DNA of 64,000 nucleotides, taken from the NCBI GenBank assembly GCA_028534125.1, contig CM052816.1, positions 45,076,001 to 45,140,000 of the forward strand. Direction: 5' to 3'. Each line of letters begins with the position of its first letter. The stretch's first letter is position 1. Below are positions 1 through 64,000 of the stretch, one piece after another. The notes under the pieces are model-generated. The model did no database searches, was not told the DNA's origin, and was given only the letters and a program-made list of their open reading frames with translations. The DNA is from Lama glama (Eukaryota). The position numbers and the translations under genes were made by a program.

Positions 1-1416
1 CTTTTCATTGCTATAATTTAGACACCTATTTTACAGTGAAATATTACTCCCAAATAAGACATAAAGAGATTGTTTTCTCTCCAATAAATCTCTATTATTT
101 TTTATTTTTTTCCCCGTAACACCATGACTGGAAGAGTCATTTTTTCCTTAGGATGAGGTTAATATAAAATCTACTTTATTTATTGATTATAGGAAGTTCA
201 GATCTGTTCTGTTATTACAAATTCTTGATTAGACATAACTTTTCTATTCCACTATTTTAGTTCATAAAATTTTTCAGTAGATGCTGCAAATGTTCTTCCA
301 CTTGTTAGAAATATGTTACTACATTTTTATTCTGATGTTTCTGTCTTGCTGGTTAAGTTGGTTACTTGTGATTTGATCTGAGGCTTCCTAGCTGTCCAGT
401 AGGCATTTTAAAAGAATGGTAATCTAAGTATCCACTTTTAAGCAATTTGTTGTAAAATTCTACCACCTTTTAAAATGAACTAAAGATAATTAAGAGAATA
501 AAAAACTTTTAAAACTTTAAATTGGTTCATGGTGTGATTTAATTATTTAACATCTAACCACTTAAGAGGGGGAACAGTCTTAGATTGTATTAAAGCTGTT
601 CTGAATTTTTATATTTTTTTCTGTAAAGGACAGTCAGTGAAAGAAAGAAAAATTATTTGACTTCTTTCCTTCAAAAATGTGTTTTCACACCTAAAGTTTC
701 TGAGGCAGTTTGGATTATTCCATATTTAAATACAAGTAAATGGGTCTTGTCCAAAAGATCTTTCAGTCAAACAAATGTATTAAACCTAACAGTTTGCCTT
801 CCTGTGTCTATTCTTTTTGTTCCTGAGAAGCAACTAGAATATATTCACTTTTATTAAGTGTATGTACATATGAAAGTCACTAAAGAAATAGAGAAGGTGG
901 GGAGCCTCTAGAGCATTTTGGATTCAACACTGCTATTTCTTGATACACAAGTGTATTCCTAGGCCCTTTCTAGGGCTTTACATCCACGAGTTATTACCTC
1001 ACATAAGCACAAAGAACTTCCCAAAGCCTAGAGAAGAGATAAACTGAATTTTTTTTAACAGGATGAAATGGCTCCTTTATAAAAGGAGATCACTGCTATG
1101 AAAATGTTTGCCATAGTAGTGTATTTGAGTTATAAGTACTACTGAGCGCTGAGTAAAAAGCTCCATTCTCTGATAAAATTTATCATTAGCTTTTGTGAAA
1201 GAGAACTATTTGGGCATACCTTTATAAATGTTACTGTTAATCTAGCTGAATAGCAGGTACTTTATAGATAATCCTAGTACCCTTTCTTCCCCATACAAGC
1301 TCTCTATGTTCTTCCTGATTGCATTTCTCAACTCATACTCAAAATCTTTGTCCTATTTGGTATATTCTTACTAGACAATATCAAATAACTGTGTTTTTTT
1401 CCTCTTTTCTTTCTAG

Positions 1417-1473
1417 ATTGATCCAAATCCTGATCAGTCAGCAGATGATAGACCATCCTGCCCGTCTCGTTGA
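1417..1473 (+). CDS. ARRDC3: Final coding exon of arrestin domain-containing protein 3 (alpha-arrestin), C-terminal peptide IDPNPDQSADDRPSCPSR*
   Basis: Strong acceptor (ttttttcctcttttctttctAG, AG at 1415-1416), then a phase-0 frame ATT GAT CCA ... CGT TGA. The peptide matches the recalled ARRDC3 C-terminus that follows the second PPxY motif (...PPPLYSE|IDPNPDQSADDRPSCPSR). Upstream exons lie outside the window. Confidence 0.93.
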   Translation: MDPNPDQSADDRPSCPSR

Positions 1474-4165
1474 AGGAATACTTGGTTAAATCAAGTTGAC
1501 GTGGATTCCGAACTATATCTCTTCCCTTCCCAGCTGAGGACAGAGAAGTATCTTGGAGACATGTTTTCAGAGGAAGTGGAATTGCTTTTGCCCAGAAAAA
1601 TGACAAATACATGAAACAACCAGTGATCATGCTTTAGAAGCCTACAGCAACATTCTGGGACTGCTCCAACATGCTTGAAGATCTAAGCTTTTCTCCTTTA
1701 AACCTGGCACATACTAAGAGCAGTCTTCTTAGCCTATGGTCATACGTGTCAAGACACCATGTTGTAAAGAGGGATGATGTCCTTCTTTTGATTTGAAAAT
1801 TTGCACATGCTCAATGCTTATATTGTGCAGTTCAATGTCACTACAGCTTTTTTTTTCCATTTATGCCAGACTCTTAATACTCTTTTAAAACTTGTTTGTG
1901 GTGAGCACAACAAGGAACAAAAGCTTTGAAAAAAACTTTAACATGAAAAAAACGCACTGACTTTTTTTTTTAATTTAACATAGCCTGGACTTTACCTGCG
2001 TATGCCATGCTCAGAATTGTCCTACTAGGCTGACCATGTATCACCTCTTCAGCTTGGATCCTATTGTGGATTTATTTACAAACATCAAATGCCTTCAAGC
2101 CAATCCTTCTTGCTGTATGTTTTGCAGCCTACTGTAGTAGATACGCAACAGTATGTGGGAAAAGAGATGAGAGGAGGAAGCTAATAAGAGACTTTGTCAA
2201 GATTGTATACCTTCTTGGTTTCTTTTAAGAATTTGTTGCCTTTCTACTATTACAGCAAAGCAGCATTTTGTTACTGACTGCCTAAAATCACTTAATCTCA
2301 GGTGAACGCATCACTTGCCAAACTGTTGGAATGCTATTTGTGTTTTGTTGCACTGTTGAGTTATTTTTTGTTTGTTTGTTTGGTTGGCTTTTTGGAGAGG
2401 GAAATTTGGAAAAGGGACATACACAAAAGTGATAACCCACCCGCATTCCCTTTTTATCGTTACATATAAGAAGAAACTAGCAGAGCTAAGAATGGAGTAA
2501 AGAAAGGCAGTATGGCAGGCACCAGCAAAGAGTTAAGGGCTGTTGCTCTTAAAAATGATTATTTTTCTTATTATTTTAAAAGTATGAAAGTTTTCCAGTC
2601 ACTGGAGAGGAGGAAAAAGTGCATTTATTTTTATACAGAGTTACTTAATTACCTCCAAAACACATATGTTGGAAGTCATTTTTGCTGGTGCAGAGTATTT
2701 TCATGAGCAGGAATATATGTATACGTAGGTTCAGTTTCTGATTAGAGAGCTCAGTGGATACATTTCCTATCCTGCTCAAGCCTGACAGCTTGAAAACCCA
2801 GGCTTATTCTAAAAGTGTGTAACTCCAAAATTACGAATACTACAGTGTGTGCTGGAGTAATAACTTTTATATTTTTGTGGATTTTTTTAATGAAAGTATT
2901 TTTTTCCATTACCTTAAAGAACATTTTGCTAAACATGAGAAATCATTCACTCTCAGTATGTATAGATAAGATAATGAAGAACGAACTCATCGGTAAATTA
3001 CAGCTTGTATTAAAGATAATTTCCAGTTGGCTCATAACAAATATACCAGCATTCATGAAGACACTTAAAACTGCATTTTCCAAGGTACCAAGTGTACTGA
3101 TTGTCTTATTTTAGAAGGAATTCAGCTCTGATGTTTTTTTAATGGACATCAGCATCTCTGATGTTGCAACATATGTGTGAAATGGGTGTTTCAACTATCC
3201 TGCCATTTAACCCCACAGTTAATAAAGTGGCTGAAAATAATAGTAACTCTGGCTTGGTGCTTGACCTGGTTAAATACTGTCTTAAAGCTTCATACAAAAC
3301 AAATAGGCTTTTCCATAAGTGGCCTTTAAGAAAACATGGAAGACAATTCATGTTTGAATAATGCTGACAGGGTGAAGAAAGCCCATGTAAAAATGAATCG
3401 CGTTTTAAGTGATTCGGTTAAAGGGTTTGGGCTCCCGTAGCAAACTAATACTAGATAATAAGGAAATGGGGGTGAAATATTTTTTTATTGTTGTTAAATC
3501 ATTTTGTGAATGTCCCCCTCAAAAGAAGCTAATGGAATATTTGGCATAAAGGGCATTTGGTGGTTTTTTGTTGGGGGTGGGGATTGTCAGAAAATCCCTT
3601 TTCTTTTCCTCTTATGTCTAACTGACTAGGGAACAATTGTTGATATGCATAGCATTGGAATACTTATCACTATATACTCTTATGAATAACACATGAGGAA
3701 AGAATGACCAATATTCTGGTAATTGGCACTGGGTCACAAAATAAAATGTGATAAAATTTTAAATATATAAAACTTTATCAAATAAAGTTTTATTTTCCCC
3801 ATTAAAGTATTCCTTTACTTTCTTATTTTTAGAGGCATTACTCCTTTCTAAATATTGGTCACTTCTTGATACAAGATGTGAGGTTCACAGTTGTATTCCA
3901 GTATTCAAGATAGATTCCTGATTTTTCAATTAAGGAGAGTAAAATCCAAAATGTTAGCAAAACAAAGTGCAATATTAAATGTTTGCTTTATAGATTATAT
4001 TCTATGGCTGTTTGTAATTTCTTTTTTTTTTTCTTTTTTATTTGGTGCTGAATATGTCCTTGTAGGCTGTTTTAAGAAAACAATATGTGGGAAATGATTT
4101 AATTTTTCCTATTGCTCTTCCTTGTGGAAAATAAAGTGTTTTGGTTTTTTTCCTTTTTGTAAAAT
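1474..4165 (+). other. ARRDC3: ARRDC3 3'UTR (~2.7 kb, repeat-free, U-rich)
   Basis: Follows the stop codon and has no recognisable TE. AATAAA occurs at 3221, 3781 and 4130, the last followed by a GU/U-rich tract. The 3' end is approximate. Confidence 0.85.
4130..4135 (+). terminator. Likely distal polyadenylation signal of ARRDC3
   Basis: AATAAA followed by gtgttttggtttttttcctttttg. Confidence 0.65.
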
Positions 4166-5259
4166 TGTTTGGAGATTTATTTGAATCTCGATCATAGTAA
4201 CTCAGTATACATGCAAACACTGTTAAGACTACAATTAAACTCTTATTTTAAGCCTTTCTGGTTAAGAATTTTTTTTAGATTTCTCCTAAAGAAAATGATT
4301 GAAGGCTTAAAGGAATTTTTAATATAAATAATCATTGTTTTTCTTAATATTTCATTAAGCTGTGAAGCTTTTTTAATAAAACTTAAATATATAAATTTCC
4401 ATCTTATATGTGAACCAAACTTACCCAGATAAAGTAGTTTCAGGTACCAGCTTCTTCTTGCTGTGCTGAGTCTTGTTTCTGGTATTTCAAGAGCACATAA
4501 ATTTAAAAGTTATATTAATTACTTTAATCTTACGAAAACACAATTTTTCTAAATTTTAAAAAAGTAAATATTTTTTTCCAATGTCTGAATTTTATAGTGA
4601 TTTGTAACACTGAGAAGTACTTCTGGAATCACATTTAGAGATTATCTTCTTTCAGTGTTACTAAATTCGTGGATGAGCTATCAAGTTGTATACGTGCCTT
4701 ACAATAGGATTCTCCCCTATTCTCAAATGTATATACACGTAGAAAAAGAAATGTTACAAAGACATTTAGACAAAAAACATTTTAAATCAATTTTATGGAA
4801 ACACATTGTCATCTTTGTTAACTTAGAGCCAGCAATCTATATACAATGTCATAATACGGAATAAAAATAGAGGAAAAAGAATTAAAGCATGAGAAGGGGA
4901 AACTCGGTTCTGGGTTCTGTAACTTTAGATGGAGCCTTGAAGATGTGTGAATTTTGACTTCATGCACAAAGTGAAAAAGTAGCTATCCAAAGTCCTTTTC
5001 ATAATTGAAGGTTTGAGGTTATAATACCTCTTTAGATAAAGAAATGATGCTCTATGTCAATTATTAAGACATTGGAAATTAGCCATGTTGCCTCTAAGTT
5101 TGCATCAATACTTTTAGACTGAGTTCAGTACATGTCTCAAGTTATATAAAGGTGACAGTTATCTCGATCTGCTTTTGCAGTAAATCACCTATACTTATCA
5201 AACTCCCCTTGTCATTAATTATAATTTATTGAATGGCCAACCTTGGTATATTTATCAGG

Positions 5260-5640
5260 ACTTTTCGATTATAACAGAGGGAGAAACTCAGATTAGCTTA
5301 AGGTAAAATGTATAAACTAGTAATTCCAGGGATAAACTATATTAAGGACATTTGGACCCAGAAGTCCAGATAATGTGCTGGGGACACATTCGCTTTTCAT
5401 CATCTCTGTTCTCTTACCCTGTTTCTTATTAACATTATTCTTTCCTATCTGCCTTAAACTCTTCCATGTTAGGCCAGGAAAGATGACCCCATCTCTTATA
5501 GCTCACAGAAGAAATGCTATCTCAAGCCTCCAAATCACTTGTTAGGAGAAATCCTGATTGACTAAAACATGGGTCATGTTTCATGCTACATAGAATGGAT
5601 TTCCCAGTAGAGAGAGTTCTACTTCCAGAAGGAAGAAAAG
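5260..5640 (-). mobile_element. Old MaLR LTR fragment (MLT1K/L-like)
   Basis: Motifs such as aactcagattagcttaagg and cctgattgactaaaacatgggtcatg resemble reverse-strand old MLT1. Confidence 0.45.
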
Positions 5641-5659
5641 AGGTCACTATACTATGTAT

Positions 5660-5810
5660 TTCAAGTGCTGCCCAAACCAGCTGCAATGGCATCACCTGGG
5701 AGCTCATTAGAAAAGCAGAATATCAAGATCTATCCCAGAATGTCGACCAAACACCTCTTTACATGATTCCCAGGTGATTTTTTAAGTGCAGCAAAGTTTG
5801 AGAAACGGCA
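5660..5810. mobile_element. MER5-like hAT-Charlie MITE
   Basis: gcatcacctgggagctcattagaaaagcagaat ... cccaggtgatt ... aaagtttgagaaac. Confidence 0.75.
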
Positions 5811-7050
5811 GCACACAAAAATAGTAAGAGATGCAAACACTAAATAGGCAACTCCATATTCATGAATCCTAAGCTGTAACTGAGCTGAGGATTTGGTGCA
5901 CTTAATAAGTGAAAAATACTCTCGCCATTTTAAATCCCAAAGCATATTTATGACTTGATGTTTTTGAGATAGCACTTTGTAACCACTGAGATGGTGGCAG
6001 TTATACCTTCAGAACTCCTGTGTCAACAACCAGCATTTCTCAAAGCTTCCACGACTGAATGATGAAATATTTTGCCTTTTCATTCCTTGATATCAAATCA
6101 ATACAGAGGGGAAATGTATTTTTTGATTCATGAGAAAAAATTATTGATGTAAGAAAATTTATTTTGACTTTTGAGGAAATGTAAGTCTGCAATCCTTTGA
6201 AGAAAAGAAGTTCTAGGAACGTAACTAGGAGATGTAAACACATGAATACAGAAAGGACACCTCAAAGCCAAGAAAACTAGTAGCTTAAAAATCCAAAAGC
6301 ACATGCCCAACTGGAAATAGATCCAGTATCAACTGTCTTTGATGAACAGCACAAAGGTAAACATAGAAGGAAAAGATTTTATTTTTTCAAACTAGCTTCA
6401 CAGATACCAGTTTATACAAACAATGTCAAGAAATTATATAGAGCCAAAAAACAATAAGTTACTTTATAGTAGTTTCTAGCATTTATATATTAAAAGTATA
6501 TAGCCTAATGTGATTCAAGAAAACAAATATTTATGACGTGTATATTAAGAACTTCTAATACATCATAGGTAATTCTAACTGGAAGTGGATTTTTGCTAGT
6601 TTTAAATTCAAGACTTACCTAAGTTCTCAACACTAATTTCAAATCCAAACAAAATACTTATTACTTTTGGCACTGGTAAGTCTCTAGGAACATTAATAAC
6701 GTTAAAATAATGAGCTAGAACATCACTTTGTATAATTTAGAGGTCTGTTTACTAGTTACACAGAACAGTCTTACCAGTGAACAGAAAGACGTGAATGATT
6801 ATACTCTCCTAATGTTTAACCTTATAAGATGATTATTAATTTTGTCAACTCCTAAGCCTAACAGTGATGATACAACTAATGGAAGTCAAAGTATTACACT
6901 GTTACTGCTTTAGATGTTATAAATTTTTGCCAAAAGGAAAAGCTATCTGATCCTTACAGGAACTTGAATTTATTACGTCATTTCTGTGAGATAACTTAAA
7001 GATAGAAATGCAAAAAAATTGTTACAATAAGCAGCGAGTTTCTGCCTTAC

Positions 7051-7076
7051 ATACACACACACACACACGCACACAC
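7051..7076. repeat. (CA)n microsatellite, imperfect
   Basis: Seen directly. Confidence 0.9.
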
Positions 7077-7540
7077 TGTTTTAAAGGAAATCAACATTTC
7101 CACCTTCTAGTTCAAAGCCCACTTTTATAATCTAAACATTTTAGCAGGTCTGAATGCTGAGAAGAAGTATTCAAGATGTTAAGAATAATTAGAAAATAAT
7201 AGGAAACTAAGATATAGCACAAGCAACATGCAAACAAAAAGTATGCTGGCATCCATAAAAGCATACCCAGAACCTACAACCACAAAATCCACATGCATTC
7301 TTCACCAAATTGTTAATCCCAAAATTCCAAAAGCAGAGGAGAAAACGTCCCCCGCCAACCCCTCACCCCTTCACTATTTTTCCTCCCACTTGGAAAGCCA
7401 ATTCTACAAAAACCCTTGTGAAGAAACAGCCACAGGACTACATGCAATGGACAAATGCCTCAGGCTGGTGAGCTTTTATGAATGCCTTGAGCAGACAAAT
7501 CTGGAAAAACCAAATAAATTGTCTCATTACATTTCCCCCT

Positions 7541-8013
7541 ATGTTCGTTTCCTATCGCTGCCCTAACAAAGGACCACAAATCAGGAAACTTAACCGAAAT
7601 GTACTCACTCACAGTTCCGAAGGCTAGAAGGACACAAAATCAAAGCAGGGCCATGTTCCCTATGAAGCTTGTAGAGGAAAATCTTTCCTTGCCTCTTGCT
7701 TCCAGTGGTCGCTGGCAGTCTTTGGCATTCCTTGGCTTGCAGATGCATCCCTGGAATTTTTGCCTCTGTTATCTAATGGACATCTCCTCCCCGTGTATCT
7801 CTTTCTCTTCACGTGGCAGTCTTCTCTCTGACTCCCTCTTCTTTCCATTAGGACACAGTCATCTTGGATCAAGGGCCCACCCTATTTCCTGTATGACCGT
7901 ATTGTATTAACTATTACATCTGCAATAACTCTTTTCCAAATAAGACCACATTCTGAGATGCTAGGGATTAGAGCTTCAACATATCTTTTTGGGAGATGCA
8001 ATCCAACCCAAAA
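7541..8013 (-). mobile_element. MaLR solo LTR (MLT1B/C/D-like)
   Basis: gtttcctatcgctgccctaacaaaggaccacaaa ... cacagttccgaaggctagaag ... ccaaataagaccacattctgag ... cttcaacatatc. Confidence 0.85.
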
Positions 8014-11000
8014 TACCTTCCTCTCCTCCCTCCAAAAATGAAACCATAATAATAATGTAGTATTTATATGGAAAGTCTACCTATTTAGGGCACATATAGT
8101 TAGCTATTCCTCACTTTATAGAGATTTAGTCCTAAAATGTAAAAACTGTAAAATCAGATTAGATCAAAGGAAACTCCACCTTTTCTTTCTTTTTTTCCTT
8201 TTGGCCTGATGAGATACTGTGTAACTCTCAACTTCAAGTTTGTGCATTTTATTTCAGTCAACAGTAAGCAAGCACTCATCTGGGAGAAAAGAAACCTGAG
8301 TTCTGGTCCACAGACACTAAGTGACTGAACTTGAACAAGCCATTTGAGTTTTCTGGGGCCCCATTTCCTGTTTCCTCATTTAAGAAACAAAGGTCTTTGG
8401 GGGCCCTCACAGCAATATCTTTCTACTTAGAATACCTGATATAATTGAGTGAAAATACTATAGCTTTGTGTTCAGGCTCAGGTCTTCAGGACTTTCTGTT
8501 CTTGTAAAATTTATAATTTCACTATATTTAAACCAATATTGTAACTTAAAAGTGACATAATTGAATTGCACTCTAAAAAATTGTTAGTGGTAGTACATAG
8601 GCCACTACTTTATTTCAAAACAGTAAAACTCACCATGTTCTTTTAAAGGTAGCCACAATATCATCTAATATATTACCACTGTGTTTTACAAAGCACACTG
8701 TGTCAGGAATCCAGAATTCCAGATCCCAGTCTTCCTATAGCCAGATGATAACAGTGCAAACTGTTCTCTCGACCTCAGTTTCTTCATTCTTATCATCAGA
8801 AGTGAAACTTTTCCATACTGTCTGCAATTTCTTCTAGACAAATTGTCAACCTCTTATTCAATGAGTATGAAATTCATGTGAGATTCTGCTGTTAGAATGC
8901 CACATAATTGAACTATGTGATTTGGGATTGGTTTTATTTACACATAAGTCTCTTTCTTACTTAAGGTAGCAAGAATCTTCCCAATTCTAACATCAAGATG
9001 TGCATCTTCACCTAGCATTGAGTGATTTTAATATACATTCCCAATGCTAAGACAGAGATAGAATTTTTACAACTTCAGGATATGACTGTTACATAAGAAA
9101 TAGATGTCATCATATAAAATTTATGACAGCAAACATTAATTCATAGGAAGAGCAGTTGTGTCTTAGTTTAAGAGTCAGAAGGGAATAAAACTTCTTCTGA
9201 GGAAGATTTGGCTAATAATCAGGAGTGTATACAAAGTCACCTGCCTGCTTATTTATGGTGAAGATACTGGTGACCCTGGTTTACATAAAGGAGGGAGGAA
9301 GGTGATAAGACAAGTCAGTCAAAACATTCCCTTGAAGGGAAGTTGAATAGTTCTCTGTGCATATTAATGTTGTTTACTTCAAAGATAATCTCCATTTTAA
9401 GTGTTAACACTAGATTCTTTCAAGAGGAGAAAGCAAACCTGGGATATTTCCATCTGGGACAATGTACCAGGTAGAAAAACTTGGGAAAAAATCACTATAA
9501 AGTTTTGGCTACAATCCCCACTTACTACACAGTGAAATTTGCTTCCAAAATACCTTGGGCTCCGCGCTAATTGGAATACAACATAATAGAGTTTTGTTAC
9601 CTTAGGGTATTATCTACACCATTCTATGCTCTTTGACAGTTAGCTTTCTTGATTCAATAAAGGAGAAGAAAATTGTTCCAATTTAAGGAAAACCTATTAA
9701 CTGGCTTAGTTCTCTGAGGTACTGTTCTTCAGTACGCTGAAGCACTAGCTTAAAAATAGCATTATACAAATCGAAAAGCTCTGACCAGGTAGAATCTGGA
9801 ATATATATTCCTAAAGTAGGGGGAAGATTGTATGTCTGTCTGTCTGCCTTAATCTTCTTTTCCCTAAGCCCATGTAGAGCAATTTGCGAAGCAGAGAAAT
9901 GGCACACGCATATGTTTCTTTGGCCTGTCTTTTAAATACCATGCTACGAAGCTCCGACAATGTATTGGATACTATGTGAGGTCTCGTTATGTATATGATC
10001 TTGTTCCTCCTTACAGCCGCTTTCAAAGATAGTTCTTATGTGTAGTATTTTTCAGTTGGGGAAACCATTTCCAAGAAAGGCTGGGCAACTTTCTCAAATC
10101 ACACACCTATCAAATTAAAGACCAGTGATTCACATCCAGGATTGTCTCTGGATTTAAAGCCCTGCTGGCCTTTGACCATAATGCTACACATAGTATTAAT
10201 TAACCCGTTGTCTGAGCCAAGGCTTTGTCTTCAGAAAGCCCCCAGTTGGCATCAGAGTCGTTCATCCTCACCAGGACACCTCAAGAACTGGACACGAGAA
10301 TGGTAAACATTGCCAGGAGGAGGGCAGAAGAGGCTGGGGGATCTAAAATACTGGGTGTGATTGTGAAGAGCATGAGCTCCTAACAGAGGACAGAAATGTA
10401 AAGGCAGACCACTACACGCTGTCTTCACAGAGGTAACCAAGGCCCGACTGTCAGCAGCAGCTGCTGGTACGGGGAGAAAGGTCAGTGAGACCAGAACTGC
10501 CAAGGGGGTGGGGGGTGGCCAAGGTAAGCCAGGAGACAGTACCTGATTCCAAGGGGAAAACTAGGTCACAGCACAGTGCCGTGCTCTCCCAGGCTCCTTG
10601 CCCACTGGGAATGCCTCGGTGAATGTACCTGGACTCGTCTGACAGTCAGATGACTCCTCTGAAAACTGAGCTAATTAATCCCTTCATGGGATGAGAGAAT
10701 CATTTCAGCTAATCATTTCTTCAGTGGATGAGTAATAAATAGGGCTCACCACACTCACTTAAATGGCGGTGGGAAGCTGCTTGACTTCAAAACATTCATG
10801 ATGCACACTAGGCATTTAGGATTTGAAACTTCTAACATTCAGTCATTCAATTATCAAGCCAACCAAAACATGTTCATTTTATATAGCACTAAATTCTGTG
10901 TCTACCCTGAGAAAATGAGAACAAAATTCATTCAATTTTCAATAGTCTTATACCACCATTCTATTTGCTATTGTGAGATCCTTCAGGGTGGTGATGACGG

Positions 11001-11089
11001 CTGTTAGCTCTTTGCTTTCCATACATCTCTCTACATTCTTCTTCAAAGCAATCTTTCATTTCCTTAGCTTCGGTTATCAACTCCATGAT

Positions 11090-11470
11090 AATGTCTCAAA
11101 TAATCATTATCTCTGGTCTGGTCCTGCTTTTTCTCATCTCTTTGCCTTTGTTTTCCAAGACATTAACAGATATTTTACTTAGTAAATTCTTCAGTTCCTA
11201 AAAACTGATACTTCTAACATGAACTCATCTTTCCCCATGGACCTAACCCCCTCCACAACCATACCTTCCCTTTGTCTGGATTTTCTGATCTCTGTTATAG
11301 AACTACTCTTCTCACTCATTCACTTCATGCCAATCAGCTGTGAATTTTTTTTCAGTCTTCTTTGTAAGAACTTTGTGGTCCCTGTCCCTGTCCCTCCATT
11401 CCCACTGCTACCCTCCTGGTCTAGGTTTTTATGCTGTCACACATTTCTTACTTTCTTCCACCAATTTTAA
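11090..11470 (+). mobile_element. L2 LINE fragment
   Basis: Degenerate pyrimidine-rich L2 3' region (catgaactcatcttccc, ccactgctaccctcctggtctagg). Confidence 0.55.
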
Positions 11471-11504
11471 AATAGAACTGGAGTCTTGACTGAGTGATGC
11501 CTGA

Positions 11505-11819
11505 AGAAGGGAATTAAGGGTAAATGAGGCCATAAGAGTGGGACTCCGTTCTGATAGGACTATGGCCTTATCAGAAGAGGAAGAGAGGTCTCTCCCTATG
11601 TCTTTCCCTTTCTTCCTCTCTCTTTCTCTCTATTATCCACGTGAGGAAGCAAAAAGGCAGTCATAGGCAAGCCAGGAAGAAAGTTCTCCCCAGAATCCAA
11701 ACATGCTGGCACCCTGATCTTGAACTTCCCAACCTCCAGAAATGTGACAAATAAATTTCTGTTGTTTAAGCCACCCAGTCTATCTTATTTTGTTATGGCA
11801 GCCTGAGCTGACTAAGATA
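11505..11819 (+). mobile_element. MaLR LTR (MLT1A-like), 3' part
   Basis: ctggcaccctgatcttgaacttcccaacctccagaaatgtgacaaataaatttctgttgtttaagccacccagtct ... gctgactaagata. Confidence 0.85.
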
Positions 11820-12099
11820 GGCACTGAGAAAAATTGGTGTTAACAATATCACTTTCCTTAACCTTTTACAATTAAGGTTTCATCCTTATAAGGAAAAGAG
11901 AAGGGCTACCATATGAAGTATTTTTTTTTCTATATGTGAAGTAACAAATGAAAAGATAATCATAATTAATGAAGGTTCTTCTTGGCTAAACTTCTAAAGA
12001 GGGTGCCTCTATCCAGCTTTCTACCCCTCCTTCACAGAAACAGTTTTCCCTATCCCACACCTTTTAGCCATGAGGTATGAATGAACTAGTAAAGAGTAA

Positions 12100-12510
12100 G
12101 CCTTGGTTGACTTAGTCTTGTTACCATGGCACAGTAAAGCCTTCAAGGATTGGTAAATGACCCAGTGCTGACCAGAGGGATGTAAGAAGAGTTTTACAAA
12201 AATTTCTGGGAAACTTCTTGCTTTCAACAAATAGTTGTCAGGACAGATATTCTCTCTTCCACAGGAAGTTGGTGTGGGTGGAATTACCTTGACTGTTTAT
12301 TTACTGAGTAGGAAGGCAGGCTAAACATGAAGCAGACCCAAGAGAGGGGCAGAGCTGAGAGATTCGAGAAGAGAAATAGAACTGGAGTCTTGATTGGGTG
12401 ACGCCTGAAGCCCAACCTCCCCCTGCACTTTTTGGTTCTGTGAGCTTGTAAATGTTCTTCGTTGCCACTGAGAGGCTGGCCTTCAATTACTTGTAACAAG
12501 AAACATCTTT
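12100..12510 (+). mobile_element. Old MaLR LTR (MLT1J/K-like)
   Basis: atgacccagtgctgacc ... gcctgaagcc ... ttacttgtaacaagaaacatc. Confidence 0.5.
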
Positions 12511-13134
12511 CTTATAGAAAGGATAGGTAAGTCCATTACAATCAGGAAATTATTATTCACAGGAAAAAATTCAGACCTTTTCACTCTGCATCACCATCTG
12601 ACCCAATTCATCCCCCAAATGCTTTGTAAGGACATTTATTCTTACTCTCCAATACCTATCTCTGTGAGTGCTGGCCCATCACGCAGCCTGAGGCACTTTA
12701 CTCCAGGTACACTAAATGGAAATTACATAAATTTGTCCTCGCAGAACGAAGTAAAGTCTCTGATAAAATAAGTAGAACAACATAATGAACAATTGAAGAA
12801 GCAATGCAAAGGTGTATATTAGGCAGACCGAAACTCCACTGAGAAGAGTAGAGGGATTATTATAAAACCACTGAAGACAGCTGGAGTCCCACTGTCTCAG
12901 CAGCAGAATGGGAGTCAGCAATGTCAAAATGAGGAAACCAGTTGCAAGCACAGAAAGCCCAGATTCATGTATTTTTGTCCTGGTTGGATAAATACACTCT
13001 AGCTAAACTCTGTGCTAGTTCAGGGGTCAAAAGCCTAATTCTTTAAACATTATTTTCAGTGGGAAAAGTTCAAAGAGGATCTAATGACTACAGATTAAGA
13101 CCTATGGAGGAAAGTTTAAAATCAGGATAAGGTA

Positions 13135-13345
13135 GCCCAGAGATCATAAAATCAAATGCTGTCTGTGACCAGGTAGGTGGAGTCTGTGAGTGAACTGTGA
13201 GCAGTAGGGGTGGAGAGGACAGAGGACCAGTGCTGTATCTAAAGTGCACAAAGAACATAGGGACTGCTCAGCTCCAGATGATTGTTGCCCTATAGAAACA
13301 GTACCCTTGTGTTGTCAGATTTTCGTTTTTTCAAGAGAAGCTAGA
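13135..13345. mobile_element. hAT MITE fragment (MER45-like)
   Basis: ctcagctccagatgattgttgcc ... gtgttgtcagattttcgttttttcaagagaagctagaaa. Confidence 0.5.
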
Positions 13346-13639
13346 AACATGTTCATATGGAGTGTGTGCGTGTATGTGTGTGTGTGTGCGTAAAACCAAC
13401 TAATCAAAAAAAAAATTCACTGTTCAGTCTAGAAAAAGGAAAGAAGGAAAAAAGAAAGTCAGCGAGCTATTTCTCTGAATTATCCCTTAGAGAAGTCATC
13501 TTCCAGGAGCCTGAGGAGCAGATCATCTGAGTGTCATTTTCAAACTGCGTTCAAGTCTCCCCTCCGCACACATAAGACCTGCCTGCGCAGGCAGCAGGTA
13601 CGCGTCATTAGGCAGAAAAGCCAGGCCCACCCCGAACAG

Positions 13640-13797
13640 GGCTTCCTTAGGCCAAAGTGCAAATGAGAGTCCCTGGGGATCTGGTTAAAATGCAGACTCT
13701 GACTCAAGTCCGGTCTGGGGCAGAGCCTGAGATTCACATTTCTAAGGAACTCGGCTGCTGTTGCGATGTTGCTGGTGCACACTTTGAGTAGGCAAGA
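13640..13797. mobile_element. MER5A1-like MITE
   Basis: cctggggatctggttaaaatgcagactctgactc ... ggtctggggcagagcctgagattcacatttctaa. Confidence 0.8.
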
Positions 13798-14239
13798 TTT
13801 TAGAGTAGGATTTCCCAACATTTTTTGGACCACAATCTAAAATAACAAATGTATTCTACTTGGCAACCTAGAACACGTATACAAAATAGATATATAATTG
13901 AAACACAGACAAAAGTTATTTTATTGTATGGAGGGTACCTTGATTTTTTAATTCGATTCCACTGTTTTAATCTATCCTATTATATATTTTTTTAATATTG
14001 ATCTGTTTTTACTCATTAAAGAGATTTTATGACCCACTAATAGGTGATGCTATAAAGCTTGGGAAATACTTCTGTTAAATTTGTATTCAAACCCTTTCTA
14101 CTACATTTTTTTAAAAGTATCTTTCCATCTTTTTAAAGGACAGAACAAGAAGAAAAAAATTTGTAAATGTTTCCTGAGGATTGTAGATCACCAGAGATGA
14201 CAGTAACAGCTAACAAGGGTTAAGCACTTCTATTCTTTA

Positions 14240-14490
14240 GGAGGGTGGTTAAGCACAGACCTCAGGATTCTCACCTTAGCATAGCCACCCACAAGCTGTA
14301 AAACCCAGACAAGTTACTTAACCTCTCTGTGCCCAGTTTCCACATCTGTAAAGTGGAGACAACAATAATACAAATGCCTCATGGGGCTTTTATGAGGACT
14401 GCTGTATAGGTAAAGCTGTGTACATATAGGAAAAGGTACTGCACGCAACAAGTGTCATTGAAGCGATTGTCACTGCCGTCATTATTACTG
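14240..14490 (+). mobile_element. MIR SINE
   Basis: Core acaagttacttaacctctctgtgcccagtttccacatctgtaaagtggag. Confidence 0.85.
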
Positions 14491-14539
14491 GGTACTTTGT
14501 AGGAGTGTGTCATTTAGCTTCCTAATAATCCCATGGGAT

Positions 14540-15010
14540 ATTATAGCAGAACTGTTCGGTGGCCCAGTTTACAGCCATTCCCACCTACTTCTTTGTTGAC
14601 AAATTCCCGTTTACTCAGGGCATCCATCTCTCACAGGTGATTCAGGGGTGGGTATAGCTAACTGGTAGAGCATGTGCTCAGCAGGCATGAGGTCCTGGGT
14701 TCAATCCCTGACATCTCTATTTTTAAAAAAAATTAGTGATTCAGGAGTGAATCCTAGTTGGTAAGATGATCACAAAAAACCCTCCTCCCTTGCCAGTGAT
14801 GAATTAAGGAAGAGCATGTGATTCAGCTCTGGCCAATGAACCATAAGTCATCTGGGAAATGTTTCTTCTCTCTTAAAGTAAAACAGAAGAAAGAAACGTC
14901 CTATCTTCTTACACTGCATGTTGTTATGTCTAGCTGTGATGCCAGAAATTGCAGCATTCATTTGGCAGCCATGAGGGAAGCCAAAGACAACAAAGTGAAA
15001 GACACGCTCA
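14540..15010 (+). mobile_element. Old MaLR LTR (MLT1I/J-like) interrupted by a camelid SINE
   Basis: ccttgccagtgat ... gcatgtgattcagctctggccaatga ... tgtgatgccagaaattgcagcattcatttggcagccatgaggg. Confidence 0.7.
14645..14735 (+). mobile_element. Vic-1-type tRNA-derived camelid SINE
   Basis: ggggtgggtatagctaactggtagagcatgtgctcagcaggcatgaggtcctgggttcaatccc with A and B boxes and an A-rich tail. Target-site duplication GTGATTCA at 14637-14644 and 14736-14743. Confidence 0.85.
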
Positions 15011-15824
15011 TGGACATGGGGAGGTCTGGCTATTGTCTCCACTAGGGTGAGGAAGGTGAGGGATAAAGCAAGGATAGGAAATTTCCAAGAGTCACACTAA
15101 GGAAGTCACCTATTCTTTATCCACTATGCTACCATAGCCCCACTTTCAAAGAATTCATAATTATTTTCTTTAAATGCCCTAAAGATATGAATCGATACAT
15201 GTGGAAAACATTTCCAGAATCAGTTGCCAATCTCAGGACCTTTAAGGTCAGTTAAGATGATCATTTGTTGGGGGTAGGTAGGTTGTGAGCCTGTCAATAC
15301 GTACAGCAGTTACACGTTTACTTTGTGCCTTACTCCACCACTTGGTACATGTTTATTGCTTGCAATTATTCTCTTCTTATTACATGTCTATGGATTAGTT
15401 TTTCTCTAAGTAGGCTGTCGATTTCATAAGTACTCTGATTAACAACCTTGACCCAAGGTGTTATTGACCAATAATAGATTAACCCATCACTGTTTTCAAA
15501 CTGTTTATGTTTTTAATACGCATCTTCCCTAAGAGGGTTTAAATACTTTGGAATTTCAGAGCCTCTAGTAGGGATATTAGGGTATTTAGGGGGGAAGGGG
15601 ACCACTTTGACCCCTAAAAATAACAGCCCTTCAAGGAGCTGCCTTGGACTCTTGAGTCTGACATTTCTCTTCCAAAACCTAGCAGGCATAATTTTCGTGG
15701 CAACCTCTCTTATTATTCCAGTGAACATAGGAATACCCAAATAAAAAAGTATTACAGAGGCATGATGTTTAAAATTTACTAAGTCATTTTACAAACTCAC
15801 AACAGCCCCATTTGGTTTTTTAAA

Positions 15825-16470
15825 TCAATATTTTGATTTTAAGAAACACAATTTCCTTTAAGATTTTAGCATCTCTGAAATTGGACAGGATCTTGCAATT
15901 TTTGTCCGCCAAGCAGGAATCATGATGTGATTGCCACTGGCTGTGCACAAACTTTTAGTTATTTATTGTGGCGAGACTGGAAAATTCTAAACCCATGTCT
16001 TTTCAGGCCCACCTGCGTTGCGGTTGCTATCTAAAAACCTTCTGTTGATATCTTTCGGTAAGATGAAGAAAGCCACAGCATAAAAACTTATAAATTGGTA
16101 TCAGAAGCTTGAGGGGGGGGATGTACAATGACAGCATTCAAGCAATCTTTTGGAAAATGCTGTATCAACATACACAGGGATTGATAAATCTGAAAAAGGG
16201 AACCTGAAAAGATGGACTCCAAAGAAATTTTAGGAGTACCTTAACTAATTATCTGACTTCTATTTTCCTTTTTCAATATACAAGAGTAAAATATGACAAA
16301 AATCTGTATATAGGTCTAAAAGAACTCTTTCCACTACAAAAATAAATAATAATTCTAAGTGATAAAAAGAATTGTCAATTTAATTGGCATCATTCTTGTC
16401 CTTTCTTAATGATACCTAAAATTATGCTGCATCTTCAAGTCAATGGCATCTTGAAGTCTATGAATATATT
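15825..16470 (+). mobile_element. TcMar-Tc2 (Kanga/MER104-like) DNA transposon remnant
   Basis: Ends resemble MER104/Kanga (gcatctctgaaattgg; gcatcttcaagtcaatggcatcttgaagtctatgaata). Internal codons at 16143-16169 read QSFGKCCIN, like the SFxKCxI motif of pogo/Tc2 transposases. Confidence 0.6.
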
Positions 16471-18287
16471 ATCCATAGAAGAGCAAACAGGATCAGAAAG
16501 GCTAAGTGACTTACACATTTGCACGTGTACACACACATATATACACAGGATTAAGAAGATAGGTCTTTTCTAAGCACTGCAGTATTGTGCCTCTCCTCTG
16601 ATGAGCATGTGGGCATGAACCAGTTTCCTAAGGCTCCTCTAAATCAAGGATTCAATTTGGAGACAGTATTTGCCACCCATGGAATGTTACCTGCATTTTT
16701 CCTTAGACCCAGTGCATATGAAATGTAAAATGACATAGCAAGGATCATGTTTTCTCTTAACATAAGTCATCATGAAGAAGGAAATTGATTGTCCAGATTG
16801 TAGGTAAGGACTGCAGTTGTGTGAAACACAAACTGTATGTGTTAGGGGGAAAGTCACATTGTACACACATGCTCTGTCTGCTATCACAGGTATGTTACCT
16901 CAGAGTCTGTCAGCCCCTGGAGAAAGTCACATGCTTTTACTAGGCTGATGTGCAAAACCCACAGTGCAAAATGTTGTGCTGATCTCCAGGTTATGTTTCA
17001 GAGTTTAGCTTCAGTGATCAATGATGTAAAGGAATGATAAAAACCTCCCCAAATTTTAAAATCGGAAAGTGCCTGAGGGGAATTCTAGTTTGATTCCGGT
17101 ATTTGTAAGCTCAGATTTTTACAATCCCCTGCTAGACCACAGGGAAATATTTCTTTGAAAGAACAATATGTCCTGGGAAAGTAGTTGGAAACCATATAGG
17201 AGCTCCTGGACTGTACGATGGTGCTGAAGCACTCAGGGTGTAAGAAAGAGGCCAAAGACTGTATTTGTAATACCTTCAGAATGCAATGCTTTAAATTAAA
17301 AACAATAAATCTTTCTAAATTCCGGTGATCTGCCAATAGTGATTTGGAAACTGAAGCACAGATCATTCAGATGAACAGATCGGTGGAAGGGTAAGGACAA
17401 AATCCAAGACAATTTTTCCTGCCATGAGGATATTGAGAGCAGTCTGCCAAAAGGACAGTTTTATGGCTACGCTGACTTGGGGGGCGCGGGTGGGCAGGGA
17501 AAAGAGTAAAGCTTATGTACCATAAAAATCCTAACAGATCCATTCTCAGTCAGACAATGATATTAAAATCCTTACACTAACTTAATTTTACCTTTGTTAA
17601 GGCAAATCATGAACAATTTAAGAAACAAATTTAGGGCTAGATATTTTTTCCCAGTGCCATCTCAGCAGCTAGTCAAATTTAGGGATTTTTTTAAGACAGT
17701 AATAATCTAATCAACACAATTCTTTGGCAGTGCACAGTTGTAAAGTGTTAAGTGGAATCTCCAAAGGCCTTAAACCTGAGTTATTTTTCATGCAAATCTA
17801 AAATATCCAGGCCTTATGTTCAAGAAGAGGAAATAATCACCCTCAGTGAAAATTCTTCTAAGTTACTGTCTGTATCTACATTTGCAAAGTATCTACTTCC
17901 TCTTAAGGAAATGCTATATAAATAATCAGGAGCGCATCTCAGTTCTGGGACATTATGTCAGAGTTAAAAGAAGAAAACCTCAAGAAATACCTTCTTTTAA
18001 AGTTCAGGCAAAAAAAGATTTTTTTTTCTATAATAATAAAAGGTGTGTAGAAAATTTAGTTTGAAATAATAAAACATGAAGTTTGATAATGGACAAAACT
18101 CCTTTTCCAAATCAGTGTCCTTTTTTTCCTTATTATTTACATAAACTAAAATTTTGTTGCAGAATATTTCTATAAGCATCCAGTTTTGTTATGATTTTCA
18201 TCTCAACCAATTTCAGAGAAGCCAGGCTGGAAATTTTTAACATTTCTTGGATAATTTCAAATAAATAAATATCTCTTTTCATATAGC

Positions 18288-18534
18288 CCAGCAGTTTGCA
18301 ACAGGGACAATTTTGCCTTCTCCCCTGCCAAACTCACCAAACTGTAGGGGGAATTTGGAAATGTCCAGATACACGTTTGGTCATCATAACGGGGAGAGAG
18401 GACAAGGTGCTACTGGCATCTAGTGGGAAGAGATCAGGGAGCTGCTAAACATCCTACGATGCACAGCACAGCCCCGCCCCATAACAGAAGTATCCCACCC
18501 AAAACGTCGATAGTGCCGAGGTCGAGAAACCTTG
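18288..18534. mobile_element. MER20 hAT-Charlie MITE
   Basis: gtgctactggcatctagtgggaagagatcagggagctgctaaacatcctacgatgcacagcacagcccc ... gtgccgaggtcgagaaacc. Confidence 0.9.
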
Positions 18535-18819
18535 ATAGAGACACATCTTTGTTTCTTTTTATTTGAACTATGCAATGTGCCACAGGACCCTTGGAATAGA
18601 ATTTGGTGCTCAGGGAGAGAAAACAATTTAACACACACCCTTCCTGCCGTGTGCACTGCCGGCACCTTAGACCATTCCTCCATGAATTCTTGTGTGGAAT
18701 ACTCCATCACCTCCCGCTGGCCTCTCTGTTTCTACTTCTGCTCCCTCTACTCCAATCTCCCCTGGAGCCCAGAATGGCTTAAATGACTGGCAGGGAGGAA
18801 GGTTTCCCTCGCAGTGGTC

Positions 18820-19240
18820 CACACTAATGTCAATATCCTCTGAGGCCCTGCAGGATGTCCCTTCCGCCTCCCTCTCTCCTCAAGTCACACTGGCCTGGCA
18901 GTTGCTCATATTACCTTGATTCATCGCACCTCAGAGCCTTCCAGTTTTGCCCCCACCCCTCTTTAGTCCTTCGTATCTGTCAGATTTAATCTCAATTCTT
19001 GGAAATGTTCATAAATCCATCTTCACTAGATAAAGTCAATCTGCTATAAACTCTCATAGCCCCTTGCACTTTTTTCTTCATACTCTTCATAACTTGCATT
19101 ACACACTCATGTAAACTATCTCTGCTAGGTGACCATAAGTATTTTGAGTGCAGAGCCATTACCTAACCTGCCTATTTTTCCCTCTCCAAGGCCCAGCACA
19201 GTACCTGATATAGTACCTTGATTGTATTATTGAATAAATA
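18820..19240 (+). mobile_element. L2 LINE 3' fragment
   Basis: Ends gcccagcacagtacctgatatag ... ttgaataaata. Confidence 0.6.
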
Positions 19241-20349
19241 TATCCCAGGTTTTGCCTTCTAGGATAGTTACCACAACTGATGGGGGTTGGAATAAATGTC
19301 TCTTATGTTGCTCAACATACTAAAATGCATCTGCTTGCTATAGAAGGAGAATCTCTGGAAGGCAGAGTGTAGATGGGAAGAAAGTATTAACAGGTATTTT
19401 AAAAAGTACTAAAACTATAAAAAGATGGGAAGAAAGTATTAAATTGCTATTTACGATGAAATAAGAATTAGTCGATTTGGAGGTGGGAGGTGACCTGAGA
19501 AAAAGAGACTTGGGGCTGCAAAAATATGTTTAGGAGACAGAAATTCTCTATGACAGGGACTTACTGCCAGATTTTAGGAGAGACACGGGAATGATTTTGA
19601 AGTTGCTTCCTGTACTGTGCAGCTCTGTGACCCTTTATTATATGAATTCTAACAAAAACTTTGCACACTTGACCTTGTATTAGTGGTGCTTTGTGAAACG
19701 GGAGTAATCCAGTAGTGCCCAATGTTAGGAACAGGATGGATAAAAGACTTCAGAGAGGGGTGGAGCCTGAGATCTCAACGGATAACATCAAATTGGAGTA
19801 GAGTGATGAGAAATGTAAGGTCCTCGAGGATTACTGAAGACATTGAGATAGATGCTGGGTTTCCCCCATATTTATACAAAGGGCTTGAATCTATCTCATT
19901 TTAATATTAGATGTCTAGTTGCTCCCAAGTGGGTGACACCTGGGCACTGGTGTTATGTGTGTTATGTAACAATGTGGAATGGATAAAGGGTTGAGCTAGA
20001 TGATCTCCAAGGTCTTGTTTTCAAACATTTCCCCTCTTTACTCTTTCTAACATAAAGGCTGAACCATGAATCTGAGAATAATTGCTTTTAACTTTGATAT
20101 CTGCATGTGTGTTCATTTTCTCTGGCATATCCAAGTATTATTTCTTGTGTTCCTTTAACTCTCATCTCACAAATCAGCAAAGGGAAATCATACTTACCCT
20201 TTGTTCTGAAGTTCCCAGAAGCGTTTACAACTTCCTAACTAGAAGTTACCAAGTGACTCATTATGGAAAGAAATGGGAAAAACCAACTCTAATGAGGTGT
20301 GGGAGAAAGAGTTGCAACTTCTTCACAGCTGGTGTTTAAACTTTATTGT

Positions 20350-20590
20350 TTGCTAACATATGTATGCCAGCTTCTGTTTTAAGTGCTTTTATATATCAAC
20401 TCACTGAATCGTATCAACTCTGTGAGGTAGATACTCTCATTATCCCCATTTCACAGGAAAAATATTTGAGGCACAGAAAGCTTAAGAAACTTGCTCCAGG
20501 TCACATAGCTAGTAAGTGGGGAGCCGAGATTAGAACCTAGGCAGTCGGCCTGTAGAGGCTACATACTTAACCAATGTGCATTCACGCCTC
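20350..20590 (-). mobile_element. MIR SINE
   Basis: tatccccatttcacagg ... gaggcacagaaagcttaagaaacttgctccaggtcacatagctagtaagtgg. Confidence 0.85.
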
Positions 20591-20699
20591 AATGTGATTA
20601 AATTCATACTGATTGGTGGGCTTCTGAATACAGGGCAGGGCTAGGGAAAAACTTAGGATGACTTCTCAGCTAATGCCACCTCTGTCCTTCATTTGCTCA

Positions 20700-21470
20700 G
20701 TCCAGAGAAACAACCTTGAATTCTTTCTCTTACATTTCACATGCAATTTGTCAGGATACTTCCATGGCCCTGCCTTCCAAATATGCCCAGACTCCAGCGG
20801 CTTCTCACCATCCTCACTGCCACCATCTTGGTCTAAGTCACTGTTACCTCCCCACTGGATTACTGCATCAATCTCCCAAATATCTTCTAGGCTTACCTTC
20901 TAACAAGTCATTCTCAACACAGTAGTCAAGTGTGATCCTTTAAAAACTAAAGTCAGATCAAGTCACTTCTCTGCTAATGACCATTCAGTGGCTTCCTATT
21001 TCATTCAGAGTGAAAGCCAAGTTTGTCACAGTGACCTACAAGGCCCTACACGTCCGCACCTCCTCCCTCTCAGTGGTAACCTCATGCCCTCCCAAGCACA
21101 CAGCCATCCAGCCACACCAGGCCACTCGCTCTTCCTCTTCTGGAATACCCCATCCAGGCCCTCTGCCTTAGGGGCTTTAGCACTAGCCAGTCCCTCTGCC
21201 TGAAATTCTGCACAGTCATTTTCCTCACTTTCTGCAAATCTTTATTCAAATGAGAGGCCTACTCTGAAAACTCTATTTCAGATTATAAGCTTTACTGTCC
21301 CTGATCCTGCTGAACCCCATCTCTCTGTCTCTCTGTTTTGCCATGACACTTACCACTTCCTAATATCGAATTTACTACTTATTTATTGTGCATCTTCCCT
21401 ACCAGAATGTAAGCTTGTTAAACCCTAATGTAGCATAGGTGCCATCCAGATACGTTGAATGAATGAATGA
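20700..21470 (+). mobile_element. L2a LINE 3' fragment
   Basis: cttctcaccatcctcactgccaccatcttggtctaagtc ... agtcagatcaagtcacttctctgct ... gttgaatgaatgaatgaa. Confidence 0.85.
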
Positions 21471-21969
21471 AAGAGTAAGTGCTCACAGATAGTGACCCTA
21501 AAGAATGAGCATAACTGGTTTTTGAAGTTAATACAGTGTCTATGGATGTCTGTGAAACATATTACTTTGGGTGCATCAATTTTTTGGCATGCAGATACAA
21601 GGACCTTTAGGGACCTAAATTTTTTCCCCATGAATCATCAACATTAAAATATAAATTTAAAAGCAGTGAACGTTACCACTGTAATTATGAAAGGCCACAT
21701 AATACCTGAATACACTCTTTCCATTCACCTTATAGGCCCCCAAAAGAAACAGAAACAGTTATAGAAAAATTATAACTGGGCTTTTTTTTCCCCAGAACCC
21801 TTCATCCTCCTGTTCTGCTCATATATCCTTGTAAGTTTTCTTCTCTCAGAGAATCACTCTGTTTGTGATTATATCCTCGGGATAATGTACAGGAACGTAT
21901 TCTGGTGGAAAAGTGAGGAAAGACTCTACCAGCAGGTGTCATGGCTCCCCCAAGCTGATGCCCATCCCA

Positions 21970-22125
21970 TCAGCACCCAAAATGTGGTCCAGGACAACGT
22001 GCATCAGGGTTCCTGGGACCCCAGCTATTCCTACCAATTTAGAATCTCAAGAGGTGGGGCTGGGCATTTGCATTTCAGTTTGATTCTAGTGTGATTCTTA
22101 AATCCTACTAATGTTTAAGAACTGC
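21970..22125. mobile_element. MER5-like MITE
   Basis: agaatctcaagaggtggggctgggcatttgcatttc ... gtgattctta ... gtttaagaactg. Confidence 0.6.
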
Positions 22126-22789
22126 TGTCCTCGTCTAGACTTTCCTGACCTATCTCCCAGGTACAAATATGCCTCCCCAAACCTCACTTCCTTGTGCCAG
22201 ATTCTCCTTCAAGGTTTATCTTCTGAGAGATGTTTAGGCAATAATTATGGATAATGTTTTACTGTGTTAATTCCCAAGATCTCTGCTCCAAAATTACATT
22301 CAATACATTTATGCAAACTAGTAGGCAATGCCAGGGACGATCTGCATACTTGCAGGCTCAGAAGGGGAGAGAATTTGTGACAATATTTCTCCTATTCAAG
22401 GCAATTCTTCCTCTCTAATGTCCTGCCTGGTGTGAGTTTGACTGAGGGGAAGGATATTTCTCTCTATAACAAATAATATTTCTTCCTTCCAAAATCTTTT
22501 CCTTTAAGTAATATATTTGGAAATAAAAACTATATTCTTGTAGACCATGTTTATGTTTTATTTTATTTTTCCAGCTACCAGTTTGGCCTAGACAAAACCA
22601 GGGGAACCCTAGTTAGAGTGGCATGAATTAAGTTTGGCCTTGGCCTTAATACTTGCTGGGTTATATATCAAGTGTTGAGGTAGGCAGGTAATTCCAGTAT
22701 TTATAAGAATAAAGTAATTCTGATAGTATTGTTTGTGTTGAATTCCACTAAATAGCAAGTGTATGTAAAGCAAGTCTCCAATATGAATA

Positions 22790-23554
22790 GAGTTGATTCT
22801 CATTATTCATGGTAGTTATGTTCTTTTTTTATGGGGGGGGGTAATTAGGTTTATTTATTTATTTATTTTAATGGCGGTACTAGGGATTGAATCCAGGACC
22901 TCGTGCCTGCTAAGCATACACTCTACCACTGAGCTGTATTTTCCCCTCCACCCTCTATACTTACGTTCTATAAAGTCACCACGAACACTGAATTAGTAAA
23001 CATTGAACTGTTGCTCTTAGAGGAAATACAGGGTTACGTTCCTGCAAGACTTTGGTCATAGTATTTTTGTGGACTGATCAATGTATAACATGTGTGTTTC
23101 TCTATTCAAATACATCTTATTTAAGGATAACATCATGACCATCAGCACCATAATTCATGCCTGATTGAAACTTATGTGACACATGTATTTTATCTGTAAG
23201 ATCCATCACAAGCCTCTCACACTTAGGAACAGCACTATCGCACTACGCTTTGTGGCCAATGTACACAGTGATATCGCCAACAACAAGCACAAAAATGAGA
23301 AAAACATGGCACTAAACAGACCACAAAAAGGACATTTGTTTACACTGTGAGAACTGAAACAAAGCGGCACAGGGTCACTTTGAATTCAGTTGAGAACATG
23401 CACTTAAGGTAACTCAGATTTTTCACTGCTCTGTGTGTGCACATGTCAGTAAATAACCGTGGATACCACAAGTATTGATTTTAGGGTTACAAATAAATTG
23501 TAGCAAGTAGGCAAGTTTGTAAATGTGGAATCCATGAATAATAAGGATTGACTG
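22790..23554. mobile_element. MER82-like TcMar-Tigger non-autonomous transposon with a SINE insertion
   Basis: Inverted ends gagttgattctcattattcatgg / ccatgaataataaggattgactg, flanked by TA on both sides. Confidence 0.8.
22825..22947 (-). mobile_element. Vic-1-type camelid SINE
   Basis: Reverse strand reads gggg...gctcagtggtagagtgtatgcttagcaggcacgaggtcctggattcaatccctagtacc plus an (AAAT)n tail. Flanks are ttatgttct / ttacgttct. Confidence 0.85.
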
Positions 23555-24589
23555 TATTTTCAAAATAAAACACTAACAAGAATAATTTACTTCCCACTTA
23601 CTGAGGGCTTATGCTGTGCCAGGCACATTAATGAATTCACTTAATTCTTAAAACAACCTATATTTATTGCTGAAGAAATTGAGATTTAGCGAGATTATTA
23701 ATTTTCTCAAGATCACAGTACTCTAAATATCAAAGAACTCAAGATTTATTTTAAGACAACTTAAATATTTTTTCCAAGATATGCAAAGGGTTTATTTGAC
23801 ACTTTTTTTACATTTAAAATCTTAATTCAAACATTATTAGTTTGAAGTTAATAGAAGGAATTTTTCAGACATTTATATCAATGGGAAAACCAGAGCACAA
23901 AGATGTTAAATTACTAACCAGGCTCACAAATTCAATTTGTAAGAGCAGGAGTTTCAACATCCAATGGCACAGCCCAGGCATAGTGACAGTCCTACTCTAT
24001 GGATACAAACAGGACAGCACTTCTACTAAAATAAGTGACATGTCATTTAAATTTGAATTTGACAAACTACTCTTCACATCTTATTAAATTAGGCTTGTTA
24101 TGCTTTTCTGAGGGTATCTGAAGGATCATCGTAATCATAGCTGAACATAAGCTACACAATTTAGCACTTTTACTATGTAAAAATACTGGATAACATATAA
24201 TTGAGTATTGTTAGTGAAATCTTTCATTAAATATTTCAGAACTAATGGACACGAGGAATCTCCGTGTCACTCCCACACTCACACAGTGTTTTGCACTGAT
24301 CTGTATTTTACCACGTACTACACAGTATCGTAATTACATCCTCACATGTCTGATTGTCCCACTATGATATGAGCTTCTCAAAGGCTTGGACCCAATTTTC
24401 TTCACTTTCACATTGTCTAGTACATACATACATACTTGCCTCAGAATAGGTACTCAGTGAAAGATGTTGAATGAATTCATGAGGAGTGGATGAATGAGTG
24501 GATTAATGATTGACTATGAGGTTTGCCTATTATCATATTTGAGATCTTGATGACGGACTGGGTCAAATGTTATTTCCACTCCGTTCACA

Positions 24590-24880
24590 CATGTACCACA
24601 TATTTCTTGAGCACCGCTATGTGCTGGCCACTGTACTAGGCATAGGAGGTAATATGGTACAAAAGATTAAAAAGGTCTCTGTCTTATGAAACTTATTATT
24701 GTAATATTTTTAGTGGAAGGGAGAACACTAAATAAACACACAAATGACTTCAAATAGTAAATAATATAATGGAGATAGGGAAAAAAAAGAGGTCATGTGG
24801 GCAGAGTGACTGGGCTGGAGGTGAAATGTCCCTGCTTGGGTGACATTTGAACCAAGACCTGGATGACGACGGGGAATCAC
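24590..24880 (-). mobile_element. L2 fragment
   Basis: ttgagcaccgctatgtgctggccactgtactagg ... tgacatttgaaccaagacctgga. Confidence 0.6.
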
Positions 24881-25344
24881 TCGTGTAAAAATCAGCGGCC
24901 CCCCTGCCTCTGCCCAGAAGTGACACATCCTCTTCCTGCTCACATTTCACAGGCTAGCTCTGGTCATATGGCCTCAACTGGCTACACATAGGCTGGGAAG
25001 TAGTCTCCCATGTGCCCAAGAGGGAGGGGAAGACAGAGCATGGTGAACCAGCATTATCTACCCAGTGGCTCAAAGAAAACTGAATCGCTAAGCAATAACT
25101 TTGCTCTTTGACATTACAGTCAGCATTTAGTACTTAGTGTGACTTAAAAAATAAGAAGGATGATTGTTCCAGCGCGAAGAGAGTGGCAAATGATTGGCAC
25201 ATGAAAGAAACAGGGGAAAGGCTAGGGCGTGGATGGGACACAGAGTGTGAGAAGAAGCGTGGTAGGTCGTGGGGAGCCAGAGGATGTAGCACAAAGTGGG
25301 CCAAGCAGGGGGAACGGATATTACTCGAAGTGCAATGGGATGCC

Positions 25345-25610
25345 TTCAGTTTTAAGAGTCAGGTAATCTGACTTAAATTTTTTAAATATTTCTTTGGCAG
25401 TTGGGTGCAGAAGAGATTACGGTTGGGGCAGGGGGAGTATATGTTTGGGAAGAAATTCAGGGTCTCTGCACCAGTCCAGCTGAGAGGATGGTAACTAGAC
25501 CTGTGGGAAGGGAACAAAGAAGATGAGAGGTAGATCTTTAATGTAGAGTAGATAGGACTTTGTGGTAGACTGGATGTGAGGAGGTGGAAAATAGAGAAAT
25601 CCTTCACCGG
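25345..25610 (-). mobile_element. L2 fragment
   Basis: ccagctgagaggatggtaactagacc ... ataggactttgtggtagactggatgtgagg. Confidence 0.6.
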
Positions 25611-28600
25611 TAAGTAGTACTGAACATTTATTTTCTTCCCATCCTTATTTTCACCCACAAATGTAAGGATGCCAGGTTATATGCTATACTATGTCCTTCA
25701 CTGTCAAAGTTTTATGAACTATACGAAATAATGGAGATAAGCCCATTTTTAGCTTAAAAATGAAATCGAGTTACTAGTCCTGGCCAAGCCAACTGTCATC
25801 TTTGAAAAACAGAGACTACTCTTGAGTTTGGATGTTAAAATATATCTTATAATTCAGGGTGCACATGTGCAGAATGTGAATTTGTGTTGCAAGTTTTCTC
25901 GAAGCTAGTGTGCAACTGCCTGATTGGTCCAAGTATTAGCACAGCAACAGAATTTTAGAAACCTCCGCATTCGTTGCCAAAGCCAATCACACACTACAAA
26001 TGCAGTTTCCAAACTCACTATAATCATCAGCGTCTTTGTAAGGATACTGCAAGTGCACCGTTCCTTTTATTTTTTAGAAATGCTAACTCCAGCCTTCTAT
26101 TCTTCTACATTCCCTGTAGGAACATAGAGGTTATTTTTACATAACTTTTAAAAGAAGTCCACAGCTTTTAATAAGTGGAGACGTGGGCAAAAATGACATT
26201 TATGCATTATCTTCAGATAGACTGAGGTTTACATTGTGTAATGTTCCAGACAAGGTCGCAGTGCAACAGAATGGGCTGTTTGCTGTATGAGCCACAAATA
26301 CATGAGGCTAGATTGGCTTGGAGATATGCAAATATCAGTGTATTTTGTTGTGTAATGTGACCAGATGTGTTTAAAATGCAACAAAAGCTGAGTCACATCT
26401 TCCATGAAGCTGAGCACCAGTGAGAAGCAGCTGAATAGTGTGGTCACAAGACAAGGCTCACAGTAAGAGGCTGCTTGCAATATTTTATCTTTTTCCATAT
26501 TTTGAAAAGGGATTCTCAGTTCCAGTTCTATCTATGTACATTTTTCGGAAGCACGTCATGCACCACTTTCTTAGATGAGGAAACCATCCCAGGAAGACAG
26601 AGTGGGCCCAAGTCTGAGGCAGAGACCTGCTAACCTGTCTTGCTGTTTGCCTGGGAGAGCCCAGCTTGTTCCCAGAGTGAGCAGGAGTCATTCCGCTAGA
26701 GCGACAAATTACTCCTAGGGTCGCCTAGTGGGTACAGGGGAGATACAGGTTCCAACAACACTGCCTGCAGGAGAGACTTTTTTTTTTTTTAATTAATACA
26801 TAGTGAGGATCTAAGAGGCTTTACCACGACGAAAGATACAGTGAAGAGAGAAATGGAACGCCAACACCAACGAGGAAAGGAACATCAGGGAAAGGGGCAT
26901 TCCAAGTTTTGAGGTTTTGTTTAGTTTTGGTTTGGTTCTTTTGAGAAATGATTTTGTAACTTTTTTGTTTGTGTGGCGGGGGGGGGATTTTAAATCTTCC
27001 CCTTTTTTAGATTTGGAATGTGTCTTTCCGTGAGGTAAGGAAGAGTTACTGTAAATGCCTAACCTCTATTTTTCCTCTTTCTGCTAAGAAAATTGCCGTG
27101 AAACAGGCTGCTGATGCTGCTCCCTTATTTTGCACCAAGTAAATGTTTAAATATTTTAAAATAAACATGTTTCAGCTGACTGCTGGATGAGATTCATTAC
27201 AGCCAGGAGGAACTCAGTGGAACCGTTCAAGGAGATCTGGTTAATATCACCATGATTTATGCCTGTGGTGGAAATTGCACTAATATTTACACAAAGGGCA
27301 TGGTTTGGGGGCAATGGCAAGGCCCGACTGAAGTGAGAATTTGCACAGTCAATGCCCACTAATGAAAATAGCTACAGTTTAGTGCTCTTTCCAAAAGCAT
27401 AATTAGGTCCTTCAAATGACATGTTATTTTCACATTTTTACTCTTAAGCTACAAACTTTTCCTTGCCATCCAGTGCCTGCATTGAGATTATTACTTTGCA
27501 AAAACAATAAAGCCAGATAATACTAGGCTACAGGATAACTTCTAAAAAAAATGGACTTTGGCTATTCTTTGATAAGATTTACCAGTGGGAGGAGGAAATC
27601 ATGATTTTCTTGATTAGTTATATTTTTTAAAAAATGATCTTTGAGTAATCTTTATAGTGTCTGAGCAATACTGTAGAACTGCATTTCTTGGCACTCTAAA
27701 CATTTGAGTGAATTTGATGTGGGTGGGGAAGAAACTTCAGACCAAAAATTACACTGGAAATACAGTTCTACTAAAGTCCTTGTGGGTTTCCTCACTTCAG
27801 TGATGAGTGAGCCACTGGGAAATCTCTGATGCTGGGTTTGCCAGCTTTTCACTTTTTCTTTATTCTTGCTTTCCAAGTTCAATGGTTTTCTAATTCATTC
27901 AGGAAGCAGAACATCCTGGAAGTCAAGGTGCTCTGCATGTCACATGTCAAAATACAGATATGTCTATTCTGATTCAATACAAAAAGACTTACCTATGCAT
28001 CTATAGCTAGGGATGGTAATCTATATAAATATATAAAAATGTGTACATTTATTTTGTTTTTCAAGATTTTTCAACATTGGTGCTGTAAATAACCTTCCCT
28101 TGATCTTATATTTTTAAATAAAACAAAGCTGTTTCCAATTAGGGCTGTTCCCATCTTTTCCTTTTTGTACTTGTTACTTATTCACTCACTTTTGTAGCCA
28201 GCAAATAAGATGCAATAGCTGATGTTTTAAGAAAAAATCATAAGAGAAAAATCTAAAATTTTAATGATTCTAGGCACTTATTTGAGATTTTTCTGAGTTG
28301 GGAAAATTCCTTTTTTTGATTTAAGCACTGAAGACATTAGTCCAGCTCATAGTCCAGCAATACTAGATTTGAACAAAGCTTGAGAACTGTTCCTCTAATT
28401 TTAAGTTGAAAATGCATAACAACACCTAATTTCTGCTCATAAGATAGAGACGGGGCATTAATATCGGCCAAGGTTAACTGGAAGGCAGCTATGGACAGCT
28501 TCCTTGTTTTTTGTTTTTTTAATCTTTGTTGAGTGCTTAACTATGTGCCAGGCACTGATTTAAACTCTTTAAGTATATTAATATTTTTAATCTTCAAAAC

Positions 28601-28619
28601 TCTACAAAGCAGATAATAT

Positions 28620-29260
28620 CATTCCTTCATTTATTAACACATTTATACCAAGTGCCTGGCACTATTCTATGCCCTGGGGTAGAATATGAACAAAACTAAG
28701 TACCTGCTCTGCAGAGTTTATAATGCTCATCAGGGGTACAACTCTGTGTTTAAATCTTCTGCTTCACCTCTTAAAAGTTCTATGACCTTGGGGAGGTTAC
28801 CTAATCTTTTTGTGCTTAAACTGCTTTCTCTGTAAAGTGCAAATGATAATAGTTCCTACCTAAGAGGCTGATATGAAGTGATCTGGTTTGATATTAATGA
28901 GTTAATAGTTGTAAAACAAAACAAAACTGAGTATGGGAAATAAATGAAGACTAGAGACAGATGAGGGGGTTTCATTTCATACAGGAGGATGGGAAAAGCC
29001 TCACCGAGATGACGTTTAAACAGACACCTGACAGAACTGAGAGCCAAGATCACATGGCCATCTAGGGGAGGAGTGGTCTGGGCAGAGGGAACAGCATGTA
29101 CAAAGGACAGAGGAAGGGGTGTGCACAGTGTGTTCGAAGAACAGCAAGGAAGCCAACACAACTGAGAAAGGGAGTACAGTAGGAGGTGAGGACAGAAGGA
29201 AGCAAGGAGCGTGATCAGGAAGAGCCTTGTAGACTATGATGACAACCCTCTAGTTTAATC
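28620..29260 (-). mobile_element. L2a fragment with a nested MIR (~28740-28910)
   Basis: gacgtttaaacagacacctga ... ggcagagggaacagcatgtacaaagg ... gaacagcaaggaagcca. Confidence 0.75.
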
Positions 29261-29269
29261 AGAACTTTA

Positions 29270-29367
29270 GGGGAGTGAGTATAGCTTAGCTGTATAGCGT
29301 GTGCTTAGCATGCATGAGGTCCTGGCTTCAATCCCTAGTACCTCCATCAAAAAGAAAAGAAAAAGAA
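29270..29367 (+). mobile_element. Vic-1-type camelid SINE
   Basis: ggggagtgagtatagcttagctgtatagcgtgtgcttagcatgcatgaggtcctggcttcaatccctagtacctcc plus A tail. TSD agaacttta (29261) / agaacttca (29368). Confidence 0.85.
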
Positions 29368-30024
29368 AGAACTTCATTCTGAATAAAGCAGGAAGCCTCA
29401 GAAGAGATCCCCAATAAGCTGTACCTTCTTCCCAACCAGGTTTTAAATAATTGGTAAAATAAAGAAGAGATTTTTACCTGATTTTCTTTCTCTGGCCCTC
29501 TTTAACGTAGCCCAGTGTAGAACAGTACTTGGCGGACAGTGGGCTCTCAAAAAATACTCGATGAGTAGACGATGGAAGAAACTCTGTTTTAAAGTAAAGA
29601 TGGAAATCAACACATCAGCTTTATTACTGATAGAGGTGAAGTTGTTAGATGCCGCTTTGGGTTATTTAGCCAAGTGGACTGGCTAATGTTGAATCCCAAT
29701 ATTAGGCAGAAAGAACCACTGATCAGTGCATCCACTGGTGGGGCAGAGGCAGCCCAAGAAAGAGTTACAAGATGGTAGAGCAAGAGGAGAGTGCCGGGGG
29801 ATGAAGTACCACGCCTGGCATCTTGTCCCAAACTTATCAGATAAGTCAATCTGTCTTCCCAGGAGCAGGGTGTTTAGAGATAGGGAGAAGCCAGGAATGT
29901 GCTTAGTAATGCTCTCTCCTTAAGGAAACCAGGAGAGGAGGAAAAGTACACCCCTCTAACAACTGAGATAAATACACATTTGAGGATCTGGAGCAGGAAA
30001 GGATATTTTCTGATTTACATTTTT

Positions 30025-30324
30025 TAAGGATTCCTACGATTTGCCCCTCCAGATGCCCTCCTTACCTTCCTCCTCTGGTTGGGTGCCTGGGGGTGAATGG
30101 GACTGGACTGTAAGAAGGGCATTGAGGAGCTTGGGCTGGGTAAGGTCCAAGTATTCTTCTGGATTCTGGTAACCACCTCCTGCACTCTGAGATACCACAT
30201 CATTGTTTTTGGATTTCCCTCAAACCTGCCGTTACTTTTGTAAATTGTTCCTTTATTAAACTCTTCAAATTACTTAGTTTGTGTATGCCATCTGTTTCCT
30301 GCTAAGACCCTGACAACAAGATAC
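30025..30324 (+). mobile_element. ERVL LTR (LTR33-like)
   Basis: ttttgtaaattgttcctttattaaactcttcaaattac ... tgccatctgtttcctgctaagaccctgac ... gataca. Confidence 0.7.
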
Positions 30325-31486
30325 AGTTCTGTGGGGAAAAGATTATTCAGCTGGGGGTGGAGGGTGCCAGAGGAGGAGGCAAGTATAAAAGCAGACCATT
30401 TAGGAGTGGACAATCCAGGTGAGAGATGATGGTGCTGAGCACTGTGGTAGGAACAAGAGACAGAGTGGGAAGTGGCTGGAGTCTGGAACTCATTTGAAGG
30501 TAGAGCCAACAGGATTTACTGATGCATCGGGTATGCACTCTAAGAGAAAAGTGTCAGGAAAGACTCCTCGTTTTGTAAATCTATGGAACAGAATGGTACT
30601 ATTTAGAGGCTTGACAGAGGGAACTGTGGTTTTTCAGAGGTAGGAAGATAACCTCCCAGAATTTGCAAGATTGCGTTAGCAAATTTTCCCCTATTGGTCG
30701 TGTTCATCTCAAAACTGTAATTCCTAGAGCCTGTCTTGGGACCTTCTGCAGTTTCTTCAATCATCTCGAGACTCTTGCAGTATTTCCACCCAAGGGAATG
30801 AATTTTAACCCACTTTAATTAAGAAAGCAAAGCTGGATGGATGCCACACAGTCTTTTTAGGAAAAAGAGTATTTCAAACCAAATTACCAAGGGATGTTGC
30901 AATTGCGGTAAATATTGGCACAGAATAAAACCCTGAGTTTCTGAGCACTGAATCTTCTCACTGGACCCACTGGCCATACGAGTGGGTCTGACCACTACTG
31001 CCTACCTATACTGAGTAAATGCAAAGTATATTCAGTAATATCTCAATTATATACAGGTGCACATGTGGGTGTGATGAAGCAAAAACCGAAAAGATAAAAA
31101 CCATTTTCCTAAGACTATAGGTAATTTTTAATTTTCTCTTTATACTTGTCCACATTCAAAGTTTTCTGAAATAATCAGGTATTAGTTTTAGAAACACTTT
31201 ATATTTTGATATTGCCTTCTTAGATGGGGCCTACTTAGCGGTCTGTGTAAAATTGTGACCCCTACCCAGCCCTGTCCCCGCCGCACTTTCACACAAACGC
31301 AACATGTAATTCTTGAGTCTTCTTCACAGCATGAATCACAGCCTGAAGTTGTATTAGTTGCTTATTGTTCAATCCCATCAATAAAATTTAGGATCTCTGA
31401 GGCAAGATGCTTGCCTGCCTCAGTCATTCTTCCAGTGCCTAGAACAGGGGCTGGCACTGAGTAGGAAGCTCAATAAATGTTTGTTA

Positions 31487-31489
<3 letters not shown>

Positions 31490-31530
<41 letters not shown>
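31490..31530. repeat. (CA)20 microsatellite at the 3' end of an L2 fragment
   Basis: Seen directly. Confidence 0.95.
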
Positions 31531-31532
<2 letters not shown>

Positions 31533-31539
31533 TTATTTT

Positions 31540-32080
31540 AAAGGTATTTGGCAAAAGAGATTGTCATGGTGATTTTAAGAAATCTACACCACTTGTATAG
31601 CGATACAAATAAAGTGATACAAATTTCCTAAGGAGAAATTTTACCATACATTTCTTAAAGACTAAAGAAAAATCATGACTTTTGATTCAGAAACTCCATT
31701 GCTAGGGCTTAGTAGAAGATTCTTGCATTTATTTACAAAAGTGTCTTTGCAGCGTCCCTGTAGTAGCATGAAAAATAAGGAGGTTTGGTTATACGTATTT
31801 TGAAGAAGCCAAAAAATAGTAAATCATTATAGCAAATTGCTGTAGAAAAATGTATATCATATATTATCAAATTTTAAAGTAGGTAATGAAGTAGCATGTT
31901 CAGTCTAATTCCTTATACATGGAAAAACTTGAAAACTCCAGATTATAAACTGTGGTTATTCCTGGATTGTGAGAATGTAGATGTTTCATAGTTTCTTCTG
32001 TGTGCTTATCTACACATTTTTGAATGTCTGCAATAAACTCGTGAAACAAAGTGTTGTTTTATGTTATTTCATTTTTCAAG
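31540..32080 (+). mobile_element. Old L1 (L1ME-like) 3' fragment
   Basis: ttttgattcagaaactccattgctagg and gtggttattcctggattgtgagaatg motifs. Confidence 0.5.
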
Positions 32081-33494
32081 AGTGTTAAAAATTATTATGA
32101 GCAATCCAGAATGGATTTCCCAAGGACTTGCAACTACAGCATATCTCAAAGTGGAAAAAATGAAATTTTCAAGGGAATTAGAGTCACAAAAATGTCTGAA
32201 TATTTTCTCTTTACTTCTGTTATCCAACATTTATCTCAAGTAGAACAACATTTCTCTCTGGGCTCCAAAAGGGATTTGTAGAATTACCACCATCTGCCAA
32301 CAGAAATTATTATTACAAACAATAATTACATTGACACTGAAAACCCTGGGGGGGTAAATACAAAAGTCACAATTCACTATTATCTTTGAGTAGAATCTGC
32401 AGAGGTTAGAGGCAAGTGGAGACAACCTCCTTCAAATTCAAATCAAATAAATAGTAGTAAGCACTCTGCCTGTTCTGGACTCACTGAGCTAAACCCTGAG
32501 AAACACAAAGTGTGTGATGCCAAGTGCTTGCTGACCAGTGACTATACTGATGCAGCCGAGAACATTTTCATCAGGGAGGTTGTTTTGGATGAGTGGAAAG
32601 GATAGTACCAGTGGTGAGGAGTGGAGTTGTGGACGGTGTGGGTTAATTCCTTAATCTGAGCCAGAGGGTACAAAAATGTGATCTGAAAGTTGAATCAGTC
32701 CTGTAGGTATTTTAAACACTTAGAGTGCTTAAAAATAAAAGTTTGAAATCTTATTTAATTCTTTTCGGACATAGCACTTAGCAGCTAGTCTAATTCAAAA
32801 GTTTAATTCATGAGCTCCTACAGGTATAGTTTTTGATCCTTGTATCTGAGCTATTCTTGGATCCCTGCTTGAAAGTTGGCCAGCATCTGTCAAACAAAAA
32901 ATCCAGAGAACACTGCTCTTTAATGAGCAATATGAAAGTGTCATGCTGTTAAATTTTAATAATGCTAGCTTCCACAATACTCAGGAAATAGCTACTAGGT
33001 AGGATTTCCTCCTAGGCCTCTTTCTTAAAGCTTTGTCCTGCTCCTGTTTATCTGCCAGGGACAAAAACAAAAAAACAAAAAGTTGCAAGCCAGTGTTAAA
33101 GGGAAACAACAAACAAAGCCGAGTAAGGGTCTGTGGTGCTGGGAAGCAGGGGTAGATGAATTTCTGCAGGACAACTGCCAGGATAATCAGAAGATAATCA
33201 GAAGTCCTCATTAGGGAGATAGAATAAAAATTTTAAAGCAGCCTCTAAATTTCAGGAATGGAATCCATTGATAAGAGTTCATTTTAAAAAGGAATCTCCA
33301 CACTTGGAGCATGAGATCAGGCTTGTCAATTTCTGTCAGTTTCCAGATTCGTAATGGGTGACTTGGCACCCTGGCTGACGGGCTGGCAAGAAAAGAGCTC
33401 TCCTGTGTCATATCAGAGACCGCCACAGAAACCCGGGGCAATGTTATTTGTCACTTAAAGGAGGAGGCAGCCTGAGAGTGTCCCATCTGCCGGC

Positions 33495-33527
33495 TGCTGA
33501 GTCATCCCACTCTGGTAGCTATTTAAA
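33495..33527 (+). promoter_or_regulatory. Core promoter of the LUCAT1-like lncRNA: NRF2/sMAF ARE (with embedded AP-1) and TATA-like box
   Basis: TGCTGAGTCAT at 33495-33505 is a full ARE/NF-E2 consensus. TATTTAAA at 33520-33527 lies 30 nt before AATCAAC at 33550, which matches the recalled 5' end of human LUCAT1. Confidence 0.75.
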
Positions 33528-33825
33528 CAGAAGCGTCCAGCCGGCACGCAATCAACAGTCCACTCAGACAATGCCCAGACCGCCAGAAGTCGTGTTCAGC
33601 TTGGATTGCCCGTGACAAGTACAACTTTCGAAAACAAGTTTCCGTCCTCTTTTCCCGGTATTGTCTGTCACTCTAGGGGGTTCTGACTTTTGGCTCCTTT
33701 CCTCAGAATGAGCCCATCCAGCCGATCCTCCAATGGAACCTTAGCCCCAGGGGCCACCAATTCCTGTTTCAACTTTTCTCACAGTCTTTCCAGTATTTCT
33801 TTCAAGTCAGCAAACATTGGCTGAG

Positions 33826-33925
33826 NNNNNNNNNNNNNNNNNNNNNNNNNNNNNNNNNNNNNNNNNNNNNNNNNNNNNNNNNNNNNNNNNNNNNNNNNNN
33901 NNNNNNNNNNNNNNNNNNNNNNNNN
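33826..33925. other. Assembly gap (100 N placeholder)
   Basis: Seen directly. Confidence 1.
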
Positions 33926-34489
33926 GCACCAATAAATACCCTTCTCTGAAAGCCATGACCCTCGTGTGTGGCTATCTGGGAGGAACTGAAGGGATGTGGG
34001 AGGCATCAAAGGGATATGGGAGGAGTGATGTTTTAGAAGGGCTTTTCCAGTCTGAAGGTGTATTTGCATTTCTACCTGTCTGCCAGCCGTCGCCCCATTT
34101 GACCTGGGCCCTCACGGCTGCTCTGTCTGGCTGTGAGTACTACTGATGCTTCTTTTCCATGCCCATCCTCTAGGTGTTCCCTTCAGTGTGTCAGATGAGG
34201 ACTCTCTTCATACTTGGCTGTCATCTGTCAGCCACAACTGTCCTGTCCAGAAGCACTGGCTTTGGCTTTCAAGCCTGCTTCCTGGCTGGCTTCTTCCCCA
34301 CTCCATTAAGGAGGATACCATTCGAAATCACATGTGCTGCAGGTGCTGCTGATGAAAGTGCTAAAGTTGCTGGATGTGACTGACGTATTTGGGAAGGACA
34401 GGACAGTGTGCCCATGCAGTTGTTGTGTCCAAATACTGTTCTTATCTCCCAGTGGAAAGGTACTGTAAATAAAGAGAAAGGCCCCTACC

Positions 34490-34720
34490 TTATTTTAAAC
34501 ATCTGAGCTAGGAGCTGTCCTAGGCACTACGTAAAAGCTGTATTTAGTTCTTGCAGTAGTAGTGTCCTTAGGTTAGAATCCCATGTTATAGACTGAGGAA
34601 AGTATGGCTCAGAGAGGTTAAGAGACTTACCCAAGGTCACACAGCTCTACAATTTTTGGTTGAGCGTGACTCTACACAGATCTATGTGAATTTGAATCTA
34701 GTCTTCTTTAAACTCCTGGT
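34490..34720 (-). mobile_element. MIR SINE
   Basis: gaggaaagtatggctcagagaggttaagagacttacccaaggtcacacagct. Confidence 0.85.
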
Positions 34721-36195
34721 ATAGTTCACAGAAGGAGCTGTGGAACGTTAACACGGCAGTAAGATTTCTGATTCCAGTCTGATTATGAGTCTTTTAAGCA
34801 TCATAGCACAAGTTTCTGACTCCTTGCTCTGAAACATGAAACTGATTGGAACAAATTAGAGTAGAAGGAAGCAACAAATGTCTAGTAAAATCTAATTCAT
34901 CCAATGAAAAGATTGATCAATATGTTTAAGTTCACAGAACTTTTAAGTAGAATAAAAGACACACTGGGAGAGAGATGTGGGGAAAATATGTCTGTTTTTA
35001 TGACTTGTTGATATCTATGGGGTTTTTCCTTAAGCCTCAAAACAATTTACAGCATTGCCAGCAGCATTCAGTACATTCAGAACAGGATCATTTCACCCAC
35101 AGCTGAACTAAGGCCATGCCTGGGACAGCACCGAGAACAGCCTTCCAGCAGACATGCCAGGGAGTAAGCCAGGGTCAGTGAGTGAAGAGGCAAGCAGGGC
35201 CATTTAAAGCAACATCGTTTATGTAAGTGTGATCTAATTGCTTCCACTGGAAATGGGTCATATTCAAGTCCAAAGAACCAGGGGCCTTAATGACCCCAGT
35301 GAAATCAGAATATGGCTTTTCTGTCAATCTCCTCGGAGAGTATGGCCCTCTGATGAAATAATGATGCTTGGATTCATTTCAGTCTGCCAGGTTTCCCACT
35401 CCCTTCTTGCTTCCTCACTGTTGATTTGTTATTTTTCTTTCTTTCTTTTTGGTTAAACACATTAAACTCAACAGGATATATCATATGACAGACTGGGATA
35501 AATTTACTACTGGGAATAGGGGAAAAGTATGGGACAAAGAAATAGGTCTTTGTTGCCTCTCACAGTCGTGATTCAGTTCTGACTCAAAAGGAAGTGTGCC
35601 ACCTACTGAATCACGGAAACCACTTCCTGTAGCTGTTTGGTTTATTCTGGAAGGGCATCAGGCCAAGTCCTGCCCTGCCCTGACCCTGACTGGCTCTTCA
35701 GAGCCAAGGCGTTCACAGCTTGAGGTGGTTTGGCCTCAGACTCTGAGAACATGACATATTAAATTACAAGTGTCTCATTTCCTAGCAAGGAGTCTTCAGC
35801 AACATGAAAATGAACATGTGTTATTTGCAAACTGAGTGTATCGTTACTCAACCTGAATATCCTTACTATTTCAGAAGGTATGTATTGTGCATGACCACTC
35901 TCCAGATCTAAATGTACACTGGCTCTGTTTTTCCTGAGGGTCACATGGGCAATCTGTAGGGTGGCATTAACCAGATGAAGCGGCAAGTGTACCCTTTCAT
36001 CTGGGAAGCAACTCTAGACTTGTCTTCATTCATTCAACGTATTTGTGAGCACATGCTCACTGCCATGTACTTGCGTAGCTGTAGAGGATACAGTGGCAAA
36101 CAAGACCTTCCGGCTCCTGACCTCATGGTGCTGATGTTCTACACTGTATGGAATACATTCTCCCCTCTAGAGGCAGGGGCTGGGCTTTGCACACC

Positions 36196-37053
36196 ATTAA
36201 AAGGAACATCAGCTAAAGTAAAGCTGTTGTTTCCTCTCTACCCACAGAACATTTCGGACACCAAGATGTGTGGTTTTTCCTCACCAAGAAATTCTCCAAT
36301 TCTTGGCAAACACGGATGGAGTAGCCTACAGTTTAACTCAGTTCTGACACTGGTTGCCTGGAGTTAGCACAGACCCCTCAGGTTAAGGGCTCAGTCCCAT
36401 CAGACTACTCCGGACTTCACACACCAAGTCCCACTTGTCACCTGGACTTCTGAACATTGAGCATTCCCACAATTCCCTCCTGAGGTTTGATAACTTGCCA
36501 TATTGGCTCACAGAACTCAGAAAAAATACTTTACTTATGTTTACTGGTTTATTTTAAAGGATACAACTCAGAAATAGCCAGGTGGGAGATTTATATAAGT
36601 CAAGGTTTTGGGGGTGGAGGGTTAGGCAATGGAGCTTCTGTGTCCTCTCTGGGTGCATCACCCTCCCAGTACCTTGATCTGTTCACCATCCCGGAAACTC
36701 TCCAGACTCCATAGTTTAGGATACACAAGGAGACTCCATTACATAGGCTGACTGAGTCAGTCATTGGCTGGTGGTGATTAAGTCCATCTCCAGCCCCTCT
36801 CCCCTCCCTGGAGGTCAGGTAGTTGGTTGGAAATGTCCAACCCTCTAATCACATGGTTGGATCCTCTGGCCACCAGCCCCATCCTCCTAGAGTTACCTTA
36901 TTATCACAAACTCAGGTATGGTTGAAAGGGGCTTATCATGAATAGCTAAAGATGCTCTTATCACCACTATCACTCAGGAAATTCCAGGAGTTTTAGGAGC
37001 TCTGTGCCAGGAACCAGGGAAGAGGACCAAAACGTCTATTTCTTATTATATCA
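36196..37053 (-). mobile_element. MER21-like solo LTR
   Basis: cctggagttagcacagacccctcaggttaagggctcagtccc ... ggctcacagaactcag ... tctgtgccaggaaccaggga ... tatttcttattatatca. Confidence 0.85.
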
Positions 37054-37977
37054 TAATCATGCAGTCTCAGCATCCAGCATTGGCCCTTGCATGAAGGAGT
37101 CCCCTCAATACTTGTTGGTAGAGTAAATATACAAAAGAAGAAAGAATAAAAGGAAGAAGGAAGGAAGAAAGGGAGGGAGGGAAAACCATCTCATTATTAT
37201 CCTTTGTTGTGTTTGGAAGTGAAGATGAAAGCATCCAGTTTTGTATTGCTTTTTTCCTTCTTGTAAACTACAGGTTTCTGTTCTTAGGTGGGTCTGGGGA
37301 TTCTACAGTGCCGCAGAACACATCGGGCTCTTTACCGGGATGTTCTGGAACCCAGGAGGCCCATTCTGAGATCAAGTCAACACTTGAAGTCCTGAGAATC
37401 CCCTCTGAGAGCAAAAGGCTCTTTGTTCTTCTCTTCAGAGGGTCACAATCGCTAATGACAGAGAATCTGTCATTCCTCTGGTGGTCCATGCCCAATAGAT
37501 GCGTTCAAGAATGGTTGCACATCTGTGCAACATGAAGCAAATAATTTACCCACCTTATAGAAGAGGTCTGAGAAGTCAAGGAAACCATATCTAGAATGGT
37601 GCTTGGCACACAATAGGCTCCTTGTAAACAGAAGCCATCACAACGGCAACTTCTCTTATTCTCATTACTGTCACTGCTCTACTACTGTTACTTTGGTTGC
37701 ATCTATAAAGCCAGCAGTTTTTCCTGGGTATGACCAGTGGCCTTAGGTTTAACAATAGCATCCTACAGTTCAGGGTGTCTCCTCCTTTCTAAACCTGTAT
37801 TTTTCTTTGAACAGATCATAAAAACTTTAAATTGACATCCAGTTGAAAATCCCTGTCAAGAAGATACTGTCTGGGTTACTTACAAGTTTAATCTTAGAGA
37901 GCAATATTTTTTCCCCAAGCATAAAATTATAACATTGAATGTTTTTAAAAAATCATATGTAACTCAAATATAAGTAA

Positions 37978-38321
37978 TGTTAAAAGATAAACAGGCATAT
38001 TAAAATTATTAAGTATTTATTTGAGCAAAGATTGAATTAAATTGGGCAACACCAAACCAGAAGTGGTTAGGAGGGCTCCACTGACAGGAGCCTGGGGAAA
38101 GAATTTTCTAGAAAAGAACTGGAAGCAAAGTAAAAGATTACTGGCAATAGTGTAAGTAGTTGCATTAATTGGAAAAGACTCATTGGCTGTTTGTGACAGG
38201 GTGTCCTTAGGTTTCGATTTCTTAGCCTCAAGGCATTTATAGGCTTGAGTTTTGGTTTGCTTACTAGGCTGCTAAGGCATTCGAACAACATTAGACTAAT
38301 GGCCTCCTGACTTAATTAACC
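37978..38321. mobile_element. ERV1-type solo LTR (family uncertain)
   Basis: Starts TGTTAAA and ends TTAAC. Contains tttatttgagcaaag and ggtttgcttactagg motifs typical of ERV1 LTRs. Confidence 0.6.
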
Positions 38322-39432
38322 TAAGGTAGGTTGTTTTGGCCCTGCCCTAATTAAGGTCTATTCTCTGTACATTTGACATAAAAGAAACGAAAGAAGAAAC
38401 CAGAAGGAAAAGAAAAAGAAGAGGAGAAGAAGTAAGAAGAGATGCAAAGGGGGGGAAAACATCCCCATCAAAAACACTGAAGAGAAATGGAGGTTTTATT
38501 GAAGCTCTCTCAAGCACTGTTGAGGCATCTGTACTGTAGCGCACATCACAAGTGTAACTACTGTCTTGCTGAAACCTTGTTTATTTTCCCTCAGAGTTTC
38601 TCTTTCTATAGAAATCCCAACATCTCCCTTCATATAGCTTCTTCCTGACTTGGATGGCTCTTTTCTCACCTCTCATCCTCCAGATTATCCCAGAGGTGGC
38701 CGGCCCCTCTGTTTTCAGAAAGATCAATTTAACCTCTTCTCAGCCTCCTTAGGTCCCCTCACCTATCATGACATCTGGCTCAACAAAGGACAGGAAGTTA
38801 GATGCTAAGTGAAACTTCCCCAAATCGAGACATTCAGGTAGCCAACCATTCTTAGAGCAATTTACAGCAAGCAAATAAATTAGTTCACAAGAGTCTCAGA
38901 AACCCAACAGTAATTTAAACCTTCATCTCCAGGTACAGTTTTGCTACTGTTTTTGTTCTGCTCACTGATGTATAGCAAGTGCCCACAAGAACACTTGGCA
39001 TAAATATTTATTGAATAAATAAATAGTTAGAGAATTAGCATTTCAAGATATCTTTTCTACAGTTTTTCTCAAATGTTTTGTGTGAGACAAGTTGTCACAC
39101 ATGCATGCCTCCATAGAAAAGGATACAATTTTCAGTCATTACTTTTATTATGTCATTTTAGGTCAAATGTTACAAAAAATGATATTGAACTCTTAACCAA
39201 TCTATTTTTTCCATTGGAATATTGGCCTGACTGAGAAATAACATCAAGGAAAAATTATTTTTTTGGCAGAAAAATGTCCTCACTAAATTCTTGTATGTTT
39301 TGTTTTGATTTTTCCTTAGTGACTGGAGGTCAGTTTCAATCCACTAAAGCACAGATTCCAAATTTTCAATCTGGTTTTCTTGAGTACAGCCTGGGTGCCA
39401 AGAATGAGGCAATGACACAACATCACTACCAA

Positions 39433-39433
<1 letters not shown>

Positions 39434-39469
<36 letters not shown>
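39434..39469. repeat. (AC)18 microsatellite
   Basis: Seen directly. Confidence 0.95.
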
Positions 39470-39471
<2 letters not shown>

Positions 39472-40449
39472 CAGAGTCCAGGGCATGTTCTGCTGACTTG
39501 CAGGCTTCTCCCCTCTAAAAGTTACTCTCAAAATCATACTTTTAAATTTCAAATGGATCTATTCCCTCTCTCTCTAGCCAATTCTTAGTGACGTTTTTTT
39601 GTCTAATCCACTGATCAGGGTCTTCCAGACCCTATAAGCTATCATAATGGAATCATCTATTGACCAAAGATAATGTGTCCTCTACTTATCCTTTCTTGCT
39701 TCCTTTTAAAACTTGGATTTTCAATATGCTTGTGAGTGAATCAATGACTATAAATGTAATTACTGGAGAAACGATCATTTTGCTTTAGCCCAATAAAAGA
39801 GGAACTAAGTATTTTTGGCAGCCCCCAAAGAATCACATGTTATTAAACACGTGTTGTAGAGGAGGGGTAGTGCCCTGAAGGAAAGAGTGGCACGCTAGAC
39901 AGCCAAAAGAACAGACATCCACTACAAGTAATTTGAGTACCAGGTTTGGGTGAGACCCATCTCTGCTGTGAGACTGGGGACAATTCACTCAGTATAAGCC
40001 TTAGTTTCTTCAGCTATAACTCAAGTATTGATATACTTGTCTCCTTACTTTGTAACTCTCCTTTCTAAAGTTAACTGTATCTGTTGTTCTGTGAGTCTTC
40101 AATTCTCAGATTAATCTTTTCCGGTTATAGCCACATTCTCTATCATTGACAGAGAAGTTCACCTAGTTATTTTGGCTTCTCTAATCCTGCTGCTGAGAAC
40201 ACCTCTGAGGGAGCTTTCGGTCAGGAGCTGACAATGGCATTTAAGGTCACTTGTGCTGTTGGTAGAGAAGGAGAATTTGAAAGGACACCAGTATCTAACC
40301 ACCAATAATATATATATATTTAATTTGGACCTAGTAACTTCCCTGATAACGATATTTAGCTCATATTTGTTATGTCCTAATTAATGCCAAGCTTTTTAGA
40401 AAATCCATCACCTCATTTAATTCTTACAGTCATCCTTTGAAATAAGGTA

Positions 40450-40720
40450 TCAGGGTGTTTGACTATAGTTACGGGAAAAAAAAAAACAACCCAGCCTCCA
40501 GCTAACTTAAGCAGTAGGGCCTTTGTTGGCCCACATAACTGGTAGTCTAGAGAGGGTAGCTTCAGGGTTGGTTTATGGATCCAGTGGCTCCAAAATGTCA
40601 CCAGCTCCCCAGGTTCTGTCTCTGTCCTGATATCCACTGTTGGACCCCCTCTTGTACCAATTTCCCTCTATAGAATGGCTATCAACAGGAAACTTGCTTA
40701 CTTACGTATATCTAGCAAAG
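40450..40720 (-). mobile_element. Old MaLR LTR fragment (MLT1J/K-like)
   Basis: ttgttggcccacataactgg ... cttcaggg ... ggatccagtggctcc. Confidence 0.55.
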
Positions 40721-41319
40721 GAGAGTGAGTACCCCCACAATGAAAAAAGCAAAAAAAAAAAAAAAAAAAAGGCTTCTCCTCCTCATAGTCCACCTAACTT
40801 TAGTCAGCTGCTTAGCTCTGAGACAGCAGCTCCTGGGGATGGAAGTTAGAGGAAGAAGGAATATCATGATATAATTAACTCATATTCCTGAATTCATTTA
40901 TCCTGATTGATTTGGATGAATTAGAATTTACTCCTGAAGGTGGGGCGATTTTCTGAACGACACTGCCTACTACACAATGGAAGAGGAATTGAGCAAATTT
41001 GGGGAGCCAACTATAATATACATTACAGGAAAATACTGCTAATTCCCAATTTACAAATGAGAAAACTGAGGCATGAGGGAGAAAGATCAATTTGCCCAAG
41101 ATCATAACTGGGCCTTAGAAGTCTATCTCCATTCTAACAATTAATTTTTTTCCTCTGTGCATTTCTTCAAAGCTTATGATGTATAGGAGCAATTAAGAGA
41201 ACGACCACAGCACTAGTCATCAAGAGATGAGATTATAATCCTGCTATATAACTTCTTTAAAAGTGAGAATGATAAAACTACTTACTGGAGTAGTGGCAAA
41301 TATTCAGATAGAAACCAGG

Positions 41320-41478
41320 CAGAAGAGTGGCATCACATGGGAACTTGTTTGAAATGCAGATTCTTTGCCCTACTCCAGACCCACTTAGTCAGAAGCTCTG
41401 GGGGCAGGGTCCAGCAATATGTGCTTTAACAAGCCCTTCAGGTGATCTGATGGTTGCTAAAATTTGAGAACCGCTGGT
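41320..41478. mobile_element. MER5A MITE
   Basis: gcatcacatgggaacttgtttgaaatgcagattc ... ctctgggggcagggtccagcaatatgtgctttaacaagccc ... tttgagaaccgctg. Confidence 0.85.
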
Positions 41479-41827
41479 CTAACACATTGCCTGGTGCCTA
41501 AGATTTTATTTGTTACTGTTCTAAAGACAATGAGGATATTGACTTCTGTCTCCAAGAGTTCACAATCTAGGGAAAGAAAGACAGAGTTCTTTATGAATGT
41601 CTTTAATACAGGACCATACTGTTTGACAAATGCTCTGATAGAGGTTTAACTCACTTTGAAAGCTCGTAAGGGGTTGAATTTATTTCTAACAAGATGAATC
41701 TCAGAAGGCTTTATAGAATAGATAAGAAACAGAAAGAGAAAAAAAGAAGCTATGAACTAACAACAGCACAGATAATTAAACTTCCAGAGCTCACAACAAA
41801 GTTACATCTAGAAAGTTAACTTAAATA

Positions 41828-42002
41828 CAGTTGACCCTATGCTCAAAGATCTGTGTATAACTTACATTTGGCCCTCCAGAAACATGGTTCCACATCCTCA
41901 GATTCAGCCTACCCAGGATCTCGTAGTACTATAGTATTTACTACTGAAAAAAATTCACGTAGAAGTGGCCCCTCACAGTTCAATTCTGTGCTGTTCAAGG
42001 GT
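41828..42002. mobile_element. MER8/Tigger2-like MITE
   Basis: TA cagttgaccct ... gtagtactatagtatttactactgaaaaaaattcacgtagaagtgg ... tgttcaaggg. Confidence 0.8.
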
Positions 42003-44649
42003 ATAGCACAGACACAGATTAGAGATCTCACGTATATGGAAGTGAAAACCCATCAGAAGTCAGCAAATGAGGATTTTAGTCCTGATGTTACATTTACCAG
42101 CTGGCTCTTAATGTGCTATTTCACACATCCAAAAAGAGACTGGATTCCCCAGTTCTTACCCACAGAAAAATACGGTTAGGAAAAGGCACGTGTAGATTTA
42201 AATATTTCACTGAGGAGCATGGGCACACCCTGGCTAAGATGCACCAGACCCAGTGGTCTCAAATCTGCAACTGTAGATTGAAGAATTATGGAATATAAAG
42301 TTAGTATGTTAAAGAAGCACATAAATAGTATTAAAAATCTGTAAGTCAGTCTGCTTTGTTGTTGTTTTTGTTGTTTTGCTTAACGTCTCTATACGTGCTT
42401 CAGTACTTAAACACCCAATTAATATGTACCGACTAAAATGTCACCTTCCCTGCGTGGATCACAAAGTCCTTGGCAGTCACTTCCATACCAGACTAGTGAG
42501 TATTATTGTTCTCATTTTCCAGATGGATAAACAGAGGAGAAAGGCCTTGTTATGTGTCACACATTTCAGTCACCAAATGAGACACAATGGATACCAGTCT
42601 TCTCATCCCTTCAACAATAAAGAGCTTTTAAGTTCTTGTAGTCAACAAGGACTTTTGGAAAGATTATACTGGCTGAAAAGGCCTATATATGGGTGGCATC
42701 CCCAAGTAGGAGGAAAATCAAATTAAAGCTGGGTGTCTAAGCTGACTCTCAGAAGAAGAGACAGAAGAGTTGTAAAATTTTGGCAAAGAGTCTGAAAGAA
42801 AATAAATGTAGCTGATTTTCAAGTGCTGTTTTTACACAGTAAAACAAGGGCCAAATTGCTCTTCTTTAAGTAGTAGTTATCTCTTGATTAATAGATTGAA
42901 TCATTCACTCATTCAATAAATACTTTTTGATTGCCTTTTATGTGCCAAGTATTCATCCCTGTACTGGAAATGTAACAATGACCAAAAGCAGACGATGATG
43001 ACAGTGATGATAATAATAACAACAGCAGCAGCTAATGCAGCAAGTGCTAATAACATAGTAATATATAATAATTGTTGAATAAAATGTCACAACTCAGGAT
43101 GAACTAGCATTCTCTTTGGGGCTGCATCCATTGACTATAAGACAGCTAATCTGCTTTGAAATTCCCCCGCTTTAGGGCTCTCTATCAGAAGGAGCTGTTG
43201 TTGGGCCTGCTTCTTGGTGGTGCTGTGTCAACCAGTGAAAATGAATTTATGCTCACTGTCCTCGGAAAGGCAACTGAAACTGAGAGCCCTGTGATTTCTT
43301 TCATGAATTTTTTTAAATGACTGGAGCCAGCTCTTCTGACTCTACTTCTTTGTTTCTGACGTACTTAAATACTGCAAGAGCTATGTAAAATAAAAGAAAT
43401 GTCATCTTAATATTGTTTTCACACAAAACAACAGCATTCTTTCAACTGTGCTTGAGATGGAATAAAACACGAGCATATTTGAGAATAACTTTCAATGGTA
43501 AATTCATTCTATCTGTGCTTTTTAAGAGTAAATGCTCTGGGGGCTTTAAAAAACATCTCTTCATCTTTTTAAATGTCACTTTACTCACACTGATGATGCT
43601 CTCAGATGTTAGGAAATCTCTTGAGACAGAAAGTGGGAATAGAGTGATGCAATATTTCTGAGTGTCATGTGATTTCACAATTTGTTTTTCAATCTCTTTG
43701 GACTTCCGAAAAGGAAGATTCTCATATGTCAACAAGCTCATGAACTGAAGCTTAAAATGCTAGAAACAAAACTATAGAGTTTCAAATACAGGAATACATA
43801 TGGTCATATTGTTTGATGGGATGTTGGCTGGCATTACTGTTTAATCTCCTGGGAAATGTTAATTTTTCTCTGACAGATTTACTGGCTTGCTTTCTCTGAA
43901 CACATGAACCATAAACAATGCCTAGTAAGAAAACTTTCTGTTTTCTCCAAGGTCAAAGTTGGAACAAGGAGAGGGAATTCAGTTTTCCTTCCTTGACATT
44001 ATTCATTATTCTTGTAGTCAGTTTGCTCATAAAGAATGCAAACCTCTTACAGTTAGTACAAAGATACAGCAACTTTTCAGAGCTAAAAAATAAACTGATG
44101 AAATTGGAAAGATATAAAAGTATACTTATTAACGTCTTCCAGAATTAAAGTTTGAACTCTGTGCTCTCATTGTCAAGACAATGTCAGTGTAACTGTAAAT
44201 GAGAAAACAAAACGAATTCTTGTCTTCTCATAGTCTACTAGTCTGAGCATCTATGACAATCTCTGCTGGTACTTGAGTACTTAAGATGTTAACCTACTCA
44301 TGCTTTCCAAGGTTCTATGTGTTTTTCCCAACTCTGTTGAGCATTTCTGATACAATGTAGATGCCTCCGTGATAATAAGTAAATGAAGAGGAAAGAAAAA
44401 AAATTAAAGTTTAGAAATGGCATTAAGAATAGTAGCAATAAAATATAATTGTGTGGAAATGACAGCCCTAGAGGCAGGTTCGTCAAATAAAATGCATGGT
44501 ATTTGATTCAGAGTCAGAAGATGATTGAAATTTGCCTCTATTTGAGCTAAATTATTTGGTAAACTTTAGTCAAAGTTTTGTGATTTGATTTTCAAAATAA
44601 AGCTAAAAAAAAATGAAGATATGAATTTATTTTCAAAAGTAAAGTTGCC

Positions 44650-44840
44650 TACAGTTTTATTAACTACAGTCATCATGCTGTACATTACATCCCCATGAAT
44701 TATTTATTGTATAATTTGAAGTTTGGACCTTGTGACCCACCTCTGGCAACCGCAAGTGTATTCTCTGTATCCATAGAGCTTGGTTTTTGTTTCTGTTTTT
44801 TTAATTTCACATGTAAGTGAGATTATACAGTATTTGTCTT
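44650..44840 (-). mobile_element. L1 3' fragment (L1MA/artiodactyl-like)
   Basis: acagtcatcatgctgtacattacatcccc ... ctctggcaacc ... cacatgtaagtgagattatacagtatttgtctt. Confidence 0.75.
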
Positions 44841-47800
44841 GGAACTTGATCAATGGTGATCTCCAAGTAGAAAACCCTTTGTTCTCAGCCCACTGTGCGT
44901 CTGCGCAGTTTCTAAAGCTGTTGATATTCCCTATTAGACATTCTCTTCTCTCTTGGGATCAGGAACATCATCCTCTCCTGTTCCTCTCTTTCCTACATTC
45001 CTTCTCTACTTTTTGCCTGGCTGAAAACTCAATGATTTATGGAGGCCTTTGGTCCTCTCCTCTTCTTTATGCATTGGGAACAGAAATGGGTGAACATTTT
45101 CATGGAAGAGATTGACTTGATCTGGGTCTGGAAGAGAGGGAGGGATTTGGATGGATAGGGACAGGAAGGCTGGATGGGAAAAAAATGTAAAGTTGCCAAT
45201 TAAATATAAAGTGGTACGAATAGATTATATGGAAATAAAATGCAAACTAAGTGTTTTATGGCCAGATCAGAAGCAAGGCCTTGAGACAATCTTCTTTATT
45301 ATAATTGCAGAATCCTTCACTGCAGATTCTTTCAGTATTTTTACATTTTTCTCCTCTTTACTATACCACATTGTATTAATGGGTACCACAGCTGTGTTTA
45401 TTTAGTTTAAGTCACAGTCAGCTTTTCCGTAGAGATTAAGAATTATCCTCCCATAGAGTTGTGGCCTGATCACAGCACTTGAAGTCCCATGCATTTAACA
45501 TTCCTGTGTAAAAAATATACCACCACACTAGAATTATGATGATATGATGAATCACTCAATAGCAACTTATATGTTTTAAACTTGTTAGAGCAAATATGAT
45601 AGAAAAAATAAAATCCCACCTCCCCTACAACTCTTCTAGTCCCCAAGGATATTGTTTTTAAATAAATGCTGCATGAATTTCTTCCGTATCTGACAAATGT
45701 GAGAGTATTAATACACTTTGCAAAGTGCACAATTCATTAGCAGGTAGTAACTCAAGCAAAAGAAACAATCTGCCAAGATCAGTGATTTGTCAGCAGGGCC
45801 TGAATCACAGGAGGTTGGTCTCTGATGTATCCTCTTGGTCCAGAAAGTGGGAGGTGGTGGTCCAGGGAGCCAGGAATTGCCTGGCAGCATCAGCATCCTG
45901 GCTGTTGCTCAGGGTAGGTTGCATTTTTTGGCTTTTGCTCCTGAACCAAAAGTTCAAGTGTGAAAACCAGGACTGAAACGTCTTTTTCTCGGCTGGAGCC
46001 AGGACACCCCCAGTTCAGCCAGAAGTTAGTTTGAGGGTGGAGTGGCTCAGCATTCCAGGAGTGGCATAAGTCAGCAGGAGGAGTGCCAGGGCTGTGTCCC
46101 AGCCACAGAGCTGGGCTTGCCACACATCCCTCACTTCGTTAATATACTGAATTTCTGGGCAACTGGGCAGAGACTCTGGTGAGACAGAATCAAGATGTGA
46201 CCTACTGCTGAGCCTGTTACCTCAGCTTTGGGAGGCATGTATTGGAGAAGAGCCAGGCTGTAGCCTGTAGACTTCAGCCCACCTCTCCACCAGAAAGTTT
46301 CTCCTGGACCCTATGTTTCTTCAGTCTTAGGAGTAAAGCACTGCTGTTTCTCCCGTGTTCCTTTGGCATAACCAAGTGCTTCTGCAACAGTGGTTCCCGG
46401 AGCTGACTCTGCACTAGAAGGAAGGAAACACCTCCCCACCTCTCCTTCTGGTGAAACCCATTCTCTCATAATGCTGGCTTTGATGTTCTCTTTCATAAAA
46501 AATAATTTAAAAAAAAAACTACAATGTAGGCTGTGCTTATGGGGGGAAAAAAGTCAAATCAGCTCAGAGTCGTATAAATTGAAAGCAGAGGTCCACCTCA
46601 CTACCTGTCTGTACCCCACCTCTCTGGAGATAATTAGTGGTAACTTTTTGAGGTGTTTTTCTGGACCTTTCTTTAAACATAAACAAATATATATGTATGT
46701 AGATGTTTCTGTAAGTTTGTGGTTTTGGGTTTCATTTTTATCAAAATGTGCTCTCAATGTTCTCTTTACATGCTAAAATGTGTGCATGGCCGGCAGCTAA
46801 AGGAGATGCTGATGCAATTTGACATCCTCCCCTCCTTCTCGGTGTGCTGGCTCTGTGTGACCTCATGACAGAGGAGAGCTTGCTGGTGTGGCATCCAGGA
46901 CCTGGACCATGCAGCAGAGACACGGCCACTGGCACAAAGAACATCTGCTCTTCAAATACAAGTCATACAGCCAAGAGTCAGGTACTTGTGTTTCAGGGTC
47001 TAGCACAATCCAGCATCAGACTGACTTTAACCAACCAGAAGGAAACATGTGAATGAATTTGTGGTACATGATTCAGCTGATACTGTCCATGATTTGAATG
47101 CAGTGAAATTGGAATGCAGCTTCCCAGTGGCTAAAATTTTGTGGTTCACCTTTGCATATCTTTTAGCACAAAAGGCAATTATGATATATGTGTAAAATGG
47201 TAGCCTGATTAGTTGTTCACACACACACTCACAAATATAATACGTTTCACACATCTTAATTGTTTTTCTGCTAAGAGAAGTAAAACTGCAAATCAAAAAA
47301 GTGTAGCATCCTCTTCATGTTAATTCCATTTTATTAACAGGTAAATATCCTAAGTATTGTTGAAAAGCGACCAAAAAAACACATATTTGCAGGGAAAGTT
47401 GAAGTTTAAGACACTGCTGTCATAGAAGACAATTAAAAAATATTAGTGTTCACACTTACAATACACACTCACAATATCTCTGTACAGAAATATTATGAGT
47501 TACCATTCTGAAGTAATGTTTAAGGTTTTGAGTTTTTTTTTTTTTTATTTCTCTTGTTTGCCCACATCAACCAGTAGCTTAGAGGGAAATTGCCTCAGAA
47601 AGAAGGATACAGACTAGAGTAAAAAAGTCAATTTCTCAGTAGCTTTTCTGAAGGCTAAGGTAGACAGAATCGTCTTGAAAGCCAACACTTAAGAGAATAA
47701 AGGGTGTTTTAAGTTCCATAAGACTTAGAGCCTGAAGGAGCTAGAGCCCCAGAGAGTTCCTATTATAAGCCATAAAGTGGGTAAAATGGCTAGTTTCCTC

Positions 47801-48500
47801 ACAATTAAGAGAGGAGATAAATGTTTCTTCAACTTGAAGGAGTGAGAAATTCAAAGAGAGACCTGGTTAGTGCCTGGGCCCCTGAGAGGGGGCAGTATAA
47901 GACCCATAAAGACTTCTGAAGACTGGAGAAGGTGGGAAATTTTACCTCTATTAGAGCATGGCCAGAAGAGGCTCCAGACATTTCAGAGAAATGTCACGTG
48001 CAGCGGGGCAACAGAGCACAGTGGGTGAGGGAGGATCTGGGTGGTCAGAACTGAGGGGAGCCTCACCCCACACAGGCAGGAGAGGGTCCATCAGATCCCA
48101 CAGTTCTCAAGAAGACCACTGGGGTGGCTGAGAATAGCCAGGGAACCCAAAGGAGCCAGGGGTAGGATGCAAAGGATACAGAATGCTGGGCAAGACAGCC
48201 TCAGTATATGGACTGTGAGCAGCAGCAGCAGCAGCAGAGACCAAGCAGATCAGGTTCCACTTCAGTCAAGGCCAGCTGGGCTAGAGGATGATGGAAGGCC
48301 AAGGGCCCCATTCCCACCCGATGTCAGGATGAGGTATGTGCTTTACTCTCCTCCCTTCGCTATCTCATTTCCAGTAAAGGGGATGGGAAAAAATAAAGAG
48401 TAATCCCAAATTAAGTGAGAATGACTCAAAAGAAAATGACTTTTGAATTAGCAAAATGCAGTTTTCCACTGATAGAGGAAATAGGGCTAGGTAAGATCAG

Positions 48501-48950
48501 TGACAGAGAAACAAAGTTACATACTGTTACTGTGGCTCATAGCTTCCAGCTCTAACCCTTCCTCCTGTGAGCTGTGGAGAAGAGTTATCCTTGTTTTACC
48601 ACCAGAAGAGACAAACAAGAGCTCACCAGAGCTGGTTAGAACCAGTCAGGCCCAAGATGGCAGAAGTCCTGACCTCCAGCAGAGCTTGAGCCTCCTGATA
48701 TGCTCATTGTAATACATTAGCATGCTAACTAACACACCACCAGCACCATGATAGTTGACACCTGCCATGGCAACAACCAACCAAGCCCATACAGGGACTG
48801 AGAGGGGTGTTGTTCCAGCTCTGAGCATACTACATCCCTGTTCTCAGCTAAGTCATGAATATTCCTCCCTCTCTTTACTCAGTTCCCTCCCTTTTGCCTT
48901 GACACTCCTACATATATGGTGTCTCAGTCAGGCGGAGAAGTTGATTTCTA
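48501..48950 (+). mobile_element. ERV1 LTR, MER41-related, degraded or truncated
   Basis: Shares ctggttagaacc ... cttgagcctc ... gctcattg ... attagcatgctaa ... ccatga with the LTR at 49454. Confidence 0.65.
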
Positions 48951-49453
48951 ATTAATTCACTATTGGCTATGATAATCTGAAAGGAAAAAGAACCTTCCTT
49001 ACCAGGGCAGGGGGCTTTGGCGGGGCTGGGGCCCCAGCGGGGGTCTAAACGACCAATTCAGTAGCAATGCTACATACCTGAGTCTCTGCCTGGAATTTTC
49101 TTGCCCACCATGGATACACACATTACATATGTGCACGACTACACAGGTATTTGTATCTGTGGCTTTTTTCATAGTATCATAGACCTTAGAGGCAAACAAT
49201 AGCTGGATGACTTTGGGCAAGTTTTTTGATCCAAGATTCTGCAAACTATTGTGTCTTGTAGGCCTATTGTGAGGATTAAATGAGATACAGAGCTTACCCT
49301 ACATCTAGCATATAGAAAGCCCTTAATAAATGTTATTTATCATGATCATGAAAATAATAACTATCATTGTGTACTGCTCATTTTGACTGTGAGTCTGAAC
49401 TTTTAATTGGTAGGATATAATTACCTGTTGTACACACAGTATTGCATTCCAGC

Positions 49454-49891
49454 TGAGACAGGAGGGAAGGGAACAGGGCATAAACTGGTTAGAACCAAGA
49501 GGTGGAAGATTGGACTTCCAGTAGACCTTGAGCCTCATTACAAGCTCATTGCAATATATTAGCATGCTAAATGAGACACTCATAGATGCCATGACAGTTG
49601 CCAGGCTCACCATAAAGTGGGTGTGGCCTAAAATGGGTGGGGCCAATTCCTGGAAATCTCCACCTCATCCCCAACATAGTTGGAATAATCCTCCCACTTG
49701 TCAGAGTCTGAAATTACCTGGCCCATAAAAACTATCAACCCCATACCCTGGGGCCGCCTCTCTTGCCTTCCAAGATGGCCAGCATTCTATCTTTGGAGAG
49801 TGTAACTCCCTAAATAAACTTACTTGCATTTTACTATGCCTCACTTTTGAATTCTTCACTGTGCCAGACAAGAAGCTACTCTCTGGCAACA
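49454..49891 (+). mobile_element. Intact ERV1 solo LTR, MER41-like
   Basis: TG...CA termini (TGAGAC ... GGCAACA), 4-bp TSD CAGC at 49450-49453 and 49892-49895, internal TATA-like cataaaaa and AATAAA. Confidence 0.85.
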
Positions 49892-52439
49892 CAGCTACTA
49901 AGATTGTAAATGCTTTGAGGTTAAGGGGACATTCACGTACAGGTATTTGCTGACAAGTGCGCCCCCTTTTAAATGTTTGTTTAATTCTGAAAGTTTGTCC
50001 TGAGAGAAGGATGTGAGTCTCTAGATTTGGGGAAATCTAAGGTAAAATTCCTTTTGCACCAAGTCAGAAATCTAAATTATAAACGAGGGAAGTTTGTTTA
50101 CCAGCTCCACCCCCACACCCCCAACCCCCGCATTGCTTAGGTGGCAGTGTGGTGGGTGGCTCAAAGATATACATTTAGTTTCCTCTTTGCCAAGCTCATA
50201 AGCGACACAGCACCCTTGAATCTCACCCCAGCACGTGAATAAGAACACCGATTGTGCGTGGCATCCTGAAGCCTCCTTCAGGAGATTCGGTCACACAGGG
50301 GTTTTATTAATGTATTGCCCTTTATGGTAAACCAGGCATTTACTATACCTCAATATTTTTCATGTGGTGGCAATAGCCACATCTCTGGGGCTTCCTTCGG
50401 ATTTGAGTGATTTCATCAGACAAAGCATTTGAGATGCCTCACCACACCTCTGGCCTAAGCTTCTGACACGTCTCATTCAAGAGTGGGTGGGCAACCCTAG
50501 TTCCTCCCCCTAATGCTATCCAACTGCAAAGCCTTCAGATCCCTGGCAATAAAACAACATAGCCGCAGGGGCTAGTAGTCTGCATTTGGCAGAAGAGGCA
50601 TCTTAAAGACTTTGCTTGATCTCTGTGTGGTCCCCAAGCTTCTAATCTCTTGACTCAGTTAACTTATTTACAAAAGGGTGATAATGACACTGTGCCAGTT
50701 TGCCTCGAAGGGGTTTATGCAAAACTAAAACAAAGCACTATGCAAATACTGTGATTATCATTAACCAGCACTGGTTTGATTCATATGGTGAATCAGTCTG
50801 TTTATTGTTTCCTACAGCCATCCTCAGTATTAATGTATGGGTCTCAGAGTCTCTCATCTAGATTCTGAAAAAACAAACAAACAAACAAAAAACCAATCTT
50901 CTCCATTAGAAAGGTTCTTTTCTACTTTAGGCAAAGGCTTGCCCTTATGAAAGAGGTCAAAGGCAAGTGGCCAGAAGTCAGCTGAATGAGGCCTGCCCTC
51001 ACACGTAGATCTTTTACTTCATCTGATTACACCGGTGACAGAGAAATATACAAGAAAAGTTGTATATTGATCAATGATTGGCAAGTAATTTAATAAGCAG
51101 AACTGTGCTTTCTTACAATCATTAATAAGAATAAATGTTCTTTGGCAAATACATATGTTATTAAAGCTACCCAGAAGTCCCTGTATTCTTTAGAACCCAT
51201 CTATAAACATTGGTGAATCATTCTGCAGTCACACTTACAAAAACATACATCGTGTACACTTGTGGAAAACATACACACAAAGTTGTAAATGATAATTTTT
51301 AACATGAAGGGCAAATCTCTGACCTTTGAAGCCATGGGAGTTTTGGGTTTTTTTTTACTATTACTCAAGCCTCCTCAGGGCCTGTGGAGTTGCTGAGGAG
51401 ATTCAAGCCCTGGTCTACTGGGATGAATGCCAGCTTTCTGCTCGGGTCTGGCTGTGGAAAATCCCAGAGCACATCTAGGAATATCTTGTTGGGACGTGTG
51501 GTTAGATCATCCGTATCTTCATCCTTCTAGCGTAGATTCCCTCCTTTCAAAATTGTTTCCTTCTCACAGAAGGCTCTCCTCACCTTGAGGTCCTCGGTGA
51601 TTTCATACTTGAGAGACATGAAGGGTGAGAGGAGTCCAGGCCTGCCTAGTTTCTCAAAGCACCCAGCAAGGTCATTTCAGGGGGCTAATTCTAGGGACAG
51701 ATCATGGTCAAGGACAGAACTATGGGAACCTAGAATTCTTCTCTCAACTTTGTTTCCCAAAGGAGATTACAAACTACAAAATAGCATGGAGGTCCATGCT
51801 ATTCTTTTATGTGTTTCATGGGCTATACCCTCAGAGATTCTCCGCCCCTGAGGAAAATTGGTTTCTGGTGCAATTCAAATCATAATTTGAACTCAGGCCA
51901 GGGAGCCATGTGTATTCTTCCTTGGAGATAGAGATGACATGAACTGCACCATTTGTTGATGTGATTAAGAGGAAATATACTTCATATTCTCCAACTTTTC
52001 TCAAAAAACTGCCTACAGAGGCTGCTTCCTATACTTTAGTGATGATCGCCACCCCTCACATCCCAGGGTGTTCCCACAGTTATGTTACTGGAATCCACCT
52101 GGCACTTGCTTTTTCAGTGACTTTTACTTAGAACTGGTGAATCATAGAGGTATTTTGGAAAACTTTTATGAACTGAAGATAAACTCATTTATTTATTCAA
52201 CGCACACAATCAGCTATGTTCATTGTTGAATTATATTATAGATACTCATTGAAATAGGCTAAAACAACTCCACTCTGAATAGTCTTTGATAAAGCAGACA
52301 TCTTGAAGCAGAAGGGAAAGAGAGCTGGTGTTGGAATCCAGGTCTATCTCTACCAATTCCTAGATATAAAGCTCTGGGTAAAATACCTACCTTTTCTCAG
52401 TCTCTGGAAACATGTAGAGTTTAGAAATGAATCAGGACA

Positions 52440-52670
52440 GCATTATGATGAAGAGCTCAGTCTTTGCAGTTGGCCAGGCCTAGATTCCAATACACTTCTA
52501 TTCTGCGGCTTACTAGCTGAGTACCTTTGGCAAGTTACTTAAACTTTCTATTTCTTAATTTCTTTATCTGTGAAAATGGGACTAATACCAACTCACCTAA
52601 CAACACAGTTGCTTTTACAAGAATTAAATAAAAGAATGTCTATAGTGCTTAGTTCAGTACCCGGCTCATT
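52440..52670 (+). mobile_element. MIR SINE
   Basis: ctttggcaagttacttaaactttct ... ctttatctgtgaaaatggg. Confidence 0.75.
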
Positions 52671-53399
52671 AACACTAGGCAGTGAAAAAAAAAAAAAAGG
52701 CGGTACACTATGGGTTAAAAAAAAAAAGAAATCCTGAAAGAACTTTTGGGATCACAAAGTATAAACTCCTTAATTTTTTAAAATAAGAAATGGAGGCCCA
52801 GAAGTAAAGGATCTTACTTAAGGTCACTGAGCCCACGTGTTTGTGATGTACATTCTCAATGATTTTATGAATTCTATGATCTGGACAGGGTACTCTCTTT
52901 GTGACCTCATCTAGTTACCAAATATGTGGACTATTAAACTAGGTGATCACCAAGCTTCCATCCATGTAAAAATGCCAGTGACAGCATTGTTTCTGAGCCC
53001 CTCCTGTGTTCAGAACCTGCTGCTGGATATTGTGGGGGCTGTAATGGGCATATGAGTATCTGTCTCTGGTTTCAAAAGAGTTTAAAGTTTAGTTGGAGAG
53101 ACATTTATATAAACATTTATGAGACATGTAAACCATTGGGATAGCCACTTGACAAGGCCAAAGTTCAAGTGCCAAGTGGACTGGACATGGACAGTGAGAT
53201 CTTGGGTGTTAGTGATGACTTCATAGAGAACACAGGACTTTACCTGGGCATGCATACTGAGCTGGATTTGAATACCCAGAGTGAAGAGGGGAGAGCATTC
53301 TGTGCCTTGCAATGTTATGTGCCTGGGCAAGTACGGAGGTCGAGACAAATGCCATTAGTGTGGGGCATTCACTTAAGCACTCGCTCCACCATTCCTATG

Positions 53400-54290
53400 T
53401 CCAACTCAGTCCTCTCAGCATGAACTTCTATTTTCACAAGTGGCAATGGGGGTTTTCGTGGGGGTGTGTGTGTGTATACATATGAGCACACATGTTTCAG
53501 AACTCTCAACTTTCAATATCAGCAGGGAAACAACACCAAGACCTTGTGACTCCCCAAATGCTCAGCACCCAGAAAAGTAGAGTTATCAAAATTCCTCTTG
53601 CTCTTGACTCTCTCTCTAATCTATCGGGTCATTCCTCCACTTCTCTTTATTTCCACTGCCCCAGTAACTGTTTTCATTAGCTATGGTCGTCCTGATGATA
53701 AAGGCACCCCCATTCCATTCCTGATCCCTGCAATTTTCCACAGGGCAGTCTTTTCACAATGTAAATCACATCGTGGACCCCCCCTGCTGGAAACCTTTGA
53801 AGGCATACCTACTTTACTGAGCATATAGTCCAAACTGTTTGCTTTGGCCTCCAAGGCTCTGAAGCATCTGGCCTCTCAAACCTCATGTCACATTGCCTGT
53901 CCCCTCACTTGCTCTTCTCTGAACTAGACAAGGTGACTCCAGACGCAAGGTCTGTGCCCTCTGCCTGAGCTGTTATTCCCCCTGCTTTGTACAGCCTTCT
54001 TACCCTTCAAGCTTCAGCTTTCATGTCACCTTGTCTGAGAGGTCTTCTTTGATCTCACGCTCTAAATAACTTTCCTCTGGGATTCTAGATGGCAGCCTAC
54101 GAATTTTCCTCTCTCACGCTTATCAAGTCTTTGAGAATTTTTGTTACTTACTACATTTGTTAGATTGTAAACATTTTTAAATATTTGTTTACCCTACCAA
54201 AAACATAACCTCTGCTATTAGGCCTTGTCTGTATTATTCATTTTGCAGCCTCAAAAATCTAGTACTGAAGATCGCAGAGAATATTGAATA
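53400..54290 (+). mobile_element. L2 LINE fragment
   Basis: ttccacagggcagtc ... aatcacatcg ... tagtccaaact ... ggcctccaaggctctg ... atgtcacc. Confidence 0.7.
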
Positions 54291-55029
54291 CCAAGTCATG
54301 AAAGGAAACAAATGGAAAATCAGTATAGCAAGTATTTGTCATAAAATGCAGTTGTAACCATGTTCACCTCTTGATTCTGTGAATATGACACTACAATCAC
54401 TTACAAAGCAGTTGCTTTATTTTGGGGTTAATTCTAAAATAAATATTTACTTTGTTATTTCAGGAGAATGACTGTTACCTCTTGTGGGTAGGGGGTTCAG
54501 AGCTGATTTTAGCAGTTGATGGGAGATTGGTCACTAACCTCCATTTATAGCTAAGCTCATTACTTTACACCTGACAAGAATGAAATTTCTGTCTCCACAA
54601 AATAACGAATGTCAAGAGAGATGATCTATAATTTAAAGGGTAAATGTTAAGTTCTCTTTGCCTACTGACTACCATATTACTTTGTCAAGTTGTCCTCTCT
54701 GAGAACAGAAGAAAAGGGCTCTTGCTTGGCTATTTTACATCATTTACCACCTTTCTCACCAACCGATAATTGTAGGCATTCTCTTGATTTAGATTTTCCT
54801 TATTTCTCTTCCAGCTCTCTCCTCATAATCAAAGAACATTAAACACCCAGCTGTTTTACAACCTTACCCAAAGGCCTTGACTAAGGTCACTGAACCAGTA
54901 TGTTGGTAATGTATATTTCCAAAGCCTTTATTAGTTCTATGATCTGGACAAAGCACTACCTCTTTGTGACTTAATCTATAGTTTAATCAAATTCAATAAC
55001 AGGATATAAGCATTCATTTACTAAAAGTA

Positions 55030-55240
55030 CTGTTTTGATGTGTTTTAATGTGCTTGGCGTTGTGCTAAACCTTTTATAAGCATCATCTCTTCTAATCCTG
55101 CCTAAGAAGCCCATGAAATAGTGATTTCCATCTTCCTTTCACAGAGGAGGAAACTGAAGTTTAGTGAAGCTAAGTAAATAGCCCAAGTTCACACTGCTAT
55201 AAAGTGAACTTGGGCTTCACACTGCAGTTGGTATGACTCC
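55030..55240 (-). mobile_element. MIR SINE
   Basis: ctttcacagaggaggaaactgaagtttagtgaagctaagtaaatagcccaagttcacac. Confidence 0.8.
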
Positions 55241-55324
55241 ATAAATGGCCAAAGTAGTCTCAGTATGGATAATATAATACTAAAGAATCAGAAACAAGCA
55301 GTTTTTAAAACATCAAACAATGTA

Positions 55325-55831
55325 TAGACGGTCCCCTACCTCTGATGGTTCAACTAACGATTTTTTGACTTTACAATGGTGAGAAAGTGATACACATTCA
55401 ATAGAAACTGTACTTTGAATTTTTAAATTTTGATCTTTCCCTGAGCATTTGAGCTATGAGGTACATACTCTCTTGCGATGTTGGGCAAAGGAAGCAAGCC
55501 ACAGTTTCCAGTCAGCAGTACAATCATGAGACTGAACGACCAATACACTACAACCATCCTGTACCCACACAACCATTCTGTTCTTCACCTTCAGTAAAGC
55601 AGTCCATAAATTACATGAGATATTCAGTACTTTTTTATAAAATAGGCTTTGTGTTACATGATTTTGCCCAACTGTAAGCTCATGTAAGTGTTCTAAACAC
55701 GTTTAAGGTAGGCCAGGCTAAGCTATGATGTTTGGTAGGTTGGGTGTATTAAATGCACTTTTGACTTAATATTTTCAGCTTACAATGGGCTTATCTGGGA
55801 CATAACTCCATTGTAATTCAAGGAAGATCTG
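55325..55831. mobile_element. MER47/Tigger5-like TcMar MITE
   Basis: TA-flanked. Starts tagacggtcccctacctctgatggttc and ends cataactccattgtaattcaaggaagatctg. Confidence 0.8.
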
Positions 55832-56944
55832 TATATACTTGATTAAAATTTTAGATATTTTACATAAGAATAATTTAATATTTTTTTGAAAAAGCATAGC
55901 ACATAAGTATATCTCTGGTTACAAACAGTTCAAGTATATTAGATTCCATTTCTGGTCCATAGTACTCATTTTGCTTTTCTGGGCTCTCACCATCTCTCCC
56001 ATTTTCATGTTTCCTGATTTTTTTTTTTTTTTCCAGTTTGGTGGCTTTCCTTTCCTTTTAAAAAACTGCATAGTCATGCTTCTCTGTAACCTTGGTGAGT
56101 CAGTTCAACCTCTAATTACTTCAGTCCCCTCCCTTGTAAGAAAAGCTGTCAAAATCCAAGAACACTCAAATGTTTTGTATCATCTCACACGCACACAGGG
56201 ATAAGGAGGGATGTAATTTTCCGGAAGAAGCAGAACAACTGACAACAGCTGGCCACAACAACTTCTAGACCCAATCTGACTGTCTTGAAACTCCGCCTCA
56301 AACTACCCCTAAATAATAATTACCCGACATGCACCAGGACCATCTCACTGACTAGCTGCACTTAATGACATAATACCTGCTGTCAACTTTCAGCACAGAT
56401 GCAATCATTGCCACAATATTTTGTAAGACCAACAAAGTATCATTTGTACCTAAGATAGTGGGATATTAGTTAAAAGGACACACAAGGACATGGCTCCTTG
56501 TTCTTTGGTAATCTCATATCAAATTACTATCAAATATCTTTCATCTCCAAAATAATTTAGTTATTAGAAAGGTGACTGGACAAACCAGCAAAAAAAAAAA
56601 ATATTTTTAACTAACAAAAAGCAAATCAGAAGAGAGTTGTCTTTTTCTCCAGTTACCCAGCATTCAACGCTATAACTGTAGTCACATTATAATCATCTTA
56701 GACCCCCCAAAGCAGTGTGACGATCTGATGCATAATTTTCAACACGTTTTATTCATCCATTCTTCCTGTGCTCCATTTAAAATCCTGGAAACTATAAAAA
56801 AAAAATCAGCGTGTTAGTCCCCTGCCTGGAAAAGTTTTTTTTTTAATTTAAAAAATAAAAATGAAATGAAAAAAACCTAACAAACACGAAAAAAGCCAGA
56901 GCAACAGGAATCTCGGTCTTGAGGAAACACATGGGATTGAAGCA

Positions 56945-57300
56945 TCCGCCGGAGCTCCGTAACCAGCTGTCACATGTGACTTTCCCTCGGCGCTGAATCC
57001 TGGATCCTGGATGTCACCAGACTGGGGCGAGGAGGCCGTGCGTGCAGGCGAGTATGCGACCGCGGGGGCCCGGGGACTGACGCGCCCTCCCGGCGCGGGG
57101 AGGGTCTTCCTGGAAGCCCGGAGGCGCTCGGCTGACCGAGCGGCTGCCCGTGGGGCCGGGGCGCCTTGGCCGGCACGTAGCGCCCGGCGTGACTCAGCGC
57201 TGACTCACCGCAGCCGCTGCCACGGGATTTCCCGGTCCGCGCTCGCGCTCCCGGGTCCTTTCCTGCACGCCCGACCAGTCTCCTCGCTTTAAACCGAGCA
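56945..57300. promoter_or_regulatory. Small orphan CpG island with inducible TF motif cluster (promoter or enhancer)
   Basis: The only CpG-dense stretch in the window. Contains GTCACATGTGAC palindrome (56969-80), HRE TACGTG on - (57174-79), double AP-1/ARE (57189-57208), GGGATTTCCC (57224-33) and TTTAAA (57288-93). Confidence 0.8.
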
Positions 57301-58128
57301 GGACAGATTTTACAGCTTTTGAATCCCGATCAAGGAGGGAATTAACTGGGCTAGTGTTCTTTGACTTTAAGAGCTGAAGAGTTCACTAATCAAAATCCTT
57401 CAAAGGCTTGTTGAAATAAATCCCTCACGTCGTGCTTTCACAGTGACTTTGAGATGACCTCCACTCAGAGTTTGCTTCTGTCGGTCGTACCAAGCTCGCA
57501 TCTTATTTTGTCCCACATTTTGGGAGGTTATGTTTTCAGTGTGTTTGATAACTAGCCTTGGCACAAACCCACAATTGTGGTGACGCAAATCAAGCTGTCC
57601 TTGAGTGACTTACTGTAAAAACCAGGGAACACTTCTTAAAGACGTCCTTATCTGCCATCGCGATTGCTGATTAGATGCCACGCTCAATTTCAGTCTGTCA
57701 CTTACCCTCTGAAAGCTCCTCGGATGAACTTGGATTGTTAATACCCAAATATCCTGAGCGGTCATGCCCCTTTCTTCCTCTCCCGAGTTCAACGCAGACA
57801 GCAATAGTAAGGCAGTACCGCTCCAGCTGTAGCCGAGGGACCACCTGTGTAGGGAGTGCCCGCGATATTTGGCAAAAAAAATCAGGTTCTTCCATTGCAC
57901 TCCAAACGGCAGACTTAGAATGTCCTAGGCTGGGGCCTGGAAATCAATCTTACGAAGCGCCCATCAGGGATTCCTGTGTACACTTCGGTTTGCAAACTAC
58001 TAGCCAGAGGATAAGGGTGTGAGACATTATTTTTGCGAAAAGTATGAGAAATCCTTCAAGTCAAGAACACTTTGTTCTAAAACTGATATTGAAGTTCTCA
58101 TGACAGGCAACCATATTTCTAAAATTGG

Positions 58129-58312
58129 TTTTACATATAATATTGTGTTTGCTTTAACTGTATATTAATGACAGATTTTTTCTTTTTAATTAGAAAGTCA
58201 GGTATAGAATAAAATGATTTTACATATGATAATTGTTTGCTTTAACTGTATATTAATGACAGATTTTTTCCTTGCTAATTAGAAATTCAAATTCAGATAT
58301 AGAATAAAATGA
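58129..58312. repeat. Tandem duplication, two ~90-bp AT-rich units
   Basis: 58129-58217 and 58218-58312 share tgtttgctttaactgtatattaatgacagattttttc ... tatagaataaaatga. Confidence 0.9.
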
Positions 58313-58949
58313 AGTACCTATTGAATCAATTTTCTTATTTCAGACCAGTATTTCCCAAATCTGACTTTGCCTTGGAATTATGCACAGAATCTTCTAATAC
58401 TCTAATTCCTAAGCCAGATCCTAGGCCTAAAGAAACACTCTGAAGGTGAAGTCCAAGAACAGGCAGTTTGAAAAGCTCTGAAAGTTAGTCTCTGTACCTT
58501 TGCAAAAGGCCGCTATTCCCAAGAACAATAGAAACATTAACTGCACGGTAGGTGGCCTGTGTTGTTCTATTAAGGTACTCACTCATCTCTTAGCCTGCAC
58601 TGTTTGCTTTTAAAACCACTGTTTAAAAAATAAAGTTAAAAAGAATCACATAAAATATCAATTGTTAGACTGATAAATTCACTTCTTCAGAAAGCAAGTT
58701 TGAAAGCTTTGTATTCTAAATCTTTTTAGGGAAAGGGTGGGGAGGATGGTGGGTATTCGGACAGTAATCTGGGAGTTTATTTTGAAATTTTCCTTATTCT
58801 TTCTCTTTGGATGATTTGTTTTCTGCTTTTCTTTTCATCTCGCTGGGTAAGTTTTTTCACGTTGTCATTGTTAGTTAGCACTGTGGCAAAAAGCCTAGAT
58901 GTGACACACACCTGACAGGGACATGTCCTTGCTGACTCTCTGATATAGC

Positions 58950-59100
58950 CTTGCTTCTCCAAGTGTGGTCTTTGGACATCACTTGGGAACTTGTAAGAAA
59001 TGCAGACTCTCAGGCCCCAACCAGAACTAGTGAATCAGAACAAATACTTCAGCAAGATTCCCCAAGTGATTTGTATATATATTAAAATTTGGAAAGTGCT
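58950..59100. mobile_element. MER5A-like MITE
   Basis: catcacttgggaacttgtaagaaatgcagactctcaggcccc ... caagattccccaagtgatt. Confidence 0.75.
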
Positions 59101-59167
59101 GCCTTATAGTAATGGTAAGAGTTGTAATCTGGGGCTGGTGGAGGAAAAGAGAAGAAACAGGAAGTGG

Positions 59168-59595
59168 GGTGTGTTTCCTAGGGCTGCTGTAACAAAGTAC
59201 CACAAACTCGGTTTAAAACAACAGAAGTGTATTCTTCCACAGTTCTGGAGGCTAGAAGTCAAAATCAAGGCATCAGCAGGTCTGTGCTCTCCCTGAGACT
59301 GAGTGGAACCCTTTTTAGCTTCTAGTGATAGTCATGGATCCTTGGTGTTTACATACAAACTTACAGCTGCATTACTCCCATCTTTGCCTCTGCTATTACG
59401 TGGCATTCTTCCTGTGTGTCTCTGTCTTTACATTTCTTCTTATAAGGACCCCAGTCCTTACAAGATTACAGCCCACCCTAATGAACTCATGTTACATTGA
59501 TTACATCTACAAAGACTGTTTCCAAATAAGGTCACACTCACAGGCACTAGGGGTTAGGGCTTCAACACATCTCTTTGCCAATTCAACCCATAATA
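59168..59595 (-). mobile_element. MaLR solo LTR (MLT1B/C/D-like)
   Basis: gtttcctagggctgctgtaacaaagtaccacaaact ... cacagttctggaggctagaagtc ... ccaaataaggtcacac ... attcaacccataa. Confidence 0.9.
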
Positions 59596-61829
59596 GGGAG
59601 ATTGGAAATTCTATTTTCAGTAAGTAGAAACGCATTATGTAAAAAATAACATTAAAAATAAGCATTCTGTTTTTCAAAGACCTGATTAATTTTATAAAAT
59701 AATTATGTACTATTCTCTCCCATTGGCCATTAGTTCACACTTTTTATCCTGTATCCTTGCAGCTAGATAATGAACTCTTTCCAAGGGCAACTTTCTTTGC
59801 ATCCCTTACAACATGATGCTGAGTTCCTAGTAAGAACCCAGTAGTTACTAATTATAACAATCAAGCTGTGAAATACCATTAGACAAATATACAAAATCTC
59901 ACATGTATTAATCTATTGATGGTACAGGGTAAGAGGAAATTCTGCCACAAAGATTAGTTTGACCATAAAAATTAAGCCCTAAAATAAAGGAAAAAATAAT
60001 TATAGCTAAAACTATAACCATATTGATGGGCAAACTGAAAATATCTTAGGACCAGGGCAAGAAAGTGAAGGGAACCCTTTTAACCACAGGAAAGGATAAG
60101 AAAGAATAGGACCAGAGAGGCAGCTCCAAGAGAGTAATGTCTTTTTAAAAGCTCTTGACAGTTTGTAGTGGGCACCTGATTTAGTCTGCACAGTATTCAT
60201 TTTCTCTCTTTCTTTTGAGAAAGCTCTCACTATCCTCTCCAATATTTTTTAACTTATTCTTTTAAATTCTTTTTTATGGGACCAATAGTTAGCCCTAGTT
60301 GGTTTCTATTGCTTACAACCAAAGGAACATAACTACTATGAATATACTGATGGGGAGAACACATATTGCCTACAGCCACCCTACTCAGATAACCTGAAAT
60401 AGTAGTCTGCATTCATGATAAAAAAATGTGTGTATATGTGTATATATATATATACACTCTTGAAATGCAACAAAGTTATTTTCAGTTTATTTCAATTGAT
60501 TTTTTTCCAGCTGTCATTACTGCCCTGTATTTCAAGCTAAGTCATTCTTCCCTTCCAAACTGTCCAAATTGCCCAGGGGTGCAGAAGAATCACTCTTGTT
60601 ATGCTACCTGTAGACACCAATAATCTTTATGTTGCCTCCAATTCCTCATTGTGGTTTTCATAGTATTTGCAATATTAACAAGATTTAAGAAAAATACTCC
60701 AAAGTTTCTAATTAGAACTACTTTACCAGGGAGCTTTTCAAAATCGAAGCGGAGACTTTGTTATGCCAAGCTAAATCTAATCTTTTCTTTGCAAGCAAAG
60801 ATTAGCCTAAAGCCTTCATATTGGCCAGCAGTGAATGTGTGTCTTCTGAGTTCTACTGATGAAATTTACTTTGATCAAGGTATATCTGCTTCTCAGAGTC
60901 CTTACTCTTGACTCTCACCAATTTTCCCATTGTGTCAATGGTTGCATGGTGGTATGGTTTCATTTGGCTGAAATAGGGAGTATATAGGGAGAATAAGCCA
61001 CAAAAGTAGCTATTTTGAAATTATAGTGAACCATGAATATCATGGTGAGGACTTTGTACTTAAACATAAGTCTTTAATGGCTTTTGATCAAGAAAAAGGA
61101 GTGATATTTATTGAGTGCATATTATATGCCTAGAATTACATTATCCATTGATTTCCTCCTTACAATAGGTACATTAAACTGTTATACCAGCTATTACTTT
61201 AAGTAAAATACTTCACCTTCAAATTAAAAAAAAAAATCTATGACAGACAATATGAATATTTACTTTGTTAGAAGAGGGTATATGCTCCCCATCTTTTCCT
61301 TCACCTCTCTTTTCTCTTTGTACCTGTTAAATTCTGTCATCTACCTATATGTTTCCTTTTACTTTATTGGGATTGAGAACATTTAGATATCTAACTATTC
61401 TGAGGTTTGTCTATAGGTTTGACACTGAACTAAAAAAAATTCTTAAACAACATTTGCATTACATTAAGACTCTAGGAATATTCTTCATAGAAGAGAAAAT
61501 AGTATAGTATGATAACATGTCCTTTTCTATAATCTGTTGCTTCCCCTAAAGTTTCTAATTGTCTTTCCCTCTGCTTTCTCCCTCCCCTCACCCCCATTAT
61601 CACCCATAATTTTTTCCAAAATTGTCAAACATACTACCTGGTCTATGAAAACCTCTTTTTCTAGGACACCTCGAGCCTCTGGTGCCCATTCAGCCTCTGA
61701 ACTGATTGCCCTCTGGGCGTGTTGCACAGCCATCCCTCTGAGATTCCCAGGCACTGCAATACTAGGTTAAAGCCACTGCTTCCAGGCCTCTTACGTCTTT
61801 ACTTACTCCCTTCGCGCTCCAATATCTTT

Positions 61830-62600
61830 TAAAGGGAGAGTGCTTAGGAAATAAATGTACTAATTTTTGAATATCTGAAAATGTTTCTATTTTGCCTTTA
61901 AGCTGGGTATAAAATTCTTGGCTGAAAATAATTTTTCTTCAAAAAGCTTGAGAGCATTATTTTCTTTTTAACAATGCTGTAGGTAAGAAATCAGATGAAA
62001 AACTGAATCTCAGTCCTTTATTTTCTCTTCTCCAACCTTTGAGTCTTTTCTCTTTATTTTCAGCTTTCTGTAATTTCATGGTGTTTGCAGGTGTTTTCTC
62101 ATTTGTTCTGCTTATTACTTTGTACGAACTTTCCATTTGAGGATTCATGGCTCCCTTCAGTTCTTTAAATATTTTCTTCCTCCATTTTCTCTGACGTTTC
62201 TTTATGTAAGTGTGGTCAATTAGGTCTTAGAATCTCTGGGTCAACTATTTTTCTTCTATTTTATATTTTCTTGATTCTTTATATTTTGAAGAATTTCCTT
62301 AATTTTATATTCAAATTCTTCCAATTGTATTTTCATTTTGGCAAATACATTTTTGATTTCCCAGGATTTTTATTTAGTGTCTGATTATTCTTTTATTATA
62401 GCATCTTACCTGCTTGAATTTCTGAGACCAAAAAAAAAAAAAAAGCTCTACTAAGTTTAAGAGTTCTTTGTTCCCTGAATTATTTGTGTTTCCTTATGCT
62501 AGGTTTTCTATTGATGAATTTCTTTCACATTGCAAGTTTTCTTTAAATGTCTAGGAATTCTTGATTCTGTTTTTATATTTGTAAAGAAACACCAGAAATG
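61830..62600 (-). mobile_element. Old L1 (L1ME/L1M5-like) fragment
   Basis: T-rich; atatctgaaaatgtttctatttt ... gctgggtataaaattcttgg. Confidence 0.6.
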
Positions 62601-62984
62601 CACCAATTTAGGATATATAAACTCCTAGATCCTCAAATTCTAACATGACCTTATTCTCAGGCATCAACAATCAGGTTGCTTCTCCCAGAGAACCACAGTT
62701 CTCCCAGACAGCGTTTTCAATGTCCCTAAATGAAAAACTTCAGTTTTTTAAAATGTTTTTTGTTCTTCTGGATTGGGGTGAATGCTTAATTGTTACATGT
62801 TTTGACCTAGATGGCTGGAAATGGGGAATACTGTTCACTGTTATTCATTGTTCTCCATAGAACCTTCAATTCTTCTGGATGTTTTTGTCCCACTTTTCAC
62901 TTATCCTTTCTTGCATCTCTCAGTATTTGAGAAGAGAGACTCTGGGTGCTACAAATAGGCAGCCTTCTGCATTTTCCTAGGAGG

Positions 62985-63110
62985 CTCTCAAAAAGTACAG
63001 ATTCCAGGGCTCTCCCTAGGGATCCTGATTCAGTACCTCCAGGGTGGGCCTATTTATTTTTTTAAAATACCTTCCCTGGCTCATGCACACAGTCAGTTTT
63101 GAGTACCACC
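62985..63110. mobile_element. MER5-like MITE
   Basis: acagattccagggctctccc ... ctgattcagta ... gttttgagtaccac. Confidence 0.55.
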
Positions 63111-63884
63111 AAGAAGTTACTAGTTACTTGAGGAAGAGGTAACTGTATAAGCTAAAGAAGATGTAGGAGATTTATAAGTTGGCAAATGACTAGGTACGGG
63201 AAGAACAAAGAAGAAGGACTCAAAACCATCTACTAGGTTTGAAGCCTGAGCTGACTCCGAGAGTGATGGTGCCATTAGCATGAAAAGGAAAGTGGTCAGG
63301 AGGGGTAGGTTTTACTTTCTTCCTGATTTTTACTTCCAGATATTATACTAAATGTCACCCTCACGAAATAGTACTAAAGTGCTCCTTTTGTAGAGAGATT
63401 ACTAATAAGAATGATGTTAGATTACAATAGAATGATGAATAGATAGATGTGGAAATACATTTTAAGGCTGGGGAACTAGTATTTATATGCACAAACAAAA
63501 CAATCTATCCACTTTAAACAATTTATGAAGACAATTAAAAAACATTTAAAGAGCATTCTAAAACTAAATGTGAGTAATCTGGTGGAAAATTCCTGATCTC
63601 CTTTCAATCAAGTGTCTTAATTTCATAAATGTAAAAGAGCAAAACTCAAATATACAATACCTCTTATACTTACTACGTCTGAACACAAATGCAGAAGCAA
63701 ATAGAACAAAACAAAACCCACAATCGTATCTACAGCTCTTTATAAGACTTACTAAAATATTGCTGTTCACAGTTCAATTTCTATTAATAGGACAGTTTGA
63801 TGACTCATTTTGTACACTGAGTCTAATGAGAATTTTTAGATCTGCAATACCTGTGACGGCCATTAATAGTTCCTTCACTTTTTT

Positions 63885-64000
63885 TTTTTTTTTGAGATAG
63901 TTCTATGAAAATAGTGGTTTTTTTCTTGTTAAAAATTAGGGTATAATCTACACACAGTAATTTTTAGCCTTTTTAGTGCACAGTTCTATGATATTTGACA
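63885..64000 (-). mobile_element. L1 3' end (runs off the window)
   Basis: Poly-T tract, then ttttagtgcacagttctatga, typical of an L1M 3' terminus on the reverse strand. Confidence 0.5.

What the first reader, a model, noticed from the sequence alone, without database searches (positions are those of the whole stretch)
33495..42690. Apparently intact camelid ortholog of the lncRNA LUCAT1
Seen in sequence: a promoter, four exon-like unique blocks, canonical splice sites and a poly(A) signal on the + strand, ~29 kb after ARRDC3. Established: human LUCAT1/SCAL1 lies downstream of ARRDC3 on the same strand, is NRF2- and inflammation-inducible, and is studied almost only in human cells. Inference: the colinear similarity to human LUCAT1 (recalled, not aligned) implies the transcription unit predates the primate-laurasiatherian split. 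It may be an unannotated stress-inducible lncRNA in camelids.
Basis: partly seen in the sequence, partly recalled or inferred. Interest (0 to 1): 0.72.

Follow-up and report, generated by a model that had tools for sequence, protein, structure and literature searches.

The report
Camelid counterpart of human LUCAT1 locus
This is the matching copy, probably in a camel-family animal, of the DNA that makes the human stress-induced RNA LUCAT1; its on-switch and two internal control-like blocks are well kept, but its exons are no better kept than neighbouring filler DNA, so an intact working RNA is not shown.

Summary
The locus is the LUCAT1 orthologue. Six of seven published human primers map here in order. 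The human 5' end falls on 33550 (25/26), 30 nt after a TATA-like box and 45-55 nt after the window's only perfect NRF2 element.

'Intact' is not shown. The exon-1 donor lies in an N gap. Human exon 2 is an Alu. Both splice sites of human exon 4 are missing at the aligned positions. By eye against human RACE sequences, exons are 85% identical, the same as an intronic ancient repeat (85%), so colinearity alone does not date the transcript.

The real constraint is elsewhere: two blocks (34992-35128, 35568-35744) are 96% identical, do not fold unusually, and one holds AP-1/ETS/RUNX-type motifs. Fourteen RNA-type runs hold the 5' region, probably unspliced; strand, start and junction remain untested.

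Best reading: a conserved stress-responsive promoter/enhancer module that makes a loosely spliced non-coding RNA, without the Alu content credited with the human mechanism. Modest interest.

The parts
1417..4140 (+). Last coding exon and 3' UTR of ARRDC3 (synteny anchor; gene name recalled)
   Evidence: PMC8733180 names ARRDC3 as the nearest coding gene, 54 kb from human LUCAT1
33358..33368 (+). Second, looser ARE-type motif
   Evidence: pattern not enriched window-wide
33495..33505 (-). Perfect ARE (NRF2/sMAF-type) with embedded AP-1 site, -55 to -45 from the start
33520..33527 (+). TATA-like box at -30
   Evidence: the longer human RACE 5' end starts inside the matching motif (by eye)
33550..33825 (+). 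Orthologue of human exon 1; 3' end and donor lost in the gap
   Evidence: primers at 33550 and 33594; 50/58 identical over 33522-33579 (by eye)
33826..33925 (.). Assembly gap (100 N) over the expected exon-1 donor
34311..34459 (+). Orthologue of human exon 3; donor GT at 34460 kept; acceptor at 34309-34310 is only a candidate
   Evidence: 106/128 ungapped columns over 34328-34459 (by eye)
34505..34659 (+). MIR-like ancient repeat (label recalled), used as neutral yardstick
   Evidence: 132/155 identical to human (by eye)
34992..35128 (.). Conserved block A
   Evidence: 131/137 identical to human (by eye); folding z = 0.60 for 34992-35260
35568..35744 (.). Conserved block B, with AP-1, two AP-1-like, two ETS-type and two RUNX-type motifs: enhancer-like
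   Evidence: 171/177 identical (by eye); motifs; folding z = -1.38 for 35560-35850
36198..37060 (-). About 0.86 kb LTR-like insertion (MER21-like, label recalled) absent from the human read-through transcript
   Evidence: by eye; boundaries approximate
39310..40642 (+). Region matched by two human isoform-specific primers
42039..42140 (+). Orthologue of human exon 4; TG at the aligned acceptor position, no GT at the aligned donor position
   Evidence: primer at 42081; 66/78 over 42045-42122 (by eye)
42523..42940 (+). Orthologue of human last exon; acceptor kept; AATAAA at 42616 and 42915
   Evidence: 147/171 over 42523-42693 (by eye); primer at 42662

Best explanation
This is the orthologous LUCAT1 locus, and what selection has kept is mainly regulatory DNA. 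SHOWN: synteny, colinearity, an ARE and TATA-like box in register with the human start, and two 96% blocks. INFERRED: under oxidative or inflammatory stress NRF2-sMAF or AP-1 binds the element at -55 to -45 and RNA polymerase II starts near 33550. Block B works as an AP-1/ETS/RUNX enhancer in a hub shared with ARRDC3. The RNA is non-coding, mixed and often unspliced; when spliced it probably joins 34459 to 42523, skipping the exon-4 orthologue, and ends near 42940. The Alu-based hnRNP C docking proposed for human LUCAT1.1 would not carry over, so any camelid role is more likely local or tied to the act of transcription.
For: Primer mapping. The only perfect ARE in 64 kb sits at the mapped start; NRF2 binds the human promoter by ChIP (PMC9910463). 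Blocks 302/314 vs exons 319/377, P = 2e-7; exons vs intronic repeat P = 1.0 (by-eye counts, block edges chosen after looking). The blocks fold no better than shuffles. In human cells a distant HIF-bound site contacts both the LUCAT1 and ARRDC3 starts plus further enhancers (PMC5048371). 14 RNA-type runs from 8 studies hold 0.57-0.59 of the words of 33926-34700; exon 3 alone could give about 0.16 and exon 3 plus read-through about 0.48, so unspliced sequence is held. Human LUCAT1 is itself very heterogeneous: 61 Ensembl isoforms, 14 cloned (PMC7733444). U-tract density here is not raised: 2.6 per kb vs 3.1-3.3 in the flanks.
Against: Only 1 of the 14 runs is on record as RNA; 13 are guesses, none was laid, and DNA carry-over or ARRDC3 read-through would look the same. 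Conservation of the ARE itself in human was not seen (the RACE sequence starts downstream of it). Blocks A and B lie inside the human transcript LUCAT1-002, and a primer pair implies an alternative exon near block A (inference), so they could be RNA elements. Block A has none of the AP-1, ETS, RUNX, C/EBP or TEAD motifs scanned. Identity figures are hand counts between two species, with one 155-nt neutral yardstick. Changing LUCAT1 levels did not alter ARRDC3 in human stromal cells, which argues against a local role of the RNA product.
Confidence: 0.58

Rival explanations
1. Orthologous DNA with enhancer function only: there is no stable camelid transcript from 33550, and the signal in RNA-type runs is ARRDC3 read-through, enhancer RNA or DNA carry-over.
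For: Exons are at background identity. Of 4 human splice sites that align clearly, 2 are kept and 2 lost; at 85% identity three dinucleotides survive by chance 38% of the time. The runs hold intronic words. AATAAA occurs at 33931 and 34468, close to the start.
Against: The TATA-like box, ARE and start site are in register; 25 of 26 bases match at the human start. Several holding runs are small (27-85 million letters vs about 2,000 for the near-complete holders), four of them from one study.
Confidence: 0.2
2. One reading: an intact, spliced LUCAT1 lncRNA with a conserved trans-acting role damping interferon and inflammatory genes, with blocks A and B as its functional RNA core.
For: Start site, exon-3 donor, last acceptor and both AATAAA hexamers are kept. 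The F-Q-M-D stretch spanning the last acceptor is conserved (F, Q, M invariant) in 11 unnamed related proteins in 4 clusters. Blocks A and B are inside human LUCAT1-002.
Against: Exon-4 sites are absent, exon 2 is an Alu, and exons are at background identity. The human active isoform is credited to Alu-rich sequence (PMC9910463). No folding signal.
Confidence: 0.17
3. A small-protein gene kept in laurasiatherians and broken in humans: the frame that starts at the last exon (67 codons), or 103 codons if exon 3 is joined to it.
For: The hypothetical join gives a 103-aa ORF; 0 of 204 tiles of the window and 0.4% of 2,000 shuffles reach that. Four clusters at 71-85% identity keep the same frame open.
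Against: All 11 related proteins run on into the intron rather than into exon 3, and none has a name. The search can only find open frames. No Pfam match for 5 of 5 ORFs. Two upstream ATGs with A at -3 precede it. The exon-3 part shifts frame against human, and the human last exon has a 10-nt insertion and two stops in this frame (by eye).
Confidence: 0.05

Closest known systems
Human LUCAT1/SCAL1 (NR_103548.1, NR_103549.1; LUCAT1-001 and -002 of PMC8733180; LUCAT1.1 of PMC9910463)
   Same: Position after ARRDC3 on the same strand; same start site; colinear exons 1, 3, 4 and last; exon-3 donor, last acceptor and poly(A) hexamers kept; an NRF2-type element at the promoter.
   Different: 29 kb rather than 54 kb from ARRDC3; no Alu exon; exon-4 splice sites absent; an LTR-like insertion not in human; short ORFs not shared; induction and function unshown.
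lncRNA loci where promoter or enhancer DNA is conserved more than exons (general class, from own knowledge)
   Same: Exons near background identity; constraint at the promoter and in non-exonic blocks; variable splicing.
   Different: Here the human RNA has reported trans effects on overexpression (LUCAT1.1), so the RNA is not inert in humans.
Human LPS-inducible macrophage lncRNAs surveyed in PMC12095776
   Same: That study found such lncRNAs poorly conserved in mouse but better conserved in long-generation species, which is what is seen here.
   Different: The passages read do not say whether LUCAT1 or a camelid was in its comparison.

Membership tests
LUCAT1 orthologous locus (DNA level) | Downstream of ARRDC3 on the same strand | tested here: met
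   ARRDC3 identity of the peptide is recalled
LUCAT1 orthologous locus (DNA level) | Colinear similarity to human LUCAT1 beyond chance | tested here: met
   6 of 7 primers in order; by-eye comparison
LUCAT1 orthologous locus (DNA level) | Core promoter at the human start site with an NRF2-type element | tested here: met
   sequence only:
Intact functional LUCAT1 lncRNA | Transcribed on the + strand from about 33550 | tested here: inconclusive
   14 RNA-type holders, none laid; no strand or start
Intact functional LUCAT1 lncRNA | Same exon-intron structure as human | tested here: not met
   Alu exon has no counterpart in the sequenced part; exon-4 sites absent; exon-1 donor in gap
Intact functional LUCAT1 lncRNA | Exons constrained above neutral DNA | tested here: not met
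   84.6% vs 85.2%, by-eye counts, two species
Intact functional LUCAT1 lncRNA | Alu-rich, U-tract-rich segment for hnRNP C | tested here: not met
   U-tracts 2.6 per kb vs 3.1-3.3 in flanks; Alu is primate-specific (own knowledge)
Intact functional LUCAT1 lncRNA | No conserved coding frame | tested here: inconclusive
   no ORF shared with human (by eye), no Pfam match, but one frame is open in 4 other clusters
Intact functional LUCAT1 lncRNA | Induced by LPS or NRF2 activators, nuclear, damps interferon genes | not testable with these tools
   human data only
Conserved enhancer (blocks A and B) | Non-coding constraint above background | tested here: met
   302/314 vs 132/155, P = 5e-5 (by-eye counts, edges chosen after looking)
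Conserved enhancer (blocks A and B) | Open chromatin and enhancer activity | not testable with these tools
   motifs only, in block B

The most novel reading that the evidence does not exclude
LUCAT1 is an old boreoeutherian NRF2/inflammation feedback RNA whose working core is not the Alu content or the spliced exons but the two 96%-conserved blocks carried in read-through isoforms. Camelids and other livestock would then be natural Alu-free tests of the human mechanism and large-animal models for it. A smaller chance is that the last exon encodes a short protein lost in humans.
Probability: 0.15. Interest if true: 0.6.

Novelty: new member of a known kind. Interest (0 to 1): 0.28.

Why it matters
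Every functional LUCAT1 paper read here studies the human RNA. A non-primate copy with the same start site but no Alus separates two ideas: that LUCAT1 acts through Alu-borne hnRNP C sites, or that the old part is promoter/enhancer DNA or the conserved blocks. It also points human work to two short blocks; none of the passages read singles them out. Finding alignable lncRNA DNA in a large mammal is itself expected, so the bare orthology is ordinary.

Tried and rejected
No computed alignment to the human transcripts was made; those figures are hand counts.

Rfam: 1 match in the window, a tRNA-like hit at 29275-29346, none in the finding. ARAGORN: 0 genes.

Orthologous DNA from other mammals: 0 matches for a block-A pattern in viral contigs and genome contigs; 0 confirmed of 174 candidates for the protein alignment in metagenome contigs; 0 matches for a block-B pattern there.

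Earlier findings: none by place, words or sequence. Repeats inside the locus: only short two-copy pairs. Structured-RNA reading of the blocks: not supported. Promoter directionality by poly(A)/U1 counts: too few sites to tell.

Literature on non-human LUCAT1: searches with mouse/ortholog, livestock terms (swamped by papers without LUCAT1), primate-specific, porcine (20 of 42 listed), micropeptide (15 of 49 listed) and canine/equine/bovine/macaque (mostly off-target) showed no title or abstract start describing a non-primate orthologue. These are listings from an open-access library, not proof of absence, and genome annotations were not searchable.

One line translated from 33572 by mistake; the first ATG is at 33571 (14 codons).
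Full report
1. Setting. The window opens with a last coding exon at 1417-1473 and a long 3' UTR ending near 4140; I recall this peptide as the end of ARRDC3. A paper places human LUCAT1 54 kb from ARRDC3 (PMC8733180, passages); here the distance is about 29.4 kb. Camelid origin is not shown by a tool. It fits a short tRNA-derived, A-tailed repeat at 29270-29350 with two more copies at 83% identity, which I recall as the camelid Vic-1 type.

2. Orthology. Four primers from the methods of PMC7733444 (passages) each have their best site of the window in the finding, in the right order and orientation: 33550 (25/26), 33594 (22/30), 42081 (24/28) and 42662 (21/27). They were reached by 0, 1, 0 and 3 of 200 shuffles. 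Of three isoform primers from the supplement of PMC9910463, two map at 39310 and 40621 and one has no match within 3 mismatches. I then compared the two full-length human RACE sequences in Table S6 of PMC8733180 (supplement part 2) with the window by eye. Similarity is colinear from 33522 to about 37180 for the read-through form, broken by an LTR-like insertion at about 36198-37060, and covers four blocks for the spliced form.

3. Promoter. The window's only perfect ARE lies at 33495-33505 (0.10 expected), a TATA-like box at 33520, and the human start at 33550, 30 nt further on. The motifs are weak alone; their position at an independently mapped start is what counts. In human cells NRF2 binds this promoter and LUCAT1 responds to LPS, 4-octyl itaconate and sulforaphane (PMC9910463, section 5). 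I did not see the human sequence upstream of the TATA-like box.

4. Exon structure. Human exon 1 maps to 33550-33825 and runs into the 100-N gap, where its donor would be. Human exon 2 reads as an Alu (label recalled) and has no counterpart in the sequenced part. Exon 3 maps to about 34311-34459 with GT at 34460; its first 20 bases align poorly, so its acceptor is only a candidate. Exon 4 maps to about 42039-42140, but the aligned acceptor position reads TG and there is no GT at the aligned donor (GT-AG ends assumed for human). The last exon starts at 42523 after a good pyrimidine tract, and the human RACE end matches about 42940 with AATAAA at 42915. So 2 of 4 clearly alignable splice sites are kept, no more than drift would leave.

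5. Where the constraint is. By-eye counts over ungapped columns: exon 3, 106/128; exon 4, 66/78; last exon, 147/171; together 84.6%. An intronic MIR-like repeat gives 132/155 (85.2%). Blocks A (34992-35128) and B (35568-35744) give 131/137 and 171/177, together 96.2%. Exons vs repeat P = 1.0; blocks vs exons P = 2e-7. Limits: hand counts, two species, one yardstick, block edges chosen after looking, and most of exon 1 not counted. The blocks do not fold better than shuffles (146 and 21 of 200 fold as well). Block B holds AP-1, ETS-type and RUNX-type motifs within 160 nt (motif strings recalled, no chance test). In MCF-7 cells a distant HIF-bound site contacts both the LUCAT1 and ARRDC3 starts and other enhancers (PMC5048371, section 6).

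6. Expression. For 33926-34700 (76 sampled words), 24 runs were listed and 20 hold the stretch. Fourteen are RNA-type (1 on record, 13 guessed) from 8 studies at 0.57-0.59; six of unstated kind hold 0.93-0.97; four raw-read rows are not indexed. A share of 0.57 exceeds what exon 3 (0.16) or exon 3 plus read-through (0.48) could give, so these runs hold sequence that is intronic in the human model. That fits either a related species holding the whole stretch at about 98% identity, or a closer one holding the part up to the donor. Nothing was laid, so strand, start and junction are open, and DNA carry-over or read-through is not excluded.

7. Coding. The first ATG (33571) opens 14 codons and is out of frame with the human short ORF (by eye). 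Joining 34459 to 42523 would give 103 codons, which is unusual. A protein search with the genomic frame across the last acceptor found 4 of 4 candidates at 71-85% identity: 11 unnamed sequences in 4 clusters, all continuing into the intron and none into exon 3. They show the acceptor region is kept in other lineages, presumably mammals, but give no sign of splicing, and the search can only see open frames. Pfam: 0 of 5.

8. Mechanism and comparison. The human immune effect was obtained with a long isoform rich in Alu repeats and predicted hnRNP C sites; shorter cloned isoforms had no effect (PMC9910463, passages and supplement). Camelids lack Alus (own knowledge) and U-tracts are not enriched here. 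I therefore file this as the orthologous locus, not as an intact functional LUCAT1. Most likely (0.58) it is a kept stress-responsive promoter and enhancer module making a loosely spliced non-coding RNA. Rivals: enhancer DNA without a stable transcript (0.20), a conserved trans-acting RNA (0.17), a short protein (0.05). Whether LUCAT1.1 includes blocks A and B could not be seen; LUCAT1-002 does.

9. Novelty. Better sequence conservation of immune lncRNAs in long-generation mammals is in print (PMC12095776, passages and section 6). My searches (listings only) showed no description of a non-primate LUCAT1, but two were poorly targeted and annotations could not be searched. Also read as passages, with nothing on LUCAT1 conservation: PMC9457492, PMC4924651, PMC6917221. 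The original SCAL1 paper was not read. Verdict: new member of a known kind, interest 0.28.

Noticed in passing
window 56900-57350: CpG island (o/e 0.97, GC 0.66) with two back-to-back ARE/AP-1 motifs at 57189-57208, an NF-kB-type site at 57224 and an RCGTG-type hypoxia motif near 57174 (by eye), all within 60 nt. A candidate second stress-responsive promoter or enhancer of the ARRDC3-LUCAT1 hub.
   Followed up: partly
window 29270-29350, 22868-22938, 14645-14709: Three copies of a short tRNA-derived, A-tailed SINE-like repeat; the Rfam tRNA hit at 29275-29346 is one of them. Vic-1 label recalled.
   Followed up: partly
window 36198-37060: Solo LTR-like insertion (MER21-like, recalled) on the - strand, absent from the human read-through transcript; human has a different insertion a little further on.
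   Followed up: partly
window 41827-42003: DNA-transposon-like remnant (Tigger2-like, recalled) ending about 35 nt upstream of the exon-4 orthologue; it may bear on the missing acceptor.
   Followed up: no
window 26387-26395 and 26894: Another ARE core (TGACTCAGC, - strand) and an NF-kB-type site about 7 kb upstream of the start, in a tile with slightly raised CpG.
   Followed up: no
window 1474-4140: Long AT-rich ARRDC3 3' UTR with two candidate poly(A) regions, near 3735-3785 and near 4130.
   Followed up: no
window 58146-58280: Imperfect tandem repeat, period about 46, 3 copies.
   Followed up: no
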